Virus record (IMG/VR): IMGVR_UViG_3300018475_000104
Coordinates: 1-64,000 of that record
Strand: one strand, 5' to 3'
DNA length: 64,000 nucleotides
Origin: a virus
Taxonomy: Duplodnaviria > Caudoviricetes
Part shown: positions 1 to 64,000 of the stretch, piece by piece
Layout: each line of letters starts with the position of its first letter
How positions within the stretch are numbered: position 1 is the stretch's first letter
Program-made: the position numbers and the translations under genes
The notes under the pieces: model-generated
What the model was told of the DNA's origin: nothing
Databases searched by the model: none
The model's input: the letters and a program-made list of their open reading frames with translations, nothing else

Positions 1-60
1 AATCGAACCATCGACACAGGGATTTTCAGTCCCTTGCTCTACCGACTGAGCTACCCGCCC
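1..60 (-). tRNA. tRNA-Phe(GAA), 3' end outside the window
   Basis: Reverse complement GGGCGGG-TA-GCTC-AGTCGGTA-GAGC-A-AGGGA-CTGAAAA-TCCCT-GTGTC-GATGG-TTCGATT. Confidence 0.9.
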
Positions 61-96
61 AAGGCCGTTGCTCTATCCTACTGAGCTATTGCTCGC
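61..96 (-). pseudogene. 5' half of a tRNA-Arg(TCT)-like gene, truncated in the anticodon loop
   Basis: GCGAGCAATAGCTCAGTAGGATAGAGCAACGGCCTT abuts the 5' end of tRNA-Phe; no 3' half follows. Confidence 0.7.
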
Positions 97-98
97 TA

Positions 99-176
99 TG
101 GTACTCCTTCTAGGATTCGAACCTAGGACCAGCTGGATATAAGCCAGATGCTCTAACCGGACTGAGCTAAAGGAGC
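99..176 (-). tRNA. tRNA-Ile(TAT)
   Basis: GCTCCTT/AAGGAGT acceptor stem, TCTGG-CT TAT AT-CCAGC anticodon arm, CTAGG-TTCGAAT-CCTAG T arm, encoded CCA. Confidence 0.9.
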
Positions 177-353
177 ACATGTCCCGTAATCTACTAGACT
201 CATACGGGCGAGCCACTCTCCTCACCCAGACAGTTAGGGGATGACTTGCGTAGACACCTCACGGAAAATTTTCTTGTTTGAAAATTTCCAAAAGTCATCT
301 ATCCTTCTATTCACGGCTAGCTACTCCGAGGGTCTTGGCGATAGAGACCAAAA

Positions 354-420
354 CAAGACTCCGTACTTTTCTTGCTATTATTCACCAAATAATTAAGTAA
401 AAAGTTGCTGTTGGAGCCTT
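354..420 (-). ncRNA. CAGCAA stem RNA, copy A
   Basis: AAGGCTCC-AACAGCAA...GGAGTCTT-G closing stem; same architecture as 438-508 and 9785-9833. Confidence 0.6.
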
Positions 421-437
421 TAAGTTAGATTATAAAA

Positions 438-508
438 CTAGACGCCTAAATTAGTTCTAAGTTAAAAGCATAGAATCTTGCATTATAAAGGTTTGCTGTG
501 AGCGTCTA
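438..508 (-). ncRNA. CAGCAA stem RNA, copy B
   Basis: TAGACGC-TCACAGCAA...GCGTCTA-G, perfect 7-bp closing stem. Confidence 0.6.
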
Positions 509-610
509 AAATATGTTGTGGTGTCATAAGGGCAGACTTTGCATCGTTAATCCACAAAAGTTTCACCGCTTGGTGCCCCTGCGCAGATTTGAACTGCGGA
601 CACCGTGATT

Positions 611-1099
611 TTTTAGTCCTTCAGAATTGGCAATTACAAAGTTTCTAACACTTTTTCTAGTTTAAAATCTTCTGCAAACAAAATATTCTTTGTTTGCCCA
701 TTTTTTGTTGGCACAAATCTTATTCTTTGACTTCTTTTTCCACACAATTCATAAGGAACAAGATAGCATTGTCCATTATAAATTGTAGCAAAGAAATCTA
801 CATCTTCTTCTGAATAAGATAAGTTTAAAGTACCTTTAGTGTTTGTATGACTTGTACTCGTGGCGAACTCTAAAAATGCTTCTTCTTTATAAGTTCCAGT
901 TTTAACTTGAATCTTATATAGAGAATGATTTATGTCCACAATAAAATCATACTTTGAACTCTGAACCATCGGCTTAGAAACTAAAATTCCCAATTTTAGA
1001 AATTCCAAAGCCACTTGTTGTTCTGTAATTTCTCCTATAAAATGACTACTTAGCATAATATCAACTCCTACTAAGTAATTGCCATTCTACATGAGTCTA
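611..1099 (-). mobile_element. Endonuclease-carrying anticodon-loop insertion with complementary ends (not a group I intron)
   Basis: Only about 43 and 23 nt flank the ORF; ends pair (TTTTTAG/CTAAAAA, AGAAT/ATTCT, GGCAATTA/TAATTGCC); no terminal G or P7 core. Confidence 0.75.
634..1056 (-). CDS. PD-(D/E)XK homing endonuclease (I-Ssp6803I / PDDEXK_5-like)
   Basis: G..E..V..F...G..VS.P...SKYDFIVD...KIQVKT motif; AGGAG RBS. Confidence 0.85.
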   Translation of the reverse strand: MLSSHFIGEITEQQVALEFLKLGILVSKPMVQSSKYDFIVDINHSLYKIQVKTGTYKEEAFLEFATSTSHTNTKGTLNLSYSEEDVDFFATIYNGQCYLVPYELCGKRSQRIRFVPTKNGQTKNILFAEDFKLEKVLETL

Positions 1100-1171
1100 A
1101 AAAGTCACGTGCTCTACCAACTGAGCTACAGGAGCATGAGCGTCATTTTGGATACGAGGCGACTAACTCTT

Positions 1172-1375
1172 CTTTCCAAAACGACTCAGTTACAACTTTC
1201 AAATTAGAAACATCCAATAGCCAGTCACCTCTACGAACATTTCACATAAACCCAAAGATTTTAGGATTTTCTCACCCTACCACCAAAGTTGCGCTTGTAA
1301 CTGTGACCAGAGGCTTGGTGGTTCATATCTATCGGCTTTAACGACTCCTCCGTTGGTCTTAACCTCTTGGAAAGC
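1172..1375 (-). ncRNA. Candidate ~200-nt structured RNA between tRNA-Met and tRNA-Lys
   Basis: Closing stem CTTTCCAAGA/TTTTGGAAAG; internal CAGTTACAA/TTGTAACTG, GACCA/TGGTC and ACCACCAAG/TTTGGTGGT. Confidence 0.5.
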
Positions 1376-1389
1376 TTGAATTTCACATA

Positions 1390-1464
1390 TGGGGGCAGGT
1401 GTGGGATTCGAACCCACGTCTCTAGGGTATGAGCCTAGTCAAGGAACCTCTCCTCTAACCTGCT
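1390..1464 (-). tRNA. tRNA-Met(CAT), initiator-like (A1:C72 mismatch)
   Basis: CTAGG-CT CAT AC-CCTAG anticodon arm; GTGGG-TTCGAAT-CCCAC T arm; CCA. Confidence 0.85.
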
Positions 1465-1517
1465 ACGATGGGAGAATTTATACACAGGAACTCTCCAAAA
1501 CCTGGCTTGCGCAAAGC

Positions 1518-1700
1518 AAACTTAAACCAAAATCAATCTTTTTCTCTCGCCTGCTTTGAGCTATGAGAGTGTTTCAAAAGGTAGCTACTCCTTTTAGGCG
1601 GGCTTTTATCTTCCTACCACCGGAAGCCGAGGGCTTTACTCGCTGGGTTGATTTGGATAAGGTCGAGGGCCTCTTCCGTCTTATCGCTTTGGTTTAAATT
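1518..1700 (-). ncRNA. Candidate multi-branched structured RNA
   Basis: 15-bp closing stem AAATTTAAACCAAAG/TTTTGGTTTAAGTTT; internal GATAAG/CTTATC, CTTCC/GGAAG, CGCCT/AGGCG, AAAAGG/CCTTTT. Confidence 0.5.
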
Positions 1701-1833
1701 TAAGTGTCCTCCCCATTTCATCTGCCACCAGGACCACCCCTATGCAAGAAGTGGTTAGCGAGAATCGAACTCGTTATTCCTTACGAAATTTGCTGACTTG
1801 GAACAGCCTGTGGTAGGGTTACGCTTCGATTTC

Positions 1834-1888
1834 AAGTGAGCAAGAGCGGGAGAAAGTTAAGGAAGGATGAGAGGTCTCTTGCTCACTT
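1834..1888 (-). ncRNA. Hairpin sRNA with 13-bp stem and CU-rich loop
   Basis: AAGTGAGCAAGAG/CTCTTGCTCACTT with loop ACCTCTCATCCTTCCTTAACTTTCTCCCG, directly downstream of a sigmaA promoter. Confidence 0.55.
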
Positions 1889-1896
1889 TGTACTTA

Positions 1897-1930
1897 AATT
1901 ATAACATAATTTTAAGTGGAAATCAAATTT
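1897..1930 (-). promoter_or_regulatory. sigmaA-type promoter
   Basis: TTGATT-17 nt-TATAAT with extended -10 TG. Confidence 0.7.
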
Positions 1931-1942
1931 TTTAGCTTCATT

Positions 1943-1994
1943 AAGACAATTAGTTAAAACAACGTCACCACGTGAAGGTTTGTCTTTTGACGTC
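1943..1994 (-). ncRNA. HDV-like theta ribozyme at the 3' end of tRNA-Thr
   Basis: G-ACGTC/GACGTT (P1, G1.U wobble), AAGACAA/TTGTCTT (P2), ACC/GGT (P3), L3 TTCACGT, J4/2 AACTAA; starts right after the discriminator base. Confidence 0.85.
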
Positions 1995-2067
1995 AGCCGG
2001 AGATAGGAATCGAACCTACAACCTACGGTTTACAAAACCGTTGCTCTGCCAATTGAGCTACGCCGGC
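1995..2067 (-). tRNA. tRNA-Thr(TGT), no encoded CCA
   Basis: ACGGT-TT TGT AA-ACCGT anticodon arm; GTAGG-TTCGATT-CCTAT T arm. Confidence 0.92.
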
Positions 2068-2369
2068 ATGAGGAGAGTAGTTTTTATTTTAACGTGAGTC
2101 CACTCTCCAAGTTCTCGACTCACATTACTATGCGGGCGGCTCATCCTCCGCGAGGTATTTAGTAGATACAATCATACACATCGACCTCCTATTTTTCACA
2201 TAGTAGCAGCAGTTTTACTTCGCTTCTTTCTATACCCTTTTCCGCTTTCTTGCCACATATCGCCTCACTTTTTATTTAGCTGAGGTCGCCGGTGGTAGTT
2301 GAAACTGCTAAAATCCGTGTTAAGGGTAGTTCTTTTAGTTTTAGGGCAAGGAACCATGACTTGCGCCGT

Positions 2370-2446
2370 TGGCGATTCGTAGGAGACTCGAACTCCTGAC
2401 CTCCACCGTGACAGGGTGGCGTTCTACGCTACTGAACTAACGAACC
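2370..2446 (-). tRNA. tRNA-Asp(GTC)
   Basis: CCACC-CT GTC AC-GGTGG anticodon arm; AGGAG-TTCGAGT-CTCCT T arm; GCCA end. Confidence 0.92.
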
Positions 2447-2617
2447 ATATGAACGATGTTGGACAGCTATCCTTAACAAGCACAATACTTCGGCTGGGGC
2501 ACACATCAAAGCACCCACAACAGTTTATTCCCAAAAAACCGTTGCCAAACAAAGCGATTCTCTCGTCTCCTCTTCCACGCCCAGGTTTTTCTACTACGAG
2601 GTACTGGGAAACCTTAA

Positions 2618-2693
2618 TGGCTGCCAGACGGGGACTTGAACCCCGAACCCTCGCGTTAACAGCGCGACGCTCTACCGATTGAGCTATCTGGCA
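2618..2693 (-). tRNA. tRNA-Asn(GTT)
   Basis: TGCCAGA/TCTGGCA acceptor stem; TCGCG-CT GTT AA-CGCGA anticodon arm; GCCA end. Confidence 0.92.
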
Positions 2694-2724
2694 TCAATGG
2701 GGAGTTTCCTCCCTCAACCTTACA

Positions 2725-2760
2725 TATATATTATATCAAAATTTCCAAGAAAATTCAAAT
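2725..2760 (-). promoter_or_regulatory. sigmaA-type promoter driving the tRNA array
   Basis: TTGAAT...TGATATAAT-ATATATGTAAG. The same AAATTTGAHTTT..TATAAT-ATATA pattern recurs near 4200, 6610, 8225, 9850, 26530, 27935, 30118, 32490, 35203, 37626, 40073, 45054 and 54347. Confidence 0.75.
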
Positions 2761-2984
2761 TATTTTTCAGCAACAATTTTCGTTAGTCGCTCAACAATTT
2801 GAGACAGAATTGCTGAATGTTTTAGCTCTTCAGATACAATCTCCTTGAACTGCGCCATTTCTTCTGGAGTTAGCAAATGGACAAATTTTGTTAGACAAAG
2901 ATAATAACTCCTTCGAGCATCTGCTTCTTCACATATAAGCTTCTCGAGTTCAGCACTAAAGGCAAATTTTTCAGCATCATTCAT
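2760..2984 (-). CDS. Small ferritin-like/rubrerythrin-fold protein
   Basis: E..A...Y and E..H helix-pair pattern. Confidence 0.5.
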   Translation of the reverse strand: MNDAEKFAFSAELEKLICEEADARRSYYLCLTKFVHLLTPEEMAQFKEIVSEELKHSAILSQIVERLTKIVAEK

Positions 2985-3268
2985 AATACACAATCCCTCA
3001 CTATTCGATCATACCACAAAGTATCTTCTTTGGCTATGTCGTCCAATAAAATCAACTTTTCGTAATCAAAAAATTCACCATTAAAATCATAGAAGTGCGC
3101 GCCGTCTCCCGCAACAAAATGTCCCAAGATAGGTTCATAGAAAATTTGCAAGTTGGGAAAACGAGAACGGAGAATTAAGGAGAAGTAATAACAATTTCCA
3201 TCAGTCCAATGACAATCAGACGGAAAACGGCGCTTAATGAAAGAGAGGATTTCGTTTGATTGGGACAT
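2981..3268 (-). CDS. Hypothetical protein with Cys-His-Asp (papain/transglutaminase-like) pattern
   Basis: GNCYYF...GHF...YD motifs; GGAGG RBS before MSQSN. Confidence 0.5.
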   Translation of the reverse strand: MSQSNEILSFIKRRFPSDCHWTDGNCYYFSLILRSRFPNLQIFYEPILGHFVAGDGAHFYDFNGEFFDYEKLILLDDIAKEDTLWYDRIVRDCVL

Positions 3269-3417
3269 TTTTACCTCCGATAGGAAAAGAAAATCAGATG
3301 GGGTGACAATTCCCATATCTCCATCGCGGCGAAGGCTGCCCGTTCCTTCCTCTGATTTTCTTTTAATGGTGCGGAAGACGGGAATCGAACCCGTATGCCC
3401 TTGGGGCGAGGGATTTT

Positions 3418-4131
3418 CTTACTACTCCATATTACTATGGCCGTATTTCTACGTTGTAGTCTGGACTATGTCTTAACCATATCTTTTGACTTAGGTTGCT
3501 GGTGTATAGTCTCTACACATTTATTTGGCGCAGTTTTTTCCTCTATAAGACTCTGTAAAAGCGTGGCAATTAGGACACAATAAAGCAAAATTTTCTATTG
3601 TATTATTATGTCTGTTGCCATCTTTATGATGTAATTCAAGTGGAATTGGTTTATCTAACCAAGTTTCAAGACCACAGCATTCACATCTATGTTCTTTCAA
3701 CCCTTCTTCTAAGAGCTTAATCCTAACTTTATTTGTTTGAATATCTTTGCTATTGGCTAAATATTCTTCTAAAGTTAATTTAGGCATCTTTTTTGTTAAA
3801 CCTTTTCCAGCTTTATTACCATCATATTTTAAACCAAGTCTGTCTAAAATAGAGTTAATTGTTTTTGGATTGCAAGCGAGTTGTCGCGCCATATAGGCTT
3901 TTGATTGCCCCTCTTGTATCCATTGTTCAATTTCTGCTTTTCGTTCTAAAATATCAGTTCGCATTTCCATCACCTCTCATAATATAAGTGGATTTGGATT
4001 ACACTTACTTTAACTTTTTAGAACGTAAACCAAAATTTAGCACGGCGTCCTCTTGGCTATTCGCCGTTTTAGCCAGCTTCTACTCTTAAAGTTTCCTTTA
4101 AGGCACTCTCCTTTTACGTCTGCCAAGACGA
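3418..4131 (-). mobile_element. Group I intron with HNH homing endonuclease
   Basis: 5' exon ends in U and intron ends in G; R/S elements GTAGAGACTA and AAGACATAGTCC (P7); P3 GCTGG/CCAGC. Confidence 0.92.
3521..3973 (-). CDS. HNH homing endonuclease (intron-encoded)
   Basis: CECCG...LELHHKDGNRHNN..ENFALLCPNCH. Confidence 0.92.
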   Translation of the reverse strand: MMEMRTDILERKAEIEQWIQEGQSKAYMARQLACNPKTINSILDRLGLKYDGNKAGKGLTKKMPKLTLEEYLANSKDIQTNKVRIKLLEEGLKEHRCECCGLETWLDKPIPLELHHKDGNRHNNTIENFALLCPNCHAFTESYRGKNCAK

Positions 4132-4252
4132 AAGTCCCTTGCGTCTGCCTGTTCCGCCACTCCCGCATACTCAGTTGAAGTCTCCCTCAGCCTTGTATAT
4201 ATATTATATCAAAACTTTTGAAATTTTTCAAATTTTAAACACTAAAGAATTT

Positions 4253-4456
4253 TTATTCTTCAATGTAGAAAAACTCCGACCAACTACCAACATCGACAAC
4301 AGTCCTACCACGCTCATCTTTCCAAGAGCGCATATAGTGAATAGTATAGTTTCTTTCAGCACAAAACTCGTTAATAATCCTATACGCCCACTGTTCATCG
4401 TTTGCAAAGCCAATCACACGTTCAATACCACGGCTGTTTTCAAAATAAACTTTCAT
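4253..4456 (-). CDS. Hypothetical phage protein
   Basis: AAGGAG RBS; C-terminal VDVGSWSEFF motif. Confidence 0.7.
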   Translation of the reverse strand: MKVYFENSRGIERVIGFANDEQWAYRIINEFCAERNYTIHYMRSWKDERGRTVVDVGSWSEFFYIEE

Positions 4457-4465
4457 TTTTCTCCT

Positions 4466-4654
4466 TTAGCGATAACGCTCGTCCTCGGCATATTCATCAT
4501 AATCTTCATCATAGCGCGGCTTATACTTACGCTTGCGTTCAGCCTTTCGCTTTTTATCCTCAAAGATTTTAGTAGAAGGGTCTACTTCACCCCAATCGCG
4601 CCGAATAGTTTTATAGGTATCATAAAACTTGTTATCGCTCTTACGCTTAGACAT
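4466..4654 (-). CDS. Hypothetical protein
   Basis: AAGGAG RBS; tandem gene packing. Confidence 0.65.
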   Translation of the reverse strand: MSKRKSDNKFYDTYKTIRRDWGEVDPSTKIFEDKKRKAERKRKYKPRYDEDYDEYAEDERYR

Positions 4655-4665
4655 GACTTACTCCT

Positions 4666-5532
4666 TTAATCTTGTAGCCACATTGGTAAATAAGTTAAAT
4701 TATACATCACAAATGGGTCATAATTAGGTAGGGTTTTAACCCAATCCCAAAAACCCTTTGAGAAACCTTGGTAATAAGTGCCAAAATTTTCTGTAAAGTG
4801 ATGCTTTTCAATGTATAAGTCTCCTTCAAAAGAAAGAGGATACATAATTTGTGTGGAAAATTCTCCCGATAAAGCTTCTCTAATATGATTCAAAGTAAAA
4901 GGAGATGCTGGTTTATTAAAAACTAAACCATTTCCATACTCCGCGCCGCAGCAAAAGAAACAATTATTCAAAAACTTAGAATTAGAAATGAAAGCAGAAT
5001 TAGAAATTTCTTCACTACCAACAATATTATTGCTATTATGAATATTACTTGAATGAACCACACCTTGACTGTCAGAAACCATACTAGAAAGAACAATCTG
5101 ATTCCCAAAAGATACATCACTCGCGCCGTAGACATAAGTTGAATCTTTAATTCGCTTACTCATCTGTACTTCACGCGAGTTTTCTACTTCTTCCGAAGTG
5201 GAAATTAAAGTGCTACCACTAACCTTTTTACAATTATCAATATTTCTACTATAAGAAATATCCTCACTCTGATTTACGCAGATACTTCGAAGAACATACT
5301 TTGAGTGATTGACGTGCTCGGAATCTTTTACCTTACAAGCCTCCCAATACTGCTCAATTTCTCCCTCGGTAACAGGCAAATAATCATAACCCCAATGAAA
5401 GACTTCAATTGGGATATGCCTATTCTCAAGAATAGTTGAAATTTCTGCGCCATCTGGATATAAGCGAGCGATTAACTTCTTACCAAAATCGCAAGCATTA
5501 TATTTATCTAAAACTTCTTGTGTTATAAACAT
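4666..5532 (-). CDS. Hypothetical protein with Ser/Asn hexapeptide-like repeats (possible beta-helix)
   Basis: V..S..V..S periodicity. Confidence 0.65.
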   Translation of the reverse strand: MFITQEVLDKYNACDFGKKLIARLYPDGAEISTILENRHIPIEVFHWGYDYLPVTEGEIEQYWEACKVKDSEHVNHSKYVLRSICVNQSEDISYSRNIDNCKKVSGSTLISTSEEVENSREVQMSKRIKDSTYVYGASDVSFGNQIVLSSMVSDSQGVVHSSNIHNSNNIVGSEEISNSAFISNSKFLNNCFFCCGAEYGNGLVFNKPASPFTLNHIREALSGEFSTQIMYPLSFEGDLYIEKHHFTENFGTYYQGFSKGFWDWVKTLPNYDPFVMYNLTYLPMWLQD

Positions 5533-5981
5533 TAAAATTCACCATCTTCGGTCATCTTGGCAATCTGAGTAGCAAGAGTGTTTGCCCTCTCGTAGTGGAA
5601 ATCAATGCGTTTATTAAAGAGACAAATGTGCTCCATCATGACGTTCTGCATATAGCAGTAAAAATCACACCAATAAAATTCCAGCTTCTCAGCAAGTCGC
5701 TTCTTAGCGAGCTTCTCGCCATAAGCCGCATCAAACTCATCGCCATCTTCGAAGTTACAGCGCGCCTTGCCTACGAGGTTGTCCATTACGGGGCCGTATT
5801 TCTTAAGCCACTTATTGGCAAGACTACCAAAATCATCCCAAGTATATCTTACACCAAAAGAACCCCAAAACTTGTCAATCTGTCTATCGAAATCTTCGCG
5901 CAATTCTTTCGAAGCACTAGGAAACTTAGCAACCACAACACCAAGAGCCTCGTTCACATAGATATCAAAATCCTTAGCCAT
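5532..5981 (-). CDS. Hypothetical phage protein
   Basis: GKARC...D.FD...G..LA motif; GAGGAG RBS before MAKDF. Confidence 0.65.
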   Translation of the reverse strand: MAKDFDIYVNEALGVVVAKFPSASKELREDFDRQIDKFWGSFGVRYTWDDFGSLANKWLKKYGPVMDNLVGKARCNFEDGDEFDAAYGEKLAKKRLAEKLEFYWCDFYCYMQNVMMEHICLFNKRIDFHYERANTLATQIAKMTEDGEF

Positions 5982-6279
5982 TTTCTTTCTCCTCTTCAAA
6001 AATCTTTTCAATATTAAAGTTAAGCAACTTAATTAACGATTCCATTTTTGTGCCTTTTTGAAAATATGGCACAGGATAAAGACAACCTTTTCCTACTAAC
6101 TCCGCGCCGCAGACATCGCGGCAATAACGCAAGTAATCCGCATAAGTCAAACCAAGCAACCGCGCGGAAAGCACATTATAACTTCCATTAGTTGAAGTAA
6201 GTGGAAGCTTGTTAAAGTTAAACCGAATCATAAACTTACCAGGATGATAAGGACTTTCATCAGCATAGACATAATTCAT
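5974..6279 (-). CDS. Hypothetical phage protein
   Basis: GSYNVL.ARLLGL.Y..YLR motif; overlapping start/stop. Confidence 0.7.
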   Translation of the reverse strand: MNYVYADESPYHPGKFMIRFNFNKLPLTSTNGSYNVLSARLLGLTYADYLRYCRDVCGAELVGKGCLYPVPYFQKGTKMESLIKLLNFNIEKIFEEEKENG

Positions 6280-6578
6280 ATACTAATCTCCTCCCAAAGT
6301 TCGGTAAGTTCAGCTTTTTCTTCATCAGAAAGATTACAAAACTCTCCCCAATTTTCGTACCCAAGAAACATTTTTGGATTAAACTTTGGCAATTCCTTGT
6401 CAAAGACTTTCACATTAAGTTGCGCCTTTGGAATATAATTAGGGATGATATACTTTTTAACCGTTGTAGGACTTGGAGAACCTCCCATGGCGCGTGAAAC
6501 TCCAGCATAAGTTTTTAGCTGGATATACAGCTCATTCATTTCAATAATCATGTCTTGTGTGACTTGAGTCCGAGCCAT
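6276..6578 (-). CDS. Putative HTH DNA-binding protein
   Basis: YAGVSRAMGGSPSPTTVKKY; first gene after a promoter. Confidence 0.55.
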   Translation of the reverse strand: MARTQVTQDMIIEMNELYIQLKTYAGVSRAMGGSPSPTTVKKYIIPNYIPKAQLNVKVFDKELPKFNPKMFLGYENWGEFCNLSDEEKAELTELWEEISI

Positions 6579-6641
6579 TTAGAAGTTCTCCTTTCACTTT
6601 ATATTTATATTATACCCTATTTTTGAAGAAAAATCAAATTT

Positions 6642-7901
6642 TTAATCTTCCTCCGTATGATGACAACCGCACGCACAGGGCGCCGCAGTGTTATTTTGCA
6701 TCATCGCCATCATCATGAGCATATCACGTGTATTACCATCACCCTTATTCATCATGAGATAAAGGAACATGGGATTAGACATATCAAAGGACATATTCCC
6801 CATCGTGCCACCATTCATCATCATCAGCATAGGCAGCGTGGAGTCATCAGATTTGTTCATCATCAGCAGAGGAAGCATATTGCCAAAAGGCGTATCGGGA
6901 GAAGCATTGAACATGTTACTACCAAAGCTAATAAGCTTAGTGTAGAAGTCAAAACCGAATACATTCTTCGTGGGAATCAGAGTGGTTTCAGTCTGATTCA
7001 GAACTACCTCAGCAACAACTCGACCATCTTCGCGCTGATTGATTACACGCAGCCAGGAATTATGATGATAGATAAAATCGCCAGGCTTTGCATCTTTCTT
7101 AGCGACGGGCGCCATATAGCAGAAATTGTCCATATCAAGAAGCATATCGCTTACATCAAGGTAAGTATTGTCCTTTTCACTCCAAGCAAGCCAGCCATCC
7201 TTTGTATTAAAGGCAGGGCCATAGATGGACATACGAACCTCGGTAGAAGGGACGGAACCGAACTTAACATTTTTCATGATATTATTAAACATAGAAGGAT
7301 TCTCCTTTTCTTTATTTTCTTTTTTAAGATTTTCAATTGATTTTTTAATGTCTTCAAGTTCTTGCTGAACCGACGAAACACAAACATTTGAAAAAGTTAG
7401 ACCATCATTGTTTATTTTTAAACAATTAGTATGAGTTGAATCAGAACTCAAACTATCTGATAAAGTCCATATACCATTAGATGTAACTGAATATTGTTTT
7501 GTACAGTTTGCTACAGAGCTAAATGCTGTCGCAACTTTAGAAGTTTCTAAAGAATATGTAGCAGTAAAATTAACATCTTTGTTAAAATATAGTAGCCCAT
7601 CCCAACAAGCAGTATAAATCCAACGACAAGTTTTTGATTTTAATTCGTCAAATTCAAAGGTTGATTTATCATAGAGCCTAACTGGAATAACTCGACTTCC
7701 TCTGTAATCATATCCTTCTTCATTGGTAAATTTAAAAGAAGGAATTTTAGAGGCGCATAAAACTCCAATGTTATAGTTACGAACTGTTTCGAGAATCTCC
7801 TTAAATACATCTTCACTAACAAAATAAGAATATTCTCTCTGACTCGGTTCTTGATTCTTATCTAAGAACCTAATTTTACAAATACCAAAAGGTTCTGTCA
7901 T
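6642..7901 (-). CDS. Hypothetical protein with Met/Asn-rich C-terminus
   Basis: Long ORF with RBS; NMLPLLMM-type repeats. Confidence 0.7.
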   Translation of the reverse strand: MTEPFGICKIRFLDKNQEPSQREYSYFVSEDVFKEILETVRNYNIGVLCASKIPSFKFTNEEGYDYRGSRVIPVRLYDKSTFEFDELKSKTCRWIYTACWDGLLYFNKDVNFTATYSLETSKVATAFSSVANCTKQYSVTSNGIWTLSDSLSSDSTHTNCLKINNDGLTFSNVCVSSVQQELEDIKKSIENLKKENKEKENPSMFNNIMKNVKFGSVPSTEVRMSIYGPAFNTKDGWLAWSEKDNTYLDVSDMLLDMDNFCYMAPVAKKDAKPGDFIYHHNSWLRVINQREDGRVVAEVVLNQTETTLIPTKNVFGFDFYTKLISFGSNMFNASPDTPFGNMLPLLMMNKSDDSTLPMLMMMNGGTMGNMSFDMSNPMFLYLMMNKGDGNTRDMLMMMAMMQNNTAAPCACGCHHTEED

Positions 7902-7919
7902 TAACTATCTCCTTCCTCT

Positions 7920-8192
7920 TTATTCTTTATTCTTCTGCCGACTCATATACAACATACACTTCTCACACTCAATCAAACCACACTTCGGACACCGAACACC
8001 ATCGGGGTCTTCGCCAGTGCCATCCCAAATGAAGTGCTTGCCGCCCATAAAGTCGGTAACAGTAACATGGAGGTCCATTCGCTGGTCATAATTCAACTGC
8101 TCAAGCAATCCATTGAAAATCTTCTGCTGTTCATAAAGAGTCAGATTATCAATAGAGAACTCAACCTTGTACATAGAACGACTTTTTGCCAT
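7920..8192 (-). CDS. Hypothetical Zn-finger protein
   Basis: CPKC...CEKC. Confidence 0.6.
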   Translation of the reverse strand: MAKSRSMYKVEFSIDNLTLYEQQKIFNGLLEQLNYDQRMDLHVTVTDFMGGKHFIWDGTGEDPDGVRCPKCGLIECEKCMLYMSRQKNKE

Positions 8193-8256
8193 CAGTTTAC
8201 CTCTCTTTCAACTTTCTATAAATATTATATCAAAAATTTCTAAAAAAGTCAAAATA

Positions 8257-8292
8257 AAAAGAGCCTTTATTTTCTAAAGGCTCTATTTGTTT
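8257..8292 (-). terminator. Intrinsic terminator
   Basis: AGAGCCTTTA/TAAAGGCTCT stem followed by U-tract on the minus strand. Confidence 0.7.
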
Positions 8293-8293
8293 A

Positions 8294-9754
8294 TCAAAGA
8301 ACAACGGAATCATACATGGGGTCATTAAGCGTTTTCACCATAACATCCCATGCAGTTTCACCTTTTAATGCTCCAAGGAAAGCCTTGAAAGTCGAAGGCG
8401 ACTGACCGCTTACATAGATGACATCTTCGTGAGGATGAAGGAAGGTATCATTGCGCGCCTCTACGTTCCAAAGAACAATCTTAGGCAGCTCATAACCAGC
8501 TTCCTCAAAACGCTTCCGCATGGCATCAATAAAAGAGTACTGACCGTAATCCTTTTCCATTCTGTTAATTTCCATATCGGAAATTACAACCAGCGCTTCG
8601 GGCATATCTTCAGATTTAACATTACCACGAATTGCGTGTTCGAGAATGTAAGAGAAAGCTTTTTCGAGGTCGGTGTCAAGACCAACATCGGTATGCATAA
8701 CCTGGTCAACATTTGCCTTCAGAGTTGCTCCTTCGCGCAGTTGGATGAAGTGAGGCTCGTCAGTAAAAGTCATGTAGAGGTTATGATAGTCACCCTTATT
8801 GCGTTCAGCAAAATAAATTGCCAAACCAATCGAAGTTTCCATAGGACGACCCCACATAGAAGCAGAAACATCAGCCATTACTACTACATTGTGTTCTCCA
8901 TCAATGTAATTAGGAAGAGATTTCCACTGTTCATCAGCCAGCAAATTCCGCTGCCCATGATGCCAATAGCAGTAATTCTTTACCAAGTCATAGGGATAAA
9001 GAGTAGCTGCATTAACCTTTACCTTTCCTTCACTGAGAGCTTCACGATACTCACTAAAGCGCTCTTCATCGTGACGAACAAAAGCATTCGTATACTGCGC
9101 CATTGCCTTAGAAGGTACAGCTTCATAGTCAATCTTATCCCATTCCTGCTCACTCATGAGGCGCTCAGTCACACGAATATGCTTGCGCAGTTCACTTAGC
9201 ATTTTGCGATAAATCTGAGGAGTCGCGCCGATTGCATAAGCTAGGAACTTGGCCTTTTCACGAGTTTCTACGCTGGAAGTGTTAATAGAAGGCATCCACT
9301 TAGCCATCAGAGAACAAGGACGTCCCTTATCCATTGCTTGAACATCACTTATCAACTGGCATTCTACCATATCAATAATATAAGGTTCAACAGGAGTTCC
9401 AATCAACTCAAAAACAGAATCCCAACGATTAAACTTGGGAATATTTCCAAGATTCTCAATGAGATGCCGGGGATAATTCCGCGCAAGCCACTTCAAGCAA
9501 GTGCGAAAAGTGCGCCGCTCACCCAGACCGCCACGAATATTGCCGATATAGAACAGCATCTTGAGCGCGAGTCCTCTATCAGTATTAAAGGCGGCCTCAA
9601 ATTTATCCTCAATTTCCTTTTCGGTACGAGGACGAAGCGCGCCAGCCTGCGCAAACAGGTCAAGCAGAGGATTGTTCAAAGTAGAATACGCAATCGCGCC
9701 GTTTTCGGTTAGCTTCTGATTAGATACCACAGACATAACTTCATTAAACTTCAT
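8294..9754 (-). CDS. DUF2828-family Ro60/TROVE-like protein with C-terminal vWA domain
   Basis: TENGA, IRGGLGER, RWD, AKWMP, LYPY, DVSASM (MIDAS-like), ISDME and WNV motifs; true start 9754 after AAGGAG. Confidence 0.85.
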   Translation of the reverse strand: MKFNEVMSVVSNQKLTENGAIAYSTLNNPLLDLFAQAGALRPRTEKEIEDKFEAAFNTDRGLALKMLFYIGNIRGGLGERRTFRTCLKWLARNYPRHLIENLGNIPKFNRWDSVFELIGTPVEPYIIDMVECQLISDVQAMDKGRPCSLMAKWMPSINTSSVETREKAKFLAYAIGATPQIYRKMLSELRKHIRVTERLMSEQEWDKIDYEAVPSKAMAQYTNAFVRHDEERFSEYREALSEGKVKVNAATLYPYDLVKNYCYWHHGQRNLLADEQWKSLPNYIDGEHNVVVMADVSASMWGRPMETSIGLAIYFAERNKGDYHNLYMTFTDEPHFIQLREGATLKANVDQVMHTDVGLDTDLEKAFSYILEHAIRGNVKSEDMPEALVVISDMEINRMEKDYGQYSFIDAMRKRFEEAGYELPKIVLWNVEARNDTFLHPHEDVIYVSGQSPSTFKAFLGALKGETAWDVMVKTLNDPMYDSVVL

Positions 9755-9784
9755 TTTCAAATCTCCTTTTAACTCATTAAAAGG

Positions 9785-9833
9785 CAAGACGCCACTTTCC
9801 CATAAAGCAAGAAATCTTTGCTGCAAGCGCCTT
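9785..9833 (-). ncRNA. CAGCAA stem RNA, copy C, in the leader of the DUF2828 gene
   Basis: AAGGCGC-TTGCAGCAA...GCGTCTT-G between the promoter (TTGAAT..TATACT) and the RBS. Confidence 0.65.
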
Positions 9834-9889
9834 AACTTTTGTAATTAAAGTATAGCAAAAATTTAGTTAAAATTCAAATTTTGAAAAAT

Positions 9890-9918
9890 AAAAAAAAGAG
9901 GGGATTAACCCCTCTTTA
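9890..9918 (-). terminator. Intrinsic terminator after the endolysin
   Basis: AAAGAGGGG/CCCCTCTTT stem with long U-tract. Confidence 0.75.
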
Positions 9919-9919
9919 A

Positions 9920-10810
9920 TTATTTGACATAAATACCAGGATTTTTTACCAAACCTTCAAGTTTTTCTGCGTTTGCTAAAGCATAGTTGCGATTTTTATT
10001 TAGTTCGCATCTTGCATAATATACCCCATTAAAAGAAGCAACATAAGCGTCAGGATAAACTTTCTTAACCAAGTTTACTGCGGCTTGCGCACTGTTTTTG
10101 TCCCCAAAGGCACCAGCATGCACGACGTAATAAACTTCCTTTTGGGCTAGCTTTTCTTCTTCTTTTGGTTCTGTTTTTTCAGCAGGCTTTGTTTCTGTAG
10201 CTTTTAACTTAGCAGCAACTTTATCTCTGAACATATCCATTGTCCAACCATACTTTTTCATCCAAGGAATAGTATCACTATGATTACTACCATAGCCTCT
10301 TTCATAGGCTTCTTTGTGACAGATAATTTCACTAACGGGAATGTTGTATAGTTTAGCAAGATAAGCACAAAGGTCGATTGCTTTTTCCATGCATTCTTCA
10401 AAATATTCCTTAGTTCCACTGCCTGCCTTGTAGTTATCATCTTGAATTTCAAATTGAATATGGCTATTGTTGTAGCTGCCTTTCTTGCCACCTCCGCAGC
10501 CCCAGGGCTTTATATCCCAAGGCATACACTGAAGCACTGCTAATTCTCCGTCAGCTTTTTTCCCAATAAAAGCATGAACAGCTTTTTCAACATCGGGCTT
10601 ATTCCAATGGTTGTTATACTTATTTTTACCAATTACGGCAATAATCTTATCTTTATTTGGGTCATTGTCGGCTGGCTGAGTATAACGATTTAACCAAGGA
10701 TTTCCTGCGGCGGTGTCATGTACGACAATTCCTTTGGGAGTCATTTTTGCTCCAATTTTGTAACAGTCGTTTTGTGTAATCATACACTTTAAAATATCTT
10801 TCTCGGTCAT
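9920..10810 (-). CDS. N-acetylmuramoyl-L-alanine amidase (Amidase_2) with SPOR-like C-terminus
   Basis: GIVVHDT, VHAFIG, QFEI, IICHKE..HSD motifs; start after GGAGG. Confidence 0.88.
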   Translation of the reverse strand: MTEKDILKCMITQNDCYKIGAKMTPKGIVVHDTAAGNPWLNRYTQPADNDPNKDKIIAVIGKNKYNNHWNKPDVEKAVHAFIGKKADGELAVLQCMPWDIKPWGCGGGKKGSYNNSHIQFEIQDDNYKAGSGTKEYFEECMEKAIDLCAYLAKLYNIPVSEIICHKEAYERGYGSNHSDTIPWMKKYGWTMDMFRDKVAAKLKATETKPAEKTEPKEEEKLAQKEVYYVVHAGAFGDKNSAQAAVNLVKKVYPDAYVASFNGVYYARCELNKNRNYALANAEKLEGLVKNPGIYVK

Positions 10811-10841
10811 TTTTGCCTCCTTTATATTCTTATTAAATAAA

Positions 10842-10871
10842 CGCGCGTGCGCGTGTATGTGCGCACGCGCG
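10842..10871. repeat. GC-rich alternating purine/pyrimidine inverted repeat
   Basis: CGCGCGTGCGC-GTGTATGT-GCGCACGCGCG. Confidence 0.8.
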
Positions 10872-10900
10872 AATATCACAATTTTTTTATTTAGTCAAAT

Positions 10901-12766
10901 TTACATTTGAGTTATTTTAAAGCCAGTAGAGTCAGCAACGTATACATGAACTTCTTTCCAAGAGCCGTTTTTTGCCACATAAATTTTACATACAGAAGAA
11001 TCACTTTCATTGCCAATTATCAAAGCTCCATTTGGCATTGATGACAATATCCATTTTGCATAAAGATGAATTGGTTCTGTAGAATTAATTTTATCGGCAG
11101 AAGCCACAGCGCGGCCATCTTCATAATACCAATTATCAAATGTATAATAAGTTTTTATTGGGTCTTCAACATAATCAATAACACTTTGCATTGTATCATC
11201 AAGATACCCAATTTGAGGAGGTACTTCAGGTGAGCCTCCACGAGTATCAAAATAAATTGTTACCGGTTGAAAAGCATCCCAAGAGGCTATAAGAGTTATA
11301 TTATTTGTAATTGTATATGGCTGTGAAGCATCAAATAAACTACCATTATAATACCAACCGTTAAAAGTTGAATTAGCTTTTGTTGGAGTTGGTAATGTAA
11401 AGGTTGAATCATAAGTTACTGAAACAGAGGCAGTTGAAACTGAGCCACCATTTGCATTTAAAGTAATAGTATAGGTATTTGGAATCCAATTCGCATATAC
11501 GGGTAAAGATACATCGCTAGTAGCGAGATTGAAACCTGCTCTTGTAGCATATGCTTCTGCTTGACCATAGTCATAGTCATGATCAAAACTGATACCTGTG
11601 CCATTAGCAGCAGTATTCCATTGGGCGCCGGATTTCGCAGAATACCCTGTTTTTCTCAAATCAAAAGTTCCAATATTTATTAGTCCTAAGCTATCATTTA
11701 CAATTTCACCATAAGAATAGGTGGTTGAATACGGAAGTGTCGCCCATGACTCTTGATTCCCGCCTTGCACGCCACTGTTTGCGTTATAAGTGATAGTAAG
11801 CTTATATGCTTGCCATATTGCGTAGAGATTTAAATCACTCTTAATTGTTACGCTTTGCCCGCTTGTATACGTCGCAGAAGTAGCTGTGGAACTAGTTGAC
11901 CATCCAAGAAATTTATAGCCAGTTCTTGTAGGTTTTGTAGAACTTAAAGTAATCGTAGAGCCATAATTAGCGGTTGTGCCTACTGGCGCGCCAGTGCCTC
12001 CGTTTCCATTATAACCGATTGTATAAGTAATAACAGTCCAATGAGCATATAAAGTTTGATTCGCTGTTAAATTAACCGTACTGGAGGAAGTAATTCTTGT
12101 GCCACCAGAAGCCGCAGTATACCAGCCATTGAACGTATAACCCTCCCTTGTGGGAGTTGGTAATGTTCCATAAGTACTACCATTAGTTACTGATTTTGAT
12201 GCAGTTGGTGTTGTGCCGCCGTTTGCGTTAAACGTAACAGTATAGGTCTTATTACTATAAGTATAAACAACAGTAGGATGTCGAGAAGAAGTACACTCCA
12301 TACCTTTATAAGAATATGAAGTGCCTCTTGCTTCAGATGACACAACAACTAAATATTTTGTTGCCGTGGCATCGCCCCATGTTGCAACAGGAACAGTAAA
12401 AGACAAAGTAGTATTTTCTGCCGCAACCAAATCCGTCGCAATTCTAGTAAAACCGCTTGTATTATACTTAACAGTTTGGCTTGGAACGCTGGTCATAAGA
12501 CCAACGTCCCAACGGCCATCGCTGTTATACTCACTGCCAATGGTAAGATTTACTTTTATTTCTGTAAGATTTACTTTAGTTGAAGCTAATGAACTAACCC
12601 CTGGTACTTGGATATATGCGCGATATAGATTACTTGCGTTACTAGTATAACCGGCATAGATATTGTTTAATGAGTTATTACCAGGACCATAAGACCATGC
12701 GCCACCATTAATATTATATTTATAATAATCCGTACTAAAAGTCGCGGGGAATGTATATGTTGCCAT
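10901..12766 (-). CDS. Virion protein with InlB B-repeat (Flg_new) domains
   Basis: Repeated Y.VTFNANGG...[15 protein letters not shown]...LYA.W. Confidence 0.85.
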
Positions 12767-12770
12767 TTAA

Positions 12771-12962
12771 TCACCCCACTATTAAGAAGAATACTTCACC
12801 TTCAGTGAAAGAACTTGGTAAAGAAGTTCCACTATTCTCATCAGTTAGGATTAGTTTACCATCAAGAGTTAAATTACCACTCATTGTATCACCAGTTTTA
12901 GTGAGTTTTTGAGTACCTAAATTTTCTAATTCTTTAACAACTTGTGCTGGAGTTATAAGCAT
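12771..12962 (-). CDS. Small tail-fibre-associated protein
   Basis: KTGDTMSGNL motif; AGGAGG RBS before MLITP. Confidence 0.6.
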   Translation of the reverse strand: MLITPAQVVKELENLGTQKLTKTGDTMSGNLTLDGKLILTDENSGTSLPSSFTEGEVFFLIVG

Positions 12963-12981
12963 TTTTAATATCCTCCTTAAA

Positions 12982-13872
12982 TTAATATTTCCATCTTGCT
13001 TTTGAACAGCGAGTGTCAATGTGAACAATGTATTTTGCGCCGTAGCCTACCCCGCCAAATTTGTTCAATTTCATGGCAATATCTTCAAGATGTTGACGAA
13101 TGTCATATCGAGAAACACCAGCTTTAATTCCATAAATGTCCATGCCTAGACATTTTTTATGCTGGCTACCACTCGCGCCACCACGCTTAGAATTCCATTT
13201 AGAACAACGATAACCGCCTGCGTTTGAGCCATTAGGAGTAGGAGTGGCATGAGTTGTGATATAGAACTCAGTACCAGGATATTTCTTTTCACATTCGCGG
13301 AAAATCCTTTCAGCAAGAATTCTTACACTAATACCATACCCTTTACCCATGGGGTAGCCATTACAATAATTATATCCAGTGGCGGTACATTGACATTTCA
13401 TTGCTTCATCAGAAATACGAGGAATAATAATTGCATCCCACAAGGCAGCTTTGGTTTGTTTTCCAACAACCCCATCAGGTTGCAATCCCATCGCGCATTG
13501 GAATTGTTTAATGGCTGTTTTAGTTTTTGAACCCATTTTTCCATCAGCCATCCCAACAACCATTCCAAAACCCCATTCAATTAGGCGAGTTTGAATCTCG
13601 AGGACAGAGGGATCTTCTGGAACTTCTACTGCTTTTTCATCTTCTGTTTTAGTTACTAGTTCAAGAGCTGCCCAAGTTTGTTTTCCACAAATACCATCTT
13701 TCTCAAGTCTATGGTCGTACTAAAAAGCTTCACAGGCTTTTTTGCACTTAGTACCCCAAATTCCATCAATTTCCCCACAGTCATATCCAGCTTGGGTAAG
13801 TAATTCTTGAGCATATTTTACTATTTCTCCCCTCATTTTGGGGAAAGTTATTTTTAAAGTCTTTAAAATCAT
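12982..13872 (-). CDS. Endolysin: two PG_binding_1 domains plus Peptidase M15 (one in-frame TAG)
   Basis: AF[TAG]YDHRLEKDGICG mirrors QFQ...LQPDGVVG in the second repeat; GYRC..N..GG..SQH..MDI..HID. Confidence 0.88.
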
Positions 13873-13895
13873 AAAAATCCTCCATTAGAATAAAA

Positions 13896-15014
13896 TTAAA
13901 GTCCACATTCTACCCAACGTTGCCCATCTTTTGAATAGTAAGGAACACACCAAACCCATTGCTCACCATCTGGACAGTAGAATACTTCATGGGGATAGTT
14001 ATTAAATAAAACAGTATTAGTTTCGGTATAGTTAATTTCTAAATAGGGTCTATCATCTTCGTTTTCACTATCTGGGCCACCAAATTCTTTATAACTATTA
14101 TTAACGTCAGATGATAAACCTCCTAAATATACATAGGTTAATCCATCTGTTTGGATGCCCTATATAGCTCCAGAAAGGTCAAATTCTGTTCTGGTACCAA
14201 CACTCTTTGAAATGGTTCCTAAAGCTACTGGCATTACTCCTAATTGATTTGGAGCATAACCAATCGCTTTAACTTTTTCAACTGTAATACCGGCCTATAG
14301 ATCAACAGAATTTCCTCCGCCACTACCGCCGTCAACATTTTTTACACTATAGTAAATACTGTTAATATATTTGTATCTAATCTTTGATAAATCAAAAGCT
14401 GTACAAGCTATGTAGGTATTATTACTCGAACTACCTGTTATACCAGCATACATATAACCAGTTTTAAAATCACATTCTTCTCCATTTAAGAAACCATCTA
14501 TACCATCACTATCAATTATAGGATAAATCCTTATTGTCTTTGTAACTTCTCCTAAACATTCAATAGTTAAGTAAGGGGCATTTTCTCCTGTTTTATAAAA
14601 AGAAGACCAAGTTGAACTTCCGCTGCCATGAGTTAATCTAATGTATGGTGCCTCCTGAAGCGTAGCCTTATAAGAAGTTAAATCTATAATTGTCCAAGTG
14701 CCCGTACCGGAAGAAAATGTAAAATTTCCTAAAGAAGTACCACTATTCGCGTATCCGGTCGCCGCGGCCACATTTAATACATGGTCAGCATAAGTATCCT
14801 ATCTACAAATATGAAGTTTTATTGAGAGTAAATCATAACTTTTTAATTCTCCAAAGTATAAGGCTGCAATGGCTGCGGGGCCGGCGCTTGTGGCGCCAGC
14901 CTCGATATATGTAGTAGTCGTAGAAAAATAAGGTTGCTCATCCATTTCTGGTGCACGTTGTACATAGGCAACTTGCATGGCCAAATCTTGAGAACTAGGT
15001 AAAAAACCAGCCAT
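13896..15014 (-). CDS. Virion/tail protein (3 in-frame TAG)
   Basis: ORFs 14799-15014 and 14295-14771 join through TAGs and run to TAA at 13896. Confidence 0.75.
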
Positions 15015-15025
15015 ATGGCACCTCC

Positions 15026-16051
15026 TTATTCAATTGGTCTTAGCCAAATTGCTCCAATCTCTGGATCAGGTCTTTCTTGGCCATAGAAAACTTTATTTGT
15101 TAAATTTGTGAGACCACTTGATAATTTTCTAATTCTAAGATAGCCGCCAATAGAGAAAGAAATATTTGAAACAGAAGTAGTATTGTACCACAAAGCGGAA
15201 CTAATGCCAACTCCGTTATCTTGGCCACGATTATCTGTACCATTAAAGCGTAGAAGACCATTATATAGGGTTAGAGTTCCTTCTAAAGTACCCATGCGTT
15301 CCTCGCCGGTTCTTGCCACTAAGCCGTCTTCATAAGTTGTTGTAGTGTTTGTAGAAAACCAATAGCGGCTTCTAGAGGGCGCCACATTATTAGCTTTGAT
15401 ATAGACATCTGTATTTGAGCCATGGGCAGGAACTTCATAGATAATTTCGACTTTATCTCCTTCAATCATACTGAATTCAACAGGTACATTATCTTCACAG
15501 ATTCCATCAAACAAAATTGCATTTCCGTCAGCGGTAGAACCCCCGCTACCTTCATTTTCTGCTATTTTTTCATCTACATAAGTAATAGTAGATTCATAAT
15601 TCTATGCTATTTTTTCATCTACATATGCTTTTGTAGTTGCGTGACTATCTACTGTAGGTGTGGCTAAGTTAGAAATTAGTTGCCCGCCCATATTAATCGT
15701 ACCAGACATCGTACCACCAGTTAGTGGCAATACTTCAGATTCTTTTGCTGCACCAATTAGTTCTCTAACTTCTTCTGCGGTCTTAGTGGTCATTTCAGCA
15801 GAACCAGAACCGACTAAGAAATTATTTGCAGCAACGCCATTCAATCCTGTACCACCTTTTGTTGCGGGTAGAATGCCTGCCATATCTGGTAGTGAACCAA
15901 TCGCGCCGCCACCTTGAATTGTTTGAATTGCATCATAAACCGCCTTAGCATCCGCCGCGGCGCCTTCAATGCTTAATGTATCATCAACAACTGGCACTGT
16001 GTAAGTTTCAGCAATACCAGGAAATTTTAATGTTTTTAAAGCTTTTGCCAT
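15026..16051 (-). CDS. Tail fibre protein (1 in-frame TAG)
   Basis: LP..GGTG, LPLTGGTMSG, ATTKAYVD motifs; TAG at 15602 joins two ORFs in frame. Confidence 0.8.
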
Positions 16052-16069
16052 TTAAGTTTCCTCCTTTTA

Positions 16070-17377
16070 TTAGATACCATCTTTCCAAGTGCCATCTATT
16101 TTTACTTTCATAACTCCTTGCTTCCAAACACCATCAACTTTTACCCAAGGGATTCCAATTTTCCATTCTCCGTCTATTTTTATCCGTACGGATCCAGCAG
16201 AAACCCAATTGGCATATATTGTTATTGTTTGATTTGAAGAATTAATAGATTTTCCTAAAGCTGTAGCAAGAGCCTGCCCCGTATAGCTAGCATCATGATC
16301 TAGACTAATTCCAGAGCCATCAGCTTTAGTATTCCACTCTTTTCCATCCTCAGTCTTTTTCCCGGTTTTTGTTAAACCAAAGGTTTCTATATTTAATAAA
16401 CCACTACTATAATTAGTTCCATAGTAATAATCTCTTACATAAGGCATTGGATAAGAAGAAGTTCCAGAACTGGATTGAGTACCACCATTAGCATCAAAAG
16501 TAACGGCAATTTTATATGGACTCCAAGTAGCATACAAAGTAACTGCTGCGCTTGGCGTATAAGAACCAGTAGAGCCAGAAGTAGCTGTACTAGAAGTTGC
16601 CCATCCATTAAACTTATATCCCATTCTAGTTGGAGTAGGTAAAGTAATTGAACCATTAGTATCTGTATATGTCCATTTTGCATATAGGGTTGTATTTGCA
16701 GAAAAACTGTAAGTTGAACCAGCAGTATAGTCAGTACCTGTTCCATCTGCCTTTGAATTCCACTTGCTAAAAGTATATTTTCGAGTTTTACTTGAAGTTA
16801 AAGAGGCAGTGTCACAAGTTCCGCCGTTAGCATTAAAAGTAACTTTATAACCGGTTACTGTTCCGTTCGCGCGAGTGAAACTATTAGTTGCTAGTTTAAT
16901 AGAAGCACTAGAAGTGCCAGTACCAGTCGTCGCCGCGGTTGTACCCGTTCCTCCGTTAGCGTTGTAAGAAACAGTTATTTTCTTGACAAGAGTCATTGTA
17001 TAGCCAGTAATGTTATTCCAAGTGCCTGGCCCGCTTACGGCACCACCACCAGTTTGGACATCTAAATCAACACTCACAACATTTTTAGAAGAATCGTAAG
17101 GAATTGTAAATTTCTATGTATGAGTATAAGTTCCAGCATTCCATTGAACAGTTTTAAAAAATTCGGGATCAAGGGTTGGAGATTGTCCATTAATAGTACC
17201 AGTAAAACCACGTCTGTTCGTACCACTAGGACCGATAGAGGTACCACTATCACACTTTACAGTAAAAGTAGAGTCAATAACCCAGTTACTCCCACTGATT
17301 GAAGAGCTATAGGCCGTGAAAGTTAAATGTTGATATCCAGATTGACTATTAAATGTTATGTTTTTAATATCTGCCAT
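16070..17377 (-). CDS. Virion protein with InlB B-repeats (1 in-frame TAG)
   Basis: TAG at 17114 joins ORFs; YNANGG/LPTPTR.GY.F.GW repeats. Confidence 0.82.
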
Positions 17378-17394
17378 TTATTTCACCTCAGTTA

Positions 17395-18444
17395 TTACTC
17401 AGTATACTGGATATATAAATCACCATTTATACCTGTACTAGATGAAGGCGCGGAAGTGCCGTAAGTATAAGCATTATCAAGACGAGTCCAATCATACCAG
17501 GTTCCTGATCTACCTAGACGATAATAGAGTCTTGAAGATCCGCCATGGAGAATAAATTGGTGAGTGTAATTAGTTCCGCCATAACCTTTAATAACATACA
17601 TTTTAAACCCATAACCTTTATTTGGATCTGGATAATTTATTAAAGGGTTCTCCGTATCAGTAACTGTAGAAGAAATACCACGATAGACTCCCGCTTCGGT
17701 ATAAGTATTTAAATCGCTTCCGTTGGGAATAATTTCGCCTATTTCTACCATATCAAGTGCATTGATTAAAGCAGCAGTAACTTGGTGAGGGTTATTAAAA
17801 TCACTTACGTGCTCATTAACAAAGTCAATCTCTGGGTCAGTTGTGTAGCTTTCAAATACTACATTACCATCATTATTTTCGTCTGAAGCAACAATGTTAC
17901 TAATAAAGGTAGGTGCTTCAAACTCTGATAAAATTCCACTAATTACTACCTTACCATTCATAGGCTCAGTTAGTTTAATAGTAACATTACCTAATTCGTC
18001 AACCTCTCCATCTTGCATTACAGAAGCAAAAGTTCCATTTTCTGTAATTTGCGCGACATCAAAGACAAAAGCATTTTCACCGCAACCATGCTCAGAAGCA
18101 AGAATTCGATAGGTATAAAGCTATGTTGTTTCATCATAGGTCCAATCACCCGTACCAACTCTCTTCAAATACATATTCGCGCGGTCTGGCTAAATCGTAT
18201 TTATCATGTCACGGATATCTTGATGAGCTTCGTTAGAAAGATTATGTTCTTCAATAAGAGTACCTGCCGCGGAAGCATCTTCAATTAATTCTCTGATATC
18301 TGGATGGGCATCTTCGGCTATATTATGATTTGTTACAGCTGTATTTGCTATCTCATTTGCGCGAGCCTCTGTAATAAAATCTTGAATTCGTGTAGTAATA
18401 TGTTGCCATAATCTCGCAACACCATTTTCATTTAAAAAGCCCAT
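17395..18444 (-). CDS. Tail fibre protein with pyocin-knob-like domain (2 in-frame TAG)
   Basis: FLNENG..RLW, NNPHQVT, DLNTYTEAGVY motifs; two ORFs join in frame. Confidence 0.78.
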
Positions 18445-18611
18445 TAATAAGTAACCTCCTCGGCATTATAAACAGTTAATCCACAGATATTATCAATTTC
18501 TTCCAATGTAATTGCTTCATCTTTATGAATCGCATTTTTGTCACATATATCATAAACAGCTTCATCATTAGGAAGTTTGATTTTTGAAATAATAGGATCG
18601 TCATGTGCCAT
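18444..18611 (-). CDS. Small tail-associated protein (55 aa)
   Basis: AGGAGG RBS; IKLPN...YDI..AIT.EEID motifs shared with neighbouring genes. Confidence 0.6.
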   Translation of the reverse strand: MAHDDPIISKIKLPNDEAVYDICDKNAIHKDEAITLEEIDNICGLTVYNAEEVTY

Positions 18612-18628
18612 TTATCTTTCCTCCTAAA

Positions 18629-20656
18629 TTATAATACGCCGAAAATTGCGTCAATTTCTTCATCTGTTATTGCTACAATACTACTTAATCGTCTATCTTC
18701 TACATAATTAGTAGTTAATTGTTCAATAGTGATATTTTTACTTGTGGCCAACTCAAAATCAGAATCACTCAATAAGTTGTATGTATATGGTGAAACACTT
18801 ATTGTTATCGCATTTGTATTCGCGGCATTAGATATGATAAAATAAATAGATTCATAATTAATTGGAGACCAAGATATGTTTAAATTAACTTTAAGATTTT
18901 TAATATATAAATTTCTTAATGAACTGCACATTCTAAAAGCATCTCGCCAACTTCCAGATTTTGCACCAAAGTTAGTAACATTAATAGCATCAAAAGTACC
19001 AGCATTTTCAATAGCGGTTGCTTCACACATTAGTCCTCGACAGTCACTGGGCAGAGTAATATTGAAATCAGGGTCATCGTGACCAAAAATACCTATTGTT
19101 CTGGCACCATAGTAACTAAACACCTGCGTCGCCCATGTTGCTTTTGCAAAACTATCTCGATATGTTTTATTTCCCCAGTTAGGGTCATTGTTTACATTAA
19201 AAGCGAGATAAAAAGATTTAAATGTATTATCAGGAATAGTTGAATAGCATAATGGTAATTGAGATGTATAATATAGCGTATAATTTGTTCTTCTGGTAAC
19301 ATCACTTATGTAAGAATTATCGCTCCAAAAGATACAGTTTATATACTGCGCGAATTGTACTTGATATGAACCTTGGTTGCCCTGACTCCATTTTGAGTAC
19401 ATGGCTTCATTATTCATATCAAATAAGATATTTGAAAACTATTTAACACCTTCCAACCAAGAATAATATGTCCCTAGCGCACCAGGAAAGGCGGTTAAGG
19501 ATAAAATTGAATTATCCGATGTTGGAACAATTTCAAATACATCATCTTCTACAAAAGTTATCTCAACATTTGAATTAGCTGGATATACTTTAGAAATACC
19601 ATTGGTAATAATTGTTACATCTTCAATACAATAAAACCCTAATACTGTATTCGAACTTAACTTTTGATATAGAGCATCAACATATTCAACATCGGCCTTT
19701 TTTGTTATGGCTTCATTTAATACATCAACAACTTCTTCATTTTCTTGAAAAGCAGCAGCTAACTCTCCAAGAGTATCTAAAGTTTCTGGCGCCGCATTGA
19801 CTAAATCAGCGACTTTTTCATCTACATAATTCTCGGTTGCAACCTTTTTGCTTCCTTCATCTTGATTTGTTCCTGATGTAGAGCCAGTATAAATATCTCC
19901 TTGGAACCAAGCCTCGCCAGTCCATTTTACTGTATGAGCATTTGAACGAGTTGACCCATCGCCATTACCAAGAATATGGGCAAAAGTGCTATTTGCGTCA
20001 GCAATATTATATCTACCTTGCACATGCTGATGTAATGAATCTGCAATAGTATAAGAGCCTTCTGCATGACTAAAAACGCCATTTGCTTCAACATATTGGC
20101 CTTCAGCGTGCGCGCCAGTTGCATTTGCTTGAGCGTAACTACCTTCAGCATGCGCATAAGTTGCATTTTCATTTGTACTGGAATAATTGCCTTCTGCATG
20201 GGAATAACCACCTGCCGCAGTTGTAAAATTTCCTTCAGCATGAGAATAATGACCTGAAGAAGTGGTGTTGTTACCTTCCGCGTGGGAATTATTACCAGAA
20301 GCAGTTGTACTCGCTCCTTCTGCGTGAGCATATCTTGCAGTCGCATGAGTATCATAGCCTTCCGCGTGCGAGGCTGCTGCAGTAGCTTCCGTTTCATAAC
20401 CCTCTGTGTGGGAATGCGTACCAGAAGCAGTGGTACCAAAACCAGAAGCAAATGAATTTTTTCCTTTTGCAAAGGTACCGTTTCCAATTGCAAAAGCATT
20501 TTCACCAAGGGAATAACTTTCATCTTCACTAGCAGTATTTATTCCCCGTAAAGAACCTGAGGTCGTACCATCTACTAAATTATGTGGCGCCGCAGCGTCA
20601 TAAATATCGTAGACGATTTCATTATTAGGCAATTTAATTTGTTTAATTCTTGCCAT
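18629..20656 (-). CDS. Fibre/adhesin with YadA-head-like SHAEG repeats (1 in-frame TAG)
   Basis: About 11 14-aa SHAEG..T.ASG repeats; APETLDTL.ELA motif; TAG at 19439 joins ORFs. Confidence 0.82.
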
Positions 20657-20792
20657 TTGTATGAGCCTCCTTAATTATCTTTTTCAAATTATTGAAGGCA
20701 AAAAATTAAATTCTCTTTTCAAATTCAACTTCTACATTCAATATTAAATCCCTATACTGTTATTATACCATAAAGTATAGGTTTTGTCAAAT

Positions 20793-21020
20793 TTATAAAA
20801 CCAAAATTTCTTGGTTATTAACTGTCGCCCGAGATAGCGAAGTTACACTAAGCATATCAGGTAAATCATTTACATTGGTTTCTCCATCTCCAATCATTAA
20901 ACTGATTGAATTATCTGGATTATCCATTATAATAATTACATTTTCTTTTGGAATGTAGTTGGCTTTAAGCCAATTTTCTTTTGTGTCTCGTTTAATAATT
21001 GCAGGATTTTTCTTTGCCAT
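20793..21020 (-). CDS. Small Mtd_N/hyaluronidase-N-like protein
   Basis: KRDT..NW...IP..IGDG..NDLP. Confidence 0.6.
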   Translation of the reverse strand: MAKKNPAIIKRDTKENWLKANYIPKENVIIIMDNPDNSISLMIGDGETNVNDLPDMLSVTSLSRATVNNQEILVL

Positions 21021-21046
21021 TTTAAACTCCTCACGCATTGTATTTA

Positions 21047-21082
21047 AAAAGCCTCTCCCCTATGTAGAGGAGAGGCCTTTTG
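21047..21082 (-). terminator. Intrinsic terminator
   Basis: GCCTCTCC/GGAGAGGC stem with U-tract. Confidence 0.7.
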
Positions 21083-21123
21083 TTCTATTATTTAATTAGT
21101 TAGTTAAAACTGAGTGAGTTAGA

Positions 21124-22584
21124 TTACTGAACAGTAACATTCTTCTCAGCAACTACGATATCGCCTACGGCAACTTCGATAGCAGCAGGATTGAACTGAG
21201 CAGTCTTAACAGCGTAATCGTGGCAAGTACCAGCAACGGCAACGTCAGCTTCAGTGCCAGCGAACGCAGCATTGATATCAACGGTCTTACCAGTGAAGGT
21301 AGCAGCATCGATATCGGCCTTCTGATAGGAAACGCCAGTGACTAGCGCGCCTTCAGCCTTGGTACCAGCGAAAGCAAGGTTAGCTAGAGCAGCCTTATCA
21401 TAGGAAACACCAGTTACTAGAGCTTCAGCAGCCTTAATACCAGTGAAGGAAGCGCTCTGTACGCCTACTACCTGCTCAGCCATAGTGGGTAGACTATTAG
21501 CGGTGAATTCGTCAGCAGCCTTGGAACCACCATTGAAAGCGTTAATCTTGGAAGCAGAAATAGCTTCAAGACCAGCAGCAGTAAATACTAGAGTTTCATT
21601 GTCGTCAACGGTACCAACGATACCTTCCTTAGCTACGCTATAATCAGCAGCAGCATAATCAAGAGTTGCAGCGGTGAAAGCACCTTCCTTGAAGGAAGCC
21701 TGAGTACCTACACCAGTGATAGCATTGAAGGTCGCGCCGGATAGAGCAACGGAAACTTCGCCAGCAGGAGTGTAATCAGCCTTGGTTAGAGTTGCAGGAG
21801 TAGCAGCATGAGTAAAGTCAGCAGAAACAGTACCAGCAGGAGTATAATCACCCTTGGTTAGAGTAGCATCAGCAGCAGCATACTTGGCAGTTACAGCAAT
21901 TTCACCATCTACCGCAACTGTACCAGTTACATTACCAGCAGGGGTGAACTTACCAGTAGAGTTCACAGCCTGCTCAGACTGTTCAAGTTCAACAGTGATG
22001 GAACCAGCAGACTGACCAGTAGCCTTTACGCCAGTAATGGTCTCGCCAGCAACGGTGCCGGCGGCGCTGTCTTTGTAAGCTAGATCGCCAAGTTCGCTCT
22101 TTAACTGATAGGGTTTTAAAGCTTCATTTAGAGCAGTCTCAGTTACATAACCGGTTAGGCTCATCTTGGTGGAGCCGATAGCTTCCCAAGTATAGGTATA
22201 AGCGCCTTCCGCACCAGAACGAATAGTGATATACTCAACGTACTCACCAGCAGCAGAGTCAGCATTCTGGATTAGGTATAGCTTATACATTGTATCAGCA
22301 GAAGCAGCAACATTAGGTTTGCCATCGTCGCCAGCTGTGCCAATTACTACGTCAAACTTATTAATGGAACCGACCTGAGCGTCAACATATTCCTTAATTT
22401 TTGTATCGCTTTCAAATACGCCGTCTTTCTGTACATAACTTAGAGCAGCAAGGTCAGCAGAAATAGATTCAATACTTTCACGAGCAATAACGTCTTTTAC
22501 TTCATAAGTCTTTCCACCAATTTGAATTTTGGAAAGTAGTCCGTTAGCTTCAACTTTCTTTGCGTTTAGGATTTCTAAAGCCAT
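21124..22584 (-). CDS. Abundant virion structural protein (head/tail fibre-like)
   Basis: TPAG.V repeats, YTWEAIG motif, strong GCT/GGT/GTT codon bias. Confidence 0.65.
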   Translation of the reverse strand: MALEILNAKKVEANGLLSKIQIGGKTYEVKDVIARESIESISADLAALSYVQKDGVFESDTKIKEYVDAQVGSINKFDVVIGTAGDDGKPNVAASADTMYKLYLIQNADSAAGEYVEYITIRSGAEGAYTYTWEAIGSTKMSLTGYVTETALNEALKPYQLKSELGDLAYKDSAAGTVAGETITGVKATGQSAGSITVELEQSEQAVNSTGKFTPAGNVTGTVAVDGEIAVTAKYAAADATLTKGDYTPAGTVSADFTHAATPATLTKADYTPAGEVSVALSGATFNAITGVGTQASFKEGAFTAATLDYAAADYSVAKEGIVGTVDDNETLVFTAAGLEAISASKINAFNGGSKAADEFTANSLPTMAEQVVGVQSASFTGIKAAEALVTGVSYDKAALANLAFAGTKAEGALVTGVSYQKADIDAATFTGKTVDINAAFAGTEADVAVAGTCHDYAVKTAQFNPAAIEVAVGDIVVAEKNVTVQ

Positions 22585-22613
22585 TTTAAAATTCCTCCAA
22601 AAAATCATTTTTT

Positions 22614-23114
22614 TTAGTCTTGGGTGAAGATAATTAATTCTTCATCCGCATTTATCGTTAATTCAAACTTTTCACTAAGCTCCTTTGTAATGGCTCTTTG
22701 TGTCATTGTGCCATCTTCATTGTCGCCAGTGGTTGAATATAACTTCATAACTCCAGCAAGCTCTTCTGAGGCTAAATTTAAATCTTTATTTAGTTTCTCA
22801 TAGTTCTCGCCGTTAAAATAATAAAGTTGACTTGTTTTCAAGTCGATGTAGAGTCTTGTTGTATAAGCAAGAATCTATATTGTGCAGTCGGCGTCTTCGT
22901 AGAAGTTATCTTCTTTATAATACCCTTGCTGAATAAAGTCATTCATAAACTTTAAATGGCCAAAGGTACTTACTCCGTCGCCGCATACGGCGCGAAGACC
23001 ATTTCTAGCAGTATCAACTAGACAAATTTCACCATTTGCAGGAATAAAAGTATCCTTTATCTTCGCATAATTGTAATCATTATCACGTCTTAGTCTTAGA
23101 ACTGCATTTATCAT
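22614..23114 (-). CDS. Mtd_N-like tail protein (1 in-frame TAG)
   Basis: LRLRRDN...P.NGE..GDG; TAG at 22875 joins ORFs. Confidence 0.7.
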
Positions 23115-23128
23115 TATCGGTGACCTCC

Positions 23129-24331
23129 TTAGATGTTATCAGTTGCGGAGCCACCGTAGAAAATTACATATTCTCCCTCAGTTTGAGTTAGTTTATTGAC
23201 ATTAATTGAAGCCATATAATAAGGCTCAATTGCATAGTGACATTCATCATTGCTTAGGTTGATTCTAATGGAATCAGAAGCAATTTTTAATCCATCGGCA
23301 TTATACCAATCGATTCGATAGCTATAACCGATATATCTCTGAAGACTTGATTGGTCTCCATAATAACTCCAAGAATCAGAAGCTTCATCATACTTAGCAA
23401 CAGCTAACCATGTGGGCTGGAACTTTCTTCCATAAGCATCTTCCTTTAGGTCATATAGAATCTCTGGGTCTTCATTTCCATTTAAGTTTTCTTTATAACC
23501 AACTGCTTCCTCATTGGGAGCATAAGTTCTTAAAGTGACATAATAAGCATTTGGGTCGCCGCCTGGGCCAACTGCTTGTTTGTGATAATCGGCATCAGCA
23601 GGGCACATAATACGGATTTCTTTTTCACCGATATCGACTAATGTTCCTTCGGGAGCATCTAAAATCTCATATTTGTTTAGGCTAGAAAGTTCACGGACTT
23701 CTTCTTTGGAAGCATAATCTTCCATAATGGCCGCAACATCCTGCTGAATTTCTTCAACTACGTCATTTGTTACGTAATTGCTTAGGTCAGCAATACCTGC
23801 TAGTTTATCCCATTCAGTACCGGTCCAAGCAACGTTATCACCGGCTTCGATATTATCAGCAACACTGGGGTTTTTGATGTTATAAACATCACCAATCTCA
23901 TTGTCTTCTGTTGATAGGTCAGAAAAATTATCAACACTGCCGCGGAAGTTATAAACAGTTGCTACTTTATCTTCTAAAGCTTTTACTCTTTTCGCCAGGT
24001 CTTCAACAGTATCAGTGTTTGGCAACTCCCAAACAACTTCTCCATCTTCTCCCTTCACTAAATGTGCGCCAACTTCTGCGTCTTCAAACCCAACAAGTTG
24101 AATATTTTTGTCTTTAATTAAAATTGATTTTCCGTCACCAGAAAGTTCTTCGCCGCCAAAGTATTCAAGTTGTTCCCAGGATTTTACTCCATCGCCAACT
24201 TTCATCTTAACTTTTCCGCTTTCTTGGAACTCGAAGCCAACTTCGCCTTTTAAAAGAACTTGGTCTTTCGCCGCAAGCCAATTAGCAGAACTGTCGTTAC
24301 GAAGAACAATTCTTGTATTAAGCTGAGACAT
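23129..24331 (-). CDS. Mtd_N/hyaluronidase-N-domain tail protein
   Basis: LRND...W...LLKGE.G..KMKVGDG..W..L.Y. Confidence 0.78.
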   Translation of the reverse strand: MSQLNTRIVLRNDSSANWLAAKDQVLLKGEVGFEFQESGKVKMKVGDGVKSWEQLEYFGGEELSGDGKSILIKDKNIQLVGFEDAEVGAHLVKGEDGEVVWELPNTDTVEDLAKRVKALEDKVATVYNFRGSVDNFSDLSTEDNEIGDVYNIKNPSVADNIEAGDNVAWTGTEWDKLAGIADLSNYVTNDVVEEIQQDVAAIMEDYASKEEVRELSSLNKYEILDAPEGTLVDIGEKEIRIMCPADADYHKQAVGPGGDPNAYYVTLRTYAPNEEAVGYKENLNGNEDPEILYDLKEDAYGRKFQPTWLAVAKYDEASDSWSYYGDQSSLQRYIGYSYRIDWYNADGLKIASDSIRINLSNDECHYAIEPYYMASINVNKLTQTEGEYVIFYGGSATDNI

Positions 24332-24683
24332 TAGCATTTCCTCCATGAATTAGTTGTATTTCCTAAATATTTTCCCCTGTGGTTAGAGGTTCATATTTTA
24401 AGCTTTCAGTATTCCATTGATAGAGAAGCTTTTCCTGCTCTGCTTTATAAATCGTGTTTGCCTTTCCGATTGAAGGGAAATCATAATGCGTTAAAGCATT
24501 AATAACATTATCCTCTCCAATATAAGGTAAATCATTCCAGGCAGTTACACCATCACCGATTTTTAAACGATTTTCATCAATTATAAAACCAGGCTCGCCG
24601 CGGCTAAGTACAGGATTATTTTTTGCCCATACGGCTGCATTACCACGACGAAGTTGAAAAGTAGTTTTAATAACCTCAGCCAT
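24318..24683 (-). CDS. Mtd_N-like tail protein (TAG near C-terminus)
   Basis: FQLRRG..W...NPVL.RGEPG..LKIGDG; readthrough gives IHGGNA, like the paralogues' IFYGGSA. Confidence 0.75.
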
Positions 24684-24964
24684 TATTCTTCCTCTCCTCC
24701 GTCATAGATAATATCACCACTACCAGGTGTGTCTCCACCGCCACCACTTCCACCGCCAGAGGTAGATGTGGGTTTTAGCTTCCATTCACCGAAACTATTT
24801 AAGACATAAGTGGCGCCAGTATTAATTACATAGCACTCACTGCCCATAGGCACACCTATTACACTAATCAAAGAAATATCTGATTCATTGTCGCACTCGA
24901 AATACTTTGTCGGTACATTAGGAGTATTACCAACTTTTCTTAAAATGTAAGGCACTAAAACCAC
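24683..24964 (-). CDS. Small tail-associated protein
   Basis: GSECYVI....Y.L...GEW motif. Confidence 0.6.
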   Translation of the reverse strand: MVLVPYILRKVGNTPNVPTKYFECDNESDISLISVIGVPMGSECYVINTGATYVLNSFGEWKLKPTSTSGGGSGGGGDTPGSGDIIYDGGEEE

Positions 24965-24978
24965 CTCCTTAATAAAAA

Positions 24979-25275
24979 TTATTCTACTTCAGGAGAACTA
25001 CCCTTAATCTTCGTTACGATTTCAGAAATAGCAGAGCTGCCTCCCATTAAACAGAAAGCGGTAAGAATTTGTCCTGCTATAGTTGGTTCAGCAACCATAC
25101 CAATTGCGCAAATAATGTCTAAGCCGTAACTAAAGACAATACCAGACGCAGAAGCTGCTGCAACTGCCATTGTGATATATTTTCCAAAAGAGCAATTAGA
25201 CCATAGAACTTTTAGTCTATCAATAATATACCACATAACAGTAGAAAGCGTCACAATTAATGTTAGCATTTCCAT
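24979..25275 (-). CDS. Holin-like membrane protein
   Basis: Three hydrophobic segments; GQILT...GGS; adjacent to a lysin. Confidence 0.7.
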   Translation of the reverse strand: MEMLTLIVTLSTVMWYIIDRLKVLWSNCSFGKYITMAVAAASASGIVFSYGLDIICAIGMVAEPTIAGQILTAFCLMGGSSAISEIVTKIKGSSPEVE

Positions 25276-25289
25276 AACTTAATCCTCCT

Positions 25290-26456
25290 TTAATAATATT
25301 TTGGGTCTCTGAATTTTGTCCAAGCATCGCCTTTGGTTACTCTGTCTGAGACAAAATCATAACCCTGCCTATTATTTAAGTCGGTTAGTTGACAAGCTTG
25401 CGCGCCGCCGTAGAATTCTACAACGTAGCCGCCGCCAACATAAGTTCCAATATGGCCATTCTTTCCAACCCAATCTCCAGGTTTTAAAGAAGACTTATTA
25501 ATAGCCGCAGAGGCCGAACTGCTACACAAATAATTAGCAGTTGCATCATATGCCCCTGCTACCAACTTATGCTTTCTCAAATAACCAACAACAGAGCCAG
25601 AACAATCAGCAGCAGGTAATTTTGAAGAGCGTTTTATTTGCGCAAGCATCCATTCTTTTCTGCCTCCATTAAAGTAGCCAGGATAAATACTAGCTTGCCG
25701 TTCAATTTCTTTTGCATCTGCATAATTTATTTGACCATTTTTATCATAAAGATTTGCTCCATACACATACAGCGCGCGAGGTTGTTTGTCCCCAGGGACG
25801 TCCTTATCGTATGCGTAATCAAGCAATTCTAAGCAGATAGCTCTTCTAATTTCGCTTACTGATTCAAGTTCTTTTTCAATTGCTTTTCTTTTATCGACAG
25901 CAATGTGAACAAATTCATCTAATAAGCCAGGCTCCTCCTTTTCGGGTTTAACCATAGCTTTTTCAACTGCGTCCCAAGTTACCTTATTAATCGTTTCAGT
26001 AACTTTTAGGTTATTTTGCTCTTGAAAGTTTCTTACTGCGACTTTTGTATCACTTCCAAAAGAATCTCGCTTAATGGCAGTTACACTAAGTGAGTAATAA
26101 CCTAGCTCAAAGAGGCAATCTTTCATGTATCGAACATCTTTTCCGCTCATACCCCATTTAAGTTCGCGAGTATAGTGAGTTTTTTCCAGAGATAAAGCAT
26201 CCTGTTCGATTGCTTCCCAGACATTTTTATTAATTTGTCCGTTAATTACGAAAGTTTTTCCTGTGAGAGATTTTCTCTTTGATTGGTATTTTTTTACAGC
26301 TTCAACAGTATCATTGCCGAAGGTCTTACTCTTGATATCTTTTATAGAATCATCATAATAACCAAGGTTAAATAATTTTTCTTTGATATAAAAGACATCT
26401 GCGCCAGTCATACCTCGTTTTAAAGTTCGTGTAAACTGCATAGATACCTCCCTCAC
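25290..26456 (-). CDS. Endolysin: PG-binding repeats plus NlpC/P60 domain
   Basis: LKRGM.G.DV twice; ADCSG, LKPGDWV, GHIG. Confidence 0.85.
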   Translation of the reverse strand: MREVSMQFTRTLKRGMTGADVFYIKEKLFNLGYYDDSIKDIKSKTFGNDTVEAVKKYQSKRKSLTGKTFVINGQINKNVWEAIEQDALSLEKTHYTRELKWGMSGKDVRYMKDCLFELGYYSLSVTAIKRDSFGSDTKVAVRNFQEQNNLKVTETINKVTWDAVEKAMVKPEKEEPGLLDEFVHIAVDKRKAIEKELESVSEIRRAICLELLDYAYDKDVPGDKQPRALYVYGANLYDKNGQINYADAKEIERQASIYPGYFNGGRKEWMLAQIKRSSKLPAADCSGSVVGYLRKHKLVAGAYDATANYLCSSSASAAINKSSLKPGDWVGKNGHIGTYVGGGYVVEFYGGAQACQLTDLNNRQGYDFVSDRVTKGDAWTKFRDPKYY

Positions 26457-26572
26457 TCGCTATTTTTAAGTAGGTTTGGTCTGTGGGGACTTTAAGAATT
26501 TCGGAATTTGATTTTTAAAAAAAATTGTGGTATAATAAAAGAAAGTAAACGAAAGGAGAATAAATAATAATT

Positions 26573-26974
26573 ATGAATTATAGTGAAAAAGATTATAAAG
26601 AAATGGATTATTTAACTAATGCTGTATTAGTTAATCTATTTACTTTAAGTAAGAATAGTAATGGTGAAATTAATTTTGATAGAATTAATTTTAACGATAA
26701 GGCGCATTTATGTGTATTAAAAATAGCAGAACAAATGCGAGCTTTTTCTGATGTTAGTATTAATGTAGGAAAAACAAATTTAATTAGGCTATTTTTTTAC
26801 AATTGGAAAAAGAAAGAAAAAATAAAAATTGCCAAAATTGGATATATTGATTATATTCAGATAGAAGATTTAATTAATTTTACTTGTCGCGGTCAAGAAA
26901 ATGGAAGAGAAATGCTTGAAGCGGCATATGATTGTTTCTTTAATATTAAAAAGGGGAAAAAAAATGATTTATAA
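26573..26974 (+). CDS. Hypothetical protein
   Basis: AAGGAG RBS after a promoter. Confidence 0.6.
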   Translation: MNYSEKDYKEMDYLTNAVLVNLFTLSKNSNGEINFDRINFNDKAHLCVLKIAEQMRAFSDVSINVGKTNLIRLFFYNWKKKEKIKIAKIGYIDYIQIEDLINFTCRGQENGREMLEAAYDCFFNIKKGKKNDL

Positions 26975-27419
26975 GCTATACACAGATGGTGCGACTTCTA
27001 ACAATGGATATGAAGATTCACGTGGTGGATATGCTTGGGCGCTATTGGCGAACGATAAGTTATATGATTATGAAAGTTATATGGTATCACCAGCCACCAA
27101 TAATTATTGTGAATTAATGGCCTTAATTCAGGGGTGCGAAAGAGTAGAAGCAGACCTTGAACCTTTTGATGTTGTTTTAGTTTATAGTGATAGTGCTTAT
27201 TGTATTAATTGCTATAAACAGCGTTGGTATGAAAATTGGCAAAGAAATGGTTGGATAAATTCAAAAAAACAGCCAGTTGCTAATCGTGAATTATGGGAAA
27301 AACTAATCCCTTATTTTTATGATGTAAGATTTAAGTTTGAAAAAGTAAAAGGTCATACAGATGATAAATGGAATAATTTTGTAGATAAATTAGCTGTGGA
27401 GGCAAAATTTAATGGATAA
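26964..27419 (+). CDS. rnhA: Ribonuclease HI
   Basis: YTDG, TNNYCELMA, SDSAY, W..NGW, V.N.ELW, KVKGH, N..VD.LA. Confidence 0.95.
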   Translation: MIYKLYTDGATSNNGYEDSRGGYAWALLANDKLYDYESYMVSPATNNYCELMALIQGCERVEADLEPFDVVLVYSDSAYCINCYKQRWYENWQRNGWINSKKQPVANRELWEKLIPYFYDVRFKFEKVKGHTDDKWNNFVDKLAVEAKFNG

Positions 27420-27936
27420 GATAATAATTGTTAATGGGAGTGCTGGCAGTGGTAAAGATACTTTTGTAGATTTTTGTTTGGAGATATTAGGCCCTTATGG
27501 AGCGAAAGTGTCAACTGTGGACTTTGTGAAATACCTCGCAGCACAGTGCGGCTGGGATGGCACAAAGACTTTAGAAAATAGAAAATTTTTAAGCGATTTA
27601 AAAGATTTGCTTACAAAATGGGCCGATGTTCCTTATCACAAAACAATGTGTGAAATTGAAAATCATTTTTTTGGTTTGGGACAGTTTGATTTGAGAGACA
27701 TGGGCGTTGTATTTGTAATGTGTCGAGAGCCAGAAGAAATTCAAAAATTTGTTGAACGCACTGGCGCAAAGACCTTATGTATACGGCGCCAAAGCGCAGA
27801 AAAACAGGCAACATCTAATCATGCCGATGCAAAAGTTTTAGAATATGAATATGATTATTATATTGATAATAACCATTCACTTGAGCATTTGAAAATAGCC
27901 GCAAAAACTTTTGTTGACTTAATTAGAAAAAAGTGA
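27412..27936 (+). CDS. Deoxynucleoside monophosphate kinase-like P-loop protein
   Basis: NGSAGSGKDT; CREP.EI. Confidence 0.75.
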   Translation: MDKIIIVNGSAGSGKDTFVDFCLEILGPYGAKVSTVDFVKYLAAQCGWDGTKTLENRKFLSDLKDLLTKWADVPYHKTMCEIENHFFGLGQFDLRDMGVVFVMCREPEEIQKFVERTGAKTLCIRRQSAEKQATSNHADAKVLEYEYDYYIDNNHSLEHLKIAAKTFVDLIRKK

Positions 27937-27971
27937 TATAATTATAATAGAAAGTGAAAGGAGAAAATAAA

Positions 27972-29084
27972 ATGATTGATAATGTAGATTTTCACAATAT
28001 GGAGAATCAGAAATATTGGTCGTTTCCTTCTGGTTATAAAAAGGACGCTCGCGCTGAAACACGCAATATGATTTTTAGCGGCGATTATATTGGTGCCAGA
28101 AAAATCGACGGCGCATTCTACAAATTTATAAAGCATGACGATGGTACAATGGAGTTGCTTGGGCGCAGTAAATCCGTAAGTGGAGATTATTTGAATAAGA
28201 TTGATTGGGTTCCTCAACTTCATTCTTTCTTTGAAAGTTTACCTAATGGCACTTGCCTGCTTGGTGAACTCTACTTTCCTAATAACGAGGGTAGCAATAA
28301 GGTAACAACCATTATGGGATGTTTGCTTGAGAAAGCCCATCAGCGACAGGAAGTAGGTCAAAAGCTTCACTACTATGTTTTTGATGTATTGGCTTGGAAT
28401 GGTAAGAGTCTATATAAGGAAAATATTGAAAAGAGAATTGAATATCTTGAAAGTCAAATAGTAGAAGAAGTAGTTACATCTTTTGAAACTTATATTCAAG
28501 TTGCTGAATATGCTGAAGGCGAAAAATTATGGAATTTTCTTCAGGCGACTCTCGCTAATGGCGGTGAAGGTATTGTAATCACCAAAAAAGGAACCTGTTA
28601 CCAGCCTGGTAAACGTCCCGCGCGCCAGACTCTTAAAGTAAAGAAAGAATTGCAGGAAACTATCGATTGCTTCTTTACTGGTCATTTTTCTCCTCCCACT
28701 CGTGTCTATACTGGCAAAGAAATTGAGAGTTGGAAATATTGGGAAAATCTCCAAACTGGTGAAAAAGTTGAAGGCGCGCTGTATAAGGACTATTATAATG
28801 GCGCCCCTCTTGAAGCAGTTACCAAACCTTACTTTAATGGTTGGGCAGGCAGTTTGGAAATTGGTGTAGTTAAGGGGAATAAGGTGGTGCCAATTGGTTA
28901 TTTAAGTGGGCTTACTGATGAAATAAAAGCAAATCCCGCAAAGTATAAAGGCGTTTGCATTGAAGTCAGCGCGATGCAGTTCACTGATGACGGCGCCTTG
29001 CGTCATGCAAAAATGATTCAATTCCGACCTGACCTCAACTTTAAGGATTGCACTTGGGAAAAAATGAGAGGTATCGAAGAATGA
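27972..29084 (+). CDS. ATP-dependent DNA ligase
   Basis: KIDG, LLGE, FDVL, EGIV.K...Y.PGKR..K.K, LRH...R.D. Confidence 0.9.
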   Translation: MIDNVDFHNMENQKYWSFPSGYKKDARAETRNMIFSGDYIGARKIDGAFYKFIKHDDGTMELLGRSKSVSGDYLNKIDWVPQLHSFFESLPNGTCLLGELYFPNNEGSNKVTTIMGCLLEKAHQRQEVGQKLHYYVFDVLAWNGKSLYKENIEKRIEYLESQIVEEVVTSFETYIQVAEYAEGEKLWNFLQATLANGGEGIVITKKGTCYQPGKRPARQTLKVKKELQETIDCFFTGHFSPPTRVYTGKEIESWKYWENLQTGEKVEGALYKDYYNGAPLEAVTKPYFNGWAGSLEIGVVKGNKVVPIGYLSGLTDEIKANPAKYKGVCIEVSAMQFTDDGALRHAKMIQFRPDLNFKDCTWEKMRGIEE

Positions 29085-29482
29085 GTAAGGGTGAAGAAAA
29101 AATTATTTCTCTTCTCCAACGTTCGCCTTATTCTTTTGAGCGAGAAAAATCTTTTTAGGATTTCCGAAATGGGAAATATCGTTTTGATTTTTTTCTTCCT
29201 CAAATAAACACTTGTATCGAAGTCGATGGGGTACAACACTTCCAAATTGTACCCCATTTTCATAAAACTCGCCAAGACTTCCTCCAAGCACAAGAGCGCG
29301 ACAGACGTAAAAATTCTTTTTGCCTTGCGCGCAAGATTACATTGATTCGTATTCCTTATTGGGAAATAGATAAGCTAAATTCCTATTTTGATATATTCAA
29401 CTCAAAATTTTTGGTAAAAAATAGATATCACAATGATTATATAAAGGTCCCAAAAGAATATACTTCCTCTTCTAAAAAATGA
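29081..29482 (+). CDS. DUF559/Vsr-like PD-(D/E)XK endonuclease (1 in-frame TAG; absent from the ORF track)
   Basis: MSKGEEKI...EKSF[TAG]D..RFDFFL..IEVDG.QHF...D..KN..LIRIPYW. Confidence 0.85.
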
Positions 29483-29510
29483 CTTTAAAAAAGAGAAGAG
29501 GAGGTATGTC

Positions 29511-30071
29511 ATGGACAACTTTCAATATTTAGCCGACTTGGTTATACTGATTGGTGGTGTCTGCGCGGCCATAATCACCATCTGTAAAATGTTCGGTAAA
29601 CCAATCAATTTTTTTAAGAAAAGAGAAGAGCAAAGGAAAGAATAGGAACTAAAGGAAGAGGCTATTCGTATTAAAGCAATTTTAACAGAACTTCTTCCCG
29701 GTATGTTCCTAGAGCATGACCTTGAAACTCGACAAAAATATAGGGGTGACAGAGAAAACTATCTCAAAGAAATTAAATGCGCCACCCTTGAAGATTTATA
29801 GAGTCCATTAGATGAATTAATTAAAATTCAAAAGGAATTAAAAGAAGAGTTAGAGAAGGTCAATAGAAGCACGAAGGATATGCTTCGTTAGAGAATTATT
29901 GCGATTTATGATACATATAAAATAGAAGGAAAAATTCCTCAAACTGTTAGAGAGAACTTAGATGAACTTTATAAAGACTATACCTCTCAAGGTGGGAACA
30001 GTTATATTACCAAGTATTATAAGCGCATGATACAATGGGAAGTAATTCCAGATATTCATGAAGAAGAATAA
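29511..30071 (+). CDS. Holin-like membrane protein (3 in-frame TAG; absent from the ORF track)
   Basis: N-terminal TM segment, KDMLR[TAG]RII...Y..Y...GGNSYI; GGAGG RBS. Confidence 0.75.
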
Positions 30072-30152
30072 TTTTTAGAAGAAAGGGACAAAATTTGATT
30101 TTTGTCTCTTTTTTTGTTATAATTAAGAAAAGTAAAATAGGAGAAAAATATA

Positions 30153-31163
30153 ATGGAATTATTTCTTATAAGTATTATAGGTTGTTTAATTATAGGTTTC
30201 TTATTTTATATAGATAGTAGAAATAAGAAACATAAGTAGAAAGAATAGGAATATATTAATAAAATAAAAGAATAGGAAGATTTTATTTAGAAAGCAAAAG
30301 ATGATAAAATTGAATTGTTAGATAGTGATGTTGCAGTATTAAAATAGAAATTAAAAAATTTAGTTGATGAAATTTATGAAAAACAAAGGCTTAATAAAGA
30401 ATTAATTAAACTGCGCCAAGAAGAACTTGATGAAATAATTAAAAAAGAAAGAATTGAAAAGCAGAAGAGTCTTGAAAATGAAATGATTGCTTTTCGTCAA
30501 TCATAGCTTGCTCAAATTAATGCAGAAGTATCTGCAAATCAAATGCTTTTTGAACGAAAGAAAGAAGAATTAGCCAATATACTTTCTGCTGAAAAAGAAA
30601 AGTGTGAAGCTGAGGTCTCTAAAATAAAATTGTAGCTTGAAGATTTTCGTATACAGCGCGAAAGCGTTAATCAAGCGATTCTTCGAGAAAAGGAAATTCA
30701 AGAACAACAAGACTTTTATAGAATTGTTGTTACAGAAAAAGAACAAGCTGACATTCAAGTCTTACAAGATATTATTCCGAGATTAAACAATCGAGAAGCA
30801 ATTTCAAAATTAATTTGGGAATTGTATATTCGGCGCCCTGTACAGGAAATGATAAAGCGAATCACAAAAGGAAAAAAGATTAGTGGTATTTATAAGATAA
30901 CTTATTTAAAAACTGGCGAAGCGTATATAGGAAAGACCACTGATATATCTACTCGTTGGAATAACCACCTAAAAACAGTTTGTGGTTTAGAAGGCGCGGC
31001 GCATTCTACATTACATACTCATATGGAAAGAAACGGTTTATGGAATTACACTTTTGAGATACTTGAAGAGGTTGATAAAGATAAGTTAAGTGAGCGAGAA
31101 GCTTATTACATTGACTTTTATAATACAAAGAACTATGGTTTAAATCAAAAACGAGGCGGATAA
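30153..31163 (+). CDS. TM-anchored coiled-coil protein with C-terminal GIY-YIG nuclease (7 in-frame TAG)
   Basis: Open frame from ATG 30153 with only TAG interruptions; SGIYKIT...YIGKT..RW..H. Confidence 0.82.
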
Positions 31164-31164
31164 A

Positions 31165-32235
31165 ATGAATTTAAGTAAACTTCAAAAAGAAATAGTTGAA
31201 TCAAAAGAAAATAAAATAGTTGTTATGTCTGCAGCGGCGAGTGGTAAAACAGCAGTATTAACTGAGCGAGTTCGCTTTTTACTTCGTTCTGGTGTAAAAC
31301 CAGAAGCAATGGCGGTTATTACCTTTACAAATCTTGCGGCAGAAGAAATGCGTTCGCGCCTAGCAGAAGATTTTAAACCAGGTTTATTTATTGGAACTAT
31401 CCACTCTCTTGCAAATAGCTTTGTTAGAGCATATGGAATTGATACATCTGATGCAATTGAACAGGAAAAGTTTGAAAGACTTTTTGAACTTGTTGAAGAG
31501 AATCCCAAATGCATTAGACATTATGATTGGGTTTTACTTGACGAGGCGCAAGATAGTGATGTCGACCAGTTTAGTTTTATTTTTGGTATGATTAACCCAC
31601 CGAATTTTTTTGTGGTCGGAGACCCAAGACAAAATATCTACCAGTTTAATGACGGTGATTCAAAATATATGCTTACTCTTGCGCGACAAGATGGAGTAAA
31701 AAGAATTTCTCTTAATGAGAATTATCGTAATGGAGACGAAATTTTATCTTTCGCGCGCAGACTTATACGTCCAACTGGTATTATTGATGACTCTATTGCA
31801 AAGGTATCTGGTGGAAAAGTTTTTGAAAAACGATTATCTGTTGATAGCTTAATTACTGGTTTTAAAAAAATGTCGAACTACGGAGACTGGGCTATTTTAG
31901 GCAGAAGCAATGATAGAGTAAATTCAATAATTGCGCAATTAACTAATGCTGGAATTCCTTGTGATGGTTTTAAGCAAGGCGGATTAACTCGTCAAGAACT
32001 AAAAGAAAAAATGGAAGCAAATACTGTTAAAGTTTTAACCATACATAGCGCGAAAGGCTTGGAATGGGATAATGTGGTGGTTATGGATACAAGAATTGGC
32101 AGAAACGAAGAAGATAGATTTCTTGCTTATGTAGCAGCCACTCGCGCGAAGAAAAAGCTTTATTGGAATGCGGAACCTCCGCAATGGGATAGACCAAGAA
32201 AAAAGAGGAATGAATGGGCTGAGGAGTGGAATTAA
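31165..32235 (+). CDS. Compact UvrD/Rep-like SF1 helicase
   Basis: AAASGKT, TFTN.AA, GTIHS, DEAQD, VGDPRQ, NYR, TIHSAKGLEW, YVAATRAK. Confidence 0.93.
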   Translation: MNLSKLQKEIVESKENKIVVMSAAASGKTAVLTERVRFLLRSGVKPEAMAVITFTNLAAEEMRSRLAEDFKPGLFIGTIHSLANSFVRAYGIDTSDAIEQEKFERLFELVEENPKCIRHYDWVLLDEAQDSDVDQFSFIFGMINPPNFFVVGDPRQNIYQFNDGDSKYMLTLARQDGVKRISLNENYRNGDEILSFARRLIRPTGIIDDSIAKVSGGKVFEKRLSVDSLITGFKKMSNYGDWAILGRSNDRVNSIIAQLTNAGIPCDGFKQGGLTRQELKEKMEANTVKVLTIHSAKGLEWDNVVVMDTRIGRNEEDRFLAYVAATRAKKKLYWNAEPPQWDRPRKKRNEWAEEWN

Positions 32236-32236
32236 A

Positions 32237-32446
32237 ATGAAAATGTATGATTATTTAGTGAGTTATCATTTCCAGCAGGAAGGATATTTATCTTTTTCAA
32301 TAGGAACCTCGCAAATATCTGTTAAGAAAAAAATTACTACTTTTGAAGATATAAATAAAGTACAAGAAACTTTATCAAAATCAATTGAAAAAGCAAAAAA
32401 TTTAGCAATATTTAATATATGTTATCTTGGAAGAAATAAACATTAA
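32237..32446 (+). CDS. Hypothetical protein
   Basis: ORF directly after the helicase. Confidence 0.5.
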   Translation: MKMYDYLVSYHFQQEGYLSFSIGTSQISVKKKITTFEDINKVQETLSKSIEKAKNLAIFNICYLGRNKH

Positions 32447-32517
32447 AAATTTTGGAGAAAGTTAATTTGACTTTCTCCTTTTTTTATGGTATAATAAATA
32501 TATAATGAGATAGAAAG

Positions 32518-32919
32518 GTGATAATCATGATTAAATGTTCATCTTATGAAGAGTTGAAAGAAAAATATCCTCTTGATGGAATTCATAATTATTGTTATGT
32601 TGTTGATAAAACAAAAGAAAATTGTCTTACAGAAGCAGATTTAAAAATTTTAAAAACAGCACATCCAAATGGTTATTTTGATAAAGAAAATTGGAAGTAT
32701 GAATATTATTATATTTCTTGTTATATAATGTATGACCATTATTGTTTTGATGGAGAGTATTGGTATCTTGGACTTGATAGTTGGGATGGTATATACTTTG
32801 TGGATAATCTTCCTGATTTTGGCGTAGTTCTCAAAGGAATTAGAGGTACTTTTCGAACAATAGAAGAAGCAGAGAAACATAAAGAATATTTGGAAAGTGA
32901 ATATATGTTTCAATTTTAA
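32518..32919 (+). CDS. Hypothetical protein
   Basis: ORF after a promoter. Confidence 0.55.
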   Translation: MIIMIKCSSYEELKEKYPLDGIHNYCYVVDKTKENCLTEADLKILKTAHPNGYFDKENWKYEYYYISCYIMYDHYCFDGEYWYLGLDSWDGIYFVDNLPDFGVVLKGIRGTFRTIEEAEKHKEYLESEYMFQF

Positions 32920-32937
32920 ATAGGAAGGAGAAAATAA

Positions 32938-34800
32938 ATGACTGAATATACAGCAAATGATATTCAAACTCTTGATTTTAGAACGGCAATCCGTTCTCGT
33001 ATTGCCATGTATATGGGCAGCGCAGATAATCAAGGGGTACTCCAATGTGTAAGAGAAATTATCACCAACTCCATTGATGAAGCAACAATGGGGTTTGGTA
33101 ATAGAATTACAATTGATTTATATGAAGGCAATCGTATTAAAATTGCTGACGAAGGTCGTGGTTGCCCTTTTGGATTGCGCGATGACGGCACAGAGGCACT
33201 CGAAGCGATTTACACAATGGCACATTCTGGTGCAAAATTTAATGATAAAATTTTCCAAAACGTAGCAGGCATGAATGGTATTGGCGCGAAGGGTGTAGCG
33301 TTGTCTTCTGATTATTTTCATGTGACAAGCGTGAGAGATGGAAAGCTTGCCGCTCTGACTCTGGAAAAAGGTATTAAAACCAATTTTATGATTGGAGATT
33401 TTGAAGAAGGTGTAACTCGTCATAGTGGAACAACTGTAACTTTTGTTCCTTCCCAGGAAGTATATAATCTTGAACCCGTCAAATTCGACTTTGAAGAAAT
33501 TAAAAAGATGTGCCAAGACTGGTCTTATTTGTCTAAAGGTATCTCCTTCATTCTTCATAATCATATCACAAATGAAAAAGTAACCTATCTTTCTAAAAAT
33601 GGCTTGATCGACCTTATGAAAGAAAAGGGCGGAAAACTTCTTCACAAAACTCCTTTGCATATCGTTGTAGAAGAAGATAAAATTGAAGCAGAAATTGTAA
33701 TGGGTTGGACTGGCGGCCGCAATGAAACTTGGCACGTGTTCACAAATGGTCTTGAAAACTCTGAAGGCGGCACTTCCTTAACTGGTATTAAAACCGCACT
33801 TACAAACTTCTTTAAGAAGAAGCTGAAAGGTGAAGCCGCACCAGATATTCTACGCAAAGGACTTTTCTATGCAGTAACCTGTAAAGTGCCTAATCCTTCT
33901 TTCGCTAATCAAACCAAAACGAAAGTAAACAACCCCGAACTTCGTGGCCTATGCCAGCGCGCAACCACTCAAATGCTTGAACAGTTTGAGCATCGTCATA
34001 AGGACGAATTTGATAAGGTGCTTGAACTACTCACCAGAGAACTTAAGGCTGAGGCTGCTGCTGAGAAGACGCGCAAGCAAGTTTTGGAAGCAACTAAGGA
34101 CATCGAAAAAAATCAAAAGCGAAAAGTCTTTTCTTCCGACAAGTTAAAGGACGCTGAATATCTCGGACAGGACTCTACTCTGCTTATTGTGGAGGGTGAT
34201 TCTGCGGCAAGCTCTATTGCTAAGGCGCGCGATTATAAGAAATATGGTATCTTAGCAATTCGTGGTAAAATGTTGAACTGTCTCGCACATCCAGATGATA
34301 AGATTTTTGAAAATGAAGAAATTAAGCTTTTGCTTAGTGCGATGAATATTATTCCCAATAAGTATAATAGCGAAAAGCTTCGTTATGGAAAGATTGGCAT
34401 CTGTGTCGATGCTGATAGCGATGGTGGGCATATCGCTTTGCTTATTATGTCAGCACTTCATTATCTCGCGCCAAAGTTCCTTGACGAGGGAAGACTCTGT
34501 TGGTTAAGGTCTCCTTTGTATATTGTAAAGAATGGCAAGACTTATTCTTACTACTTTACTGATGAAGAGTTTAATAAAGTGAGAGGAAAGATTCGTGGTG
34601 AAGTCACTCGTGCCAAGGGATTGGGCGCGCTCTCTCCCGAAATGGCTCAGGAGTCTATGTTTGGTGAATATCAGAGAATGGATATTCTTGAAGTGGATGA
34701 GAGTGCGAAGGTTCTGCTTGAAGATTTGATGGGCGTTGATGTAGAGCCAAGAAGAAAATTTGTGTTTAATGAAATTGACTTTTCGGAAGTGAGAGAATAA
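32938..34800 (+). CDS. gyrB: Type IIA topoisomerase B subunit
   Basis: EIITNSIDE, D.GRG.P, GMNGIG, EGDSA, RGK.LN, DADSDG, KGLG. Confidence 0.93.
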   Translation: MTEYTANDIQTLDFRTAIRSRIAMYMGSADNQGVLQCVREIITNSIDEATMGFGNRITIDLYEGNRIKIADEGRGCPFGLRDDGTEALEAIYTMAHSGAKFNDKIFQNVAGMNGIGAKGVALSSDYFHVTSVRDGKLAALTLEKGIKTNFMIGDFEEGVTRHSGTTVTFVPSQEVYNLEPVKFDFEEIKKMCQDWSYLSKGISFILHNHITNEKVTYLSKNGLIDLMKEKGGKLLHKTPLHIVVEEDKIEAEIVMGWTGGRNETWHVFTNGLENSEGGTSLTGIKTALTNFFKKKLKGEAAPDILRKGLFYAVTCKVPNPSFANQTKTKVNNPELRGLCQRATTQMLEQFEHRHKDEFDKVLELLTRELKAEAAAEKTRKQVLEATKDIEKNQKRKVFSSDKLKDAEYLGQDSTLLIVEGDSAASSIAKARDYKKYGILAIRGKMLNCLAHPDDKIFENEEIKLLLSAMNIIPNKYNSEKLRYGKIGICVDADSDGGHIALLIMSALHYLAPKFLDEGRLCWLRSPLYIVKNGKTYSYYFTDEEFNKVRGKIRGEVTRAKGLGALSPEMAQESMFGEYQRMDILEVDESAKVLLEDLMGVDVEPRRKFVFNEIDFSEVRE

Positions 34801-34802
34801 TT

Positions 34803-34997
34803 ATGAGAAAAACTACAAAAGAAATAATTAAAATTTTTGAAAATGATACAAATTTAGATTATTTTAAAATTATTGACAATAATAAATTAATATATTACGA
34901 TACAAGAAATAATGATATTAGTATTATTATTCTTGGATTAGATGGTAGAATTTTTAAAATTTTAAGAGAAGTTAATTTTTCACAGGTGAGAGAATAA
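34803..34997 (+). CDS. Small AT-rich hypothetical protein ending in a copy of the GyrB C-terminus
   Basis: EVNFSQVRE versus GyrB EIDFSEVRE. Confidence 0.55.
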   Translation: MRKTTKEIIKIFENDTNLDYFKIIDNNKLIYYDTRNNDISIIILGLDGRIFKILREVNFSQVRE

Positions 34998-34999
34998 TC

Positions 35000-35173
35000 A
35001 TGAAATATTTCTTTAATGGAAAAAATTATGAAATGCCAGATATTGAATGTTCTTATACCATTTTAAATAGAATTTTAGTTGAAAAAGAAGATGATGAAAA
35101 AGTTCCCTTTTTCGCATTCGACAATGAAAAATTGAAACTTATAATTATTTTTGGAAAAGAAATTAAAGAATAA
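35000..35173 (+). CDS. Small hypothetical protein (57 aa)
   Basis: ATG..TAA open frame after the duplicated GAGAGAATAAT junction. Confidence 0.45.
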   Translation: MKYFFNGKNYEMPDIECSYTILNRILVEKEDDEKVPFFAFDNEKLKLIIIFGKEIKE

Positions 35174-35236
35174 TAAAGTTTGAAAGTTTTCTAAATTTAT
35201 TATATAATATATATGTAAGTTGAAAGGAGGAAACAA

Positions 35237-37582
35237 ATGAATTTAACTCCTATTATAAAAGACTCCTTCGCGCAATATTCTGGCGCCGTCCTTCAATCTC
35301 GCGCACTTCCCGATGTGCGCGATATGCTGAAGCCTTCGGCGCGACAAATTTTCTATTGCCTTTATACAGATAAATTCACTCACAATAAACCCTTTAAGAA
35401 AACCCTAAAGGCTATTGGTAGTGCAATGCGTATGTATATCCATGGCGATAGTTCGTGCGAAGGAATTATAATGCGAGCTTCGCAAGATTTTGCTATGAGA
35501 TATCCTTTCGTAGAAGTGGAAGGTTCTAACGGCGACCCTGTCCTAAGCGGTAACTGGTCTGCGCCTCGTTATACTTCTTCAAGACTATCCCAACTGGCAA
35601 ATTACTTGTTTGAAGATATAGAGAAAAATACCATTAACGAGTGGCGAGATAATTATGACGATACAGAACAGTATCCTGCCATTCTCCCCACAAAGGGCTT
35701 TTATGGAATTGTTAATGGCGGTATGGGCATCGGTGTAGGTGCAGCTTTTAGTTGCCCGCAATTTAACATCAAAGATGTCAATGCCGCACTTGAAAAACTA
35801 CTCGACAATCCAGATATTGACTTTGAGGAGATTTATTGCGCGCCGGACTTTGCGAGTGGCGCAATTCTTCTTAATGAGTCCGAAGTAAAAGAAAGCCTTA
35901 AAAAGGGAACTGGACTTGCTTGTAAGTTGCGGTCTGTTGTATCTTTTGATTCAACTGAAAGATGTTTAATTGCAACAGAAATTCCTTATGGGGTTTATAC
36001 AAGCACCATTTGCGGTGAACTTGATAAAATTCTTGAGGATGAAGCCAACCCTGGTGTAGATAGGTATAATGACCTAACCAAGGGAACTCCTATCATCAAA
36101 ATTTATCTCAAACGCGCGGCCAATCCAGATAAGGTGTTGAAGTATTTGTATAAGAATACTTCTCTCCAATCTCATTTTGGTATCAATCTCACAATGCTTG
36201 AAAATGGTCGTTTCCCCAAAGTGTTTGGTTGGAAAGAAGCTCTTCAAGCTCATATTGACCATGAGAAGGTAGTTTATCGTAGAGGTTACGAATTTGATTT
36301 AAACAAGATAGAACAGCGAATCCATATTATTGATGGTTTGTTTATTTGTCTTGCCCAAATCGAAGAAGTAATTCAAACAATCAAATCCTCTGTTTCAACT
36401 ACTGCCGCAAATAAGGCTTTGTGTGAGAAGTTCCTTCTTGATGAAGCACAGGCAAAAGCAGTTTTGGATATGAAACTTTCTCGTTTGGCTCATTTGGAAG
36501 TAGAAAAAATTGAGAAAGAGAAAGAAGAATTAGAAAAAGAAGCCGCCAAGATAAAAGAACTTTTGAGTAATACTGTTTTATTTAACGAACAACTCAAACT
36601 TGGTTGGCGCGAAGTGGCTAAAAAATTTGGTGACGCGCGCAGAACTAAAGTAATGAATTTGGTCGTTAATGAAGAGGAACCCACCGAAGTTCGTCAACTC
36701 ATTCTGAACTTCACCAACCACGGGAACATTTTTATCTCTGAAAGCTCTACTCTTTATACACAAAAGCGTGGTGGAGTAGGAACCAAGTTTAAGCTTGATA
36801 AGGGAGAATATGTTGTTTCCGCAAAGATTGGTGATAGTACAGATACTGTGCTTTTCTTCTCCAATAAAGGTAACTTCTATCATGCAAAGATGAATGAGAT
36901 GCCCGTTGGCGAAAAAATTCACACCTCTTCTCTAATCTCAATCCATTCCTATGAAGAGATTCGCGCAGCAACTGTATTGTCTAAAACAGACAAGAAAAAG
37001 TTTATTATCTTTGTCACCAAGCAAGGTATTGTAAAGAAAAGTGAACTTGATGAATACAATGTAAAACGTGGCGGTGGCGCGAAGGCAATTGAACTTCAAG
37101 ATACGGATGAAATTGTATCAACACTTTTTGTTGATGATGAACCTTGTGGTATTCTTACTGCTGAAGGTAACTTGCTACTAATTGAAACAAAGGATATTCG
37201 CGCGATTGGACGTATAGCAAAAGGAGTTAAGGGCATCAAGCTAAACGATGGCGACTATGTTGTCAGCGCGAAAGCATTGCCAGAAGCAACAAAAGAAATC
37301 CTGTCTATTTCGTCCAGCGGCTTATCTAAGCGAACTGACTATTCTGAGTTCTCAATTACTGGCAAGAATACCAAAGGCAAAAAGGTTCAAAAGATTGTTG
37401 ACAAGGACTTCATGGTAGACTTCCTACCTATTGAGTCAAATAATGATGTGGTAGTTGTATCTTCCACCGCGCAGTTGAGAATTTCTCTTGTCGATATTTC
37501 TCTTTTAGGACGTGGCGCGCAAGGCAACAAAACAATTAAACTGAAAGAAAAGGATAGAGTTATCTCTCTCCAAACAGTTTAA
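35237..37582 (+). CDS. gyrA: DNA gyrase subunit A
   Basis: RALPDVRD.LKP, HGDSS, APRYT, GyrA-box-like QKRGGVG, C-terminal pinwheel repeats. Confidence 0.93.
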   Translation: MNLTPIIKDSFAQYSGAVLQSRALPDVRDMLKPSARQIFYCLYTDKFTHNKPFKKTLKAIGSAMRMYIHGDSSCEGIIMRASQDFAMRYPFVEVEGSNGDPVLSGNWSAPRYTSSRLSQLANYLFEDIEKNTINEWRDNYDDTEQYPAILPTKGFYGIVNGGMGIGVGAAFSCPQFNIKDVNAALEKLLDNPDIDFEEIYCAPDFASGAILLNESEVKESLKKGTGLACKLRSVVSFDSTERCLIATEIPYGVYTSTICGELDKILEDEANPGVDRYNDLTKGTPIIKIYLKRAANPDKVLKYLYKNTSLQSHFGINLTMLENGRFPKVFGWKEALQAHIDHEKVVYRRGYEFDLNKIEQRIHIIDGLFICLAQIEEVIQTIKSSVSTTAANKALCEKFLLDEAQAKAVLDMKLSRLAHLEVEKIEKEKEELEKEAAKIKELLSNTVLFNEQLKLGWREVAKKFGDARRTKVMNLVVNEEEPTEVRQLILNFTNHGNIFISESSTLYTQKRGGVGTKFKLDKGEYVVSAKIGDSTDTVLFFSNKGNFYHAKMNEMPVGEKIHTSSLISIHSYEEIRAATVLSKTDKKKFIIFVTKQGIVKKSELDEYNVKRGGGAKAIELQDTDEIVSTLFVDDEPCGILTAEGNLLLIETKDIRAIGRIAKGVKGIKLNDGDYVVSAKALPEATKEILSISSSGLSKRTDYSEFSITGKNTKGKKVQKIVDKDFMVDFLPIESNNDVVVVSSTAQLRISLVDISLLGRGAQGNKTIKLKEKDRVISLQTV

Positions 37583-37723
37583 AAATTCTAGCCAATTAAA
37601 ATTTGAAAAAATTTCAAAATTAGGCTATAATATATATAGAAAGTTGAGAGAAGAAAGCCTCAACTTCGGCCATCCTTGAATGGCAAATAAAAAATATTTT
37701 AATTAAAAAGGAGATTGAAAATC

Positions 37724-37978
37724 ATGGCAGACACTATTAAACTAACCGAAAAGACTCTAGAGGCATTTAACTTTGTAAAGGAAAAGGGTGGTCGTGTATC
37801 CACTAAGGACATTCAGGCAGGTCTAGGTCTAGAGAAGATCGCTTCCGTAACTGGCCGCGTAACCAGCCTTTGCAATAAGGGCCTAGCCGTTCGTGAGTAT
37901 GAAGAGGATTCCGAGGGCAATAAGATTTGCTACGTAGTTCTAACTGACGAAGGTATGGAGTATACTCCCGCTGAGTAA
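37724..37978 (+). CDS. Small winged-helix DNA-binding protein
   Basis: SV.GRV.SL..KGL..R....Y.LT..G; own promoter and terminator. Confidence 0.65.
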   Translation: MADTIKLTEKTLEAFNFVKEKGGRVSTKDIQAGLGLEKIASVTGRVTSLCNKGLAVREYEEDSEGNKICYVVLTDEGMEYTPAE

Positions 37979-37994
37979 TTAAACTCACAAGTAG

Positions 37995-38026
37995 TAGGGC
38001 ATTAGTTCATTCCTAATGCCCTATTT
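37995..38026 (+). terminator. Intrinsic terminator
   Basis: TAGGGCATTAG/CTAATGCCCTA followed by TTT. Confidence 0.7.
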
Positions 38027-38070
38027 CTCCCTTAGAAAGAACTAAAATTTTAAAAAAGAGGTATAATAAA

Positions 38071-38997
38071 ATGAGAGTTGCAGAAAATAAAGTTCGTATT
38101 GAAGGTATCCTAAGTGAAACTAATCTTGAGTATGGTTCTTTCCAGAAGGATGGCAAGACAGTCGAATGTATCCGTGGTCTGATTAAGGTTCTCGTAAATC
38201 AGAGTGTAAACGGAATTCCTACCGACAATGAAATTCCGGTTCATATGTTTGCTTCTAAGCTGAAGAATGATGGTACACCCAATCCCGCATATGAATCTAT
38301 TGACCGCATTAAGAGGGAATATATTTCTATTGCTGCATCCGAAAATGGTGAAGCAGGCGCAGATTGTGTTCGTATTACAGGTGCGCAGATTACAATGAAT
38401 GAGTATTACAATCAGAATAAGCAGCTTGTGTCTTTCCCCCGTATCCAGGCTTCCTTCGTTCAGAAGATTGCTCGTAAGGATATGAAGCCCGAAGCTTCTT
38501 TCAGCGCTGAAATGGTAGTTGGCGCAAAGGGTTATAAGACCGATGCTGAGGGTAATGAAGTTGAACCTCGTGTTTATTCTGTAAAAGGTATCATGCCCCT
38601 ATACGGTGATAAGGTTCAGGTTGTTGAGTTTATCGCAGCCAATGAAAAGGTTGCCGATGTTGTTGAAAACAACTGGGAAGAAAAAGACACTGTTAAGTTT
38701 ATCGGTCGTCTAAACTTCTCTTCTCGCACTGAAACTTATCTTGAAGAAGTTGACTTTGGTGAGCCTCAAGAGCGCACTCGTACTTTGTCTGTAAGTGAAC
38801 TACTAATTACTGGTGGTTCTAAGGATCCTCTCGAAGGTGACTTTGCTTTTGATAAGGATGACATTCAGAAAGCTCTATCTGACCGCATCGCTCGTCTGGA
38901 AGCTCAGAAGACTAAGGATATTGAACGTGCAAAGGCTCGTAAGGCTCCTGCTCCTGCTAATGAGACTTCGAAGGGTAGTTTTGACCTCGGATTTTAA
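38071..38997 (+). CDS. Phage ssDNA-binding protein (SPbeta YorF-like position)
   Basis: N.V.IEG.LSE start, acidic/aromatic tail FDLGF, gene context. Confidence 0.65.
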   Translation: MRVAENKVRIEGILSETNLEYGSFQKDGKTVECIRGLIKVLVNQSVNGIPTDNEIPVHMFASKLKNDGTPNPAYESIDRIKREYISIAASENGEAGADCVRITGAQITMNEYYNQNKQLVSFPRIQASFVQKIARKDMKPEASFSAEMVVGAKGYKTDAEGNEVEPRVYSVKGIMPLYGDKVQVVEFIAANEKVADVVENNWEEKDTVKFIGRLNFSSRTETYLEEVDFGEPQERTRTLSVSELLITGGSKDPLEGDFAFDKDDIQKALSDRIARLEAQKTKDIERAKARKAPAPANETSKGSFDLGF

Positions 38998-39015
38998 TTG
39001 AGGAGGTTGTAAACT

Positions 39016-39999
39016 ATGGCTATTGATTTATTGGCTATTCAACCTACGACTATTTCCCGCGATCTTCGCGGGAAGTATGTCTTACTTTATGGTAAGCCTA
39101 AGTCTGGTAAAACCACTGCTGCTGTTCAGTTCCCTAGAGCACTTCTATGTGCCTTTGAGAAAGGTTATAATGCGATTGGCGGTGTAAAGCCAGTAGACGT
39201 TGATAAGTGGTCTGATTTTAAGCAGGTACTTCGTCAGTTGGCTAAGCCAGAAGTTAAAGAAATTTATGAAACAATCGTAATTGACACTGTTTCAATTGCT
39301 TGGGATTTATGTGAGCAGTTTGTTTGCGCGCAGAACGGTGTTCAGAAAATCGCTGACATTCCTTGGGGTGGCGGTTATTCTGCGGCCAAGAAAGAGTTTG
39401 AATCTACACTTCGTAAGATTACCCAGCTTGGGTATGGTGTTGTTCTAATCGCACACAGCGCGACTCGCATTGAAAAGGGTGCTGATGGTAGTGATATTGA
39501 GATTATTTCTCCCGAACTACCCAAACGCGCCTATGAAGTATGTAATGGTATCGTCGATATTATTGGCTATATTGGCAATGAGTGGGTAAATGGTGAACAG
39601 CATCGTTGGCTATATACTCGTGAAACGCCTACTCTATTTGCTGGTTCTCGCTTTAAGCATCTTGCGCCTAAGATTCCGTTCAGTTATCAGAATCTTGTAA
39701 ATGCTATTGGCGAAGCTATTGATAAAGCCGAACAGATTGATGGAGCCAAAGTTATTGAACACGCTGTCACAAGAGAGGTTGAGGTTCTTAATTTCAATGA
39801 GATTAGAGCTGAAGCAGAAAGCCTTTGGAAGCAGTTGCTTGCCAAGGGGCAGACAGATGAAGAAAAACAGGATATTGCTAAAGCCATTAGCAAGAAAATT
39901 GAAATGGTATTTGGTAGAACAATGAGACTTTCTGAGATTACAGAAGACCAGGTTGATTTGTTTAATCTTGTTGTTCTTGATATGCGCGACATGCTTTAA
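39016..39999 (+). CDS. AAA_24/Sak4-like ssDNA-annealing ATPase
   Basis: YGKPKSGKTT, IVIDT, IAH, VDIIGY, AGSR. Confidence 0.85.
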   Translation: MAIDLLAIQPTTISRDLRGKYVLLYGKPKSGKTTAAVQFPRALLCAFEKGYNAIGGVKPVDVDKWSDFKQVLRQLAKPEVKEIYETIVIDTVSIAWDLCEQFVCAQNGVQKIADIPWGGGYSAAKKEFESTLRKITQLGYGVVLIAHSATRIEKGADGSDIEIISPELPKRAYEVCNGIVDIIGYIGNEWVNGEQHRWLYTRETPTLFAGSRFKHLAPKIPFSYQNLVNAIGEAIDKAEQIDGAKVIEHAVTREVEVLNFNEIRAEAESLWKQLLAKGQTDEEKQDIAKAISKKIEMVFGRTMRLSEITEDQVDLFNLVVLDMRDML

Positions 40000-40020
40000 T
40001 TTAACATTCAGTCTTAGATT

Positions 40021-40047
40021 AGAGGTAGAGAAATCTACCTCTTTTTA
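40021..40047 (+). terminator. Intrinsic terminator
   Basis: AGAGGTAGA/TCTACCTCT followed by TTTT. Confidence 0.75.
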
Positions 40048-40107
40048 ATTTGACTTTTTAAAAAAATTATGGTATAATAATTTTAGGAAAAGAATTGAGG
40101 TGGAAAT

Positions 40108-40686
40108 ATGGCTCATGTTGTAAAGTGTAGATGGTGTGGGAAACAATTTGACACCGAAAAAATAGAGCAAGATAAATGGATTATGCCCTCAAAGGGGCAA
40201 TATTATCATAGAGATTGTTATGAGGAGAAAATTCAACCTGGCGCAGTTAAGCCAACTACACAAGAGAACAAAGAAAATGAGTTCCAAACTTGGAGAGATA
40301 ATATTTTCGACCTCATACAACGAGACTTAAAAGGGAAGTGTGATTTCGCGCGAATTACACAAATGATGACAAGTTATAAAGCACAGCACAAAGATTGGAC
40401 TTATAAAGGAATGTACTATGCTTTAAGATGGTTTTATTTAATTAGGAAAAATGATTGGTCAAAAGCAAACGGCGCCATAGGCATACTTCCTTATATATAT
40501 TATGACGGGACAGAATATTGGAGACAAAGAGAACGAGAAGATATTGGTATTGTAAAACGAATTGAAGAGCAAATCACGCAAATGAAAGAAGTTCAAGTTA
40601 AAGAAATTGCTCGTTCTAATAAAAAGAAGAAACGTGGTGTTAAAACGGTTAGTTTTGAAGACATTGAAGGGATGGAAGAAGAATGA
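40108..40686 (+). CDS. Zn-finger replication protein (possible helicase loader)
   Basis: CRWC...YYH.DC, GILPYIY; upstream of DnaB. Confidence 0.55.
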   Translation: MAHVVKCRWCGKQFDTEKIEQDKWIMPSKGQYYHRDCYEEKIQPGAVKPTTQENKENEFQTWRDNIFDLIQRDLKGKCDFARITQMMTSYKAQHKDWTYKGMYYALRWFYLIRKNDWSKANGAIGILPYIYYDGTEYWRQREREDIGIVKRIEEQITQMKEVQVKEIARSNKKKKRGVKTVSFEDIEGMEEE

Positions 40687-42245
40687 TTGTTGATAAATAT
40701 ACGATTCAACAGGTTTTGGGGTCTCTTATCAAGCGGCCGCAGTATTTAAGCCAATCGGATAGATACAACCTTTCAGTTAATGATTTTACTTCTCGTTTTG
40801 AAAAGTATTTATATAATGCTATTGCAGAATTGTATAATCAAGGTTTGAAGAAGATTCAAATTAGTGATATTGAAAATTTTTTACAGGTAAACATTGCTGC
40901 TAAAAAATGCTTTGATGATAACCATGGTATTGAATATCTTCAAGACTTGGAAGAATATGCTGATGAAGATAACTTTGACTTTTATTATCGAAAGTTAAAG
41001 AAGTTAAATTTGCTGAGAGATTATGAGAAGATTGGTATTGATATCAGTGAATTTTATGAGAAAGATTTGACTAAGCCTCACGCGCTTGAAGTAAATGAAA
41101 AGTTTGAGTTGCTTACCACGCAGGAAATTACCGATTCAGTAAAGAAGAGATTACTGGGTATTGAAAGTAAGTATTTAAGAAATGATGCAACCGAGGTTGA
41201 AACAGCAGTAAGTGGTATTAGGGATTTAATTCAGACTTTTAAGAATAAGGAAGATGTCGGTGCACCCATCCAAGGTTTGATTATTAATGAAATACTTAGC
41301 GGTGCGCGAAAGGGTACTTTGTGTATTCGCTCTGCGGCGAGCGGTACGGGTAAAACAAGACAGGCAGTTGGAGATGCTTGTTTCTTAGCTTATCCAGTTC
41401 GATATAATTCGAATACTTGTAAGTGGGAACAAGAGGGAAATTGCGAAAAGATTTTGTTTATTGCGACCGAGCAAGATTTTGATGAAATTAGAAAAATGAT
41501 TTTGGCATATCTAACTGATATCAATGAAAGTAAATTTAGATATGGTGAATTTTCAGATAGAGAATTGAGAGTGTTGGAACAAGCAGTAAAGGTAATGGAA
41601 GAATATGAAGAAAATTTTCTGATTATTCGTATGCCAAATCCAACTATTGAATTAGTAAAGTTGTTAATTCGAGAAAATTGTCTTGTGAGAGATATTCAGT
41701 ATGTGTTTTATGACTATATCTTTATTGGTCCAGCACTACTTAATGAATTTAGAGGTTTTAATTTAAGAAATGATGAATTGCTGTTAATGTTTGCGACGGC
41801 GCTGAAAGATTTGGCAGTTGAATTAGATATTTTTGTTATGACTTCTACACAGGTTAATGCTAGTGCAGATGATAATAAAAATATTCGAAACGAAGCAAGT
41901 CTCGCAGGTGGCCGTTCAACTATTAACAAAGCAGATTACGGTCTGATTATGGCAAGGCCAACTAAAGAAGAATTAGAAACTTTAAAAAGTTTAACAGAAA
42001 GATGTGGTGTTGTTCCTAATGTTGTAACTGATGTATTCAAAGTGCGTAGTGGCAAGTGGACGCAAGTAAGAATTTGGTCATCTGTTGACTTGGGAACTTT
42101 AAAGAAAGAAGACTTGTTCATAACTGATTCTCGACTTGAGCCGATTGATGACTTCTGTTTGGAGTTTAGTTATACAATTAGTTTTGAAGAAGAAGAAGTT
42201 CAACGAATTAAACAGTTGTTAGAAAGGTTTAATCATGGATTATAA
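40683..42245 (+). CDS. DnaB-like replicative helicase
   Basis: SAASGTGKT, TEQ, FYDYI, STQVN, KAD, K.R.G. Confidence 0.9.
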   Translation: MIVDKYTIQQVLGSLIKRPQYLSQSDRYNLSVNDFTSRFEKYLYNAIAELYNQGLKKIQISDIENFLQVNIAAKKCFDDNHGIEYLQDLEEYADEDNFDFYYRKLKKLNLLRDYEKIGIDISEFYEKDLTKPHALEVNEKFELLTTQEITDSVKKRLLGIESKYLRNDATEVETAVSGIRDLIQTFKNKEDVGAPIQGLIINEILSGARKGTLCIRSAASGTGKTRQAVGDACFLAYPVRYNSNTCKWEQEGNCEKILFIATEQDFDEIRKMILAYLTDINESKFRYGEFSDRELRVLEQAVKVMEEYEENFLIIRMPNPTIELVKLLIRENCLVRDIQYVFYDYIFIGPALLNEFRGFNLRNDELLLMFATALKDLAVELDIFVMTSTQVNASADDNKNIRNEASLAGGRSTINKADYGLIMARPTKEELETLKSLTERCGVVPNVVTDVFKVRSGKWTQVRIWSSVDLGTLKKEDLFITDSRLEPIDDFCLEFSYTISFEEEEVQRIKQLLERFNHGL

Positions 42246-43287
42246 AGAGATAATTGATGGTCTGGAAACAAAATCTGTTATTGAATTAATGCAAAAACTT
42301 GGAGCAGATAGATATATTGAAAGACCTGGACAGGTTATCTTTCCCACGATTTGTCATAACGTAGACAGCGCCGAAGCCTCGATGAAATTGTATTACTACA
42401 CCAATAATAAAATTTTTATGTGTTATACTGAAGAAGGCGCAATGTCGATTTTTAAGTTTTTAAGAACTTATTATGAAACTCGTAATATTGAGTATGATTG
42501 GCATGAAGATATTTACAATGTAATTCTTGGTTGTAGTACAAGAAATTTGGTTGAAGGCTTCGCGCCGACTCCATATGTTTCCTTAAAGGACAGATATAGA
42601 AGTCAAAGACTTAAAAAGGAACTTGAAACAATTCCTACTGGTTTATTGGATATTTTTATTAAACATTATCCTGTTGAATGGTTGAATGATGGAATTACGA
42701 AATCTACAATGGATAAGTATAATATTCGTTATTCAATTAGTCAGAATAAGATAATTATTCCTCATTATGATGTAAAAGGAAATTTGGTAGGAATTCGAGG
42801 ACGCGCGCTGAATGAGTGGGAAGTAGAGAATGTGGGTAAGTATATGCCAGTTCAAATTGAAGGTAATTGGTATGCTCATTCACTTAGTATGAATCTTTAT
42901 GGGTTAAATGAAACAAAAGAAAATATTAAGCGATATGGTATTTGTTATGTTGGAGAGGCAGAGAAATTTTGTTTGCAGATGGATAAGTTTAGTATTCCAA
43001 ACTGCTCTTGCGCGGTGTGCGGTTCTAACTTTAACAAATATCATTTGAACTTGTTAATTAAACACTGCCATCCAAGAGAAATTGTGATTTGTTTTGACCA
43101 AGAAGAAAAAACTGGTGAAGATAAATATTTTAATAAGTTGTATAAGATGGCAGAGAAATATAAGAATTATTGTAAAATAAGTTTCATCTATGACAGAGAT
43201 GGACTTTTAAATTTAAAAGATTCTCCTACTGATAGAGGAGAAGAAACTTTTAGAAAACTATTAGAAAGAAGGGTTTTTGTAAGATGA
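42235..43287 (+). CDS. DNA primase (TOPRIM)
   Basis: TICHN Zn site, IIIPH...GIRGR, LYG, E.EK, FD.E, KDSP.D. Confidence 0.87.
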   Translation: MDYKEIIDGLETKSVIELMQKLGADRYIERPGQVIFPTICHNVDSAEASMKLYYYTNNKIFMCYTEEGAMSIFKFLRTYYETRNIEYDWHEDIYNVILGCSTRNLVEGFAPTPYVSLKDRYRSQRLKKELETIPTGLLDIFIKHYPVEWLNDGITKSTMDKYNIRYSISQNKIIIPHYDVKGNLVGIRGRALNEWEVENVGKYMPVQIEGNWYAHSLSMNLYGLNETKENIKRYGICYVGEAEKFCLQMDKFSIPNCSCAVCGSNFNKYHLNLLIKHCHPREIVICFDQEEKTGEDKYFNKLYKMAEKYKNYCKISFIYDRDGLLNLKDSPTDRGEETFRKLLERRVFVR

Positions 43288-45029
43288 AGTATATTCTAAC
43301 TAACAAAGAAATTAAGTCGAACTATGGTGCCGAGGTATTATATGCTCGTGGGGTAAAAGAAGTAGATGAATTCCTATATCCTTCTCCCGTCCAGCTTCAA
43401 GATGCTACGGCGCTTGACAATATTCAGAAGGCGGCGCGCATTGCGTATGATGTCGTAAAAGCAAATGGCCGTATTGCACTAATTGTAGACTGTGATGTGG
43501 ATGGCTATACATCTTCCGCGATTATCTATCAGTATCTAAATTGTCTAAATCCCGATTTGGAAATTGATTATTATCTTCACGAGGGAAAGCAGCACGGTCT
43601 TGAGGATATGATGGAAAATCTTGAAGGAAAGGACTATTCTCTTTTAATTATTCCCGATGCTGGCTCTAATGATAGTCACTATATTGATAAACTAAATATT
43701 CAAACTATTGTAATCGACCATCATATTTTGGAAGATGAAAGCACTACTCCTTTAATGACTTTGGTTAATAATCAAACTTCTCCTAATTACATCAACAAGA
43801 ATCTATCTGGCGCAGGCATGGCTTATCAGTTTTGTGTTGTTCTTGATAATGTGGCTGGTGTGAATTATGCCAATGAGTTTATTGACCTTGCCGCACTTGG
43901 AGTATGCGGCGATATGATGAGTGGTCTTGAGCCAGAAAACCAATATCTCTGGCGAGAAGGCTTTTCCAATGTAAAGAATTTTTTCTTCCAGACTTTAATG
44001 CGCAAGCAGGCTTATTCAATTACTGGTCAAGTCGCGCCTTCTGATAGAGAAATTATGGAAAAATTAACTCCTATTTCAGTTGCCTTTTATATTGTCCCTC
44101 TAATCAACGCAATGATTCGTGTTGGTACGATGGCAGAAAAGGAGCGTTTATTCTTGGCCTTTATTGATGGTGAACGCCTTGTTCCTTGTAACAAGCGTGG
44201 CGCAAAAGGCACAATGGAAAAGGTTGCGATTGAATCTACGCGCGAATGTACCAATGCTAAAAAGCATCAGGATGACCAAAAGAAAGATGTGGCCGAAGCT
44301 TTGGAGATTAAGATTCATAAGCATGGACTACTTGATAATAAGGTTTTGTTTATCCGACTTGATGATGATGACGTGTTCCCAAGTGAGTTAAATGGTTTGG
44401 TATGTATGCAGCTTTCTCAAAAGCATAAGCGTCCTACAATTCTTGCTCGACTAAATAATGAAGGTTTTATTCGTGGTAGTGCGCGCGGACTAAACAAAAG
44501 CGAAATTACGTCCTTTAAGGATTTTCTTGGCGAAAGTGGAATGTTTGAATATACTATAGGCCATGATAATGCCTTTGGTATTAGCATTTCAAACTCCAAG
44601 TTAAGCGACTTCCATAATTATGCAAATGAGAAGTTGGCTAATGTAAACTTTGGGGAAAATGTTTATGAAGTTCAATTTGTGCGGCGCGCTGTGGATGGAG
44701 ATATTGCTGATATTACTTTTGACCTTGATAAGTACAATAAAGTTTGGAGTCAGCAGAATGATACTCCTCTAATTGTTGTAAAAGATATCTTTGTAAATAA
44801 GGAAGATATTAAAGTAATTGGTAAGAATAAAGATACGATTCGTTTTGAGAAGAATGGTATTACATATATCAAATTCTTTGGTAAGGCGCTAATTGAACAG
44901 CTTCAGCAATATGATGAAATGAAGATTGATGTTGTTGGAAAGACAGCCGTTAATAATTGGCAAGGAAGAACGACTCCCCAAATTTTAATAGAAGACCTTG
45001 AAGTTGAAGATGCTAGACTTGCTTTCTAA
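43284..45029 (+). CDS. recJ: RecJ-like DHH/DHHA1 ssDNA exonuclease
   Basis: DCDVDG, IDHH, SGAG, GSARG, GH.NAFG. Confidence 0.9.
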   Translation: MKYILTNKEIKSNYGAEVLYARGVKEVDEFLYPSPVQLQDATALDNIQKAARIAYDVVKANGRIALIVDCDVDGYTSSAIIYQYLNCLNPDLEIDYYLHEGKQHGLEDMMENLEGKDYSLLIIPDAGSNDSHYIDKLNIQTIVIDHHILEDESTTPLMTLVNNQTSPNYINKNLSGAGMAYQFCVVLDNVAGVNYANEFIDLAALGVCGDMMSGLEPENQYLWREGFSNVKNFFFQTLMRKQAYSITGQVAPSDREIMEKLTPISVAFYIVPLINAMIRVGTMAEKERLFLAFIDGERLVPCNKRGAKGTMEKVAIESTRECTNAKKHQDDQKKDVAEALEIKIHKHGLLDNKVLFIRLDDDDVFPSELNGLVCMQLSQKHKRPTILARLNNEGFIRGSARGLNKSEITSFKDFLGESGMFEYTIGHDNAFGISISNSKLSDFHNYANEKLANVNFGENVYEVQFVRRAVDGDIADITFDLDKYNKVWSQQNDTPLIVVKDIFVNKEDIKVIGKNKDTIRFEKNGITYIKFFGKALIEQLQQYDEMKIDVVGKTAVNNWQGRTTPQILIEDLEVEDARLAF

Positions 45030-45146
45030 ACTTGATATTTCTAAAAATTTATGATATAATATTTATATAAAGTGGATGAGATTTATGGAGATTTTATCAT
45101 TTTATTTTACTTGTAATTAGAATGAAATGGTAAAAGAGGTGCAAAG

Positions 45147-45998
45147 ATGTTCATTTATAAAGCAATAAGCAAAACAACTGGTAAAGTTTATATTGGTCAA
45201 AGTTCTCAAACTTTACAAGAAAGAATTAATCAACATAACTCTCATGCTTATGGTTCACAATATAATTATCACTTTCATAATGCAATTCGTAAGTATGGCG
45301 CAGAAGATTTTAACTATGAAATAATTGAAGACAACATAACAGATGCCGCTACTTTAAATGAGAGAGAAAGATTTTGGATTAAATACTACGATTCTTACTA
45401 TAATGGGTATAATTCAACTTTGGGTGGTGACGGACATCAAACCAGAGATGATGAATTAATTATTAAATTATTTAACGAAGGGAAAACTACCAAAGAAATA
45501 TCTGAAATTACTGGATATAACAGAGGGACTATTTATAAAAGTTATAAAATAAATAATAAGACTAATGAAAATAATAAACGAAAAAATGAACAAACCAAAA
45601 TAAGATGTTCTCGTCCAGTTGAGCAATATGACTTACAAGGTAATTTTATAAAACTTTGGGAATCTGCTTCGGAATGCGGCAGAACTTTTGGAAACGAATC
45701 TTTTATTAGTGCTATTTGTAGATAGGAAGAAAACATTATTACTGCTTATGGTTATTTATTTAAATATGCAGACGACCCTTAGGATATTAAAATATGGGTT
45801 GAAAGAGTGGCAAATAAAAAAAATGGTGGAAAACCAAAAAAACAAATAGGGCAATATGATTTAAATTGGAATCTAATTTCTGTTTATAATTCTGGGGCTG
45901 ACGCTGCAAAGGCTCTAGGGAAAAATGACAAAAGCAATATTTGCGCGGCAGCGAGAAAGGAAGGTAAAGCATATGGATTCTTATGGAAATACGAATAA
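45147..45998 (+). CDS. Free-standing GIY-YIG homing endonuclease with two NUMOD1 repeats (2 in-frame TAG)
   Basis: FIY...YIGQ; QYDL.GNFI..W.S..E twice; TAGs at 45723 and 45780 join ORFs. Confidence 0.87.
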
Positions 45999-48900
45999 TA
46001 AAAGTGGCTATCCAGGAAGTCTTCACAACCACACTGATTTTTCAAATTTGAGACTTCGGGATTGCATAATTAAGGTCGAAGATTTACTATGGCACGCCGC
46101 GAAACTTGGACATGAAGTAGTCGGAATTACTGACCACGATAGTTTAAGTTGTCACATAAAAGCAGAAAAAATATACAAAAAGGTAAAAGAAAAATATCCT
46201 AATTTTAAGATGATTAGAGGCAATGAAATTTATCTCGTCCGAAATGGTTTGAATGCTGATAATTTTAATAGAGACTTTGACAAATATTATCATTTTTGCT
46301 TGTATGCAAAAGACGCCACCGGGCACCAGCAAATTCGAGAAATCTCAACTCGTGCGTGGAATCGTTCTTACATGGCGCGCGGTATGCGTCGAGTTCCTAC
46401 ATACTATCAAGACCTGATTGATATTATTGGAGCGAATCCTGGACACGTTATTGGTTCCACGGCTTGTCTTGGTGGCGCGCTTGCGACTCAGTTAATGAAA
46501 TTTCAAGTCCTTTCAAGAGGTACCGGAAAGATCGAAGCTGCTTTAAATTTAAAGGAAAAAATTATTTCTTGGTGTAATCAAATGAAGAATCTCTTCGGAG
46601 AGGGTAATTTCTTCTTTGAACTTCAACCTTCTGAAAGTCATGAGCAGACTTATGTAAATAGACAGTTAATTGGTTTGTCTATTTTGCTTGATATCCCCTA
46701 TATTATCACCACTGATAGTCACTACTTGAAAAAGGAAGATGCCGATGTTCATGCGGCTTTTCTTAACGCGCAAGATGGTGATCGAGAAGTTAAGTCTTTC
46801 TATGCTACGACTTATATGATGAGTACAGAAGAACTTGAAAGTCATATGGATTTAACAGAAGAAGAACTCGAAAAGGCTTATGATAATATTCGCGCAATTA
46901 AGGATATGTGTGAAGATTATAGTTTAATGAAGCCTTTAAAGATTCCCCAACTTCCTTGGAGAGATTTAGGTTCTTATCAAATCGACCAAAGAACATGGTG
47001 TAAACGAATTCCCTATCTCGATAAGTTTTGGAGTTCAGAGTATGAAGGAGATAAGGAGCTTGCTGATGCAATTTGTTTAAAACTAATGGAAGATGAAAGA
47101 CTCCATGATTTTAAGATTTATGATGCAATCAATGAATGTCTTGAAATGACTTGGATTTCTTCGGAAGTAAATAAAACTCATTGGTCAGCATATTATCTAA
47201 ATCTCCAAAAGATTATTGAGGAATGTTGGAACGCAGGAACACTCGTAGGATGCGGGCGCGGTTCTGGTGTAGGTTTCATTTTGTTGTATTTGCTTGGTAT
47301 CACTCAAATAAATCCTCAATGGGAGACAACTCAAACTTTTGCTTGGCGTTTCCTTAACCCAGATCGTGTATCTGTACTGGACGTTGACGTAGACATTGAG
47401 GGCGGCCGTCGTGGTCAGGTTTTGAATCATCTGCGCCAAGTGTATGGTAATGACCGAGTAGCAAACGTAACCACTTTCGGCACTGAAAAAGCAAAAAGTG
47501 CAATTCAAACAGCTTGTCGTGGTTTAGGTATTGATGTAGATATTGCTCAGTATTTGAGTTCGATGATTGCGGCAGATCGTGGTCTTCAGCGTAGTTTGAA
47601 GCAAACTTTCTATGGCGATGAAGAAAATGATTTTCTACCTAATAAACAGTTCGTTTATGAAATGACAGAAAATTATCCCGAAGTTTGGGCAATCGCGCAG
47701 AAGATTGAAGGACTTGTATGTCGAAGTGGTATTCACGCGGGCGGTGTGATTTTCGTTGATGAACCTTTCACAAACTCAACTGCTCTAATGCGCGCGCCAG
47801 ATGGAACTTTGGTTACACAGTATGACCTTCACGATTGCGAAGATGTATCACTAATTAAATATGACTTGCTTTCTGTTGAAGCATTGGATAAGATGCATAT
47901 TTGTCTTGACTTGTTGGTTCAGGATGGATATATTAAACCAGAAACAAGCCTAAAAGAAACTTACGAAAAAGTAATTGGTATCTACAACCTTGAAAGAGAA
48001 GATAAGAAGATGTGGAAAATGGTTTGGAACCATCAAATTTCTTCTCTGTTTCAAATGGAGAAGCAATCTGGTATTCAAGGAGTTGCTTTGGTTAGACCGG
48101 AAAGTGTTGATGACTTGGCAACTCTAAACTCTGTAATTCGTCTAATGGCGCAGGAGAAGGGCGCTGAACAACCACTAAATAAATTTGCTCGTTTCAAAGC
48201 AGATATTAGTTTGTGGTATGACGAGATGGCGCGATATGGTTTAACAGAAGATGAAATGAAGATTCTTGAACCGATTATAAAACTTTCTTATGGCATTTGT
48301 GAAAGCCAGGAAGGATTCATGCAGTTGGTTCAGATGCCAGAATGTGGTGGATTTGACTTGTCTTGGGCAGATAGACTTCGTAAGTCTATTGCAAAGAAGA
48401 ATCCTGCAGATTATGAAAAACTTCAAACTGAATACTTTGCGCGAGTCGAAGAAAAAGGTTTGAGCAAGAGACTTTGTAATTATGTGTGGAATGTTCTGGT
48501 AGCAACGAGTAGAGGTTATGGTTTTAATAAGAGCCATACTCTTGCTTATTCATTGATTGCGCTTCAAGAAATGAATCTAGCTTTCCATTATCCAGTTATT
48601 TACTGGAACACCGCTTGTTTGATTTCTGATAGCGGCGGTGCCGAAAGAGATGATTCTGAACTTAGTGAAGATGAAGAAAGAGAAGATTTATGGTTTGTTG
48701 AAGCAGAAAGTGTTGTTGAAGAGTTTGTAGAAGAAGATGATGAAGAAGATGAAGAGGATGAAGAAGAAGTTACTGTAAAAAAGAAAAAGAAAACTCGTTC
48801 AGCAAACTATGGTAAAATTGCTAGCGCGATTGGTAAAATGAAATCGGAAGGCGTTGAGATTGTATCTCCCAACATTAATAAGTCGTCTTTCACTTTCTCT

Positions 48901-50004
48901 CCTGACGCGGAAACAAATACGATTCGTTTTGGTTTGAGTGGTATCACACGAATTGGCGAAGAGCTAATTCAAAATATCATTGAGAATAGACCTTATGAGT
49001 CTGTAGAGGACTTCTTAAAGAGAGTTAAAATCAATAAACCTCAAATGGTTAATCTGATTAAAGCGGGCGCATTTGATGATTTTGGTGATAGGTTTGGTTT
49101 GATGGTAAAGTATATTGAATCTATCAGTGATAAGAAAAATCGAATCACTTTACAGAATATGAAAATGCTAATTGATTTTGGTTTGATTCCCGATGAATTT
49201 GACCTTGAGCGCCGTGTATATAATTTTAATAAGTATTTGAAGAAGTTTAAGTTTGAGAAATATTATCTGTTAGATAATATTGCTCTTGGATTCTTTGATA
49301 AACACTTCGATATTGATATACTTGTCCCAACGGATAAAGTTGAAACTGGTTTAATGATTGAACAAGTTAAATGGGATAAGATTTATCAAAAACATATGGA
49401 TATTGTTCGTCCTTATGTTAAAACTCACAATCAAGAACTGCTTGAGGCAGTGAACTCAAAGTTGGTTAAGGATATGTGGGATAAGTATTGTAAGGGTAAT
49501 ATCAGTAAATGGGAAATGGATAGCGTTTCTTGTTATTTCCATGAACATGAACTTGCTGATGTTGAGGAATATTATTTCGATTGTGTAGACTTTAATGAGT
49601 TGAGCGAACAGCCCGAAGTTGATTCTGTATTTACGATTAAGGGCAAACAAGTTCCTATTTTTAAAATTTATCGTATTATGGGAACAATTTTGGATAAAGA
49701 TAAGGCAAAGAAAACAGTAACCTTATTAACAAATACTGGTGTTGTAACTGTAAAGATTTATGGTGATGTTTATTCTCACTATGATAAGCAGGTGTCTGAG
49801 AAGAATGTGGCAACTGGTAAGAAAAAGGTTATTGAAAAGTCTTGGTTCACAAGAGGTAATAAGATTATCGTAACTGGTATTCGGCGCGATGATATGTTCA
49901 TGGCGAAGAAATATTCGAGAACTCCTTATCATCTTGTAGAATTAATTACTGAGGTTAAGGGTGAGAGAATTATGACTCGTGGAGAAAGAACTGAAGTGGT
50001 ATGA
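45973..50004 (+). CDS. dnaE: DNA polymerase III alpha subunit
   Basis: SLHNHT PHP domain, GRGSG, D.DVD, HAGG, KYDLL, Y.FNKSH; likely start at 45973 after AAGGT. Confidence 0.95.
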   Translation: MDSYGNTNNKSGYPGSLHNHTDFSNLRLRDCIIKVEDLLWHAAKLGHEVVGITDHDSLSCHIKAEKIYKKVKEKYPNFKMIRGNEIYLVRNGLNADNFNRDFDKYYHFCLYAKDATGHQQIREISTRAWNRSYMARGMRRVPTYYQDLIDIIGANPGHVIGSTACLGGALATQLMKFQVLSRGTGKIEAALNLKEKIISWCNQMKNLFGEGNFFFELQPSESHEQTYVNRQLIGLSILLDIPYIITTDSHYLKKEDADVHAAFLNAQDGDREVKSFYATTYMMSTEELESHMDLTEEELEKAYDNIRAIKDMCEDYSLMKPLKIPQLPWRDLGSYQIDQRTWCKRIPYLDKFWSSEYEGDKELADAICLKLMEDERLHDFKIYDAINECLEMTWISSEVNKTHWSAYYLNLQKIIEECWNAGTLVGCGRGSGVGFILLYLLGITQINPQWETTQTFAWRFLNPDRVSVLDVDVDIEGGRRGQVLNHLRQVYGNDRVANVTTFGTEKAKSAIQTACRGLGIDVDIAQYLSSMIAADRGLQRSLKQTFYGDEENDFLPNKQFVYEMTENYPEVWAIAQKIEGLVCRSGIHAGGVIFVDEPFTNSTALMRAPDGTLVTQYDLHDCEDVSLIKYDLLSVEALDKMHICLDLLVQDGYIKPETSLKETYEKVIGIYNLEREDKKMWKMVWNHQISSLFQMEKQSGIQGVALVRPESVDDLATLNSVIRLMAQEKGAEQPLNKFARFKADISLWYDEMARYGLTEDEMKILEPIIKLSYGICESQEGFMQLVQMPECGGFDLSWADRLRKSIAKKNPADYEKLQTEYFARVEEKGLSKRLCNYVWNVLVATSRGYGFNKSHTLAYSLIALQEMNLAFHYPVIYWNTACLISDSGGAERDDSELSEDEEREDLWFVEAESVVEEFVEEDDEEDEEDEEEVTVKKKKKTRSANYGKIASAIGKMKSEGVEIVSPNINKSSFTFSPDAETNTIRFGLSGITRIGEELIQNIIENRPYESVEDFLKRVKINKPQMVNLIKAGAFDDFGDRFGLMVKYIESISDKKNRITLQNMKMLIDFGLIPDEFDLERRVYNFNKYLKKFKFEKYYLLDNIALGFFDKHFDIDILVPTDKVETGLMIEQVKWDKIYQKHMDIVRPYVKTHNQELLEAVNSKLVKDMWDKYCKGNISKWEMDSVSCYFHEHELADVEEYYFDCVDFNELSEQPEVDSVFTIKGKQVPIFKIYRIMGTILDKDKAKKTVTLLTNTGVVTVKIYGDVYSHYDKQVSEKNVATGKKKVIEKSWFTRGNKIIVTGIRRDDMFMAKKYSRTPYHLVELITEVKGERIMTRGERTEVV

Positions 50005-51134
50005 GTATTGGGCTATATGATATTGATTTTATGACTTATATTCATGTTCCTTTCAATCTCACCCTAATGAAACTCGCGGCTTATTACAAAAAGAAAAGAG
50101 AAGTAGTAGTTCTGGCTCCTTATTTGGAGCCAGAGCGATATCAAAAGATGTATGTGGTTAAGGACTATTTTGATGGAAATTTTGATAGAAGAATTCTTGA
50201 ATCAAATGTAATATATAGTGGTCATGCGTTTACAAAAGACTTTTACAGCGCGATGGCGCCGGAAATTGAGATAATGAAACCAGATAAATATCTTTATCAC
50301 AAGTATGATAAAATGTTTTGTATTAACAAGTCAAAAGAGTCTTTATTTAAAACAATGACCAATGCAGAACATATACGACTTTCACTTGATAATAAAACAA
50401 TTTGGCCTGGTTATAAAAAAACTTATTCTTTTTCTCCTACAACGCGCGCCGTCATCTTTCATGATTATAATATAGCCTCTTTAGAAAATGGATATGAGAC
50501 TGTGAAAGAAATTATTTCTGAAATGAATCAAAATTGGTTTCATGGGCCATTACTCGGCGCGAAGTTCCCAATTCAAGTTTCAACACCAGAAGATTTATTT
50601 AATTGGATGGATTTTAAAGCCATGGACATCTTTTATAATATTCAGTATAATAATTTAATGAGCGATGAACTTGTTAATGAAACTGTGCAAAGATTTCCAA
50701 TGAATAGTAAAAAGATGTGGTATAATGTAACCTCGACATCATACAACGAGAACCATTTTTCAAAAGAAGTCTTACCAAAAATTTTTCGTCAGGCTTTATT
50801 TTTTCGGACTCACCATATACCAATCCTACTTAAATATGACGATAATTTTTTCAAAGACGAAAGATGGGAACGAGTTATTAAATTGATAAATGGTTATGTC
50901 TCAATGAATAACAGAGCGCCAAAGAAAGAAGGCTTTAGAGATTTCAGTAGAACTTTTACAATGTTTAGATATGTAACTTCAAAAAATCTTGTAGAAGCAC
51001 CTTCCAGTGATTGGACAATTGAAGAGTTAAGAGATTTATTCCAATTCGTCAGAGAAGAAAGTTATGAAACATTTAAAATGTTTTATGAATCATGTTTAAT
51101 GGAATATAAAGGAGGAAAAATTAATGACATCTAA
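50001..51134 (+). CDS. Hypothetical protein (degenerate radical-SAM-associated N-terminus)
   Basis: IGL.D.D...FNL.LMKL..Y.K; no CxxxCxxC motif. Confidence 0.45.
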   Translation: MSIGLYDIDFMTYIHVPFNLTLMKLAAYYKKKREVVVLAPYLEPERYQKMYVVKDYFDGNFDRRILESNVIYSGHAFTKDFYSAMAPEIEIMKPDKYLYHKYDKMFCINKSKESLFKTMTNAEHIRLSLDNKTIWPGYKKTYSFSPTTRAVIFHDYNIASLENGYETVKEIISEMNQNWFHGPLLGAKFPIQVSTPEDLFNWMDFKAMDIFYNIQYNNLMSDELVNETVQRFPMNSKKMWYNVTSTSYNENHFSKEVLPKIFRQALFFRTHHIPILLKYDDNFFKDERWERVIKLINGYVSMNNRAPKKEGFRDFSRTFTMFRYVTSKNLVEAPSSDWTIEELRDLFQFVREESYETFKMFYESCLMEYKGGKINDI

Positions 51135-51315
51135 AGAAATTAAAGAGAAAATTGATTTTAACAATAAACTCATTAGAGATATGTTTAATCCTAATCAATT
51201 TACTTTAAATAACACGGTGCGCGAACTTCTTGAAGAGAATGCGCGGCTCCAAGAAAAATGCGAACATAAATATGCTGATGGTTATTGTGTTTATTGCTAC
51301 AAGGAGAAGAAATAA
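51124..51315 (+). CDS. Small Zn-ribbon protein
   Basis: CEH...CVYC. Confidence 0.6.
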   Translation: MTSKEIKEKIDFNNKLIRDMFNPNQFTLNNTVRELLEENARLQEKCEHKYADGYCVYCYKEKK

Positions 51316-51515
51316 TGATAATACTTTATTCAACTGGTTGTCCTCGTTGCACTGTTTTAGAAAAGAAACTTGAGCAGAAAAAAATTGAATACTCTAAAAT
51401 AACTGACGTAGATGTAATGCTAGCGATGGGAATTAAGTCTGTTCCAATGCTTCAAATTGATGACGCCGCGCCAATGGATTATATGAAAGCAGTTAATTGG
51501 GTAAAGGAGCAGTAA
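51315..51515 (+). CDS. NrdH/glutaredoxin-like protein
   Basis: YSTGCPRC, SVP. Confidence 0.85.
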   Translation: MIILYSTGCPRCTVLEKKLEQKKIEYSKITDVDVMLAMGIKSVPMLQIDDAAPMDYMKAVNWVKEQ

Positions 51516-51516
51516 A

Positions 51517-53427
51517 ATGAACATTAATATTAGATTAAGCAAAAACTTTACTACCGCATATAACAAAATGCAAGAAGCCTACGGCGAAGAAATCGCGCGA
51601 ATCAATGGCTTCTCAGATGGCCTTCTATCATATACAGACTTCATTGATAATTTCGTTGATACAGAAACAGTGGCAGATGCTTCTGTAGATGGTAATGCTA
51701 ACGTTGGTCAAAAAGATATCGTAACTCTAATCAATGAAATGCCTAAACCTCATCAAAAGCTTTTGGCTTTCAATAAAATCTATCACGAAATCAATAAGAA
51801 ATATGGCTTTAAAGTGGCAAATGATTGGCTTCGCGCGGAATGGGATGGACATCTATATATGCATGATGCGAATACCACTTCATTCGTTCATTATTGCTTT
51901 GCTTATGATTTAAAAGACTTGGCTGAAAAAGGTCTATTCTTTATTGAAAACTTTAATGCTGAACCTCCTCAGCACTTAGAAACTTTTGTCGATTTTGTTA
52001 AAGAGTTTGTAAGTTGGGCTTGTAATCGAAGCTCTGGCGCGGTTGGTTTACCAAATCTAATTCCTTATATGTATTATTTTTGGAATAGAGATTGTGAGAA
52101 AGGTTATTACACAGTTTCTCCCGAAAAATATGCTGAGCAACAAATCCAACGTCTTATTTACGCTTTAAATCAACCTTTCCTGCGCGGCGGTATTCAATCT
52201 GCCTTTACGAATACATCTGTATTTGACCGCCCCTATCTTGAGGCTCTATTTGGCGGCGCCGAGTTCCCAGATGGAACCTTCATGATTGATGAAATGGAAG
52301 GCATTATGGAATTCCAAAAGCTTTATATGGAAACAATGAGTAAAATTCGTTCTCATAATATGATGACTTTCCCAGTAAGCACTATTTCTCTATTAAAACA
52401 AAATGGCAAATTTGAAGATGAAGATTTTGCAATTTGGGCTTGTAAGCACAATATGAAGTGGAATGATTCAAATATCTTTGCTGATTCAAGTGTCAATAGT
52501 CTATCCAATTGTTGCCGCCTAAAATCTAACATTGAAGACCTTGGTTATTTTAACTCAATCGGCGGCACTGCTTTAAAGGTTGGTTCTGTAAAGGTTAATA
52601 CAATTAATCTCGCGCGCCTTGCTTTGGAGAATAAAACTGAGAAGGACTATTTAGTTGCTTTGCGCGATATGGTTGAGTTAGACCTCAAAGCTCTTGATGC
52701 AGTAAGATATATCATTCGCAGAAATGTTGAGAAAGGTTTGTTAAAGAATTTCACTCTTGGCTTAGTTGATTTTGAGCATTTGTATAATACAATTGGCTTT
52801 ATTGGTATTTATGAGACAATGAAGTCTTTTGGATATGTAAGATATGATGAATTTGGCAATTGCTTCTATACCGAAGAAGCTGAAAAGTTTGGCAAAAAGA
52901 TTTTCGATGTAATTCATAATGTAGCTGATAACTTTAAGCTTGATAAAGATTACATGATTAACTGTGAAGCTATTCCTGGCGAAAGTGCTGCCGCGAAGCT
53001 AATGAAGAAAGACAAATTCTTCTTCCCCGAAACCGTAGTAGATGACCTACCTCTCTATGGTAATCAGTTTATTCCTCTCGGCATTAAAACCACTCTTCAA
53101 GAAAGAATTCGTATCGCTGCAATGTTTGATGGATTCTGTAATGGTGGTAGCATTCTTCATGCCAATATCGAAGCGCCATTTAAGACTTTTGAACAAGCTT
53201 GGGATATGCTTAATTACATTACTGACCAGGGAGTAACCTATTTTGCTTTTAACACAAAAATTCAAGCCTGCGCGAAGAACCATGCTTTCTATGGCACAGT
53301 TTGTCCCGAATGTGGCGGCCCTGTTGAGACAGAATATACACGAATTGTAGGTTTCTACACACCAGTAAAAACTTATTCCAAAGAAAGAAAAGCAGAATAC
53401 GCAATGCGCGAATGGGAGAATGTATAA
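51517..53427 (+). CDS. nrdD: Class III anaerobic ribonucleotide reductase
   Basis: LYMHD, YCF, TFP, SNCCRL, P.ES, C..H..CP.C, RIVGF glycyl-radical loop. Confidence 0.93.
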   Translation: MNINIRLSKNFTTAYNKMQEAYGEEIARINGFSDGLLSYTDFIDNFVDTETVADASVDGNANVGQKDIVTLINEMPKPHQKLLAFNKIYHEINKKYGFKVANDWLRAEWDGHLYMHDANTTSFVHYCFAYDLKDLAEKGLFFIENFNAEPPQHLETFVDFVKEFVSWACNRSSGAVGLPNLIPYMYYFWNRDCEKGYYTVSPEKYAEQQIQRLIYALNQPFLRGGIQSAFTNTSVFDRPYLEALFGGAEFPDGTFMIDEMEGIMEFQKLYMETMSKIRSHNMMTFPVSTISLLKQNGKFEDEDFAIWACKHNMKWNDSNIFADSSVNSLSNCCRLKSNIEDLGYFNSIGGTALKVGSVKVNTINLARLALENKTEKDYLVALRDMVELDLKALDAVRYIIRRNVEKGLLKNFTLGLVDFEHLYNTIGFIGIYETMKSFGYVRYDEFGNCFYTEEAEKFGKKIFDVIHNVADNFKLDKDYMINCEAIPGESAAAKLMKKDKFFFPETVVDDLPLYGNQFIPLGIKTTLQERIRIAAMFDGFCNGGSILHANIEAPFKTFEQAWDMLNYITDQGVTYFAFNTKIQACAKNHAFYGTVCPECGGPVETEYTRIVGFYTPVKTYSKERKAEYAMREWENV

Positions 53428-53657
53428 TGGCTGAAATGAATATGGATACTGTTTCGCTAAGCAGAGTAAAAAAATTAGTAGAACAATTAGAAAGACAAAA
53501 GGCGCAACTTGAACTAAGTGAAGAAGATGACTTAGAAGTTGCTTTTGAATATATAATTGGCAGTCTATTTCCAACAGCTTATCAAAATATGAAAAATGCC
53601 TGTCGCGCCTTCTATATTGAAGGATATAATGAAGGGAAGAAAGCGAATGAAAATTAA
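53427..53657 (+). CDS. Hypothetical protein
   Basis: Overlapping ORF with GGAG RBS. Confidence 0.6.
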   Translation: MAEMNMDTVSLSRVKKLVEQLERQKAQLELSEEDDLEVAFEYIIGSLFPTAYQNMKNACRAFYIEGYNEGKKANEN

Positions 53658-54117
53658 AGGTTTAAATGAGTGTGATATAGTAAATTATAAAAAAACCTCA
53701 ATGTTTATTGTATTTCCTCATTGTAGCTTTAAATGTGATAAAGAGTGCGGGCGCAATGTTTGTCAAAACAGCGCGCTCGCTTGTGCTCCTATATTTGAAA
53801 TAGACACAAAAAAAATAATTGAAAGGTATGTATATAATCCTTTAACAAAAGCCTTGGTTTGTGGTGGACTTGAGCCATTTGACAGTTGGGAAGAATTACA
53901 AGAGTTAATTTTTAATTTTAGACAAGAAAATAATGATGAAATTGTTATTTACACTGGCTACACAGAAGAAGAAATAGAAGATAAAGTTGAATGGTTAAAA
54001 TTATATAGTCCAATTACTATTAAATATGGCAGATTCATTCCAAATCAAGAAAAACATTTTGACGAAATTTTAGGCGTAGATTTAGCAAGCTCAAATCAAT
54101 ACGCGAAGGAGTATTAA
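53647..54117 (+). CDS. nrdG: RNR activating radical-SAM protein
   Basis: CSFKC...C...CQN, GGLEP, IYTGY, KYGRF, SSNQ. Confidence 0.87.
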   Translation: MKIKGLNECDIVNYKKTSMFIVFPHCSFKCDKECGRNVCQNSALACAPIFEIDTKKIIERYVYNPLTKALVCGGLEPFDSWEELQELIFNFRQENNDEIVIYTGYTEEEIEDKVEWLKLYSPITIKYGRFIPNQEKHFDEILGVDLASSNQYAKEY

Positions 54118-54119
54118 AT

Positions 54120-54320
54120 ATGTCATCATCAATGACAATTACAATTAATCAAGATAAAGCAGAAGTTGAACGTATTCGGCGCGCAGTGCGTGAAAATGAT
54201 GGATATTGCCCATGCCAGTTAGAAAAAAACGAAAACACTCGTTGTATGTGTAAAAATTTTGTAAATAGCGAAGAAAGTGGCTGGTGTCACTGTGGCCTGT
54301 ATTTTAAAACTATAAAATAA
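54120..54320 (+). CDS. Ferredoxin:thioredoxin reductase catalytic-subunit-like protein
   Basis: CPC...CMC...CHC. Confidence 0.85.
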   Translation: MSSSMTITINQDKAEVERIRRAVRENDGYCPCQLEKNENTRCMCKNFVNSEESGWCHCGLYFKTIK

Positions 54321-54385
54321 ATTTTGACTTCCTTCGAAAAATATGTTATAATATTTATAGATAAAAAAGAGAAGGGAAAAGAACT

Positions 54386-54802
54386 ATGACCAATCGAGAA
54401 AAGAGAATGTTTCGAGTAGCAAAAGAGATTTCAAAATTTTCTAACTTTAATGGGCCGCATATTGGCGCAGTAGTATGTGAAGGAAAGACTATAATCTCAA
54501 CTGGTTATAATTCTTATAAGACTCGGCCTCTTCAACATCAATATAACATATATCGAGACTTTGAAGATTATGAAAACTCTATCCCCAGACAACACGCAGA
54601 AGTTGATGCTTTGAGTCGGCTTATTGGTAAAGAAGTTGATTGGAATAATGTGTCTATTTTTGTTTATAGAGAATTTAAAAATGGCGAACCAGGCTGTTGT
54701 CGACCGTGCGCGGCGTGTTCTCGTTTAATTAAAGATTTGGGTATTAGAAACATTTATTTTATTGATGAAGAAGGACGATATTGCAAGGAAAAGGTGCTTT
54801 AA
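54386..54802 (+). CDS. Zn-dependent cytidine/dCMP-type deaminase
   Basis: H.GAV..GYN, HAE, RPCAAC. Confidence 0.8.
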   Translation: MTNREKRMFRVAKEISKFSNFNGPHIGAVVCEGKTIISTGYNSYKTRPLQHQYNIYRDFEDYENSIPRQHAEVDALSRLIGKEVDWNNVSIFVYREFKNGEPGCCRPCAACSRLIKDLGIRNIYFIDEEGRYCKEKVL

Positions 54803-55402
54803 ATGAAATTTACCGATATTGTTTCAAATGTAAAAATTTATGATTTAGAAGAATCAATTATCGCAAGTGGCTATCCTATGAGAACTAAAGCTGGTAGGCG
54901 AGAAGTTGAGGAGAAAGATATTAATCGGGGCGAAAAGTTAGTTAGGGCTACCCTTGGCGGTAATACCGCACATCATTAGTTCTTAACAGGTATTAGGGTA
55001 AACTTTGATTTAACTTTTACAAATAAGGCGTGGGTTGAAGCCGAAAGATATAGATTCTTAGAATTTGTTTCAAGCCAATCAACAATGCACAGAATTACTA
55101 AATTCAATTTAGATAATCAGTATATTAAATATGTTGACCCACGAGTTATTAAAATTATGCAAGAGTTGGTTGATGCATACAACGAAAATCCAACTCCAGA
55201 AAATTACTTAAAGGTTCTTTATACAAATCCCGCAGGTTTTAAAATTACTGCGCGCATGACTACAAACTATAGAAGTTTAAGAAATATTTATATTCAAAGA
55301 AAGAATCATAGATTACCTGAATGGCGCGCGTTTTGTAAATGGATTGAAACCTTACCTTTTGCAAAAGAGTTTTTAACTAATATTAATCAAGAAGAGGAAT
55401 AA
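54803..55402 (+). CDS. ThyX-like (flavin-dependent thymidylate synthase fold) protein (1 in-frame TAG at 54977)
   Basis: AHH[TAG]FLTGI.V.FD...RYRF..FVSSQSTMH, TTNYR.L..IY.QRK.HRL.EW. Confidence 0.75.
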
Positions 55403-55413
55403 TTCCTCTTTTT
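55392..55413 (+). terminator. Terminator-like hairpin whose loop is the thyX-like stop codon, immediately before the suppressor tRNA
   Basis: AAGAGGAA-TAA-TTCCTCTT-TTT. Confidence 0.55.
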
Positions 55414-55449
55414 ATAGCCGTGTAGTTTAATGGTAAAACGCCGGTCTCT

Positions 55450-56138
55450 AATTAAAAATTGGACACCAAGAAGGGAAACCGCTTGTGTGAATCGTGTCAA
55501 ATTCGGTAAAACTCTTTAGGAGAATACAATGGCAACAAAAATTTCACTTTTAAGTGACGAAGAATTTTAGAAAATAATTTATGAATCTTATTCCTATGCT
55601 GAATGTTGTAGAAAGATTGGATATAGTGATAAAGGAAGTCATGGCACAGATGCGATAAAGAAAAGATGTCAAGAACTTAACTTGTCTACTAGTCATTTTT
55701 CTAAGACCAAGGCAGCAAATAAAAGTAGCACAAAATATTCTTTAGATGATATATTGATTGAAAATTCTAATTATAAAAACATATCAAGATTAAAAACTCG
55801 ACTAATCAATGAAAACAAACTTGAATATAAATGTGCTATATGTGGTAATACTGGAGAATGGAATAATAATCCCCTAGTTCTTCAATTAGACCATATTAAT
55901 GGAAAACACAACGACCATCGTTTAGAAAATCTAAGATTCTTATGTCCTAACTGTCATTCTCAAACAGAAACATATTCTGGAAAAAATAAAAATAAAGACA
56001 ATACCGAGCTAAATCAGTAAAAAACTGTAAATGTGTAGAGACTAAACGGCACGAACCTAAACCCAATTTGGGCATGGTTAAGATATAGTCCAGACTACAA
56101 CACAAATAATTGTGGCCATGGTGACATGGAGTAGTATG
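55450..56138 (+). mobile_element. Group I intron with HNH endonuclease
   Basis: P1 TCT|AATT/AATTGGA with U.G at the splice site; P3 TCGTGTC/GGCACGA; GTAGAGACTA and AAGATATAGTCC (P7); terminal G. Confidence 0.92.
55529..56020 (+). CDS. Intron-encoded HNH endonuclease (in-frame TAG at codon 14, 55568-55570)
   Basis: AGGAG RBS then ATG 55529; CAICG...LQLDHING..NDHRLENLRFLCPNCHSQT. Confidence 0.88.
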
Positions 56139-56225
56139 AAAACCGTAATATCCTTCTGACGGAGGTTATCTGGGTTCGAATCCCAGCACGGCCGCCAATC
56201 AAATATTTTACTGGAGGACAGTCCA

Positions 56226-56450
56226 ATGAGAGATGGTTTTGATGCCTCTAGTTTTCTAATACCCAAAGCATTCCATGATTTACCACTTTTTGGTGGAGGA
56301 GAAGGAAATGACGTTGGGTGGATGTTACTAGATCTTGCAACCTACTATAATGAACTTTTAGACAAATACTTACAAACTAATGATGACAGATATTTAAAAG
56401 TTTTAAATGCAATACTACCAAATCTAAGGAGAGAATTAGAAGATGAGTGA
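56226..56450 (+). CDS. Hypothetical protein
   Basis: GGAGG RBS; overlaps the dUTPase start. Confidence 0.55.
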   Translation: MRDGFDASSFLIPKAFHDLPLFGGGEGNDVGWMLLDLATYYNELLDKYLQTNDDRYLKVLNAILPNLRRELEDE

Positions 56451-57372
56451 TAATGTAATTCAGATGCCAAATACACAAGTAGAAGAAACAGAACAGCCAA
56501 ATGTTCTTGAAAGTGCTTTTAATGCTATAACAGAAGCCGCGCCAGAGCTTCAAGGTATGGAAGGAGTAGCTGCTTTACTAGCAATGCCAGATAAAGAATT
56601 TTCTGTGCTCGCGCCGCTCGTGCTTGAGAATATGGAAAAATCTTTAAACAATGTTAGCGATAAACTAATTCTTGTTCAGGCACTAAATGCCAGTGGGGGC
56701 ACTTCTGAGGACTTAATCGAAGCTTTTGCTAAACTAACCGATGAAATTGATAATCAGCTAACTACTCTAACACGTGCAAAGCGCGATTTCGTAAAACAGC
56801 TTATTGGTATGCTTTGTAATGCAATTGCAGATACAGAGGGTATTGCTAAAAAAATCATCCAAGTTCCTTTTGAGTTGTGTCATCCCAATGCTAAAATGCC
56901 TACCTATGCAAATGTAAACGATGCTGGTATGGATATTTATGCATTAGAAGATATCACAATTCATCCTGGTGAGACAATTATTGTTAAAACTGGGTTAAAA
57001 TGCGCGATTCCTAAGGGCTATGAACTCCAAGTTCGTCCTAAGAGTGGTAGAGCTTATAAAACTAAAATGCGCATTGCAAATACTCCTGGTACAATTGATA
57101 GTGGCTATCGTGATGAAATTGGAGTAATTATTGATAATATCGAACCTAAGATTAAAGATATTACCTTTGAATCTGATTTAGTTGATGGTAAGCCTGAATA
57201 CAAAATTACTTCCGTTCTCTTTGGCGAAGATATGCATATCGGAGAGGGCGAAAAATTTGCCCAATTAGTATTGAATGAAATTCCTAAGTGTGCGCCTTAC
57301 CAAGTTGAAAGCGTCGCTGCTATTGAGAATGATGGTCGTGCAGGCGGATTTGGAAGTACGGGGTTAAAGTAA
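56443..57372 (+). CDS. dut: dUTPase with ~135-aa N-terminal extension
   Basis: AGMD, RPKSG, GTIDSGYR.EI, AQL, RAGGFGSTG. Confidence 0.92.
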   Translation: MSDNVIQMPNTQVEETEQPNVLESAFNAITEAAPELQGMEGVAALLAMPDKEFSVLAPLVLENMEKSLNNVSDKLILVQALNASGGTSEDLIEAFAKLTDEIDNQLTTLTRAKRDFVKQLIGMLCNAIADTEGIAKKIIQVPFELCHPNAKMPTYANVNDAGMDIYALEDITIHPGETIIVKTGLKCAIPKGYELQVRPKSGRAYKTKMRIANTPGTIDSGYRDEIGVIIDNIEPKIKDITFESDLVDGKPEYKITSVLFGEDMHIGEGEKFAQLVLNEIPKCAPYQVESVAAIENDGRAGGFGSTGLK

Positions 57373-57677
57373 TGAGTGAATTTTGGAAAGATAAAGATTA
57401 TCATATGATAGGTAGTAGATGTAGTGGAAAAACTACTTCGCTACTTTATGCCGCAGAATTAAGAGGCATTAAAAATATAGTTATGGCTGAATCACAAGTA
57501 GGTAAATTAAAAGAACAAGAATTGGGGTATCCAGAAGGAACTTTTAATTTTATTAACTATAAAGATTTCGACCCTTTAACAATGAAAGAAGATTTTTTAA
57601 TTGACGAAGTAGATAATTTTTTACATTATCTTTTTCGTGGATACAGAGGATTTACAATGTCCTCGCAAGAATATTAA
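57372..57677 (+). CDS. Small P-loop-like protein
   Basis: GSRCSGKTT...LIDE. Confidence 0.55.
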   Translation: MSEFWKDKDYHMIGSRCSGKTTSLLYAAELRGIKNIVMAESQVGKLKEQELGYPEGTFNFINYKDFDPLTMKEDFLIDEVDNFLHYLFRGYRGFTMSSQEY

Positions 57678-57694
57678 TTATTGAGGTAATTTAA

Positions 57695-58426
57695 ATGGCG
57701 CGAATCCGATTAGAGGACATTCAATAGGAACTCGCGCGGGATGGCTGGAAGGTCATATCTGAAGAGTATGTCAATCTTGATACGGAAATGATATTTGAAT
57801 GTAACGAAGGACATCGTGTTTATGCGCCGTGGAAAAAGATTAGACAGAAAAGAGTTTGTCCTATATGTCAACAAAATTTTGAAAAAAGAGAACAAACAAT
57901 TATTCCAAAACCAAAAGATAAAAATCGTGTTCTAGCTTTAGACTAGGCAACAAAAATAACTGGGTGGTCAATATTTGACGGCGCGCAGTTAGTAAAATTT
58001 GGAACTTTTGAAACTTCTTTGAATGAAGAGATAGCAAGAGATAATGCAGTTAAGATATGGCTCATCTCAATGATTGAGAACTGGAAGCCAGACTACATTG
58101 GAATAGAAGGAATTTAGCTTTAGGAAAATAGTGAAGAGCGTAAGATGGGCGTTACAGTTTTTGAAACCCTTGCGCGCCTTCAAGGTATTCTAATGGAAAC
58201 CGCCTATGAGCATAAAATTCCCTTTAAAATTTGCCCAACCAATACTTGGCGAGGGCATTGTGGAGTAAAAGGAAAATCTCGCAGTGATAAAAAACGTTCA
58301 ATGCAACTTATAGCAAAAAGACTTTATGACATCACACTAACCGATGATGAAGCAGATGCAATTGGTATTGGTAAATATATAAGCGAGACTTGTGCAAAAG
58401 AAGTTTCAATTGAATCATGGGAATAA
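57695..58426 (+). CDS. Zn-ribbon plus RuvC-like Holliday junction resolvase (4 in-frame TAG)
   Basis: C..GH..CPIC; VLALD[TAG]ATKITGW; IEGI[TAG]L[TAG]; DDEADAIGIG. Confidence 0.87.
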
Positions 58427-58460
58427 AAAAGAGAGGTATTTCTACCTCTCTTATTTTTTT
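58425..58460. terminator. Bidirectional terminator between convergent blocks
   Basis: AAAAAA-GAGAGGTA/TACCTCTC-TTATTTTTTT. Confidence 0.8.
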
Positions 58461-58821
58461 ATTTAACTTTATATGTCTCCCACACAAATCGGTCGGAGGG
58501 GTCAAAAGTATCCCATATAACTCCATCAATTATGCAAGTAATATGCCCATTCATTGTAACAAGATAAACACCTTGATTAAACTCTTCAGCGAATTCACCT
58601 ACCGTCATTTTACCGCGGCAATCACATACTTTATCATATCGCCTACTCAAATACTAATCAATGTATAAAACCTCATCGGGCATAATTGCTTGAGACTGCG
58701 CGAAGTCACTTAATTTTTCATAAGTCTCATCCCAGGTGGCGCCCGTTGCGAGTGAAATTGCACGAACTGTACAATCATTAACTCTTCTTCCCAACGGGTT
58801 AGCATTATAGTAATGAAACAT
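58459..58821 (-). CDS. Papain-fold (C39-like) small protein (1 in-frame TAG)
   Basis: NANP....DCTVRAI...GHITC..DG...D. Confidence 0.7.
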
Positions 58822-59345
58822 TATAATTTACTAAGCTTCTGTAAGTGACGGCGAATAGTCTCTTTTTCTTGAGGAGTTTCAGCAAATTCCATTGTAGATT
58901 CAACGAAGGTGCAAATTGCATACATTAGTTTCTCAATACCATCCTGTAGGCGCGCTTCGTCTCCTCCATGCATATAACGGTCACGACCATATTCATAACT
59001 TTCCGCGCCATCCATAATTCTATCCATATGGTCGCGCATTCTCATGTCCTGACCTCTATAGGTACCATAATTATTATATCCGCCTCTGTCATAGTCATCT
59101 CTGTAATTACCACCACGGCGGCCATAGTTGCCACCATCGCGATAGCCAGAATAATCTCTATAATCATCACGATATCTTGGCATATCATAACCTCCTTGTT
59201 CCATGGCTGCAATGGTAGACAAGTCTTTTCTTGCCTCTGCCAAAGCTTTAAAATTTTGTACAGTATTTGCGCTCAAACCTTTTTCGGCCATAGCCATTAG
59301 TTCTTTATCTAGAACTTCATTAATTTTTTTAACATCTAAAGCCAT
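58821..59345 (-). CDS. Arg/Gly/Tyr/Asp-rich hypothetical protein
   Basis: YRDD/YGRRG low-complexity core. Confidence 0.75.
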   Translation of the reverse strand: MALDVKKINEVLDKELMAMAEKGLSANTVQNFKALAEARKDLSTIAAMEQGGYDMPRYRDDYRDYSGYRDGGNYGRRGGNYRDDYDRGGYNNYGTYRGQDMRMRDHMDRIMDGAESYEYGRDRYMHGGDEARLQDGIEKLMYAICTFVESTMEFAETPQEKETIRRHLQKLSKL

Positions 59346-59357
59346 AACTCAACCTCC

Positions 59358-59744
59358 TTAACCAGTGGTTATAGGAAGGGCCAAGGCGTTGTTAGCACAA
59401 CGGGAGCAAGGTAACTTTCCTAAGAGTTTAAATACACCATCTGCGATACCAGTGTTGACACAGACAGAATAGCGGGTTCGTCTATTAATCTAACAAGCAT
59501 AAACTGTTGTACAATCACAGTTCACTAATGGATAAGTGGTAGCCGTATCTGCGCCAATAGTTATAGCAACTGGCGCTGTAATAGTAGTTGCATCGGGTAA
59601 ATTCTGCGCGACAACTATGCAATATTTCTCTCCATCGCCATAACTGCCCGCAGGAATATTAATTAACAAAGTATTATCTGCAAAAGTAACTGATTCAGAA
59701 ATTACCAGTCTTTTGCATAAAGTTTTAACATTCTGGCAACTCAT
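59358..59744 (-). CDS. Cys-rich hypothetical protein (1 in-frame TAG)
   Basis: LC..L.IS..V...KYC.VVAQ; YAC[TAG]INRRTRY. Confidence 0.75.
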
Positions 59745-59762
59745 AACATCTACCTCTCTAAT

Positions 59763-59797
59763 AAAAGAGAGGGTATCAGCGTGATACCCTCTCAAAA
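59763..59797 (-). terminator. Intrinsic terminator
   Basis: GAGAGGGTATCA/TGATACCCTCTC stem with U-tract. Confidence 0.7.
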
Positions 59798-59835
59798 ATC
59801 ACGCCGGAGCGGAGTTTTTAAGTTTTAGTTAATTT

Positions 59836-60657
59836 TTAGCCGCAACCGCAACCGCACCCATTGTTGCCGAAATTGAATCCAAAGTTCCCATAGCAGCAAT
59901 TGGGGTTAGGAACTACATAGGCAGGTACGGGGCAATCTCTGCCGAGACGACGAAGAAGTTCAGCGGTCTGGGCTTCCTGGTTTGCAGCGATATATGCGTT
60001 CTGCGCGCTCTGAGAAGCCTGGAAACGGAGAGCTTGATTCTCTGCAGTAAGAGTATCAATTTTGTCTTTAACTAGGAAATCAAGAATGGAACGAGTGTTA
60101 TTGTTCTGGTTTTCAATAATGTCTCTTGTGTTATTCTGGAGAGTGTTGCGAGTATCGCAGAACTGAGATGCCATATCATACCGCATATCGCAGCAGCATT
60201 GTGCTAGCTGGGCGGCGAGAGCATTAAAGCCTGCCTGATTCTGGAAGCTGGCGTTCATAATTGATTTATCAACGCCACAGAAACCGGAAGCCATCTCTCT
60301 CTGAGTAGTGCAGCAGCAATTCTGAATAGCACTTAACACACCATTAATAGCATTGTTCTGAGCATAGAAGCCATCACATAGTCCATTAGCAAGACTACGA
60401 ATGCCATTGTCGAGCTGATTGAAGTTGAATGCATCGGTCATTCCCTGTGCAGTGGCGGGTACGCAACATGCGCTGTAGCCTCCGCCATTTTCGCTGCCAA
60501 AGCCGCCGTTACGGCCCCAGCCGCCCATAGCGAAGAAGAGAATTAAGATTATCACCCACCATGCTCCGTTGTCGCCACCAAAGCCACTGTCGGAGCCTCC
60601 ACCAGAGTTACGTAGAGCTAGAGCATCAGCCACAGAAATTCCTTCGTTTCCTGTCAT
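59836..60657 (-). CDS. Gly/Cys/Gln-rich membrane-associated protein
   Basis: WW.IILILFF.GGWG, CDGFY, QCCC, PVPAY.VPNP. Confidence 0.8.
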   Translation of the reverse strand: MTGNEGISVADALALRNSGGGSDSGFGGDNGAWWVIILILFFAMGGWGRNGGFGSENGGGYSACCVPATAQGMTDAFNFNQLDNGIRSLANGLCDGFYAQNNAINGVLSAIQNCCCTTQREMASGFCGVDKSIMNASFQNQAGFNALAAQLAQCCCDMRYDMASQFCDTRNTLQNNTRDIIENQNNNTRSILDFLVKDKIDTLTAENQALRFQASQSAQNAYIAANQEAQTAELLRRLGRDCPVPAYVVPNPNCCYGNFGFNFGNNGCGCGCG

Positions 60658-60689
60658 AACTTTATTCTCCTATTTTATTTATTAATTGC

Positions 60690-60932
60690 TTATAGATGTT
60701 TAACTGCGTCCATTAAAGATTGAAACTCAGCGCTAAAGTTTCGACCTTGCGAACCCAGCATCTATGTAGCAATCTATTCCAATTGCTTTACATCACCATT
60801 ACGACCCAATTGAAGCAAATTTTGCATCTGTGGGTTGTTTGGGAAATTTTGTTGAATTATTTGTTGCGCGACTGCTTGTGGATTTCCACCTTTAAGCATC
60901 ATCATCAATTGCATTGGATTTAAAGCTGCCAT
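60690..60932 (-). CDS. Gln/Met-rich small protein (2 in-frame TAG; absent from the ORF track)
   Basis: MAALNPMQLMMMLKGGNPQ..NNPQMQ..LE[TAG]IAT[TAG]. Confidence 0.75.
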
Positions 60933-61402
60933 TTTTCTGTCCCTCCTTTATTAGGTGAAAGTGATTTTTCAATAGCGGAGAGTCTATCGTTGAATTGGCT
61001 TAAGACCTCTGCTAATTTGCTTTCTACTTGCGAGGGTTCAGATTCTTTAGGAGAAGTTTGTGTTGCGGGAGTTTGATTTGTTATTTGATTGTCTAAGGGA
61101 ATTAACTTATATCCTATCATACTTGGATTACCATTTTGCATTGTTTTGATGAATAACGTTCCATCTGTTAAACAAATACTCGCGGAAAGTCCATTAGTGA
61201 TGGGGATATTGTTTACATCAGAAGACGACCGAATCATGTATACGGCGCCTTGTGGTTGTGGAAAGTAAGTTTGACTTTCCTGGGTCATAGGAGTTGGATT
61301 GTACCCTACTGGTGTCCCCATTGGCATATTTAAATAATTTTGAGCCGGGTTTTGAGTAAACTGAGGAGCAGTGGGGAATTGAGAATAATTATAATTCGCC
61401 AT
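60920..61402 (-). CDS. Gln/Pro-rich hypothetical protein
   Basis: First gene of the module; AAGGAG RBS. Confidence 0.7.
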   Translation of the reverse strand: MANYNYSQFPTAPQFTQNPAQNYLNMPMGTPVGYNPTPMTQESQTYFPQPQGAVYMIRSSSDVNNIPITNGLSASICLTDGTLFIKTMQNGNPSMIGYKLIPLDNQITNQTPATQTSPKESEPSQVESKLAEVLSQFNDRLSAIEKSLSPNKGGTEKWQL

Positions 61403-61534
61403 CTTTTTAATCTCCTTTTGGTTTGTTTTTTCTTCCCTTCTACTAAAAAGTCGCGGAGAAAGGGAGACGTTACAAAAAATTTATAAAATTTAAAATTTCA
61501 AAATTAGGGCTTACGCAGTTGGAGAGAATAAAGA

Positions 61535-61563
61535 AAAAGAGCGAACTTAATGGTTCGCTCTCT
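61535..61563 (-). terminator. Intrinsic terminator
   Basis: AGAGCGAAC/GTTCGCTCT stem with U-tract. Confidence 0.75.
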
Positions 61564-61565
61564 CA

Positions 61566-62243
61566 TTATACAGCTTTTTTGCCATCTATCACAACTTCTC
61601 CGACAGCAAGATATTTTTGTCCAATATAATCTGAACCATATTTATCCCCTGTCATATTATACCAACTTGTAAATTTTATCATTATATATTGATAAGCATT
61701 ATTGTAATTCCTACAATCAATAACCGAACTGCCACCAGAAGTTGCGCCGTCAAGCCCAGAAAAATCAATTAATTTTGTTTGCGAGCCATCTATAGAATCA
61801 AATCCATAAATCGTACCTGCAACAGGTCCATTAATTAAGACAGTCCAAACTCGATTATATAAAGTTACTTTTATATTTTTTAAAGCATAAGGAAGTTTTA
61901 TTGCGAGCCAAGGGGCGGTATCATTATTAGCTGTTGCCCAAGAATAATTAGAATTTAATATCCCATTGAAAGCTTTTGCTATCCCATAAGCTATATAGCT
62001 ATTATGTGTAGAACAATAATAGGTATATCCATTACTTGTATAACCTCCGCTTAAGCCAGTCTAATATTCAGAAGTTGGATCTTTGGCTTTTATAAGTGGA
62101 TGACCATTCTCTTGAATCCAATGAGGTATTCTAATTCCATTTACATATGCCCAATATTCTGTTCCGGTGGCAGGATCATAAGGAATATAATCTGTTGCAG
62201 TGTTTTCATTTTCATTCATTATAATTCGTTTTGCTACAGCCAT
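61566..62243 (-). CDS. Tail protein with discoidin/F5-8C-like carbohydrate-binding domain (1 in-frame TAG)
   Basis: Frame continues past TAG 62061 to TAA 61566; KAFNG....W....PWL.I.L. Confidence 0.7.
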
Positions 62244-62252
62244 AATTATACC

Positions 62253-63308
62253 TCACGAAGTTTTAAATGATACTAGGCCTTCATGCCAAACTTTTTTAGT
62301 TGAACCACTACTATTCGCAGCATTTGGTATACAAACATAAATAGTTTCATTACCTGCAGTCCCATCATGTCCAGTAGAAATATAAGTCTTGCCAGTATGA
62401 TGTTTTGTAGCCGTTTGTGTAGAACCAATCCATAAATTTGTACCATTATCATTCACACCAGGATAATCATAGCCAGTAGAATCTTTTAAATAATATCCTC
62501 TACTAGAACCAGTTGCAGAAGTAAGAATTTTTCCTGTTATAGTTCCTCCAGCAAGTGGTAAATAGATATTATTTTCATTTGATTTTTCCCAGCCTTTATA
62601 TATCCAAGAGGTAATATCTCCGTTTGTATATACATGTCTTGAATAATAATAATTTTTATTATAAGGTCTATATACTTGTCGTAAATAGATATAAGTTCCA
62701 CTAATCCCATCTTCACCAGCGGCATCTGAAACTTCAAGTACTCCCGCCAAAGCTTCTGGAATGTTTGTAATAAAACCTGCTAGTTTATTACTTGCAATAC
62801 TATATTTACCAAGTGTTCTAAATTCTGGATCATTAAAATCTTTTGGATCCTCTGCTGTTGCTGTTATTACATAGTCAGCTTTACCATAACTACTAATAGC
62901 TAAATTTAATCTAGCTTGTTCAGCCGTACTTGCGCCGGTGCCTCCCTCGGTAATTTTCACAAGTTCGGCAGTTGTTAAAATTTTCTTTCCTTTAATAGTT
63001 AAACTATTAGTTATATCACCGCCAGTAAGTGGTAAATACGTTTGTACCAAATGATTTTTAATAGCCTCATCTTCATTTTCTATCTAAGAAATTACATAAC
63101 TAGCAACAGCCTTACCCGTAACTCCAGAAGTTTCGTCTGTGCTATCAATTTCATTAACTAACCTTGAACCAACTACTTTTGCTTCTTGATTTTCTCCCTA
63201 TCCTATATATAAAAGTCCATCATCAGTACAATAACCAAGTTCAAAAGCCTGTAGAACTCCCACACCAGGAGCATTCGTTCCGTGCTTAATCTATATAATA
63301 TTAGCCAT
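62253..63308 (-). CDS. Tail fibre protein (3 in-frame TAG)
   Basis: MANII[TAG]IKHG..ELGY...LYIG; YLPLTGG, GGTGA.TA..AR.NL. Confidence 0.8.
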
Positions 63309-63358
63309 TTTTTCCTCCTTTTAAAAATAAAGGGCGCCAATGTTCTGGCGCCCGCTTA

Positions 63359-63736
63359 TTATTCCTCTATAAAAGGCATTAGCCATTCCATTTCTGTTAT
63401 ACTTAATTCAAAAAAGTCCAACTCTTCAAGAGTAAATTTGATGTCTATGGCATCAATTTCTAAATTAGATAGTTCTCTAATTTTTTCTTCACATTCTTGA
63501 ATTTTATCAGGTTTAATACGGACTCCTTGTTGGTCAGATGTTAGAAGATAGTCTCCATTTTCATCAATCATTCCATATTCACGAATCAAGTCAGTCATCT
63601 TCTTTTGATAAAAGAAAGCTTCTTCTTCAAGTTTATTAAGTAATTTGTTTAATTTATATGCTGTCTTGATTGGCATTTTCTTTTCTTTTATATCATTATA
63701 GAATTTTTTACATTCTAAGATTTGATACATCTTCAT
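63359..63736 (-). CDS. Hypothetical phage protein (DUF1617-like, tail-associated)
   Basis: P.K.AYKL.K...Y......G pattern; AGGAGG RBS. Confidence 0.6.
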   Translation of the reverse strand: MKMYQILECKKFYNDIKEKKMPIKTAYKLNKLLNKLEEEAFFYQKKMTDLIREYGMIDENGDYLLTSDQQGVRIKPDKIQECEEKIRELSNLEIDAIDIKFTLEELDFFELSITEMEWLMPFIEE

Positions 63737-63785
63737 AGTAATTCCTCCTTTTAACTCTTTATTTTATTATAACAGAATTTTTAAT

Positions 63786-64000
63786 TTATGTCAAATTTTG
63801 ATCCCAAGTTCCTCCAGAGATTGTAATTCCAGAAATTGACATTACATCAGAATCTAAATCAACAATAATTTTCTATCCGGTTTTTACTCCATAAAAAACT
63901 ATTTTATTCCTGATTTCATCAGCAGGTGAGATAGCAAATAGTTCATCTGTATTAAAAGAAGACATATTAATACCAACATGATTCTGTCTTAGCTGCAGAG
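63786..64000 (-). CDS. 3' end of a tail protein entering from beyond the window (1 in-frame TAG)
   Basis: LRQNHVGIN...ISGGTW then TAA. Confidence 0.55.

Follow-up and report, generated by a model that had tools for sequence, protein, structure and literature searches.

Introns in the tRNA genes of bacteria and phages are taken to be group I ribozymes. One of them, the mobile group I intron situated within the anticodon loop of the Synechocystis PCC 6803 tRNA-fMet gene, encodes I-Ssp6803I, an enzyme of the same family as that of the element described here, and its site presumably also follows nucleotide 36. In archaea and eukaryotes, tRNA introns are removed by EndA or Sen nucleases together with RtcB or Trl1; the canonical position is 37/38, the junctions lie in 3-nt bulges, and some archaeal introns of this bulge-helix-bulge (BHB) type likewise carry homing-endonuclease genes. 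According to a review from 2014, the phage introns known by that time were all in protein genes and none in a tRNA gene (PMC3984707). For animal mRNAs, a study describes SOS splicing, in which the paired inverted ends of DNA transposons mark the excision and RTCB re-joins the flanks (PMC12779559, Nature 2025). Here we describe an insert in a phage tRNA-Lys(UUU) gene which is a member of a large family of homing-endonuclease elements that lack a ribozyme and reside in the anticodon loops of phage tRNA genes. No description of ribozyme-less tRNA inserts of this kind was found in the full-text literature.

The analysed DNA (the window) comprises the first 64 kb of a 109.5-kb phage record of IMG/VR, which is 89% complete and has a G+C content of 36.8%. 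The window starts with an array of tRNA genes on the minus strand, in which the tRNA-Lys(UUU) gene is split (Table 1). Joining the exons in silico results in a 76-nt tRNA-Lys(UUU) whose stems are free of mismatches and include one U-G pair (ARAGORN). Default ARAGORN overlooks the gene, and a run that permits introns detects it with a misplaced junction. Because standard tRNA annotation misses split genes, the tRNA counts of phages are too low. The central part of the 5' exon is identical in intact phage tRNA-Lys genes, and the exact 28-nt joined sequence is present without interruption in six other phage contigs; comparison with these contigs makes the insertion point unique between U36 and A37. 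The preliminary description had claimed two intact tRNA halves with a 489-nt insertion after U36, with which both the coordinates and the 76-nt joined tRNA agree. It had also stated that the reading frame occupies all but about 66 nt and that the insert does not end with G. Indeed, 43 nt before and 23 nt after the reading frame, 66 nt together, are non-coding, and the last nucleotide is A. Near the tRNA array, a 510-residue protein with DUF2828 and DUF7788 domains is encoded at 8294-9826 on the minus strand.

Table 1. Components of the interrupted tRNA-Lys(UUU) gene, in order of transcription
Feature	Position	Strand	Content and basis
tRNA-Lys(UUU) 5' exon	1135..1100	-	nt 1-36 (36 nt, last nucleotide U36); acceptor 5' strand, D arm, anticodon stem 5' strand, C32 U33 U34 U35 U36
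Insert between nt 36 and 37	1099..611	-	489 nt
5' arm of the RNA rod	1099..1076	-	In order: UAG (pairs with CUA), A opposite A, CU, loop CAUGU (contains UGUA), AGAAU, GGCAAUUA; from sequence, fold and covariation in relatives
Remaining 5' leader	1075..1057	-	AGGAG 8 nt before ATG (read from the sequence)
PD-(D/E)XK homing endonuclease gene (PDDEXK_5, I-Ssp6803I family)	1056..634	-	140 residues, stop codon included in the coordinates
3' arm of the RNA rod	636..611	-	Starts at the stop codon; in order: UAAUUGCC, AAUUCU, GAAGGA, CUA, final AAA pairing with the anticodon UUU; from sequence, fold and covariation
tRNA-Lys(UUU) 3' exon	610..571	-	nt 37-76 (40 nt including CCA); A37 A38, anticodon stem 3' strand, variable loop, T arm, acceptor 3' strand, ACCA

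The encoded protein matches Pfam PF11645 over profile positions 3-137 of 138 with 95.5 bits (cut-off 26.1; E 3.7e-27), phrog_5018, and I-Ssp6803I itself (PDB 2OST; E 5.6e-7), so that the Pfam and 2OST matches bear out the earlier assignment to the I-Ssp6803I-type PD-(D/E)XK enzymes. In a Foldseek search with its AlphaFold model (pLDDT 88), the best four matches are the chains of 2OST (TM 0.61-0.74), followed by Hjc and EcoRV, and the model is not near the tRNA-splicing endonucleases. The residues D37, Q50 and K52, which form the catalytic D...QxK, are invariant in eight relatives, and D37 and the Q-V-K motif align with the corresponding residues of 2OST. The endonuclease reading frame is intact at nearly all loci of the family, the exceptions being one frameshift (in a contig of about twofold coverage) and one short fragment (L061). 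This fits either the purging of dead copies or a requirement of the protein itself for removal of the insert. The reading frame within a tRNA-Pro insert (L010:1419-2304, the same as L076) contains five in-frame TAG codons and ends with TAA, and the array includes a tRNA(CUA); it is a TAG-recoded homing endonuclease and not a pseudogene.

Searches with the protein and with an alignment of its relatives yielded 51 loci on viral contigs, 79 metagenome loci (of 178 hits) and four contigs of MAGs. A survey of homologous reading frames for flanking tRNA halves, as proposed in the preliminary description, found such halves, with the reading frame inside the split tRNA, at 42 of the 51 loci on viral contigs and at 69 of the 79 from metagenomes. 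The other metagenome loci are mostly cut by contig ends or overlooked by ARAGORN, while the other viral loci are mostly free-standing genes between tRNAs. The family thus comprises about 110 split tRNAs from rumen and gut phages with roughly 13 anticodon types (UUU, UGU, GUU, GAU, UGG, UCU, CAU, AGU, ACG, UUC, UUG, and others). A nucleotide search of a GenBank phage set with the locus gave no match. In 110 of 111 split genes, a 36/37 junction is possible that rebuilds a seven-nucleotide loop with U33 and purine 37; because U33 and R37 were the selection criteria for the junction, this number means that a solution exists. The junction rule is validated by masking the anticodon, since in 26 of 37 cases the intact tRNA to which the body is then most similar has the same anticodon. 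As read from the sequences, the rule is that the insert is located at 36/37, that its last three nucleotides pair with the anticodon, and that a covarying helix extends the anticodon stem. The insert of the window, with its PDDEXK_5 reading frame, combines UUU/AAA with the subsequent UAG/CUA.

The limits of the family were explored in several directions. A scan of genomes for split essential chromosomal tRNAs, whose interruption would have made splicing obligatory, gave only four hits, all of them beside tRNA genes and on large contigs of Clostridia MAGs that are maybe phage; three of these are split tRNAs. Among the family loci, there is no split suppressor tRNA in a TAG-recoded phage, and the one "tta" anticodon call turned out to be a mis-registered Val-type gene. 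A pattern scan of the viral contigs for Lys-type rods that are decayed or lack the reading frame gave the known loci and chance matches only. Other unusual tRNA genes were met in these arrays. The tRNA-Ile(GAU) gene of a related phage (L069:14250-14466) has a 135-nt insert without reading frame between A35 and U36, whose 3' end resembles a T arm, an acceptor strand and ACCA, and which therefore represents a third kind of tRNA insert. In another phage, tRNA-Lys(UUU) is interrupted at 34/35 by a true group I intron of 454 nt with an HNH remnant (L075:11589-12136). The same tRNA species thus hosts both kinds of inserts at different sites. Finally, ARAGORN assigns Lys(ttt) with a 2-nt "intron" to a tRNA-like gene (L072:14338-14427) whose variable arm is long and whose anticodon loop has 9 nt.

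According to the preliminary description, the ends of the insert pair with each other, prolong the anticodon stem and bury the anticodon. Its further idea, that the buried anticodon might evade anticodon nucleases such as PrrC, finds no support in the present analysis. The minimum free energy fold of the whole precursor, which keeps the cloverleaf (z = -6.05; 0/100 shuffles fold as well), contains the first two pairings named there as a whole and the third mostly. In 85 distinct contexts, the pairs 34:-1, 35:-2, 36:-3 and +1:-4 are formed in 84, 83, 84 and 84 cases, respectively, each by five to six pair types. The 33:37 pair is found in 85/85 contexts, U33 and a purine 37 having been required at the choice of the junction. 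For the first 38 contexts, 94% of the pairs are formed; a shift of the partner by 1-3 nt lowers this share to 43-60%. Since the positions covary across the family, the pairing of the rod exceeds chance. The helix of the window reads UUUUUAG/CUAAAAA, and the relatives have UCA/UGA, UCG/CGA and CA/UG as intronic pairs; beyond the junction helix, the subfamilies differ. As shown by covariation, the last three nucleotides of the insert pair with the anticodon, those before them pair with the beginning of the insert, and the anticodon stem runs on as a helix with the reading frame in its end loop. Both junctions are situated inside this helix, on opposite strands and 3 bp apart. That there is no clear bulge-helix-bulge, as noted earlier, holds for the whole family: from 33:37 through +1:-4, every position forms its pair in 83 or more of the 85 contexts. 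A BHB tRNA intron, which would have two 3-nt bulges 4 bp apart, was rejected, and the motif is excluded, because there is no bulge at either junction.

The existence of uninterrupted alleles implies that the element is mobile. The cultured Enterococcus phage EFP01 (KY549443) is the only one of about 31 sister phages whose tRNA-Asn(GUU) contains such an insert, and about 29 sister Schiekvirus phages have an intact tRNA-Asn at the same place with flanks that are 92-99% identical. The split tRNA-Asn of EFP01 (L078, KY549443.1:104108-106915, and L079) is unannotated. Between the window and a second Lys-type locus (L002), the enzymes are 86% identical and the central parts of the exons are identical, whereas the acceptor stems differ in both strands yet are paired; such a pattern is like what a short co-conversion tract would leave. 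At the DNA level, the enzyme very probably cuts uninterrupted tRNA-Lys at the anticodon and homing spreads the element. An I-Ssp6803I-type enzyme would cleave the intact gene there, and repair of the break from an interrupted copy would copy the element in, always between nucleotides 36 and 37. Relatives of the enzyme are also found free-standing beside tRNA genes in Pectobacterium phage My1 and in Kuttervirus phages. At three further loci (L039:666-1162, L055:650-1340, L180:700-1300), free-standing homologs between tRNA genes have inverted repeats of 10-17 bp around the reading frame. Because these are bracketed too, the stem-bounded layout is independent of a location within a tRNA. At another locus (L042), a truncated tRNA-Arg adjoins the reading frame.

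If the insert were to remove itself, a ribozyme should be present. An Rfam scan of 571-1135 with E values up to 10 found no Intron_gpI core, while a comparable scan detects the cores of both true group I tRNA introns in the same phage; seven homologous loci gave no group I match with Rfam either. In the 12 Lys-type inserts, only 35-66 nt are non-coding (35-48 nt in the most compact ones), and synonymous codon identity among these 12 relatives is flat along the reading frame (0.45-0.69), so that no conserved RNA is hidden in it. Across the family, the last nucleotide of the insert is G in 11/85 contexts, and the 5' exon ends with G, C or A in 15/85. On account of the missing core, the short non-coding part, the flat synonymous conservation, the terminal A, and a nucleotide 36 other than U in relatives, a group I intron was rejected. 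This is what the preliminary description had proposed, and a core within the reading frame, sought by Rfam and by synonymous conservation, was not found. A degenerate or very compact group I intron with a core overlapping the reading frame would suit the enzyme family, which was first met in a group I tRNA intron, and the U at the end of the 5' exon of the Lys genes. However, the same observations speak against it, as do the G or C at the end of the 5' exon in relatives and the fact that the true group I introns of these arrays are at 34/35 and not at 36/37. This reading is already largely refuted and we regard it as extremely improbable. Somewhat less improbable, but still quite unlikely, is a small undescribed self-splicing or self-cleaving ribozyme in the rod, whose catalytic part would be the conserved internal loop near the junctions. 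In the Lys group, this loop consists of A opposite A, C-G, and then UGUA or AGUA opposite GAA, where UGUA/GAA may resemble a loop E motif, and it is conserved within the group while the flanking helix covaries. However, its sequence and its distance from the junction vary (+4 in Lys, +8/+9 in Thr, Asn and Arg, +6 in Pro), no unpaired nucleotide is kept family-wide, the junctions are base-paired unlike known ribozyme cleavage sites, and there is no Rfam ribozyme match inside the insert. A hammerhead-like reading of CUGAAGGA, judged by eye, did not fit the consensus.

The two group I introns of the phage are worth a description of their own. The tRNA-Leu(UAA) gene (3367-4166, minus strand), which served as internal positive control, contains a group I intron of 714 nt behind U34, with its joints at 4131/3418. 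This intron ends with G, has a weak Rfam Intron_gpI match at 3441-3617, and includes a reading frame for a 150-residue HNH endonuclease (3973..3521). Directly downstream of tRNA-Leu, a skipping-rope RNA (RF02924) is found at 3290-3359 on the minus strand (60.4 bits, gathering score 36.7). The other intron is far from the array, in a type-II tRNA at 55416-56197 (plus strand); it extends over about 689 nt from U55449 to G56138, matches Intron_gpI with E 0.0036, and also contains an HNH reading frame. Removing it results in a 93-nt tRNA with the anticodon CUA, an amber suppressor. The phage may translate TAG as sense in some genes.

In our estimate, the insert is removed by proteins and the halves of tRNA-Lys are re-joined with a probability of about 0.47; a new class of protein-spliced introns is a live hypothesis at about even odds. 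Proteins would excise the insert while the tRNA body would hold the halves together for re-joining, which would restore a working tRNA-Lys. The two cuts on opposite strands of the helix, 3 bp apart, would generate 3-nt 3' overhangs, a geometry that would suit a dimeric nuclease acting across the groove. The nuclease might be the element's own endonuclease or a double-strand RNase of the host. Owing to the self-complementarity of the anticodon stem, the left half and the centre of the homing site recur on the exon side of the helix, which makes the own endonuclease a candidate. I-Ssp6803I is said to cut on either side of the anticodon, leaving 3-nt 3' overhangs; by analogy, if the family cuts so, the same cut on the hairpin would hit both junctions exactly. 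It is with slightly less than even confidence that we suggest that the helix offers its junctions to a nuclease, possibly to the PD-(D/E)XK enzyme of the insert, which would then act on its DNA site copied into RNA, and that a ligase re-joins the tRNA. Two junctions within a perfect helix fit no known splicing endonuclease. BHB enzymes require bulges, RNase III leaves 2 nt and not 3, and no nuclease is known to cleave a perfect RNA helix at a stagger of 3 nt. For bacteria or phages, the literature searched gave no report of tRNA splicing by proteins alone.

The preliminary description had suggested searching the genome for RtcB or Rnl ligases, and this search came out negative: in the phage record, at its completeness of 89%, there is no gene for RtcB, Rnl1, Rnl2, RNase III, EndA or a LigT-like protein. 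PF01974 (the EndA family) has no match in the record, while the positive controls matched in four archaea. The ligase would have to be supplied by the host in this phage. RtcB is encoded in two of 50 related records, one of them being EFP01 (E 9e-60), and no link between split tRNAs and RtcB is seen across the 50 records. Rnl2-like ligases (PF09414) are found in 16 of 20 related records, in nine of them above the cut-off, and Rnl1 in four of 20; Rnl-type RNA ligases are common in large phages anyway. To our knowledge, neither EndA nor the SOS splicing factors AKAP17A and CAAP1 are known in bacteria.

Removal by proteins has to be weighed against an unspliced selfish endonuclease gene for which the tRNA, inactivated by the insertion, would serve as landing site, as transcription unit, and as a scaffold for folding. 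The chimera would be trimmed by RNase P and by 3' processing, its message would be protected by the closed cloverleaf and the continuous rod against exonucleases and against cleavage within the A/U-rich loop, and with about 20 tRNAs in the phage, the loss of a single one would be a small cost that the drive at co-infection exceeds. The inverted repeats around free-standing relatives indicate that the stem belongs to the gene cassette and has a role apart from splicing. The reading frame next to a truncated tRNA-Arg, the growth of EFP01 as an isolate with its tRNA-Asn split, and the lack of a ligase or splicing nuclease gene in the phage record agree with such a gene as well, and so does the observation that copies without reading frame are missing and that the reading frame is intact almost everywhere, as would be expected if dead copies were purged. 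In addition, RNAs placed into a prolonged tRNA anticodon stem by the 'tRNA scaffold' method of Ponchon and Dardel from 2007 reportedly accumulate unspliced in E. coli. However, nearly all endonuclease genes inside functional genes that we know of are removed at the RNA or protein level or leave working pieces. The conserved exons had been brought forward against simple inactivation in the preliminary description. This argument is weaker than it may seem, because homing re-seeds intact genes, as seen in EFP01 compared to its about 29 sisters, because selection on the endonuclease transcript could also keep the cloverleaf, and because free-standing relatives have the bracketing stem although no tRNA is there to be restored; intact exons can be explained by recent homing or by such selection. 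None of the 110 split genes shows decay. The joined tRNAs are paired as well as 174 intact neighbours. Of 109 loci, a single one has an intact spare of the same anticodon nearby, and the five 10-kb arrays with a split gene are all devoid of such a spare; in one phage, two tRNA genes are split and an intact copy of either is missing. In the context-by-position comparison, 251 of 255 cells retain the pairing with the anticodon, and about 13 tRNA species have each acquired it afresh; mere stability would not seem to call for such strictness. Furthermore, the true group I introns in tRNA genes of the same arrays keep their ribozymes, which suggests that splicing is selected in these arrays. Considering both sides, we think that an unspliced gene is possible, at odds well short of even.

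Removal could also happen to the DNA. An endonuclease or junction-resolving activity might cut the hairpin or cruciform of the inverted ends in single-stranded or replicating DNA, so that some copies of the phage genome would regain intact tRNA genes. The left half and the centre of the homing site recur in the hairpin, its junctions are where a 3-nt 3'-staggered cut would fall, and the closest folds after I-Ssp6803I are Holliday-junction resolvases. However, mixed alleles are not seen in the assemblies, about 420 nt separate the arms, and there are no direct repeats for slippage. We give little credit to this route.

Irrespective of its removal, the element is common (178 metagenome hits), has no ribozyme, and follows a strict rule of structure in its tRNA genes. 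Splicing of the insert would mean that a protein-based route for tRNA splicing exists in bacteria or their viruses, which would be, as far as found in the literature, the first protein-dependent tRNA splicing outside archaea and eukaryotes, and the insert would be a candidate natural substrate for the RtcB of bacteria and for the RNA ligases of phages. Without splicing, a selfish gene would trade a phage tRNA for a stable transcript, which bears on the erosion of tRNA arrays. As EFP01 is in culture, the question of splicing can be directly tested.

The element combines features of several known systems. With the Synechocystis intron it shares the enzyme family, the mobility, and the location in a tRNA anticodon loop. 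However, that intron has a self-splicing ribozyme of about 200 nt, whereas the present insert has 66 non-coding nucleotides, no core and no terminal G; its relatives also sit after G36 or C36, and it is part of a phage tRNA array and not of a cyanobacterial chromosome. If removed by proteins, it would resemble the archaeal and eukaryal tRNA introns in adjoining the anticodon and in pairing with it, but its junctions are at 36/37 and both within a continuous helix. Like T4 SegB and the "genes in pieces", it is a selfish nuclease gene that targets the tRNA regions of phages; unlike SegB, the reading frame is placed precisely inside the tRNA and exon and intron pair. The intervening sequences of bacterial 23S rRNA, which are cut by RNase III and not re-joined, are also helix-bounded inserts in a stable RNA gene without ribozyme. 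However, the rRNA works in pieces while a tRNA broken in the anticodon loop is not expected to decode, and the stagger is 2 nt there compared to the 3 nt required here. Nearest in concept is SOS splicing, as an analogy only, because this process belongs to animals and its excision is imprecise (PMC12779559). In the engineered 'tRNA scaffold' RNAs, finally, a foreign RNA is likewise carried on a prolonged anticodon stem and processed at the tRNA ends; there the arrangement is artificial, and here the RNA so carried is that of a translated gene, which spreads by homing.

Follow-up and report, generated by a model that had tools for sequence, protein, structure and literature searches.

A group I intron interrupts the anticodon of a probable amber-suppressor tRNA gene in a TAG-recoded phage

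The DNA analysed here, referred to as the window, comprises the first 64,000 nucleotides of a linear viral contig of 109,534 bp (IMG/VR record IMGVR_UViG_3300018475_000104) that CheckV rates as 89% complete. At positions 55416-56197 (+) it carries a tRNA gene that is divided within its anticodon. Exon 1 (55416-55449 (+), 34 nt) encodes the 5' strand of the acceptor stem, the D arm, the anticodon-stem strand CCGGU and the loop nucleotides C32, U33, C34 and U35, and on inspection of the sequence its 3' end reads ..CCGGTCTCT. Exon 2 (56139-56197 (+), 59 nt) starts with AAAACCGT and supplies A36, A37 and A38, the anticodon-stem strand ACCGU, a 23-nt variable arm, the T arm, the 3' strand of the acceptor stem, G73 and a CCA end that is encoded in the gene. 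Between the two lies a group I intron of 689 nt (55450-56138 (+)) with an IC3-like core and G56138 as its last base. When joined in silico the exons give a 93-nt RNA with a perfect cloverleaf and CUA at positions 34-36, which ARAGORN calls as tRNA(cta); its body combines a long variable arm (class II shape) with a Ser/Trp-like anticodon arm. As the first-pass annotation had anticipated of standard tRNA scanners, the gene is missed both by default ARAGORN and by the Rfam tRNA model at its gathering score. When long introns are permitted, ARAGORN does place a tRNA at exactly 55416-56197, but it misplaces the intron and reads the anticodon as 'atg'.

The exon junction is set by homology together with the rules of splicing, because the joined exons align from one end to the other with intronless tRNA(CUA) genes. 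A search pattern derived from the predicted junction matched 21 IMG/VR contigs, 20 of them with an uninterrupted tRNA(CUA) at the match, and in the alignment the joined exons are collinear end to end with 20 intronless phage tRNA(CUA) genes reading ..CCGGTCTCTAAAACCG... Such intronless long-variable-arm genes (L001-L021, G007, G010 and the tRNA-TERM of Phass-1) have the same body as the window's gene, with a weak or mismatched 1:72 pair, G73 and the arm CCGGU-CUCUAAA-ACCG, the ARAGORN call for L014 ending one base earlier than G73; they differ in that they have no intron and are sited in tRNA arrays, whereas the window's gene is split and lies outside the array. Across the split loci (n = 7, two rows realigned by eye) the acceptor pairs 2:71 to 7:66 covary although their strands flank the intron on opposite sides, while at 1:72 the bases mismatch or pair weakly, and 6/7 loci have G at position 73; the window's tRNA has an A1xC72 mismatch and G73. 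Judging from the sequence, any junction other than U35|A36 would give no tRNA, and a working tRNA(CUA), its anticodon arm included, exists only after exact excision of the intron. The earlier proposal that CU|A is formed only once the 689-nt intron has been removed, with boundaries marked by a U.G pair in P1 and a terminal G, therefore holds, and the collinear intronless homologues bear it out.

Helices of the intron were placed with seven homologous introns from the same tRNA site, and pairs were counted over six aligned sequences including that of the window. P1 (55447-55463 (+)) pairs exon UCU and intron AAUU with AAUUGGA: U55447-A55463 and C55448-G55462 are followed by U55449.G55461 at the 5' splice site and then by four A-U pairs. 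The GGA guide of P1 is kept in all split CUA loci, and both the pairing of the 5' exon U with G in P1 and the terminal intron G are found in 12/12 of those that span both splice sites. P3 (55493-55498 / 56048-56053 (+)) forms 5/6 pairs in 6/6 sequences with 2-3 pair types each, and P7 (56040-56044 / 56086-56090 (+)), which encloses the 3' strand of P3, P8 and J8/7, forms 5/5 pairs in 6/6 sequences with two-sided changes. P4 (55502-55507 / 56003-56008 (+)) was located in the aligned homologous introns, and P5 (55513-55517 / 55994-55998 (+)) has a loop, L5, that is filled by an ORF plus its AGGAG (55518-55522). The P2 hairpin (55464-55487 (+), with a GGGAAACC-type loop), the P6 hairpin (56015-56027 (+)), P8 (56054-56079 (+)), P9 (56101-56114 (+)) and P9.1 (56116-56129 (+)) show compensatory changes, and over the six sequences two-sided changes preserve pairing in P2, P3, P6, P7, P8, P9 and P9.1. 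Minimum-energy folding of the intron, a method that cannot give the P3/P7 pseudoknot, recovered only P2, P7, P8 and P9. By comparison of sequences, covariation supports 55450-56138 as a group I intron with core helices P3-P9 and the P3/P7 pseudoknot. Its core motifs (GUAGAGACUA ... AGAUAUAGUCC) are presumably close to the cores of the Azoarcus and Anabaena tRNA introns, which we take to belong to subgroup IC3.

Rfam model RF00028 gives the window's intron 22.1 bits (E 0.0034; gathering score 50), finding the 3' core (..GUAGAGACUAAACGGCA.. and ..AAGAUAUAGUCC..) and misplacing the 5' half into the ORF. The score is low because the ORF fills L5: an ORF-less homologue of 224 nt with the same core at the same site (L295) reaches 67.2 bits, above the gathering score, and has a 10-nt L5 where the window's copy holds the ORF, which is therefore an insertion in L5. 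A score under threshold is what might be expected if the gene were dead, its intron no longer splicing and the split tRNA a relic. Such a relic is most improbable, since the core helices are all intact, together with the U.G pair and the terminal G, the exons retain a perfect cloverleaf, and about 180 in-frame TAGs in the genome, most of them in structural genes, need a decoder.

The ORF within L5 (55529-56020 (+), 163 codons) encodes a predicted HNH homing endonuclease, matching PF01844 with 26.5 bits against a cut-off of 21.4 and phrog_10822 with an E of 1e-52 over residues 5-159. Codon 14 is TAG (55568-55570), as had been reported at first reading; it falls inside the profile-matched region, and the translated ORF has no later Met for restart. 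At its 3' end the ORF extends over P5', P4' and the 5' strand of P6, with the TAA stop inside P6. It had also been suggested that the nuclease depends on the very suppressor that its intron interrupts. This stands in so far as the ORF is unreadable unless TAG is decoded, but not as a matter of design, for the number of TAGs in homologous intron ORFs varies from 0 (L289) through 1 (the window) to at least 4 at other positions (L293), and ORF-less copies exist. A search for close relatives of the HNH protein returned free-standing genes in tRNA arrays and no split suppressors. Free-standing homologues also lie directly downstream of intronless tRNA(CUA) genes (G010 94828-95443 (-); L267/L268 1408-1950), an arrangement that would fit the intronless allele as the predicted cleavage target. 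Bonocora and Shub are said to have proposed a pathway by which introns acquire nucleases, and we take the ORF-bearing, ORF-less and free-standing HNH forms to match it.

Coverage of the genome by ORFs rises from 65% to 91% when TAG is read as sense. As is characteristic of code 15, in-frame TAGs in conserved genes align with Gln and genes end in TAA or TGA. In alignments with relatives, TAG positions face Gln in 478 of approximately 970 aligned cells, the maximum-likelihood residue being Q by a wide margin, and TAG likewise equates to Gln against three complete relatives that use the standard code. The genome is thus TAG-recoded, and a suppressor is therefore needed. The use of TAG is uneven, with a share of Gln-type codons of 22% in the structural block (58-100 kb) and 6% in two other (early) blocks, and two large stretches (31-54 kb and 6.6-12.8 kb) are TAG-free. 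A gene for a GIY-YIG-type homing endonuclease (30153-31163 (+)) has seven in-frame TAGs within an otherwise nearly TAG-free replication block, and mobile nucleases seem to be TAG-rich in this genome. The terminase places the phage with large Firmicutes phages and the gut phage Phass-1, and not with crAss-like phages.

Charging of the spliced tRNA with Gln is not self-evident because of its long variable arm and Ser/Trp-like anticodon arm. With its long variable arm, its G73 and an anticodon arm resembling that of tRNA-Ser, the tRNA raised the suspicion that TAG means serine, a reading ruled out by the alignments, in which Gln is by far the best fit; in a complete recoded relative (G007) the only CUA tRNA is of the same long-variable-arm type, and TAG is Gln there too. 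Glutaminylation by the E. coli GlnRS is favoured by a weak 1:72 pair, G73 and U35, and the E. coli suppressor Su7 is a tRNA-Trp with anticodon CUA that is charged with Gln. Su7 and the window's tRNA presumably share A1, G73 and the anticodon arm CCGGU-CU-C?A-AA-ACCG, and both are predicted to be glutaminylated because they have U35, G73 and a weak 1:72 pair. They differ in the long variable arm of the window's tRNA, and comparison showed no clear resemblance to phage tRNA-Trp genes. Comparison of the tRNA body with the tRNAs of relatives gave no clear isotype, the nearest being other CUA tRNAs and odd tRNA(UAU) genes of 91 nt. The latter (G001 30116-30206 (-); G006 73988-74078 (+)) also have long variable arms and are the closest non-suppressor tRNAs to the suppressor body.

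The split gene lies between ThyX-like and dUTPase genes, 51 kb from the tRNA array. In the closest complete relative (G010) these two genes are 58 nt apart, so that the split tRNA gene represents an insertion at a novel site. A sigma-70-like promoter (54324-54352 (+); 11/12, a consensus match only) heads the nucleotide-metabolism block that holds the split tRNA, and a bidirectional terminator (58429-58452) stands at its end. This bracketing suggests that the split tRNA would be expressed along with the nucleotide-metabolism genes, and expression of the suppressor with such genes is as expected from the general model of Borges et al. (10.1101/2021.08.26.457843). Directly upstream of the 5' end of the tRNA, a 7-bp hairpin followed by a T run (55391-55414 (+)) was seen by eye and was not called by the terminator scan; a leaky terminator and a processing signal are both conceivable. 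At the other end of the window, an Rfam 'skipping-rope' RNA (3290-3359 (-); 60.4 bits, gathering score 36.7) adjoins the tRNA array. A further tRNA-Lys(UUU)-like gene (571-1135 (-)) is split in its anticodon loop by an element of about 487 nt, as placed by ARAGORN with exact boundaries that are ambiguous; the element consists of an ORF for a PD-(D/E)XK endonuclease (PF11645, E 5e-27) and about 65 nt of non-coding sequence, in which group I core motifs are absent and there is no terminal G at the needed place.

Whether the split gene is the only suppressor of this phage bears directly on what its splicing would mean. Since the contig starts inside a tRNA-Phe(GAA) gene of the array (window 1-60 (-)), the array is cut short and part of the genome is missing at that end. 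Nine tRNA genes are visible in the contig against 18-37 in recoded relatives. The six recoded relatives examined whole (G005-G010) each carry a single CUA tRNA, which has no intron and sits in the tRNA array, and no CUA tRNA was found in the three standard-code relatives. An intronless tRNA(CUA) may accordingly reside in the missing part of the array, in which case TAG decoding would not hinge on the split gene. We consider such a redundant copy possible but on balance doubtful. It would accord with the linear, incomplete contig that begins within the array, with the low number of tRNA genes, with the array position of the suppressor in 6/6 recoded relatives and with the insertion of the split gene far from the array between genes that are adjacent in G010; moreover, two or three CUA tRNAs occur in some phages (PMC10607447). 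It is less readily reconciled with the single CUA tRNA of each of the six recoded relatives, with the visible constraint on both exons and on the ribozyme core of the split gene, and with three other phages (G011, G012 and G014) in which a split gene is the only CUA tRNA found. The claim that all TAG decoding hinges on self-splicing is for these reasons sound in principle, and the genomes of G012 and G014 support it, but its premise of an only suppressor is unsupported for the present phage, where the contig is 89% complete and the array is cut.

The first-pass annotation had proposed that code-15 phages be searched for further split suppressors, and that a gene of this kind might explain why some recoded phages lack an annotated suppressor. 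Besides the window, at least 16 phage or metagenome loci show the split at U35|A36: nine, from metagenomes and IMG/VR, have a class-II type of tRNA, and a further seven are IMG/VR CUA tRNAs among the matches listed. The former came from a pattern of intron 3' end plus exon 2, which matched eight metagenome contigs and one IMG/VR genome (G011), all split at U35|A36 and with introns of 218-681 nt where both ends lie on the contig. The latter came from a 17-mer of P7'/J7/9, which matched more than 113 IMG/VR contigs, at least seven of them with a split CUA tRNA and with short and long variable arms both represented; five of the seven among the matches listed were obtained by automatic rebuilding, one (L332) by hand and one (G013) via locus L372. 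All 12 in-silico spliced CUA products that were tested were called as tRNA(cta). The introns of six split suppressors are ORF-less and 205-253 nt long, and two of these suppressors belong to (near-)complete recoded genomes, G012 (165,650 bp, CheckV 100%, ORF coverage rising from 65% to 83% when TAG is sense) and G014 (159,495 bp, CheckV 90%, from 44% to 85%). By default ARAGORN neither has a CUA tRNA, and both contain a single split one, whose intron is ORF-less; in G011 (123 kb) too no CUA tRNA other than the split one was found. A split gene can thus be the sole suppressor found, and such genomes would therefore be listed as suppressor-less. Near other split suppressors lie a ROOL RNA (L329 6054-6628 (-); 299 bits) and a RAGATH-1 hammerhead ribozyme (L372 1110-1213 (-)).

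A pattern of terminal G plus exon 2 matched ordinary tRNA-Ser(UGA) genes, and introns followed by an exon 2 starting with CTAA, taken as candidates for further suppressors split at 33|34, rebuilt as tRNA-Arg(UCU) split at 34|35. The exact P1 23-mer had no match in metagenome contigs, nor had the intron core in GenBank phages, where exon 2 matched only the intronless suppressor of Phass-1.

The same intron family extends beyond suppressors. The window itself holds a paralogous copy of 714 nt (3367-4166 (-)) in a tRNA-Leu(UAA) gene at U34|A35, with an HNH ORF that lacks TAG. Among the 17-mer matches listed, 56 of the 88 tRNAs rebuilt around the core are Leu(UAA), the others being Arg(UCU), Lys(UUU) and so on; loci L305-L416 in IMG/VR place the family also in tRNA-Arg(UCU) at 34|35, tRNA-Lys(UUU), tRNA-Thr(UGU) and others. 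Leu and CUA copies belong to one and the same family, with 56-85% identity in the 3' core and no separation by host tRNA, and the target sites of both read CU(N)U|AAAA(U/C)C. Phage tRNA introns appear to be common, whereas according to a 2014 review every phage group I intron known by then lay in a protein-coding gene, even though phages carry tRNA genes in large numbers (PMC3984707).

Bacterial tRNA group I introns, namely those of tRNA-Leu(UAA) in Anabaena and plastids, tRNA-Ile(CAU) in Azoarcus and tRNA-fMet in cyanobacteria, are like the window's intron small ribozymes in the anticodon loop, with a 5' exon U paired to G in P1 and a terminal G, and the Leu(UAA) copy of this genome has the classic U34|A35 position of the bacterial tRNA-Leu(UAA) introns. 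The window's intron differs from them in that its host gene is a stop-codon suppressor, its host genome that of a phage and its site U35|A36, and in that its HNH ORF fills L5 and enters the core. Ribozymes have been linked to suppressors before, since theta (HDV-like) ribozymes adjoin the suppressor tRNAs of recoded gut phages (PMC10879173). Theta ribozymes cleave the 3' trailer, and the anticodon is formed without their help, whereas in the window the anticodon arm is absent until a ribozyme cuts and rejoins the RNA. Authors working on recoded phages describe suppressors that escaped detection and propose divergent tRNAs; in the open-access papers and bioRxiv preprints searched we found no mention of an intron-split suppressor, the theta ribozyme being the nearest idea.

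We consider it probable that the locus is a working amber-suppressor tRNA gene of a phage that reads TAG as Gln, interrupted at 35|36 by a mobile group I intron that is tolerated because it splices. The split gene would be transcribed with the surrounding nucleotide-metabolism block, and P1 (UCU/GGA with its U.G pair), the P3-P9 core and the terminal G would let the RNA excise itself, the anticodon stem probably aiding alignment of the exons. The resulting 93-nt tRNA(CUA), with its predicted Gln charge, would decode the in-frame TAGs, and the HNH gene in L5 would be the intron's homing nuclease. The intron itself is probably a selfish element whose family has spread widely among phage tRNA genes, above all Leu(UAA). 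A selfish origin would be favoured by the intronless suppressors of the equally recoded relatives G005-G010, and likewise by the single Leu/CUA family with its ORF-bearing and ORF-less forms, its free-standing HNH genes and its spread over more than 113 IMG/VR contigs. That the code switch needs a ribozyme, and the nuclease TAG decoding, is then best explained as a consequence and not as design. That G012 and G014 retain an ORF-less intron in the one CUA tRNA seen in each could also be expected of an intron that has come to serve a purpose.

A regulatory role would go further, with control exerted on the splicing of the suppressor precursor and, through it, on the time or the strength of TAG decoding. 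Ribosomes would halt at the TAG of codon 14 before any suppressor exists, so that the core could fold and the intron splice; as suppressor built up, read-through ribosomes would invade P5', P4' and P6 of the precursor and damp splicing, a negative feedback. The overlap of the HNH ORF with these strands and the early position of its TAG suit such a scheme, as does the split gene being the only CUA tRNA found in G012, G014 and the 123 kb of G011. For the T4 td intron, Gibb and Edgell (2010, cited in PMC3984707) reportedly showed that delayed translation of I-TevI is needed for efficient splicing. I-TevI, a TGA-recoded intron endonuclease in Agate phages and the endonuclease of the window's intron have in common an intron ORF that overlaps or neighbours the core and whose translation is expected late, and in the recoded phages (Agate and the window) the delay would come from in-frame reassigned stops, the intron endonuclease being expected to be held back until late in infection (Borges et al., 10.1101/2021.08.26.457843); theta ribozymes, too, have been proposed as players in code switching (PMC10879173). 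In the window, as opposed to I-TevI and Agate, the TAG decoder would be the product of splicing of the same intron, and the TAG is not conserved among homologues. Regulation of this kind nevertheless strikes us as unlikely. The HNH ORF of the L289 intron has no TAG at all and that of L293 at least four elsewhere; the feedback cannot be general because six split suppressors, those of G012 and G014 included, have ORF-less introns; and equally recoded relatives are served by intronless alleles. The suggestion of a timer or a GTP/Mg2+ sensor finds no counterpart in the sequence, where a ligand or sensor domain was not seen, and the related Azoarcus tRNA intron (205 nt) splices efficiently unaided in vitro at 37 C (PMC13168695). 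If the ribozyme were nevertheless a control point of the code switch, then in phages with a split gene as sole suppressor the rate of self-splicing would time the translation of the TAG-containing late genes, with the in-frame TAG giving feedback in ORF-bearing copies, an outcome to which we give little weight.

What appears to be new is the recurrence of the U35|A36 split, the existence of recoded genomes with no other CUA tRNA found and the wide distribution of the intron family in phage tRNA genes. Split suppressors provide a concrete and checkable class of hidden suppressor, missed by default ARAGORN and the Rfam tRNA model. The presence of one intron family in so many viral contigs likewise changes the picture of phage tRNA genes given by the 2014 review, which placed no phage group I intron in them. 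Finally, if splicing proceeds as predicted, the change of genetic code in some phages would physically require a ribozyme.

Follow-up and report, generated by a model that had tools for sequence, protein, structure and literature searches.

A phage amber suppressor tRNA split by a probable group I intron carries a second, anticodon-like arm that may support its charging with glutamine

Results

The 64,000-nucleotide stretch of DNA analyzed here (the window) comes from a 109.5-kb virus record (IMG/VR IMGVR_UViG_3300018475_000104), estimated to be 89% complete, and harbors an amber suppressor tRNA gene, tRNA-Sup(CUA), in two exons. Exon 1 (55416..55449, +) matches intron-less homologues over the same positions and contains the 5′ strand of the acceptor stem (AGCCGUG), U8 and A9, the D arm, G26, the 5′ strand of the anticodon stem (CCGGU), and C32, U33, C34 and U35. 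Exon 2 (56139..56197, +) supplies A36 to A38, ACCGU, a second arm, the T arm (56170-56186, +), CACGGCC, G73 (56194) and an encoded CCA. When U55449 was joined to A56139 in silico, ARAGORN recognized a 93-nt tRNA with the anticodon CUA in a CUCUAAA loop, an A×C mismatch at 1:72 and a G2:C71 pair. The gene was detected by this program only when spliced in silico or when introns were allowed, and an Rfam search at the gathering threshold detected neither the suppressor tRNA nor its intron. The body of the tRNA is class I, with 7/5 acceptor/T helices, a 4-bp D stem and a 7-nt D loop; the D arm (GUUU/AAUGGUA/AAAC) lies in exon 1, 689 nt upstream of exon 2.

An earlier, sequence-only reading had assigned the suppressor to 56139-56197. 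Every feature that it listed does exist, but this stretch is exon 2 only, and A1, the D arm and CCGGU-CUCU are found in 55416-55449. The A1:C72 mismatch, G73 and 23-nt variable region described in that reading are present, ARAGORN also giving A×C on the spliced tRNA; a C×U mismatch at 27:43, which arises since the 3′ strand of the anticodon stem ends in U, had escaped it.

We searched for homologues with a degenerate pattern comprising the D arm, CUCUAAA and the T loop; exact strings of the T-arm/acceptor and D-arm/anticodon regions of the window had no match in viral contigs. Other phage contigs and a single contig of a Bacillota MAG yielded intron-less homologues, which were 78-82% identical outside the T arm. 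The closest of them have A×C at 1:72, G73 and a long arm in common with the suppressor, and their anticodon arm matches its own down to C27×U43. Since the intron-less homologues read CCGGU-CUCUAAA-ACCGU straight across the junction, the exon junction is confirmed, and their existence indicates that the suppressor gene is no chance cloverleaf. No second CUA tRNA was found in the 109.5-kb, 89% complete record.

The intervening 689 nt (55450..56138, +) constitute a probable group I intron, delimited by the homologue junction, that separates U35 from A36 of the anticodon. The match to the Rfam group I model RF00028 (E=0.003, 22 bits) is below the gathering score of 50. The intron carries a J8/7-P7 motif, AAGAUAUAGUCC, along with a P7/P3 segment of the AGACUAAAC type; its last base is G, and the base preceding the 5′ splice site is U. 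A P1 helix can be drawn by eye, in which exon positions 55443-55449 pair with 55461-55467 and the splice-site U lies opposite G55461 (U.G). Within the intron is an ORF for an HNH homing endonuclease (55529..56020, +; Pfam HNH PF01844, E=7e-6), which has an in-frame TAG at codon 14 (55568-55570), and the endonuclease gene itself therefore needs the suppressor.

A second split tRNA gene in the window encodes tRNA-Leu(UAA) (3367-4166, -; 86 nt after splicing) and contains a 714-nt intron at U34/A35, the classical site. The HNH ORF of this intron (3521-3973) is 30% identical to that of the suppressor intron, the 3′ cores of the two introns are 85% identical, and both splice sites read YU/AAAA (the slash marking the junction). 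The shared splice-site sequence suggests that the intron moved between the tRNA-Leu(UAA) and suppressor genes. A skipping-rope RNA (RF02924; 3290-3359, -; 60 bits, above the gathering score) lies a few bases downstream of exon 2 of the tRNA-Leu gene. ARAGORN, with introns allowed, also proposed a candidate third interrupted tRNA (571-1135, -) with a 487-nt insert containing an ORF (634-1092) that has TAG as codon 2; Rfam gave only 26 bits for the tRNA at 1063-1135. The mobile-element nucleases of the window (HNH and GIY-YIG) are all TAG-dependent, and a GIY-YIG nuclease ORF (30153-31163, +) has seven in-frame TAGs, the densest in the window.

The gene content of the phage includes a PolC-like polymerase, topoisomerase II and NrdD. 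Searching with the dUTPase-like protein returned only two relatives, G001 (115 kb) and G002, with ∼50% identity, and no suppressor adjoined the dUTPase-like gene in either of them; a structural-protein query returned no relatives. A thyX-like label for one ORF was not used as evidence, since Pfam gave that ORF no family. In-frame stops met in aligned segments were TAG in 88 of 120 cases in G002 and 20 of 42 in G001, and at least G002 is also TAG-recoded. The phage record gave no match to PF00749 (the Glu/Gln synthetase catalytic domain), GatB, PF00587 (the class II synthetase core, SerRS-type) or a release factor, and charging of the suppressor would therefore depend on the host.

Many ORFs of the phage, including those of the endolysin, a RuvC-like nuclease, two GIY-YIG genes and tail genes, are joined only if TAG is read through. 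Counting ORFs across the window with various sets of stop codons could not tell the codes apart, but ORF joining and alignment could. All ORFs were aligned to G001 and G002, where 159 TAG sites face a residue, and substitution frequencies were taken from the same alignments. The log-likelihood at these sites was highest for Gln (-397), as against -470 with Lys or Glu, -528 with Ser and -620 with Trp, placing Gln ahead of the next residue by 73 log units and ahead of Ser by 131. Q was found opposite 29% of the TAG sites, as compared to 36% opposite true Q codons, and Ser opposite only 5%. In the first peptidoglycan-binding repeat of the endolysin, TAG faces a conserved Q of solved homologues of the phiKZ gp144 type (PDB), and the second repeat of the same endolysin has Q at that position. 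Taken together, these alignments show that in-frame TAG stands for Gln, and not for Ser or Trp. Gln is also what the suppressor most likely inserts, as the sequence-only reading had proposed, given the log-likelihoods and the Q opposite TAG in the peptidoglycan-binding repeat.

The 23-nt ‘variable arm’ of the suppressor (56147..56169, +) forms a second anticodon-like hairpin, as indicated by an apex that is conserved across long-arm CUA tRNAs. Its 7-nt loop, UUCUGAC (56154-56160, +), displays the triplet CUG (56156-56158, +), which ends 11 nt ahead of the T stem. The predicted apex reproduces the anticodon loop of tRNA-Gln, a feature missed by the sequence-only reading, and Gln identity therefore looks built in, rather than an accident of Su7-type mischarging. 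That reading had proposed a CCTTC/GGAGG stem. This stem can fold, and with a UGAC loop it is the minimum-energy structure of the isolated 23-mer (-5.4 vs -1.7 kcal/mol), but relatives back the other register, in which UUCUGAC is closed by CC/GG. In isolation, the tetraloop fold of the window’s copy is 3.7 kcal/mol more stable, and it buries the C of CUG.

We performed three scans for similar tRNAs, in which GGUA or the D arm, the anticodon loop, a 26-40-nt gap and the T loop were fixed, and the content of the arm was left free. There were 22 unique long-arm CUA tRNAs, including that of the window, with CUG at the apex in 21 and UUG in one; the 7-nt loop was CUCUGAA in 14. All 13 unique UCA suppressors showed CCA at this place, in the form (C/G)UCCAAA, which is the Trp loop. 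The scan with the D arm of the window and a free anticodon gave at least 119 matches, at least 84 of them unique, and all those listed were UAU tRNAs; GAU was present at the apex in 83 of 84 unique tRNAs among the matches listed.

Across the three classes (UAU among the matches listed), 11 nt separate the copied triplet from the T stem in 112 of 118 tRNAs, and on its 5′ side the triplet lies 5 to 13 nt from the real anticodon arm. An ordinary anticodon has the same 11-nt spacing, the sum of two loop bases, five stem bases and the four of a variable loop or linker. Within the CUA family the loop is fixed while its closing pairs covary (CG, GC, UA), and the second stem is short and imperfect, with two positions that are always paired followed by positions paired in 73%, 27% and 50%. 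The long arm was found in none of 42 tRNA-Gln, 48 tRNA-Trp and 44 tRNA-Ile(GAU) from the same loci, and the ordinary long arms of Ser, Leu and Tyr tRNAs from these loci had one of their own anticodons at this 11-nt spacing in no more than 5 of 145 cases. The reversed order, with the CUG arm first, had no metagenome match, as against 58 loci with the CUA arm first. Conservation of the second arm, along with its spacing and order, is thus seen throughout the family.

Since 14 of the 35 CUA tRNAs in the loci examined have short variable loops, the second arm is not obligatory for CUA suppressors. One such tRNA (L190, on contig C11 of G003, a Bacillota MAG) has C×C at 1:72 and G73, and is a second, unrelated suppressor body likewise with an unpaired first pair. 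The UCA opal suppressors (viral contigs L219-L237) have as their second arm a near-perfect copy of the Trp anticodon arm, with a 5-bp stem and CUCCAAA. The UAU tRNAs listed form a large class (viral contigs L024-L142, e.g. L061:3673-3745) with A73 and a class I D arm, and their apex is mostly CAGAUUA. A 95-nt tRNA of G001 (L004:3540-3634) was considered as a homologous suppressor and rejected, as it falls in the UAU/GAU class; its loop is CCUAUAC, with C and not U at position 33. In the long-arm tRNAs of two viral contigs, L139 (anticodon UUA) and L061 (with an odd anticodon call), the arm holds CUGCAA, which resembles the Cys (GCA) anticodon loop, and these may be further classes of the two-arm design.

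We then compared the tRNAs with the bacterial identity sets given in PMC9976931. In the CUA family the 1:72 pair is never G:C (U:A in 11, A×C in 8), and G2:C71 is present in 20, G10:C25 in 21 and G73 in 18 of the 22 members. A1:U72 and G73 occur in 13 of 13 UCA tRNAs, and A73 in 83 of 84 UAU tRNAs among the matches listed. The predicted identity bases of the acceptor stem thus follow the copied triplet across the CUA, UCA and UAU families. The Gln set comprises G73, U1-A72, G2-C71, G3-C70, G10, U34, U35, G36, A37 and U38 (PMC9976931). The suppressor of the window has G73, G2-C71, G10, U35 and A37, and deviates at 1:72 (A×C, which is weak but not U-A), 3:70 (C-G), A36 and A38; the G36 of the set is present only in the second arm. 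The earlier proposal that U35, G73 and a weak 1:72 pair favor Gln is in accord with the bacterial Gln set, as are G2:C71 and G10 (PMC9976931). From the Trp set (G73, A1-U72, G2-C71, G3-C70, G4-C69, G5-C68, A9, C34, C35 and A36; PMC9976931), the tRNA carries G73, G2-C71, G5-C68, A9, C34 and A36, and differs at 1:72 (A×C), at 3:70 and 4:69 (both C-G), and at position 35 (U).

The amber form of E. coli tRNA-Trp receives Gln, and GlnRS of this species needs no extra arm to charge amber suppressors that combine U35, G73 and a weak 1:72 pair (PMC9976931). Asn or Ser amber suppressors become Gln inserters when 1:72 is weakened, or when 1:72 and 3:70 are both altered (PMC9976931). As this holds for Ser suppressors too, a long arm does not block GlnRS. 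SerRS ignores the anticodon (PMC9976931), and the sequence-only reading had raised a Ser-like identity conferred by the long arm. The tRNA of the window departs from bacterial class II tRNA-Ser in having A×C in place of G1-C72 and a D arm with a 4-bp stem and 7-nt loop; as the TAG sites are also unlike Ser, this suggestion found no support. Because its D arm is class I, the suppressor is not derived from a class II tRNA.

The proposed origin from tRNA-Trp fared less clearly. Outside the T arm, and in comparison with the tRNAs of one Bacillota MAG, the suppressor is most similar to Trp (65%), but with a margin of only 3 points over Thr and Phe (62%); identity to Gln is 53% and to Ser 30-60%. 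The anticodon arm differs from that of the MAG tRNA-Trp only at positions 27 and 35. Members of the family with the same anticodon arm carry acceptors of the Gln type (UGGGG, with U1:A72). In a tree of 53 core columns, which is too short to place the tRNA, the suppressor grouped with A1-type CUA tRNAs, and the UCA family fell elsewhere, together with cellular tRNA-Trp; AU tests on this 53-column alignment left both groupings standing, with p=0.62 for Trp and p=0.70 for Gln. The idea of a Trp origin stays alive because A×C is one change away from the Trp-type A1:U72.

Discussion

We propose that the split gene encodes a phage amber suppressor that is functional once its group I intron is removed, that reads UAG as Gln, and whose second arm enables charging with Gln. 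To this reading as a whole we assign a probability of about 0.6. In outline, excision of the intron from the anticodon loop would yield a functional CUA tRNA, with a second hairpin in the place of the variable loop whose own loop reproduces that of the Gln anticodon (UUCUGAC in this copy, mostly CUCUGAA elsewhere in the family). The first arm, with the real anticodon, retains its normal link of one base (position 26) to the D stem, and the second arm the normal 11-nt spacing to the T stem. Since each arm keeps half of the normal links, either could stack under the D stem of the resulting five-way junction, and the choice of stacking would allow the synthetase and the ribosome to use different heads. 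The second arm would present the G36 lost from CUA, alongside a 1:72 pair that is not G:C, G2:C71, G10:C25 and G73, to an anticodon-dependent host enzyme that would charge the tRNA with Gln, either GlnRS or a non-discriminating GluRS followed by GatCAB. Both routes are possible because a GlnRS-type C-domain is present in only 19 of 39 genomes of the candidate Bacillota order to which the MAG belongs, an order that may not be that of the phage host. We infer from conservation alone that the charging enzyme reads the second arm. Class I synthetases (GlnRS, TrpRS and IleRS) approach the tRNA with the variable region facing the solvent. As the loop of a variable arm would therefore lie away from the anticodon-binding domain, a rearranged stacking of the five-way junction must be assumed. 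The proposal is also weakened by the short second stem, by the more stable tetraloop fold of the isolated arm, by the CUA suppressors that manage with short variable loops and the arm-less amber suppressors that E. coli GlnRS charges (PMC9976931), and by the sub-threshold Rfam score of the intron. More generally, we see an even chance that phages keep the identity of tRNAs with a changed anticodon (CUA, UCA or UAU) by building in a copy of the original anticodon arm, which would make these tRNAs two-headed.

The second hairpin could be functional without having a part in charging, as a bait or shield for anticodon nucleases, as a handle for modification or processing, or as a second decoding head that reads CAG. 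The conservation, spacing and order of the arm are equally strong evidence for such roles, since they do not name the partner, and either arm could stack under the D stem here as well, each having kept one half of the normal connections; phage tRNAs are also reported to counter tRNA-cleaving defenses (PMC11555353, PMC13096335). We nevertheless regard a non-charging role as unlikely. The classes that bear the arm (Gln, Trp, Ile) are those of synthetases with identity elements in the anticodon (PMC9976931), the arm is confined to tRNAs whose real anticodon is not the cognate one, and the identity bases of the acceptor co-vary with the copied triplet, which a nuclease bait would not need. Quite unlikely, in our estimation, is the reading in which the suppressor is an analogue of Su7, with a tRNA-Trp body and C35U, charged by GlnRS through U35, G73 and the weak 1:72 pair, and with an arm that has no role in identity. 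It would account for the bases shared with the Trp set (A1, A9, G73, G2:C71, G5:C68), for the 65% identity to tRNA-Trp and an anticodon arm differing from that of the MAG only at 27 and 35, and for a first pair one change from A1:U72, with the Trp grouping unrejected (p=0.62); it also has the precedent of glutaminylated amber tRNA-Trp in E. coli and of Gln inserters made by weakening 1:72 (PMC9976931). An inert arm, however, would not keep CUG or UUG at its apex in 22 of 22 tRNAs at a fixed spacing, and the long-arm suppressors that are truly of the Trp type (UCA) show CCA there and not CUG. Moreover, the tRNA has C:G at both positions where the Trp set has G3:C70 and G4:C69, Gln-type U1:A72 acceptors are found in members that share its anticodon arm, the margin over Thr and Phe is 3 points, and the Gln grouping is equally unrejected (p=0.70).

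A Ser-inserting suppressor similar to class II tRNAs, analogous to supD and charged by SerRS by way of the long arm and G73, appears very improbable. The 23-nt arm, G73 and G2:C71 are in place, and SerRS is indifferent to the anticodon (PMC9976931), but Ser is 131 log units worse than Gln at the TAG sites, of which only 5% face Ser. In addition, the G1:C72 conserved in bacterial tRNA-Ser is A×C here, and the class I D arm (4-bp stem, 7-nt loop) is unlike those of the Ser tRNAs of the MAG (30-60% identity). That insertion of the intron killed the suppressor, with TAG being read by something else, is scarcely credible. The Rfam score of the intron is below threshold, and another suppressor could lie in the missing part of a record that is 89% complete; yet both exons are intact and match intron-less homologues, the splice-site U and terminal G are in place, a paralogous intron resides in the tRNA-Leu(UAA) of the same phage, and dozens of genes need a CUA tRNA in 109.5 kb where no other one was found.

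If the charging role proposed for the second arm is correct, the arm would be a kind of tRNA identity element not described before, and would show how phages with recoded stop codons obtain charged suppressors. It would also explain why tRNA finders miss or mislabel such genes, and could serve as a natural design for orthogonal suppressor tRNAs. A copied cognate loop in three independent classes (Gln, Trp and Ile), with exact spacing and matching acceptor bases, makes this a concrete hypothesis. The copy in the window would further indicate that the two-arm design can accommodate a group I intron within the real anticodon, with an endonuclease that is itself dependent on the suppressor.

Group I introns are found in tRNA anticodon loops, as in cyanobacterial and plastid tRNA-Leu(UAA). 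The suppressor intron resembles these in its position after a U in the anticodon loop, its terminal G and its homing endonuclease. It differs in its site, between U35 and A36 of a suppressor anticodon, and in the TAG at codon 14 of its endonuclease gene.

Phage tRNA-Sup(CUA) has been described in ‘code 15’ phages that read TAG as Gln, including crAss-like phages, Lak phages, phAss-1 and others (10.1101/2021.08.26.457843; PMC10607447; PMC9523058). As in the phage studied here, these have a CUA tRNA of their own and in-frame TAG, inferred to mean Gln, in late and other genes, and they lack a synthetase, so that they are assumed to rely on host enzymes; how phage suppressors become charged has been named an open question (Borges et al., 10.1101/2021.08.26.457843). 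Unlike the tRNAs reported there, the copy in the window is split by a group I intron and has the A×C mismatch at 1:72, and the accessible portions of those papers do not mention a long arm or a Gln-anticodon loop. More broadly, the accessible portions of the recoded-phage papers, the papers on non-canonical tRNAs and the identity review contain no description of a second arm; this coverage leaves subscription journals mostly aside.

With E. coli Su7 (PMC9976931), the suppressor shares U35, G73 and a weak first pair, which favor Gln, as well as a Trp-like A1 and anticodon stem. Su7, a class I tRNA, has a short variable loop and its charging is mixed, whereas the tRNA of the window has an extra hairpin displaying CUG and lacks three of the five acceptor-stem pairs of the Trp set. 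A fifth helix arising from the variable region and a length of ∼90 nt are features common to class II tRNAs (Ser, Leu, Tyr and Sec) and allo-tRNAs (PMC5389517, PMC7609411). However, the arms of class II tRNAs are without a conserved anticodon-like loop (5 of 145 by chance) and their D arms are class II, and allo-tRNAs have 8/4 or 9/3 acceptor/T helices in contrast to the 7/5 seen here. A further parallel lies outside tRNA, in the mimics of anticodon arms that bind synthetases in the E. coli thrS operator and the yeast AspRS mRNA (PMC9976931). There too, a hairpin with the loop of the cognate anticodon is recognized by the matching synthetase according to its identity rules, but those mimics act from mRNAs to regulate translation, whereas the putative mimic described here sits inside the very tRNA that is to be charged.
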